Positions 1-16,682 of a stretch of DNA of 16,682 nt are shown piece after piece. The stretch is from contig CBFDTI010000027.1 of assembly GCA_965612795.1 (NCBI GenBank), positions 1 through 16,682 of the forward strand, in the 5' to 3' direction. The position numbers and the translations under genes are program-made. This DNA is from an uncultured bacterium. GTDB taxonomy: Bacteria; Hydrothermota; UBA3073; NMUJ01. Every line of letters starts with the position of its first letter. The stretch's first letter is position 1. The notes beneath the pieces were generated by a model that had not been told where the DNA came from, searched no databases, and saw only the letters and a list, made by a program, of their open reading frames with translations.

Positions 1-170
1 GTGATAAACTGCAACTGAAATGTGTCGAGCTCCAACCCATTAATGAGGTTAAGCAATTGTATCTGGTGGGTGAGTGTCTTGAGTTCCTCCATAAATGTCG
101 GTTGTGCAGATAGAACCTGTACTGCCAGTATAGCCAGATAGAGGCTAAGGTTCAACCGATATCGCCACAT
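1..170 (-). CDS. Secreted hypothetical protein, N-terminal part only (runs off the window edge)
   Basis: Not in the ORF track. ATG at 170 preceded by a strong SD (AGGAGGT, 174-180). Translates MWRYRLNLSLYLAILAVQVLSA-QPTFMEELKTLTHQIQLLNLINGLELDTFQLQFI..., open to position 1, with a Sec-type signal peptide ending VLSA. Confidence 0.8.
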   Translation of the reverse strand, partial: MWRYRLNLSLYLAILAVQVLSAQPTFMEELKTLTHQIQLLNLINGLELDTFQLQFI

Positions 171-190
171 CTTACCTCCTATTTATATAA

Positions 191-216
191 AGACGTACTA
201 TATGGGGTGTAAGTTG
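191..216 (-). promoter_or_regulatory. Candidate ECF-sigma promoter (CAACTT-N15-CGTCT) for the secreted protein
   Basis: Minus strand reads CAACTTacaccccatatagtaCGTCTttatataaatAGGAGGtaagATG. AAC at -35 and CGTC at -10 fit the general ECF consensus. Confidence 0.45.
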
Positions 217-384
217 GACGTAGTTAAACCCGGACTTCTATTATCTCAAAACTCCAACGTTTGCTTGACTATGAGGGGTATCAGCCACCTACAACTCCAT
301 ACAATTTGCAGCATCTAAACACACCGATCTTTATCGTAAATACAAAATTTGTATGGTTCGGACAAATATCTGGTCACCACCAAC

Positions 385-936
385 CTATTCCACGATCTCA
401 ACCAACGTACCTTCCTTCACTAGGTTGAACAGCTCCACCACATCGCGATTCTTCATCCTTATACAACCATGTGATGCAGGTCTACCGATCAGCCACTCCT
501 CCGGCGTACCGTGAATATAAATGTGGCGGTCACGTGAATCTATACCCTCACCGCGGTTGATACCAGGTTCTAATCCTTCCAACCACATTATACGTGTGGT
601 TATGAGGTCTCCACCTGATTGCGTCGCATCCGTATGGATTGTAGCCACTCTACCTGTATCTACATTATGTTCGAATATAGCACCTATCTTAGCACCATCA
701 CCTATCTTTTTATAGATACGATGTGTACCCAGCGGTGTGCGGTTGCTACCTTTCTGGTTACCTACACCATATTTAGATGTGGATACCGGATATGTCTTGA
801 TGATTTCACTGTCTTTGACCAGATAAAGCTTCTGTTCTGAAATTTTAACAATAATCGCAAATTCGTGTGGCTTGAACCCAAACTTCTTTAATTTCTTCAG
901 TATGCGTTTCAGGGCCAACACTCCACTATCCCGCAT
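385..936 (-). CDS. L,D-transpeptidase (YkuD/ErfK family) catalytic-domain protein
   Basis: Motifs YPVSTS, TPLG, IYIHGT and the catalytic SHGCIRM. Start placed at MRDSG (936), 7 nt after the upstream stop; the 1083 start overlaps the neighbouring gene. Confidence 0.93.
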   Translation of the reverse strand: MRDSGVLALKRILKKLKKFGFKPHEFAIIVKISEQKLYLVKDSEIIKTYPVSTSKYGVGNQKGSNRTPLGTHRIYKKIGDGAKIGAIFEHNVDTGRVATIHTDATQSGGDLITTRIMWLEGLEPGINRGEGIDSRDRHIYIHGTPEEWLIGRPASHGCIRMKNRDVVELFNLVKEGTLVEIVE

Positions 937-943
937 GCATATG

Positions 944-1552
944 TTACATGACCACTCGTAACAATATAAGGCGATCGGCAGGCCCTTCTTCTGAGGTACG
1001 TATGCCGAAACCCACCTCAATGCCGGTGGTTGGTCGCCAGAATATAACAGTGTTGAGCTGCTGTAACTTAGGTAGCCACTCACCCGCTACGTACAGGTCG
1101 GGGGTTACACCAACCTCAGCCCCTACCCAGTACATATGTTTTGCGTACCCAGCATGCAGATATATGCGATCCTGCAGGTCACCAGTTGCTGCACCATACA
1201 TACCAAGCATTGCAGTGTCATCAACCTTACGTGAGTCAAACCCCACCACTACCGATATAAGGTTGAACTGTGCAACCCTATACTTGATCTGCACAGCTGG
1301 TAAGCTGTCAAACTTCGGTGTACCTGTACCCAAAATATCTCTACCACTGTAGGAGAGTCCAAACATCAAATTATCACGTGGTATCGCTGCCACCCGTAAG
1401 CTTAGCGAACCGTCACCCCCAACCTCCAACGTAAACGGAAACGTCAGCGGCTGTCCCATCAACCCCGTCGGCATATCCAGTATATAATCGTATGCCTGAA
1501 GTGGTGATACAGCTAAAATTACCAAACCGAGGGATAAAACCATGTATTTCAT
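944..1552 (-). CDS. Secreted, probable outer-membrane beta-barrel protein (YjbH-like N-terminus)
   Basis: SD GGAGGGG before ATG 1552. Signal peptide MKYMVLSLGLVILAVSPLQA, then ILDMPT (YjbH-like) and alternating amphipathic beta-strand patterns (e.g. IYLHAGY, LYVAGEW, IEVGFGI). Confidence 0.6.
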   Translation of the reverse strand: MKYMVLSLGLVILAVSPLQAYDYILDMPTGLMGQPLTFPFTLEVGGDGSLSLRVAAIPRDNLMFGLSYSGRDILGTGTPKFDSLPAVQIKYRVAQFNLISVVVGFDSRKVDDTAMLGMYGAATGDLQDRIYLHAGYAKHMYWVGAEVGVTPDLYVAGEWLPKLQQLNTVIFWRPTTGIEVGFGIRTSEEGPADRLILLRVVM

Positions 1553-1560
1553 CGCCCCTC

Positions 1561-2259
1561 CTACCAACTTCTACCTGCGCCACCACCACCGGTTAGACCG
1601 CCACCAAACCCACCAAAGCTCGAGAACCCCGATCCGAACCCACCCCTACCGGATATCCAGTACCCCGGTAGGCTCATGAAAAACAATATCGGCAATATAC
1701 GCCAACCCACGAGCATGAATAAGAGCAGGAGCAACCCCCACGGTAACATACGTGGCCTTGTAGCCGGTACCACCGGCATATCGTACGATACATCTGGTGG
1801 CGGAAACTCCACACCCGCATCCTCCGCTATGATACGCCCTATCTCTAACGTACCCGCAAGGAAGCCGTTACCGTAATCTGTACGCTTGAAATATGGTACA
1901 ACGTATTTGTCGAGTATTTCACCACACAACCCATCCGGCAATATACCCTCTACCCCATAGCCGGTGATTATCTCCACCCTCCTATCTGTGATTGCTGCAA
2001 TAAACAGTACACCATTATCTTTGCCTTTCTCACCTATACCCCACTTCTCGTATAGCTCTACCCCATAGTCACGTAGCGGTATACCCTCAGTTGTTGTGAT
2101 ACTCACCACGGCGAGTTCGGCACCCGTCTGTTGTTTGATGTACGTACAGATGTGATCAATCTGTCGCTCAACCTCCTGTGGTATAACGTCAGCAAAGTCG
2201 TTAACCCAACCCACTGGCTTAGGTATCTCAACCGCTAGCAATATGACCAGCCACAACAT
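1561..2259 (-). CDS. TPM domain protein (YgcG/DUF477 family)
   Basis: WVNDFADVI, ELAVV, WGIGEKGKDNGVL, GYGVEGILPD motifs, a C-terminal TM helix and a Gly-rich GFGGG...GGGAGRSW tail. SD GGAGGTGA immediately upstream of ATG 2259. Confidence 0.93.
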   Translation of the reverse strand: MLWLVILLAVEIPKPVGWVNDFADVIPQEVERQIDHICTYIKQQTGAELAVVSITTTEGIPLRDYGVELYEKWGIGEKGKDNGVLFIAAITDRRVEIITGYGVEGILPDGLCGEILDKYVVPYFKRTDYGNGFLAGTLEIGRIIAEDAGVEFPPPDVSYDMPVVPATRPRMLPWGLLLLLFMLVGWRILPILFFMSLPGYWISGRGGFGSGFSSFGGFGGGLTGGGGAGRSW

Positions 2260-2261
2260 GT

Positions 2262-2735
2262 TCACCTCCATACATTATCGTTATCAGCATTCCGGTCACC
2301 ATCCAGATTGCTATAATATAAGTCAGTGGGTATCGTATCTTCATCTGGTGATCGGTAACCTACAAGTGTAGGGGGTTGATAACGTTCGATATCTTCTGGA
2401 TGGTACACTATCCGATGTATGCGCTGGATAGTTAATTTAATTCCAGCATATGGATATGGTCCCCCTGGCTTACAACTTGTATATATGCGGATCCTGAGAT
2501 ACGCGGTGAGTTCGAGCTGCTTCGATTCACCCAAATAATGTACGAGTGCAATAGTTATATTGGCGATATGATAGCCATTGATATAACCATCGGAATTGAA
2601 TTTTACAGTAAAGGTTGGATATTCTGGCAGACTGTAGAATTGTGATGCTGGTGGGATGAATTTATGTTCTACCGGCACAGATATTGGATGTGATCTCTTT
2701 ATAATAAAAAAAGCAACATAAACTTTCGGGCTCAT
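2262..2735 (-). pseudogene. Internally deleted remnant of a C25-family (gingipain-like) cysteine peptidase
   Basis: Propeptide-like segment (Y..YP...GYHIANITI..HY..SKQL) joined directly to IPTDLYYSNLDGD(R)NADNDNVW, which resembles the C25 motif ptDlYYsdLDGdWnadgD..wGE as recalled. Far too short for C25 and lacks the catalytic His/Cys region. Confidence 0.65.
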
Positions 2736-2755
2736 TGTATCTCCATCACAACAAT

Positions 2756-2782
2756 AAGGTATTGCGGTATTTGTGGGGTCAA
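2756..2782 (-). promoter_or_regulatory. Putative housekeeping promoter TTGACC-N15-TACCTT
   Basis: Read directly; lies upstream of the C25 remnant/TPM/OMP/LDT block and matches six other operon-head motifs in the window. Confidence 0.55.
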
Positions 2783-2853
2783 TAGAGCGCTTGGATAATT
2801 TGGCCATGGATCGAAAATTGCCAAGTTAAAATTATAACACAGAGGAACGGCTC

Positions 2854-3528
2854 TCATCTTCTGCTATGTATTAACCGCCATTCACCATCCTCGTATCTTA
2901 GATAACCCCACGATTTCGTCCATACCGGTAATATTATCAATTTACTGCCGTCCTTCTCTTTTATACAAGGTGTATGGTAGTGCCCTACTACTACCACATC
3001 ATAGTATTTACGAAGTGTGGCCCAGTTGGCTTCTATTTTACTCCACATACGACGTCTGTTACGTAGTCGATCCCACAAGCATGAGGTTTTTGCCCATAAC
3101 AGGCCAGCCTCAAACAATGTCTCCCTCGGTACTATGCTACTGAGCAGGTGGCCAGCTTTACTTCTTAACATGAATTTTTGTCCCCGCGATAATCCTTCCA
3201 AATTGTGAGCTATAAACACCTTATTGGTTCCAATATCAATAGCTATGCGGTCACCTACCCACAATCCCATAGATTTGAACCTCTCCACAGGGTACATTTC
3301 GTGGTTACCCAATACATAATAGACTTTCGTCCCCCTGTGCATGAGCTGGGTAAGCGCCTGCATCACCTCGCTATATGCCTTAGGTATATGATATTCAAAG
3401 TAGAAGTCGAATATATCGCCCACCATGAATAGATGGTCCACCTCCCCACATATCTTGTACAACCATCGCAGGAACCGTCCATCGTTCTTTCTCCCTAAGT
3501 GTACGTCTGCTACGAAATATGCTATCAT
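2854..3528 (-). CDS. Calcineurin-like metallophosphoesterase, LpxH-like (UDP-2,3-diacylglucosamine diphosphatase family)
   Basis: Motifs DVHLG, GDIFD, GNHE, AH(N), GHYH. ATGA overlap with the mnmE stop. Confidence 0.78.
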   Translation of the reverse strand: MIAYFVADVHLGRKNDGRFLRWLYKICGEVDHLFMVGDIFDFYFEYHIPKAYSEVMQALTQLMHRGTKVYYVLGNHEMYPVERFKSMGLWVGDRIAIDIGTNKVFIAHNLEGLSRGQKFMLRSKAGHLLSSIVPRETLFEAGLLWAKTSCLWDRLRNRRRMWSKIEANWATLRKYYDVVVVGHYHTPCIKEKDGSKLIILPVWTKSWGYLRYEDGEWRLIHSRR

Positions 3529-4886
3529 TTACCTACACAGAAAGATGCAAATATCCTATCAAATATATCTTCAGCTGTCACCTCACCTGTTATTTTACCT
3601 AATGCATTGATTGCACACCGTACTTCATACGCTACGAGGTCGAGTGTAAGTTCATGCCATCCCTCACATATACGTGTGAGAGCTGCATGTGCCTCACGTA
3701 GAGCTTCAACCTGATACTCATGTAACATCACATATGTACCAGGTTGCATATCAAGTAAGTTAGCAATCGTACTAACCAATTCGTTTATATTCCTGTGTTT
3801 AAGTGCCGATACACTGACGATGGGAAAGTTAAAACCTTTCATAGCCTTACCATCAACCTTAGACGGTAGATCGTTCTTATTCAATACACCAATTATTGGC
3901 TTATTGGGTAATTTCTTTATTGTATCGATATCTTCATCCAGTATACCTTCACTTTGATCAAACACATAGATGATACCCCATGCACGCATAACTGCACGAC
4001 GTGCACGTTCCACACCTATCTGTTCAACTGGATCGCTGGTATCCCTAATACCTGCTGTGTCTACAAGTTTAACCGGCACACCCTTAACGTCTATCCAACC
4101 CTCAAGCAAATCCCGTGTGGTACCCGGATATGGGGTGACGATTGCACGCTCCTCCTCAAGTAGTGCATTGAATACGCTTGATTTACCTACGTTGGGTCTA
4201 CCGATGATGGCCAATTCTACACCTTCACGCAGTAGCTTGCCACGTTGCGCCTCTTCCAATAGTGTGGCGATATTGTCTTTTATGTTACACAGACGTTCGT
4301 ACATACCTTCGACCAGCGTCTCATCTGCATCATCCGGAAAGTCGATCACAAACTCTAAGTGTGTGAAAATATCCACAAGCTTATCCTTTAACTCACCCAT
4401 ACGGGTGCTTAGTTTACCCTCGAGCTGTGCTACCGCCTCGTAAAGTGCCTCTTCGGTCTTTGCACGTACAATCTCCAGCACCGCCTGTGCTTGGGTGAGA
4501 TCAATCCTACCATGTAATACCGCACGTTGGGTAAATTCGCCCGGTCGTGCCAATCTTGCTCCATGTTTTAATAGCAACTCCAGTATCTTACGTAGAGGTG
4601 CCTGCCCACCATGTGCATTGATCTCCACCATATCCTCTCGTGTATAGGTGTGAGGTGCACGCATCACCATAACAAGTACCTCATCCACCACCTTATCTGT
4701 GGCAGGATCCACTATCTTCCCGTAGTGTATGGTATGTGTGGGTGCATCCATTATCTTGGTTTTACCACGAAATATCTTATCCACAACTTTGAACGCCTCC
4801 TTACCCGTAAGCCTTACGATCCCGATGGCGGATTCACCCAGCGGGGTAGCAATCGCTGCTATGGTATCGTCAATTCTTACTATCAT
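3525..4886 (-). CDS. mnmE: tRNA uridine-5-carboxymethylaminomethyl(34) synthesis GTPase MnmE
   Basis: DTIAAIATP N-terminus, G1 GRPNVGKSS, PGTTRD, DTAG, NKND and C-terminal FCVGK. ATG 4886 overlaps the PBP1A stop (TGATG). Confidence 0.98.
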   Translation of the reverse strand: MIVRIDDTIAAIATPLGESAIGIVRLTGKEAFKVVDKIFRGKTKIMDAPTHTIHYGKIVDPATDKVVDEVLVMVMRAPHTYTREDMVEINAHGGQAPLRKILELLLKHGARLARPGEFTQRAVLHGRIDLTQAQAVLEIVRAKTEEALYEAVAQLEGKLSTRMGELKDKLVDIFTHLEFVIDFPDDADETLVEGMYERLCNIKDNIATLLEEAQRGKLLREGVELAIIGRPNVGKSSVFNALLEEERAIVTPYPGTTRDLLEGWIDVKGVPVKLVDTAGIRDTSDPVEQIGVERARRAVMRAWGIIYVFDQSEGILDEDIDTIKKLPNKPIIGVLNKNDLPSKVDGKAMKGFNFPIVSVSALKHRNINELVSTIANLLDMQPGTYVMLHEYQVEALREAHAALTRICEGWHELTLDLVAYEVRCAINALGKITGEVTAEDIFDRIFASFCVGK

Positions 4887-6886
4887 CAAGGTAATAGGTC
4901 TTTGCGTTCAAATTCAATGATATGCTCTTTGGGTTTATGATGTATATCACAGTATTGACGCGGTTCAGTACCTGCGATATAAACCTCGTCACGCGTATGT
5001 TTACAGTAAGGGGTGGCAAGCTTACCACTCTCGTCACATATCCTACGTGTGACAATACCTGGGGGTTGTATAAACTTTAACGTATCATCTGCATCTATCT
5101 GTTTCATGATCTTTGCCCACAACGGGGCAGCTACATTGCCACCAACTGCGTGGTCGGCAATCTTCCTAAGTGAATCAAACCCCACCCATACACCTGCAAG
5201 TAACCTTGGTGTATACCCTATAAACCATGCATCCGTAGAGTTGTCAGTGGTGCCAGTCTTACCAGCAGCTTCACCTTTAAACCCGAAATATCGTATCGAG
5301 CGTGCAGTACCCTCGTCAACTACACTTTTAAGTAATGATGTCATCACATACGCAACCTGTGGTGATATTGCACGTACTGAATCGTTACGTGCCTCAAATA
5401 GCACATTACCGGTACGATCTACCACTCTTCTCACAAATATGGGTGCCTTGTAAATACCATATGCTGCTATAGTGGCATAGGCGTTACACATTTCGAGTAG
5501 TGTCACACCTGATGTACCCAAAGCTAACGAATATACTGGCATTAAGGGTGACCTTATCCCCATACGTTTGGCAACATCTACCACCGCGTCAGGACCTACC
5601 TCATAGCCTAATCTTACTGCTACAAGGTTACGTGATAGCGCTATCGCCTTACGCATAGTTATAGGGCCATAATATACGCTATCATAGTTGATGGGTGAGT
5701 AGACTTCACCCGTCACCAGCGGGATCGATATGGGCTTATCCTCCACTATTGTAGACGCTGTATAGCCACGTTCGAGTGCCGCTATCCATACAAATGGTTT
5801 GAAAGCTGAACCTGCCTGCCGACGTGCCTGTGTGGCACGATTGAATTGGCTACGCCTAAAATCGCGGCCACCCAACAATGCCTTGACTTCACGTGTGTTG
5901 GGATCGAGTACCACCACTGCTAGCTCCAATGGATGTAGCGAATCATCTTCTATGTCAAACGTCTTGTAGAGATAGTCCATATGTTTAGCAGCTTCATCCT
6001 CTACCACCCGCTGTATGGTGGTATCCAGGGTGGTGTAAATCTTTACCCCACCCTCATATAGTAAGTAGCTACCAAATTGCTTAATGAACCACCTACGTAC
6101 TTCTTCAATAAAATACGTACCCAGTTGCTGATGTATTGGTGACTGTACATGTAAGGGTAGCTGTTTGAGGCTATCCGCAACGTTTGGCTCGATATACCCA
6201 AAACGTGCCATCTCATCAAGTATGTGGTTCCTTATACGTAGCACCCTATCCGGATGTTTATAGGGGTCGAAATCTGCGGGTGCCCTTATTATGGGGATAA
6301 GGGTGGCTGCTTCATCGGGTGTGATATCACGTGCGGATTTACCGAAATAGCCTTTGGAGGCTGCTTCCACCCCGTATAGACCGTTACCAAAATAGATATG
6401 GTTGAGATACATCTCCAATATCTCATCTTTTGAGAATTCCTTTTCCAATCGCCATGCCATCAATATCTCACGAAACTTACGTACGATGGATTTCTCAGGA
6501 TACAGGAAGAACAGACGTGCCAATTGCTGCGTGATAGTGCTTGTCCCCCGTAAGGGACGTTTATAACGTATGTTCATCCATATAGCACGTACCATGCTGC
6601 GTGGCATCACACCCGTGTGCTCGTAAAAGTGGCGATCTTCGCTCACCAACAATGCATGTATTATGTGGGGCGATATCTCATCAAGTGGTACAGGTTCGCG
6701 ACGCTCACGATAGAACTCGTAGATAAGGTTACCATTACAGTCGTATAGTTTGGTACTTACCGGTGGGGAATAATCCTCTATGAACTCAATTGGTGGTAAC
6801 GTCCTAGCAAACCCATACATTAGCGCAAGTATTACACCCCAGATAAATGAACCCATCCCTATGCCCATAACTATAAGGTTGCGCAT
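4886..6886 (-). CDS. mrcA: Class A penicillin-binding protein (PBP1A family)
   Basis: N-terminal TM; transglycosylase motifs EDRHFYEHTG, GTSTITQQL, RKFRE, KDEILEMYLN; transpeptidase SAFK, SRN, KTG; C-terminal Cys/His-containing tail (ICDESG..PYC..GTEP..YC..H). Confidence 0.96.
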   Translation of the reverse strand: MRNLIVMGIGMGSFIWGVILALMYGFARTLPPIEFIEDYSPPVSTKLYDCNGNLIYEFYRERREPVPLDEISPHIIHALLVSEDRHFYEHTGVMPRSMVRAIWMNIRYKRPLRGTSTITQQLARLFFLYPEKSIVRKFREILMAWRLEKEFSKDEILEMYLNHIYFGNGLYGVEAASKGYFGKSARDITPDEAATLIPIIRAPADFDPYKHPDRVLRIRNHILDEMARFGYIEPNVADSLKQLPLHVQSPIHQQLGTYFIEEVRRWFIKQFGSYLLYEGGVKIYTTLDTTIQRVVEDEAAKHMDYLYKTFDIEDDSLHPLELAVVVLDPNTREVKALLGGRDFRRSQFNRATQARRQAGSAFKPFVWIAALERGYTASTIVEDKPISIPLVTGEVYSPINYDSVYYGPITMRKAIALSRNLVAVRLGYEVGPDAVVDVAKRMGIRSPLMPVYSLALGTSGVTLLEMCNAYATIAAYGIYKAPIFVRRVVDRTGNVLFEARNDSVRAISPQVAYVMTSLLKSVVDEGTARSIRYFGFKGEAAGKTGTTDNSTDAWFIGYTPRLLAGVWVGFDSLRKIADHAVGGNVAAPLWAKIMKQIDADDTLKFIQPPGIVTRRICDESGKLATPYCKHTRDEVYIAGTEPRQYCDIHHKPKEHIIEFERKDLLP

Positions 6887-6892
6887 CTTTTA

Positions 6893-6919
6893 AAAATATT
6901 TGAATACCCGTAAAATCAA
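6893..6919 (-). promoter_or_regulatory. Putative promoter TTGATT-N15-TATTTT, predicted leaderless start at the PBP1A ATG
   Basis: The -10 element ends 6 nt before ATG 6886; no SD present. Confidence 0.6.
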
Positions 6920-6939
6920 CCTCATCAACCAAACAGCAG

Positions 6940-6967
6940 TTGACCATAAACGTATATGCGTTAATTT
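6940..6967 (+). promoter_or_regulatory. Putative promoter TTGACC-N16-TAATTT for murB-wecB
   Basis: In the AT-rich divergent intergenic region, back to back with the PBP1A promoter. Confidence 0.55.
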
Positions 6968-7032
6968 AAAATAGAGGCGTATAAGTTGTTATCTAATTTA
7001 TTAATAGTGAAAACGTTTTAAAATTTTGCGAA

Positions 7033-7884
7033 ATGGAGATACGGTATAACGAACCACTTTCGAAACATACCACGTTTAAAATAGGGGGGCCTGCACGTGT
7101 GATGGTCATCGTGCGTAATCTTGACGAATTACTTAATGCACTCGAATGGGCACACCGTGAGGGATGGCCCACTTATGTAATAGGCGGTGGTTCCAACCTT
7201 CTAGTACATGACGAGGGGTTTCCAGGGATGGTGATTAAGATGGCAACTTCGGAGTATCGGTTTGACAATAATTATCTGATTGCACAGGCTGGTATACCAT
7301 TGGCAACCTTGCTTATGAATTGTATGGAGCGCGGGCTTAGTGGGATAGAGTTTCTTGCTGGTATACCTGGTACGCTTGGTGGTGCTATATACATGAATGC
7401 GGGGCTCAAAAAGATTACAATGAAAGATGTTGTCGAAGATGTGGAAATCCTCAACAACAGAGGTGAAATCCAGACGTTGGGGTTGGAAGAACTCGAGTTT
7501 GGCTACCGTCAGAGTAGGTTTCACAATACGCGTGAGATAATACTTGGGGCAAAACTGCGACTTAACCCAGAAAACCCTGAAACCATAAGGGCACGTGTTA
7601 ACGATCTCATCCAAAAACGTAGGCACCGTATACCGTTGGAATATCCAAGTGGTGGCAGCATATTCCGTAACCCAGCCAACGATTATGCAGGTAGGCTCAT
7701 AGAGCAGTGTGGGTTGAAAGGGTTACAAATTGGTAAAGCTATGATCTCACGTAAGCACGCCAATTTCATAATCAATCTAGGAGGCGCAACCTTCAAAGAT
7801 GTTTGGCAACTCATAGAGATAGCAAGGGACAAAGTTAAGGAGCAATTCGATATCGAGCTGGAACTCGAAATCGAAATCTTATGA
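7033..7884 (+). CDS. murB: UDP-N-acetylmuramate dehydrogenase MurB
   Basis: HTTFKIGGPA, IGGGSNLL, GIPGTLGGAIYMNAG, FGYRQS, SGGSIFRNP, KHANFIIN and C-terminal LELEI. Confidence 0.97.
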   Translation: MEIRYNEPLSKHTTFKIGGPARVMVIVRNLDELLNALEWAHREGWPTYVIGGGSNLLVHDEGFPGMVIKMATSEYRFDNNYLIAQAGIPLATLLMNCMERGLSGIEFLAGIPGTLGGAIYMNAGLKKITMKDVVEDVEILNNRGEIQTLGLEELEFGYRQSRFHNTREIILGAKLRLNPENPETIRARVNDLIQKRRHRIPLEYPSGGSIFRNPANDYAGRLIEQCGLKGLQIGKAMISRKHANFIINLGGATFKDVWQLIEIARDKVKEQFDIELELEIEIL

Positions 7885-9020
7885 TGAAGCTCGCCATCGT
7901 TGTGGGGGCACGTCCCAATTTCATGAAAATAACCCCTATACTCAAGGCGATCGGCCAACATAACGCAGTAAGTAGGTCTACATTCCATACATTGCTTATA
8001 CATACGGGACAACACCATGATTATGAGATGTCGAAAATATTCTTCAAAGATCTGGATATACCAGAACCTCATATATATCTGGGTATAGGGTCGGGTACAC
8101 ATGGAGAACAGACTGGTAAGATGTTGATCGCACTCGAACATGTATTCATGGAACAACAGCCCAACCTCGTAATGGTAGTAGGTGATGTTAACTCCACACT
8201 AGCAGGTGCATTGGCAGCTGCTAAATTACATATACCGGTGGCACATGTGGAGGCAGGGTTACGTTGCTTCGACATGCAGATGCCGGAGGAGCTCAACCGC
8301 ATACTTACAGATAGGGTATCTGAGTTGCTATTCACCCCCGTACGGGAGGCGAATTACAATCTCATACGTGAAGGTGTACCTGAATATAAAATATTTCTTG
8401 TAGGTGATGTAATGATAGACGTATTAATAGAGAATTTGGATAAAGCACGTAACCGCAAAATACACAACCGTATGGGGTTAGATCATCTGCAATATGGAGT
8501 GGTAACGCTACATCGTGCGGAAAATGTCGATAACCCTGACAGACTCTATTCGGTGTTGGATGCACTCAATGAAATATGTAAGGATATACCACTTATATTT
8601 CCCATACATCCGCGTACACGTAAAAGGATAGAAGAGTTTGGGTTCACCAATATGATAAGCGAATGGACTGGTAATCGTATCAAACAGCCTGGCCTTTATG
8701 CGATGAAACCTATCGGTTACCTCGATTTTGTATCACTTGAGATGCATGCCACTATTGTGTTTACAGACTCAGGTGGCATACAGAAGGAAACGATGATGTT
8801 AAACATACCATGCTTGACATTACGTAATCGTACCGAGTATCCGTTCACACTTACACGTGGTACAAATACACTTGTAGGCACGGATAAGCAACTAATAATT
8901 CACGAGGCACATAAAGTACTTGCAGGTAACTGCAAACATGCTGATACCATCCCTTTATGGGATGGTAAAGCTGCCACCCGTATAGTGGATGTGATTGCGA
9001 ATTGGTATGGTATGAACTGA
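7881..9020 (+). CDS. wecB: UDP-N-acetylglucosamine 2-epimerase (non-hydrolysing)
   Basis: VGARPNFMK, HTGQH, GDVNST, HVEAGLR, PEELNR, TLHRAEN, TDSGGIQ, WDGKAA. ATGA overlap with murB. Confidence 0.96.
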   Translation: MMKLAIVVGARPNFMKITPILKAIGQHNAVSRSTFHTLLIHTGQHHDYEMSKIFFKDLDIPEPHIYLGIGSGTHGEQTGKMLIALEHVFMEQQPNLVMVVGDVNSTLAGALAAAKLHIPVAHVEAGLRCFDMQMPEELNRILTDRVSELLFTPVREANYNLIREGVPEYKIFLVGDVMIDVLIENLDKARNRKIHNRMGLDHLQYGVVTLHRAENVDNPDRLYSVLDALNEICKDIPLIFPIHPRTRKRIEEFGFTNMISEWTGNRIKQPGLYAMKPIGYLDFVSLEMHATIVFTDSGGIQKETMMLNIPCLTLRNRTEYPFTLTRGTNTLVGTDKQLIIHEAHKVLAGNCKHADTIPLWDGKAATRIVDVIANWYGMN

Positions 9021-9038
9021 ATTACCTTTGTGGATGGA

Positions 9039-9065
9039 TTGACTTAATCGGAAACATCTTATACT
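9039..9065 (+). promoter_or_regulatory. Putative promoter TTGACT-N15-TATACT, predicted leaderless start at ATG 9072
   Basis: The -10 element ends 6 nt before the ATG; no properly spaced SD. Confidence 0.6.
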
Positions 9066-9071
9066 AATAGG

Positions 9072-9806
9072 ATGGGATTGGAAACAATACGGGTTGACGT
9101 GCGTAAGGTGCTCCAACCTTACCTCGATAAGATTATCACTAAAATAGGGCGTGAAAACATTGTCTCCATAATACTTTATGGAAGTGCTACAGGTGAGGAT
9201 TATATTCCAGGGCGTTCTGATATTAATCTACTCATAGTGGTAAAAGATATCGATTTTGATCACCTACGCGCAATAATCCCAATAGTGCTTAAAGGTATCA
9301 AAAAAAGGATACCACCACCGCTTATCGTACGTCCCCCATATATAGAGAGGTCAGTTGACGTATTTCCTATCGAGTTTTTGGAGATGCGTGATACACGTGT
9401 CGTAATATACGGAGAGGATTTGCTTGCCAACGTGGAGCCCACGCGCGAACAGCTACGACTTGAATGTGAAGAAAAAATAAAGGGGCAACTACTGACTATA
9501 AGGAGTGCATACATTGAAAACGGTAACTCACCCAAAACCTTGCGTAACTTATTGATACGTTCGTTTGCAGCAATTATACCAGTGCTTAGGCAACTACTTA
9601 GGTTAAAGGGGTTACAGCCGCCTGTATCACGGGATGCGGTGATAAACAAGGTTGCGGAACAGTTCAACATCATAGATGCGGATACTTTCATAAAGCTACT
9701 ACAACTGCGGCGGGGGATATCGTTTACGTCTATGGAACTTATAGGTTTGTTCGAATCGTATCATCGTGAACTTGAAAAGCTTGCAGATATAGCGGATAGT
9801 ATCTGA
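9072..9806 (+). CDS. Pol-beta-superfamily nucleotidyltransferase-domain protein with helical C-terminus
   Basis: SIILYGSA-x8-SDINLLIVV (GS...DxN variant), DVFPIEFLEM, VIYGEDLL, LRLECE. Confidence 0.85.
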   Translation: MGLETIRVDVRKVLQPYLDKIITKIGRENIVSIILYGSATGEDYIPGRSDINLLIVVKDIDFDHLRAIIPIVLKGIKKRIPPPLIVRPPYIERSVDVFPIEFLEMRDTRVVIYGEDLLANVEPTREQLRLECEEKIKGQLLTIRSAYIENGNSPKTLRNLLIRSFAAIIPVLRQLLRLKGLQPPVSRDAVINKVAEQFNIIDADTFIKLLQLRRGISFTSMELIGLFESYHRELEKLADIADSI

Positions 9807-10354
9807 TGGAACGCATCAGCTCCGTACTTTTACGTGGTGTACTGGCCGTACTCGTGGTAACCGTTGTCATAGTGGGGTTGTATTACTTCTATACGCATCA
9901 GGAGGTGCGGCAACTTGAATCCCTCAAACAGAACATGGATACCCTTCATAGTGCATTGCTGGAGTTTGCATTAGCTACTGGTGGTTACTATCCCGCACGT
10001 TTGGATATACCCATAAAGGATGTGGCTCGTTCCATAGGGTTGAATGTGAAGGATCCCCGTTCGGTTACTGGTGGTAAAGATCCTGCTACAGCTGCTGATA
10101 TACACGAAAGCAAGGGGTTCTGCCTATTGCCATCAGATTTTGCTAACCCATTCAATGCTCACGAGATAGCGGTGATGACAGTCAGAGGGGTACGTGATTA
10201 CCCACGGACTCCTGGAGTAGTCTTATATATACCGCTGGAAGTTAAACGTAACTATACAACTGCATTCAAAATAATGGGGATAGGGCCACAGGGCCCTATC
10301 GATTATGTAATCGAGGAGAGTGCCATCCTACGGCGACCACCGGAAAAAATTTAG
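9806..10354 (+). CDS. Membrane-anchored type IV pilin/pseudopilin-like protein
   Basis: TGATG coupling to the NTase. RG followed by a long hydrophobic helix, then SLKQNMDTLHSALLEF...GGYYP and LLP..FANPF, typical of pilin alpha-helix/loop segments. Confidence 0.55.
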   Translation: MERISSVLLRGVLAVLVVTVVIVGLYYFYTHQEVRQLESLKQNMDTLHSALLEFALATGGYYPARLDIPIKDVARSIGLNVKDPRSVTGGKDPATAADIHESKGFCLLPSDFANPFNAHEIAVMTVRGVRDYPRTPGVVLYIPLEVKRNYTTAFKIMGIGPQGPIDYVIEESAILRRPPEKI

Positions 10355-12162
10355 TGTAGTTCATCGGATAAACCGGATAGCCCAAGTTCGTTCAGTTTAG
10401 ATTCTGTAGGTACACCTTCTTTGTTCCAACCCCTTATCTCGTAGTAGAGATCTAGCATCTTCTCAAATTTATCACGCGGTATTATCTCACCCTTTGCGGG
10501 GCCATCTTCGATATGTTCCTCGAAGAACCTCGCCGGTAAAGTATCATCTTTACGTGTGAACCCCTCACGTAGGTTGAATATACGGACAAGGTTCCAGATA
10601 CGTTCACCTAGTTTCACATAGTCGTCGGCCCCCATCTCAAACCCCGTATCCTTTGTGATGAGTTCGGCGAACTCATCCTCACTTATTGGCATAAAGTCAC
10701 ACACTACTAACGAATAGGCGGCAGCACGTTCATCTTGTACATAACGTACGAAGTGCGCTAACTGTTCAGGTGAGTGCTTATCTACCTTGCCGTAGAGTTC
10801 AGCACGTGCTGTCCATGCACGTTGGTGGCAGCCACCACGATCTGCGGTAGCAAACGCTAATGCCATACCCCATGATGCACGTGGATCGACACCTGCAATC
10901 TCAAGCCCCTTTACGTGGATGGCAAATTTTTCGCTACCTTTACCTATTTGAGCGGCAGCTCTTTTAACCCCGCCTGTAAACAGCTCGCCAATACCGCGTT
11001 TGTAGGCTACACTTTTGATGAATTCTATCATTGCGTCACCGTTACCCCAATGTAGAGGGATCTCGCTTGATATGAGGCCACGCTCGTAACATTCCATCGC
11101 AAACCCGGTAATATTGGCCATGCTAATAGCATCTACACCCAAGTCGTTACATAGTGTGTGTGCATAGACGATATCCTCATAGCTGAAGATACCGAGGTTA
11201 CAGCCAAACAATGCAGTAGGCTCATATTCTGGTACCTCGTACGTCTTACCAGCGTATTCACCCTTTGGTATACGGGTGTAGTTAGTACATACAAACGGAC
11301 ATGAGTAGCAACCGCGTTTACCTTGTAGCATACCTTTTTCTATCAACACCTGTGGTACGAGTTCGATTATCCTTGCATCCCACTTACCACCATAATTGTA
11401 GAACGGTAATACACCACCGTCGATACCTTCCCATATGCAGTTAAGTGTACCTATCTTGTGGCGTTTCATACGTACTGGGTGTTTACGTAGTTTCTGGTTG
11501 AGCTTGACCACAAGTTGACGAAATCCATCCGCATCATGATAGTTGATCCCACCCGTACCTTGTACGACGAGCGCCTTGAGGTTCTTGCTACCCATAACCG
11601 TACCTGTGCCGCCACGACCGGCTTGTCGCCCTTTATCGAAACTTATGCATGCAAAGGTGACAAGGTTCTCACCTGCAGGACCTATCACACCTACGGATGC
11701 ATCCTTGTATCTACCATGCAGTATATCATCAACCTCAAATATGCGTTTACCCCATAGATCGGTAGCATCTTTTATCTCAGCACCACCATCAAATATGTGT
11801 AAATATACCGGTTTGGGTGCTTTACCACGGATTATGACGAAATCGAAACCCGCCTTTTTGAGTTTAGCACCAAAGTTACCCCCAATGTGTGAATCGTTAA
11901 ACGTACCAGTATGGGGTGACTTGACGACTATGGCCCATCTACCAGATGACGGCATAGTCGTACCGGTAAGTGGGCCCGTGAGCAAAATGAGCAAACTGTC
12001 GGGTGACAATGGGTCGAGCTTTGGTGGTAGCTCCTCAAGCAGTATCCTTGCACCCAATCCCTTACCACCAAGGAAGTCACGTAGCCAATCCCACGGTACC
12101 GGATTGATCTTGATTTTACCTGTGGAGAGATCCACATCGAGATACTTACCTGTATAGCCCAT
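10351..12162 (-). CDS. aor: Aldehyde:ferredoxin oxidoreductase family protein (probably tungsten-containing)
   Basis: KSPHTG, GPAGEN, AGRGGTGTVMGSKNLKA, CxxCxxxC (CYSCPFVC), PEYE, DLGVD, DRGGCH, distal Cys in VVCDF, DDTLPARF, YYEIRGW. Confidence 0.96.
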   Translation of the reverse strand: MGYTGKYLDVDLSTGKIKINPVPWDWLRDFLGGKGLGARILLEELPPKLDPLSPDSLLILLTGPLTGTTMPSSGRWAIVVKSPHTGTFNDSHIGGNFGAKLKKAGFDFVIIRGKAPKPVYLHIFDGGAEIKDATDLWGKRIFEVDDILHGRYKDASVGVIGPAGENLVTFACISFDKGRQAGRGGTGTVMGSKNLKALVVQGTGGINYHDADGFRQLVVKLNQKLRKHPVRMKRHKIGTLNCIWEGIDGGVLPFYNYGGKWDARIIELVPQVLIEKGMLQGKRGCYSCPFVCTNYTRIPKGEYAGKTYEVPEYEPTALFGCNLGIFSYEDIVYAHTLCNDLGVDAISMANITGFAMECYERGLISSEIPLHWGNGDAMIEFIKSVAYKRGIGELFTGGVKRAAAQIGKGSEKFAIHVKGLEIAGVDPRASWGMALAFATADRGGCHQRAWTARAELYGKVDKHSPEQLAHFVRYVQDERAAAYSLVVCDFMPISEDEFAELITKDTGFEMGADDYVKLGERIWNLVRIFNLREGFTRKDDTLPARFFEEHIEDGPAKGEIIPRDKFEKMLDLYYEIRGWNKEGVPTESKLNELGLSGLSDELH

Positions 12163-12167
12163 GTTTT

Positions 12168-12195
12168 AAAATACATACAACTAGAGGTGTGTCAA
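12168..12195 (-). promoter_or_regulatory. Putative promoter TTGACA-N16-TATTTT, predicted leaderless start at the AOR ATG
   Basis: Perfect -35; the -10 element ends 5 nt before ATG 12162; no SD. Confidence 0.65.
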
Positions 12196-12275
12196 TTCTT
12201 CTTCTCAGTGGTTGTGGATTCCAGTACAAATCATTTTTATTCATCCTATTCTTCTTAATGTCGAGTTGAGTGAGG

Positions 12276-12312
12276 TTGATTTTTGACAATACGTAATATT
12301 TTTCAGTAGTAT
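12276..12312 (+). promoter_or_regulatory. Putative promoter(s): TTGATT-N15-TATTTT (12276-12302) overlapping TTGACA-N18-TAGTAT (12283-12312)
   Basis: Read directly; immediately upstream of ATG 12317. Confidence 0.55.
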
Positions 12313-12316
12313 TGGG

Positions 12317-12433
12317 ATGGCGAGAAGCAAGTCGAAGCACAAACGTAGACGCCATAAGATAAGGCTTAAGTGGAAGCGACGCAAGAAGAAACAGAAGCTA
12401 CTGCAGAAACTATCAGAGAAAACAGCTGGGTGA
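12317..12433 (+). CDS. Unannotated 38-aa highly basic protein
   Basis: MARSKSKHKRRRHKIRLKWKRRKKKQKLLQKLSEKTAG*; 19/38 residues are K/R. Sits directly behind a promoter, and its TGA overlaps the next ATG (TGATG). Confidence 0.7.
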   Translation: MARSKSKHKRRRHKIRLKWKRRKKKQKLLQKLSEKTAG

Positions 12434-12891
12434 TGGCCAAAGGTCGTATACCACCGGATGAACGTATGGAGAAAGGGCCGGTCGTTGTCGTGGAGTGTGA
12501 AGAAGAGATACCCTGTAACCCTTGTGTTAAAGCATGTCCAGTGGGTGCGATAACGATTGAAGGTAATATCAACAACTTACCGGTGGTGGATTTCGATGTA
12601 TGTACAGGATGCGGGCTATGTATTGCAGGATGTCCGGGGTTGGCAATTTTTGTGGTACACAAAAACTATCGACCTGACAGAGGTGAGGGGTTGGTGATGC
12701 TACCGTACGAGTTTATACCATTACCTAAGAAAGGTGACAAGGTATGGGGAGTGGATCGTAACGGCAAAGTCGTCTGTGAAGCTACCGTCGAACGTGTACT
12801 CAATACACCGAAACAGGATCGTACTGCGATCATATCAGTGGTGGTACCGAGTGACCTCGTTATGGAGGTTAGAAATATAAAACTAAAGTAG
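12433..12891 (+). CDS. 2x[4Fe-4S] ferredoxin-domain protein with C-terminal beta domain (PdhF-like subunit family)
   Basis: PPDERMEKGPVVVVECEEEIPCNPCVKAC and CTGCGLCIAGCPGLAIF, plus LPYEFIPLP. True start taken as ATG 12433 (coupled to the micro-ORF) rather than GTG 12370. Confidence 0.88.
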   Translation: MAKGRIPPDERMEKGPVVVVECEEEIPCNPCVKACPVGAITIEGNINNLPVVDFDVCTGCGLCIAGCPGLAIFVVHKNYRPDRGEGLVMLPYEFIPLPKKGDKVWGVDRNGKVVCEATVERVLNTPKQDRTAIISVVVPSDLVMEVRNIKLK

Positions 12892-12954
12892 CACTTGCAC
12901 GCTATAGGGTAGATGGCCCATAAGCGAGTAGCGGGTGAATATGATACACAGCTA

Positions 12955-12981
12955 TTGTCTATCATCAAATATGGATAAATT
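12955..12981 (+). promoter_or_regulatory. Putative tRNA promoter TTGTCT-N15-TAAATT
   Basis: Predicts +1 near 12988, about 5 nt before the mature tRNA 5' end. Confidence 0.5.
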
Positions 12982-12992
12982 AATAAGGTAAC

Positions 12993-13082
12993 GGAGGGGT
13001 GGCCGAGTGGACGAAGGCGCCTGACTCGAAATCAGGTTCTCCGCCATAGGCGGGGACGGGGGTTCGAATCCCTCCCCCTCCG
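12993..13082 (+). tRNA. tRNA-Ser(CGA), class II, 3' CCA not encoded
   Basis: Acceptor GGAGGGG/CCCCTCC, D-arm GCC..GGC, anticodon arm CCTGA-CT-CGA-AA-TCAGG, long variable stem TCTCCGCC-ATA-GGCGGGGA, T-loop TTCGAAT, discriminator G followed by GTT. Confidence 0.96.
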
Positions 13083-13163
13083 GTTTATATTAGGGGGTAG
13101 AAATTTTCGTAACCCGTGAACAGGTTCCAGATACCCAACTTGAAGCAACCAAAAGGGGCAGCT

Positions 13164-16100
13164 ATGATATGGTGGCTCATCGTCATAGGTATCAACTTTG
13201 GGCTTTTACGTAACCGTACGGCTGAACATACGTATGTGGTGCAGGAGAAGCTGAACCACCTTTTACGAATGTATCCTGAACTACGTAATTACTGGTCACG
13301 TCCGATGATACCGGGGTTGTTGGGTCGCCATCGTAAAGGTGACGTCGATACCGTTAAGGTGCTCGCTATAAGGGTGGAATTTATAGAGCATCCAGAGGAT
13401 TCGCTTGCTACAGGTAACGGAAAGTTCAGGTTAACGCCGAACAACGAACCGCCATTCGATACCGCTGGACATAATCTATACTTTGATCCTGCGCATACGA
13501 AACGATATTTTGAACATCTGCTCGAATTTATGCATAATTACTATTACGCTACATCACAAGGTAAGTTATGGATCGAATATAGGGTGGTACCGGATGCGGA
13601 AAGCTTAGCATACCAATTACCATATCAGATATACTACTATGGTGACCCTGACCACTACGTGGAGGGGTTGCTCACCCTACTACGTGACGCGTTGATAGCG
13701 TGTGACCTACAGGATACGGTTACGATGAGCAATTACGATGCGTTTATAGTGTTCCATCCAGGATGCTCGTGGCAAGCACAAGCAGCGTGGGGTGATACCC
13801 CTTATGATATACTTACCGGTTCCATAATAGGGTTGGATGGATACTTTGGTACACCTGTATATGTGGATGATAACTATCCGATTAATGCAGGCATAATAAT
13901 GTCGGAATCGGATTTCAAGCATGGGGTACCATCATTTTTACAGGGGGCGCTCGCACATGAGTTTGGTCACCTGCTGGGATTTTATGATTTATACGATGTG
14001 AGTGGCGAATGTGTAGGTATGGGAGGATGGGCGCTCATGGGTACAGGTAACTGGAACCTTATGGGGTTGTTACCGCCACACGTATCTGCATGGCATACTG
14101 AGAAAGCGGGCTGGATAGAGCCTATCGAAATACGACATGATACCATCATACAAATATATCGACGTGGTGGAAGGGATTGGACCAAACCCAAACTATTTCG
14201 TATACCGATAAATGCACATGAGTATTATCTGTTGGAGGTGCGGTTCGCATATGCTAACCCTGACACACACAAATACATTGAGATACATAGTGCGGATTCC
14301 ACATTGCATTACGATTCGAGTGGTGTACGTGTATGGAAGGATGGTGTATTAGTAAGGTTTGACGATTATGATTGGGGGTTACCATGTGACAGCATGCAGG
14401 GCGGGGTAGCCGTCTGGCACGTAGATTGTGACAAAATAGCACGTGATAGCTTATACAATCAGATAAATGCAGGGTGGCCCAAAGGCGTAGATCTCGAGGA
14501 AGCTGACGGTATACAGGATTTTGAACTCGGTTGGTATGATATCACAAATATAACGGCTGCATTTTATGGTACACCATGGGATCTGTTCTATTCACCCAGT
14601 GCACCTGAATTTACACCATGGACAGCACCCAATACAGATGCCAACCGTGGTGGTAAAACCCATATATGTATGGAGTTTGGGCCATCGGATACTTTGATGG
14701 AGGTAACGATAAGGTTTACGATGTTGCGTGAAGGGTTTCCACAGAAAGCGGTATCTTTCTATGACGTAGCGTCACCCATCGGATGGCAGTATAATGGTGG
14801 CAGTTACTGGGCGGTTGCGGGTATGGATACGATGTTACACGTGGGGAGTGGGTTTGGTGCGAGGCTTAGAGTTTATATGGGTGATTCGCTCATTTGGGAA
14901 CGTATAGTACCGGATTGTAACATATATGCATCACCAAGTGTCGGCGATGTCACAGGTGATGGTGTACCAGATATTGTATTACCTGTGTTCTATGCGTATG
15001 CTATGTATGACAAAGGGGTAACCAAGATCTGTGGGCTGAAGGAGGTGCTCAAAGATACCCTGCTGTACATCGAAGGTGCAATCTACGTGTGGGAGGTTGA
15101 TGGACATCCTGTGGATGGGTTCCCACAATATACTTTGGGTAGGATGGTAGCACCCGCATTGTTACACGATATGAATGGTGATGGAGATTGTGAAATCCTT
15201 GTGTGCAGTGACAACCACCTGTATGTTTTCGAGGGTGATGGCAGCATGGTGGGAGGGTTTCCCATGGACCTACCCCAATGGGTATGGGGTACACCGAATT
15301 ATTATCGTGATACCATTTATGTGCTGGCAGGCGATGGTGCATTGTATAAGATAGCGAACGATGGTACATTGTGTGGAAGGTACCTTGAACCTAAATTACC
15401 GTTCTCATCAAGCACACCAGTATGCGGTGATATCAATGGTGATGGTGAGATTGAGTGGGTAGTATTGCAACGGATGACTGCAATAGCGGTGCTGGATATT
15501 GCTGGTAACGTGTTGTGGCAACAGGAGCTACCAGACACCACGTTCTATTCGACGCCGGCTATCGGTGATATAGACGGCGACAGTTTACCCGAAATTGTAG
15601 TCACGGGGTTCCATAAGTTGATGGTATACAACCACAATGGTGCGATGAAGACAGGCTTTCCGGTGGAGTATGATCCCACAGGTATGAGCGAAGGGTCACC
15701 CGTCATCGTTGACCTGGATCGTGATGGTCAAAAGGAAATAATTGTGAGTTCGTCATCTGGTAAACTCTATGCGTTCGACTATCAAGGGGAATATGTCACA
15801 GGGTTTCCATTAGATATAGGGGTGGGTAGCTACAGTACGCCGTTGGTGATGGATATCGACAATAATGATAGGATAGAGCTCATCTTGGGTAATGACGACG
15901 GTGAGATAATGGTGTGGGAATTAGGTCGCCTAGCTACAATAGAATGGGGTATGCAGCACGGTAATGCAAACCATCTGGCAACGTATGAAGGATATATGGT
16001 ACAGCCATCGGGTGCAGATGTGTTCATGAGTGCACCCCTATATGTGTATCCCAATCCAGTAAAACGGTGGGCTAAGATACATTATACATTGGGTGAGGGT

Positions 16101-16307
16101 ACAAAACATGTGAAGATACAGATATTCAATACAGCGGGCGATCTGTTGCGTGAATTCAACGGTAAAGTGGTCGACCACGGTGCGGTAGATATGGAGTTAC
16201 CGATGACGGGGTTGACGAACGGTGTCTACATGCTCAGGGTGGAAGTAACGACTGACAAAGGTGAAACTCTACATAAATTTTATAAGTTTGCGATTGTGAG
16301 AGAGTAA
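13164..16307 (+). CDS. Secreted M6-family (immune inhibitor A-like) zinc metalloprotease with FG-GAP/VCBS repeats and a C-terminal T9SS-type/FlgD-Ig sorting domain
   Basis: VLAIRVEF, HEFGHLLGFYDLY (HExxH..D), WALMGTGNW Met-turn, EYYLLE, DLEEADG; six DxxGDG-type repeats; C-terminal YVYPNP..IFNTAG..GVY. Start at MIWWL (13164) after AAGGGG. Confidence 0.92.
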   Translation: MIWWLIVIGINFGLLRNRTAEHTYVVQEKLNHLLRMYPELRNYWSRPMIPGLLGRHRKGDVDTVKVLAIRVEFIEHPEDSLATGNGKFRLTPNNEPPFDTAGHNLYFDPAHTKRYFEHLLEFMHNYYYATSQGKLWIEYRVVPDAESLAYQLPYQIYYYGDPDHYVEGLLTLLRDALIACDLQDTVTMSNYDAFIVFHPGCSWQAQAAWGDTPYDILTGSIIGLDGYFGTPVYVDDNYPINAGIIMSESDFKHGVPSFLQGALAHEFGHLLGFYDLYDVSGECVGMGGWALMGTGNWNLMGLLPPHVSAWHTEKAGWIEPIEIRHDTIIQIYRRGGRDWTKPKLFRIPINAHEYYLLEVRFAYANPDTHKYIEIHSADSTLHYDSSGVRVWKDGVLVRFDDYDWGLPCDSMQGGVAVWHVDCDKIARDSLYNQINAGWPKGVDLEEADGIQDFELGWYDITNITAAFYGTPWDLFYSPSAPEFTPWTAPNTDANRGGKTHICMEFGPSDTLMEVTIRFTMLREGFPQKAVSFYDVASPIGWQYNGGSYWAVAGMDTMLHVGSGFGARLRVYMGDSLIWERIVPDCNIYASPSVGDVTGDGVPDIVLPVFYAYAMYDKGVTKICGLKEVLKDTLLYIEGAIYVWEVDGHPVDGFPQYTLGRMVAPALLHDMNGDGDCEILVCSDNHLYVFEGDGSMVGGFPMDLPQWVWGTPNYYRDTIYVLAGDGALYKIANDGTLCGRYLEPKLPFSSSTPVCGDINGDGEIEWVVLQRMTAIAVLDIAGNVLWQQELPDTTFYSTPAIGDIDGDSLPEIVVTGFHKLMVYNHNGAMKTGFPVEYDPTGMSEGSPVIVDLDRDGQKEIIVSSSSGKLYAFDYQGEYVTGFPLDIGVGSYSTPLVMDIDNNDRIELILGNDDGEIMVWELGRLATIEWGMQHGNANHLATYEGYMVQPSGADVFMSAPLYVYPNPVKRWAKIHYTLGEGTKHVKIQIFNTAGDLLREFNGKVVDHGAVDMELPMTGLTNGVYMLRVEVTTDKGETLHKFYKFAIVRE
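14943..15890 (+). repeat. Protein-level FG-GAP/VCBS Ca-binding repeats (beta-propeller) in the M6 protease
   Basis: GDVTGDGVPDIV, HDMNGDGDCEIL, GDINGDGEIEWV, GDIDGDSLPEIV, VDLDRDGQKEII, MDIDNNDRIELI, interspersed with GFP motifs. Confidence 0.85.
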
Positions 16308-16341
16308 CCTGTTTCACATATTTGTTAACGTCGGAGATAAA

Positions 16342-16533
16342 ATGGGCACGAGAATACGATCGTTGGTTAAAACATTTGTTTGGCGTGCGATAGGGATTGT
16401 GGTCTTAGGAACCATATCGTACATAGTTACAGGTAACTGGCGTGACATAATTATAATATCTCCATACGGTGTTGTACTATATGCATGAGCGGCTATGGGA
16501 ATGTATCGCATGGGTAGAACTGATGAGATTTAA
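16342..16533 (+). pseudogene. Frameshifted DUF2061-family small membrane protein
   Basis: SD GGAGA, then MGTRIRSLVKTFVWRAIGIVVLGTISYIVTGNW... stops at 16488. The family C-terminal signature VLYYMHERLWECIAW is in the +1 frame, and the expected WG(R) needs one more G at about 16513 (then GRTDEI*, TAA 16531-16533). Confidence 0.75.
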
Positions 16534-16551
16534 TCAGACAAAGGGGGTAAG

Positions 16552-16682
16552 ATGTTTCGAGATTGGTTGCTTTGCGATTTCCACATACATACGAGGTTAA
16601 GCGATGGAGAGTTACCATTGGACGAGGTAATCGACCTGTATGGGACCAAAGGGTTTGATGCTATAAGTATTACGGATCATGT
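16552..16682 (+). CDS. PHP-domain protein, N-terminal part (runs off the window edge)
   Basis: Not in the ORF track. SD AAGGGGG, then MFRDWLLCDFHIHTRLSDGELPLDEVIDLYGTKGFDAISITDH, with the PHP motifs DxHxHT..SDG and ITDH. Confidence 0.92.
   Translation, partial: MFRDWLLCDFHIHTRLSDGELPLDEVIDLYGTKGFDAISITDH

Follow-up and report, generated by a model that had tools for sequence, protein, structure and literature searches.

MARSKSK, a conserved family of polycationic microproteins in WOR-3 bacteria with a possible rRNA or ribosome target

A 38-codon open reading frame (ORF) in the genome of an uncultured bacterium is, judging from comparison with its homologues, a real protein-coding gene under purifying selection, and its product belongs to a previously undescribed family of polycationic microproteins of 31–92 residues, the MARSKSK family. 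We tentatively favour, with confidence somewhat short of even, rRNA or the ribosome as the most likely target of these helical peptides. The ORF lies in a 16,682-nt stretch of DNA, here called the window. The features of its immediate surroundings are listed below; G001 is the sister genome.

10351..12162 (−): aldehyde:ferredoxin oxidoreductase gene, divergent, upstream (Pfam AFOR_N, AFOR_C); not the upstream neighbour in G001
12283..12312 (+): sigma-70-like promoter match, TTGACA-18-TAGTAT (consensus match only, 10/12 positions)
12317..12433 (+): polybasic microprotein gene (MARSKSK family), 38 codons, TGA stop included (ORF translation, homologues, selection)
12370..12432 (+): GTG-started acidic extension of the ferredoxin ORF, probably spurious (substitutions, homologues)
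12431..12435 (+): TGATG stop/start overlap of the microprotein and ferredoxin-domain genes (sequence; identical in G001)
12433..12891 (+): 2x[4Fe-4S] ferredoxin-domain protein, 152 aa, ATG start preferred (Pfam Fer4_7, Fer4, Fer4_10)
12993..13082 (+): tRNA-Ser(CGA), ~100 nt 3' of the ferredoxin-domain gene (Rfam RF00005, 59.3 bits; ARAGORN)
13116-16307 (+): FG-GAP-repeat protein of 1063 aa; HExxH region resembling M6 peptidases; C-terminal T9SS sorting domain

The microprotein gene and the overlapping ferredoxin-domain ORF

The microprotein ORF extends from an ATG at 12317 to a TGA at 12431-12433 and encodes a product of 38 aa, MARSKSKHKRRRHKIRLKWKRRKKKQKLLQKLSEKTAG. The initial annotation had pointed to a highly basic ORF here, and a recount of the residues (12 K, 7 R, 2 H and 1 E) agrees with it. 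The TGA overlaps the ATG (12433-35) of the ferredoxin-domain gene, as had also been noted, and this TGATG arrangement suggests that translation of the ferredoxin-domain gene is coupled to that of the microprotein gene.

A further claim was that the gene has its own promoter. The TTGACA-18-TAGTAT match exists; it ends 4 nt 5' of the microprotein ATG, with no Shine-Dalgarno sequence in between. G001 does not conserve it: its similarity to the window starts 3 nt before the ATG, and the sequences further upstream are unrelated. The region contains three promoter-like sites of such quality vs 1.7 expected from shuffles. With the usual spacing between a -10 element and the transcription start, transcripts would begin on the ATG or shortly after it, and an own promoter is therefore no more than plausible. 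In both genomes of this genus (the window genome and G001) the ATG lacks a preceding Shine-Dalgarno sequence; among 31 homologues, 21 have GGAG/GAGG 4–18 nt 5' of the ATG and three more have it 2–3 nt closer. Codon usage gave no signal as a proxy for expression and is uninformative on this point, because the ribosomal protein genes of this genome sit at the genome average. A G001-like variant spans the ORF in contigs from two metatranscriptome runs, including one of 9.6 kb; these contigs attest to the presence of the sequence, not to transcription, starts or strand.

In the ferredoxin frame a longer ORF of 173 aa (MEATQEETE...) can be read from a GTG at 12370, and it overlaps the 3' end of the microprotein ORF by 64 bases. 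The public protein collection carries this 173-aa call and lacks the 38-aa peptide, and the microprotein gene was thus hidden. The 173-aa form belongs to a 28-member cluster; among the 15 members listed, 13 are 173 aa long and one is an NCBI form of 152 aa (P0173). Three observations argue for the 152-aa start. The first is the pattern of substitutions. Relative to G001, the microprotein frame has three synonymous codon changes and one non-synonymous change, and the ferredoxin gene read from its ATG has 24 and three, whereas the extension frame has zero synonymous and three non-synonymous changes. When 14 public sequences of the 173-aa form are compared, 5/20 positions are variable in the extension vs 10/152 in the body (Fisher p=0.018). 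Four of the five variable extension positions are T/A exchanges; the single-base changes behind the variable positions would fall on third positions of microprotein codons, as is confirmed for the two seen in G001. Second, the conserved N-terminus that more distant homologues of the ferredoxin protein have of their own, xTGIxTxxDL, finds no counterpart in the extension. Third, the homologue P0057 (151 aa) begins at the position equivalent to 12433. The extension, MEATQEETEATAETIRENSWV, is therefore probably spurious. The suspicion that a spurious acidic extension masks the ORF was most likely right, and the more distant ferredoxin homologues do not share the MEATQEETE segment.

These data also bear on whether the microprotein is an independent protein at all. 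The region could instead be the N-terminal extension of the ferredoxin protein, as gene callers report it, or a leader/uORF that delivers ribosomes to the ferredoxin gene, a role that would suit the TGATG overlap and the missing Shine-Dalgarno sequence in this genus. We consider either very improbable: changes in the extension frame are exclusively non-synonymous and those in the microprotein frame mainly synonymous, the extension is not shared by ferredoxin homologues, and the family is kept in at least four other, unrelated gene contexts. Because these contexts are devoid of any ferredoxin gene, the microprotein does not act as a leader for it.

Gene callers systematically overlook proteins that are tiny and basic, and in this case the gene was overwritten by the wrong start of its neighbour. 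The annotation changes that follow are a move of the ferredoxin-domain start to 12433 and the addition of two micro-genes, the one described here and the bS22 gene described below. The ferredoxin-domain protein itself (12433-12891) is part of a large family, with 1272 proteins found at E ≤ 1e-5; the other members have an additional conserved segment at the N-terminus, which is missing in this genus. The protein may be a redox partner of the divergent aldehyde:ferredoxin oxidoreductase, an adjacency that is not kept in G001.

Distribution, conservation and predicted shape of the family

The initial annotation had proposed conservation of the ORF in relatives and dN/dS as checks, and both speak for a gene. 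When 41 related genomes were searched in six frames, every match started with MARSK[ST]K, the exceptions being three chance hits and two copies that lack a standard start. An 8-row profile applied at E ≤ 0.01 found the family in 67 of 272 WOR-3 genomes, in 51/181 high-quality genomes and in 34/110 genera; the remaining 205 WOR-3 genomes, including the near-complete G026 and G038, gave no match. Each positive genome has a single MARSK-type match, and the five extra weak hits in G014 are to a low-complexity tail. The few further matches come from MAGs whose labels read Calditrichota, Nitrospirae, Deltaproteobacteria or unclassified. HMMER, run exhaustively over 1.84 billion representative proteins, returned 33 cluster representatives at E ≤ 1e-3, with no E-value under 1e-10; all 33 have the N-terminal motif or a close variant, either at the start or internally, behind a start called further upstream. 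Where the source names family members, the name is 'hypothetical protein'. A search with a 47-aa family member, which returned one candidate and scored none, found no longer or fused forms and is weak evidence on that point.

The family N-terminus reads MARSK[ST]KxKRxRH and the core KRxRH..LK.KRRKE.KK. M1, R3, K5 and K7 are invariant in a 30-row alignment, and A2, K9, R10, R12, R21, R22 and K27 are present in at least 90% of its rows. The Lys/Arg content of the core is 48–67%, and aromatic and aliphatic positions are conserved within the Lys/Arg-rich helix. After about residue 30 the sequences diverge into variable, often acidic or polar tails, which bring the members to lengths of 31–92 aa.

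Selection was estimated over the first 27 codons for the 22 pairs with unsaturated synonymous sites. Thirteen pairs have dN/dS values of 0.02–0.20, two have a value of 0 (no non-synonymous change) and seven fall at 0.20–0.39, so that most close pairs lie in the range of 0.02–0.2, a sign of purifying selection. When the same 27 codons are read in either shifted frame, pN exceeds pS.

AlphaFold2, run with the 30-row alignment, predicts an extended N-terminal stub (residues 1–6) followed by one long α-helix (residues 7–37) at a mean pLDDT of 90.5. Nucleic-acid binding, which had been suggested for the peptide on the basis of its composition, fits both the composition and this predicted single helix.

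Relationship to bS22 and other tiny basic ribosomal proteins

The obvious label for a peptide of this kind is bS22, and an intersubunit-bridge peptide of the bS22/mS38/eL41 type had been put forward for it. The resemblance is real in several respects. Like bS22 (8FMW chain V, 7JIL chain 5, 9I5V chain 10) and mS38, the microprotein is tiny (about 30 aa), helical and usually unannotated, has an invariant N-terminus and consists of Lys and Arg to more than 50%; like that of bS22, its gene sometimes lies within stable-RNA operons. Unlike these proteins, the MARSKSK family has no detectable sequence relationship to bS22/mS38, is patchy where bS22 is near-universal, and has longer, variable tails of up to 92 aa in total length.

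Scanning the genome for short ORFs in which K and R make up 30% or more of the residues uncovered the actual bS22 gene on another contig (C92:1267..1356, −). This separate ORF encodes 29 aa, 66% of them K+R, and matches bS22 of Borrelia burgdorferi (8fmw_V) at E 2.7e-6, the first 12 residues being identical. Weaker matches are to bS22 of Flavobacterium johnsoniae (7jil_5, E 0.026), to a Porphyromonas chain and to mS38 chains (E 0.068 and above); the match to COX24_C is weak and below the cut-off (E 0.037). The gene has a GGAGG ribosome-binding site and sits between tRNA-Cys and tRNA-Arg. It too is unannotated, and the public protein collection has no entry with exactly this sequence. The type is found in 238/272 WOR-3 genomes (161/181 of high quality), and a comparison of the two per-genome tables, one of family hits and one of bS22 hits, puts it in 63 of the 67 genomes that are positive for the MARSKSK family (exceptions G007, G057, G223 and G227).

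The bS22/mS38/eL41 bridge proposal was therefore not supported, and the identification of the microprotein as bS22/mS38 was rejected, since the genome already encodes a recognisable bS22 elsewhere. Direct comparisons agree. An hhalign comparison of the MARSKSK profile with a WOR-3 bS22 profile gave a probability of 1.1%; PF08213 (COX24_C) matched nothing in the whole window genome at E ≤ 10, the microprotein ORF included; and neither the microprotein (phmmer) nor the family profile picked out a bS22 or mS38 chain among PDB sequences, a search in which the C92 ORF, as positive control, does match. In five Bacteroidota genomes (16S probe), the family profile, PF08213 and DUF6800 gave only chance hits.

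In a weaker form of the idea, the peptide would be a second, diverged copy of bS22 or a functional stand-in for it, competing for the bS22 pocket between helices h44 and h45. Its size, charge and helical prediction match descriptions of bS22 in parts of PMC7797042 and 10.1101/2023.04.16.537070, and a COX24_C-bearing cluster is among its distant ESM Atlas look-alikes, albeit at a score of 0.83, below the lead threshold of 0.9. The profile comparison, the silence of PF08213 and of the PDB bS22/mS38 chains, and the co-occurrence of true bS22 make this highly unlikely. Parts of PMC7797042, PMC12123416 and 10.1101/2023.04.16.537070 place bS22 between h44 and h45, touching 23S rRNA. As this pocket has a gene of its own in these genomes, the MARSKSK peptide, if ribosomal, would sit at a different site.

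In the family libraries, hmmscan returned zero Pfam families for the microprotein ORF at E ≤ 10, and Pfam, NCBIfam and PHROGs held nothing for the ORF or the 30 aligned members beyond chance hits (E ~0.1) in one or two members. Against PDB sequences at E ≤ 10 the family profile met only eL37 (E 1.4–1.5), and the peptide alone met nothing. In the portions of the bS22, bL37 and bTHX literature that were covered, we found no description of a MARSKSK-type family and no text with the string MARSKSK. The family is thus defined without a counterpart in Pfam, NCBIfam, the PDB or that literature. DUF6800 (PF20607), a look-alike from the ESM Atlas, was discarded as well: its model gave no match on the ORF, and in the peptide's own genome it met only an unrelated 303-aa frame (E 0.076).

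Replacement of a known small ribosomal protein is another reading that was rejected. Canonical bL32 is encoded at C7:15920-16081 (PF01783, 69.3 bits), and its model is silent on the ORF at E ≤ 10; the same genome scan contains bL34, bL36, bL35, bL33 and bS21, identified by eye from their sequences. Since all six are present, the microprotein does not replace any of them. The basic N-terminal tails of bL32 and bL20, which thread into 23S rRNA, contain what we take to be a similar S-K-x-K-R-x-R-H run followed by L-K. Unlike bL32, the microprotein has neither a zinc ribbon nor a globular part, and we treat the resemblance to these tails as compositional.

Short cationic helices that fill rRNA pockets include bL37 (mycobacteria), bTHX (Thermus and relatives), eL41 (eukaryotes/archaea) and bL38 (Bacteroidia). 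The microprotein is likened to them by description; the family profile, searched against PDB sequences at E ≤ 10, retrieved none of the four. Our account of the properties of such peptides draws partly on portions of PMC7797042, 10.1101/2023.04.16.537070, PMC12123416 and PMC11851116. According to a portion of 10.1101/2023.04.16.537070, an N-terminal extension of uL30 replaces bL37 in Borrelia. The uL30 of the window genome is 65 aa long. Set beside the E. coli and Thermus proteins, it presumably lacks a Borrelia-type extension, and for this reason a bL37-like pocket could, speculatively, be free in this genome. It is possible, although we hold it to be rather doubtful, that WOR-3 and a few related lineages have a second ribosomal micro-protein besides bS22, one that occupies a different rRNA pocket (e.g. 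the bL37/uL30-extension pocket) and has been repeatedly gained or lost. If so, sister lineages differ in the make-up of their ribosomes.

Gene neighbourhoods and possible targets

The surroundings of the gene vary between lineages. In 17 of 31 loci the microprotein directly follows an 85-aa protein that resembles EF-Tu domain 2 (21.7–29.9 bits vs a cut-off of 30.3), and at most of these loci an AddB-like protein (ADDB_N; TIGR02773), the commonest downstream neighbour, comes next. Three of the 31 loci have the microprotein between Era and an MBL-fold hydrolase. In four genomes of one family (two of the 31 loci and two further genomes) a tmRNA gene begins 3–22 nt 3' of the ORF on the same strand, and in two Calditrichota-like MAGs the gene lies just after tRNA-Gly. 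The ferredoxin-domain neighbour is found in both genomes of this genus; the remaining loci are varied. Stable-RNA genes adjoin 3 of 33 family loci scanned, a count that leaves out the bS22 locus L191, plus three further tmRNA loci (G009, G011 and G015), and most loci scanned have no stable-RNA gene within ~1.5 kb.

An obligate partnership with the EF-Tu-domain-2-like protein was considered and rejected. The protein occurs in 123/272 WOR-3 genomes and is absent from the window genome and G001, and in eight of eight inspected genomes that have it but lack the family, no small basic ORF follows it; this distribution marks it as a lineage-specific neighbour. The stand-alone protein is 84–88 aa long (two ORFs are called at 106 aa) and has no NCBIfam or PDB sequence match.

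The AddB-like subunit of a helicase-nuclease, next in the commonest gene order, raises the question of DNA. A nucleoid-associated or protamine-like peptide that coats or compacts DNA, or aids a DNA-repair machine, would be in keeping with a Lys/Arg-rich core predicted to form a single helix, and the patchy distribution suits an accessory chromatin protein. The AddB-like neighbour is, however, lineage-specific and absent in the window genome, and the invariant N-terminal motif, together with the conserved aromatic and aliphatic positions, argues for one specific docking site. Histone-like Lys-rich proteins typically carry repeats; the microprotein is short and free of repeats, each positive genome has a single MARSK-type match, and Pfam, NCBIfam and PHROGs gave no match to a known DNA-binding motif or family. 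A DNA-binding role appears improbable on these grounds.

The loci near stable-RNA genes could point to RNA. One possibility is that the peptide, while no stable part of the ribosome, binds some other structured RNA or is a general RNA chaperone or assembly factor, serving for instance tmRNA, tRNA precursors or the maturation of rRNA. The closeness of the ORF to tmRNA in four genomes, its position after tRNA-Gly in two MAGs and after Era, a GTPase of 16S maturation, in 3/31 loci are consistent with such a factor, and a patchy distribution would fit one that is dispensable. Yet stable-RNA contexts make up a minority of loci and no known chaperone family was matched, and we regard a role of this kind as unlikely.

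The reading that we prefer is that the cationic helix inserts into structured RNA, most probably rRNA, and that the protein would be an accessory peptide of the ribosome, or one associated with it, akin to bS22, bL37, bTHX and eL41; its site would differ from the bS22 pocket, for which these genomes have a bS22 of their own. We infer a role in sequence-specific docking to a structured nucleic acid, and four points lead us to rate rRNA or the ribosome as the most likely target: the invariant N-terminus; the aromatic and aliphatic positions conserved within a Lys/Arg helix; a likeness to bS22 in size, in shape and, at some loci, in a place within stable-RNA operons; and the Era, tmRNA and EF-Tu-like neighbours. 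Counted against it are the patchiness of the family, its variable and partly DNA-related neighbours, the failure to match any ribosomal peptide in the PDB and, in this genus, the missing Shine-Dalgarno sequence and the awkward position of the promoter-like site. With 205 of the 272 WOR-3 genomes giving no match, the family cannot be a core ribosomal component. If ribosomal, it would be a lineage-specific component of the bacterial ribosome, and ribosome composition would vary within one phylum. If not, it would still be an abundant-looking, selectively maintained, putative nucleic-acid-binding microprotein of an uncultured phylum.

Two minor observations concern starts. The members upstream of tmRNA in G011 and G015 (L003 1492-1572; L004), which stop 3 nt before the tmRNA gene, have no ATG, GTG or TTG and read L-A-E-R-S-K-S-K from a CTG; either CTG serves as the start or these are decaying copies. 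In the window, four ORFs of 181–244 aa are without a Pfam match at E ≤ 1e-5 (9072-10354 (+), 947-1567 (−), 2265-2807 (−)). The ORF at 947-1567 overlaps a YkuD-domain ORF by ~140 bases, and one of the two starts may therefore be mis-set.
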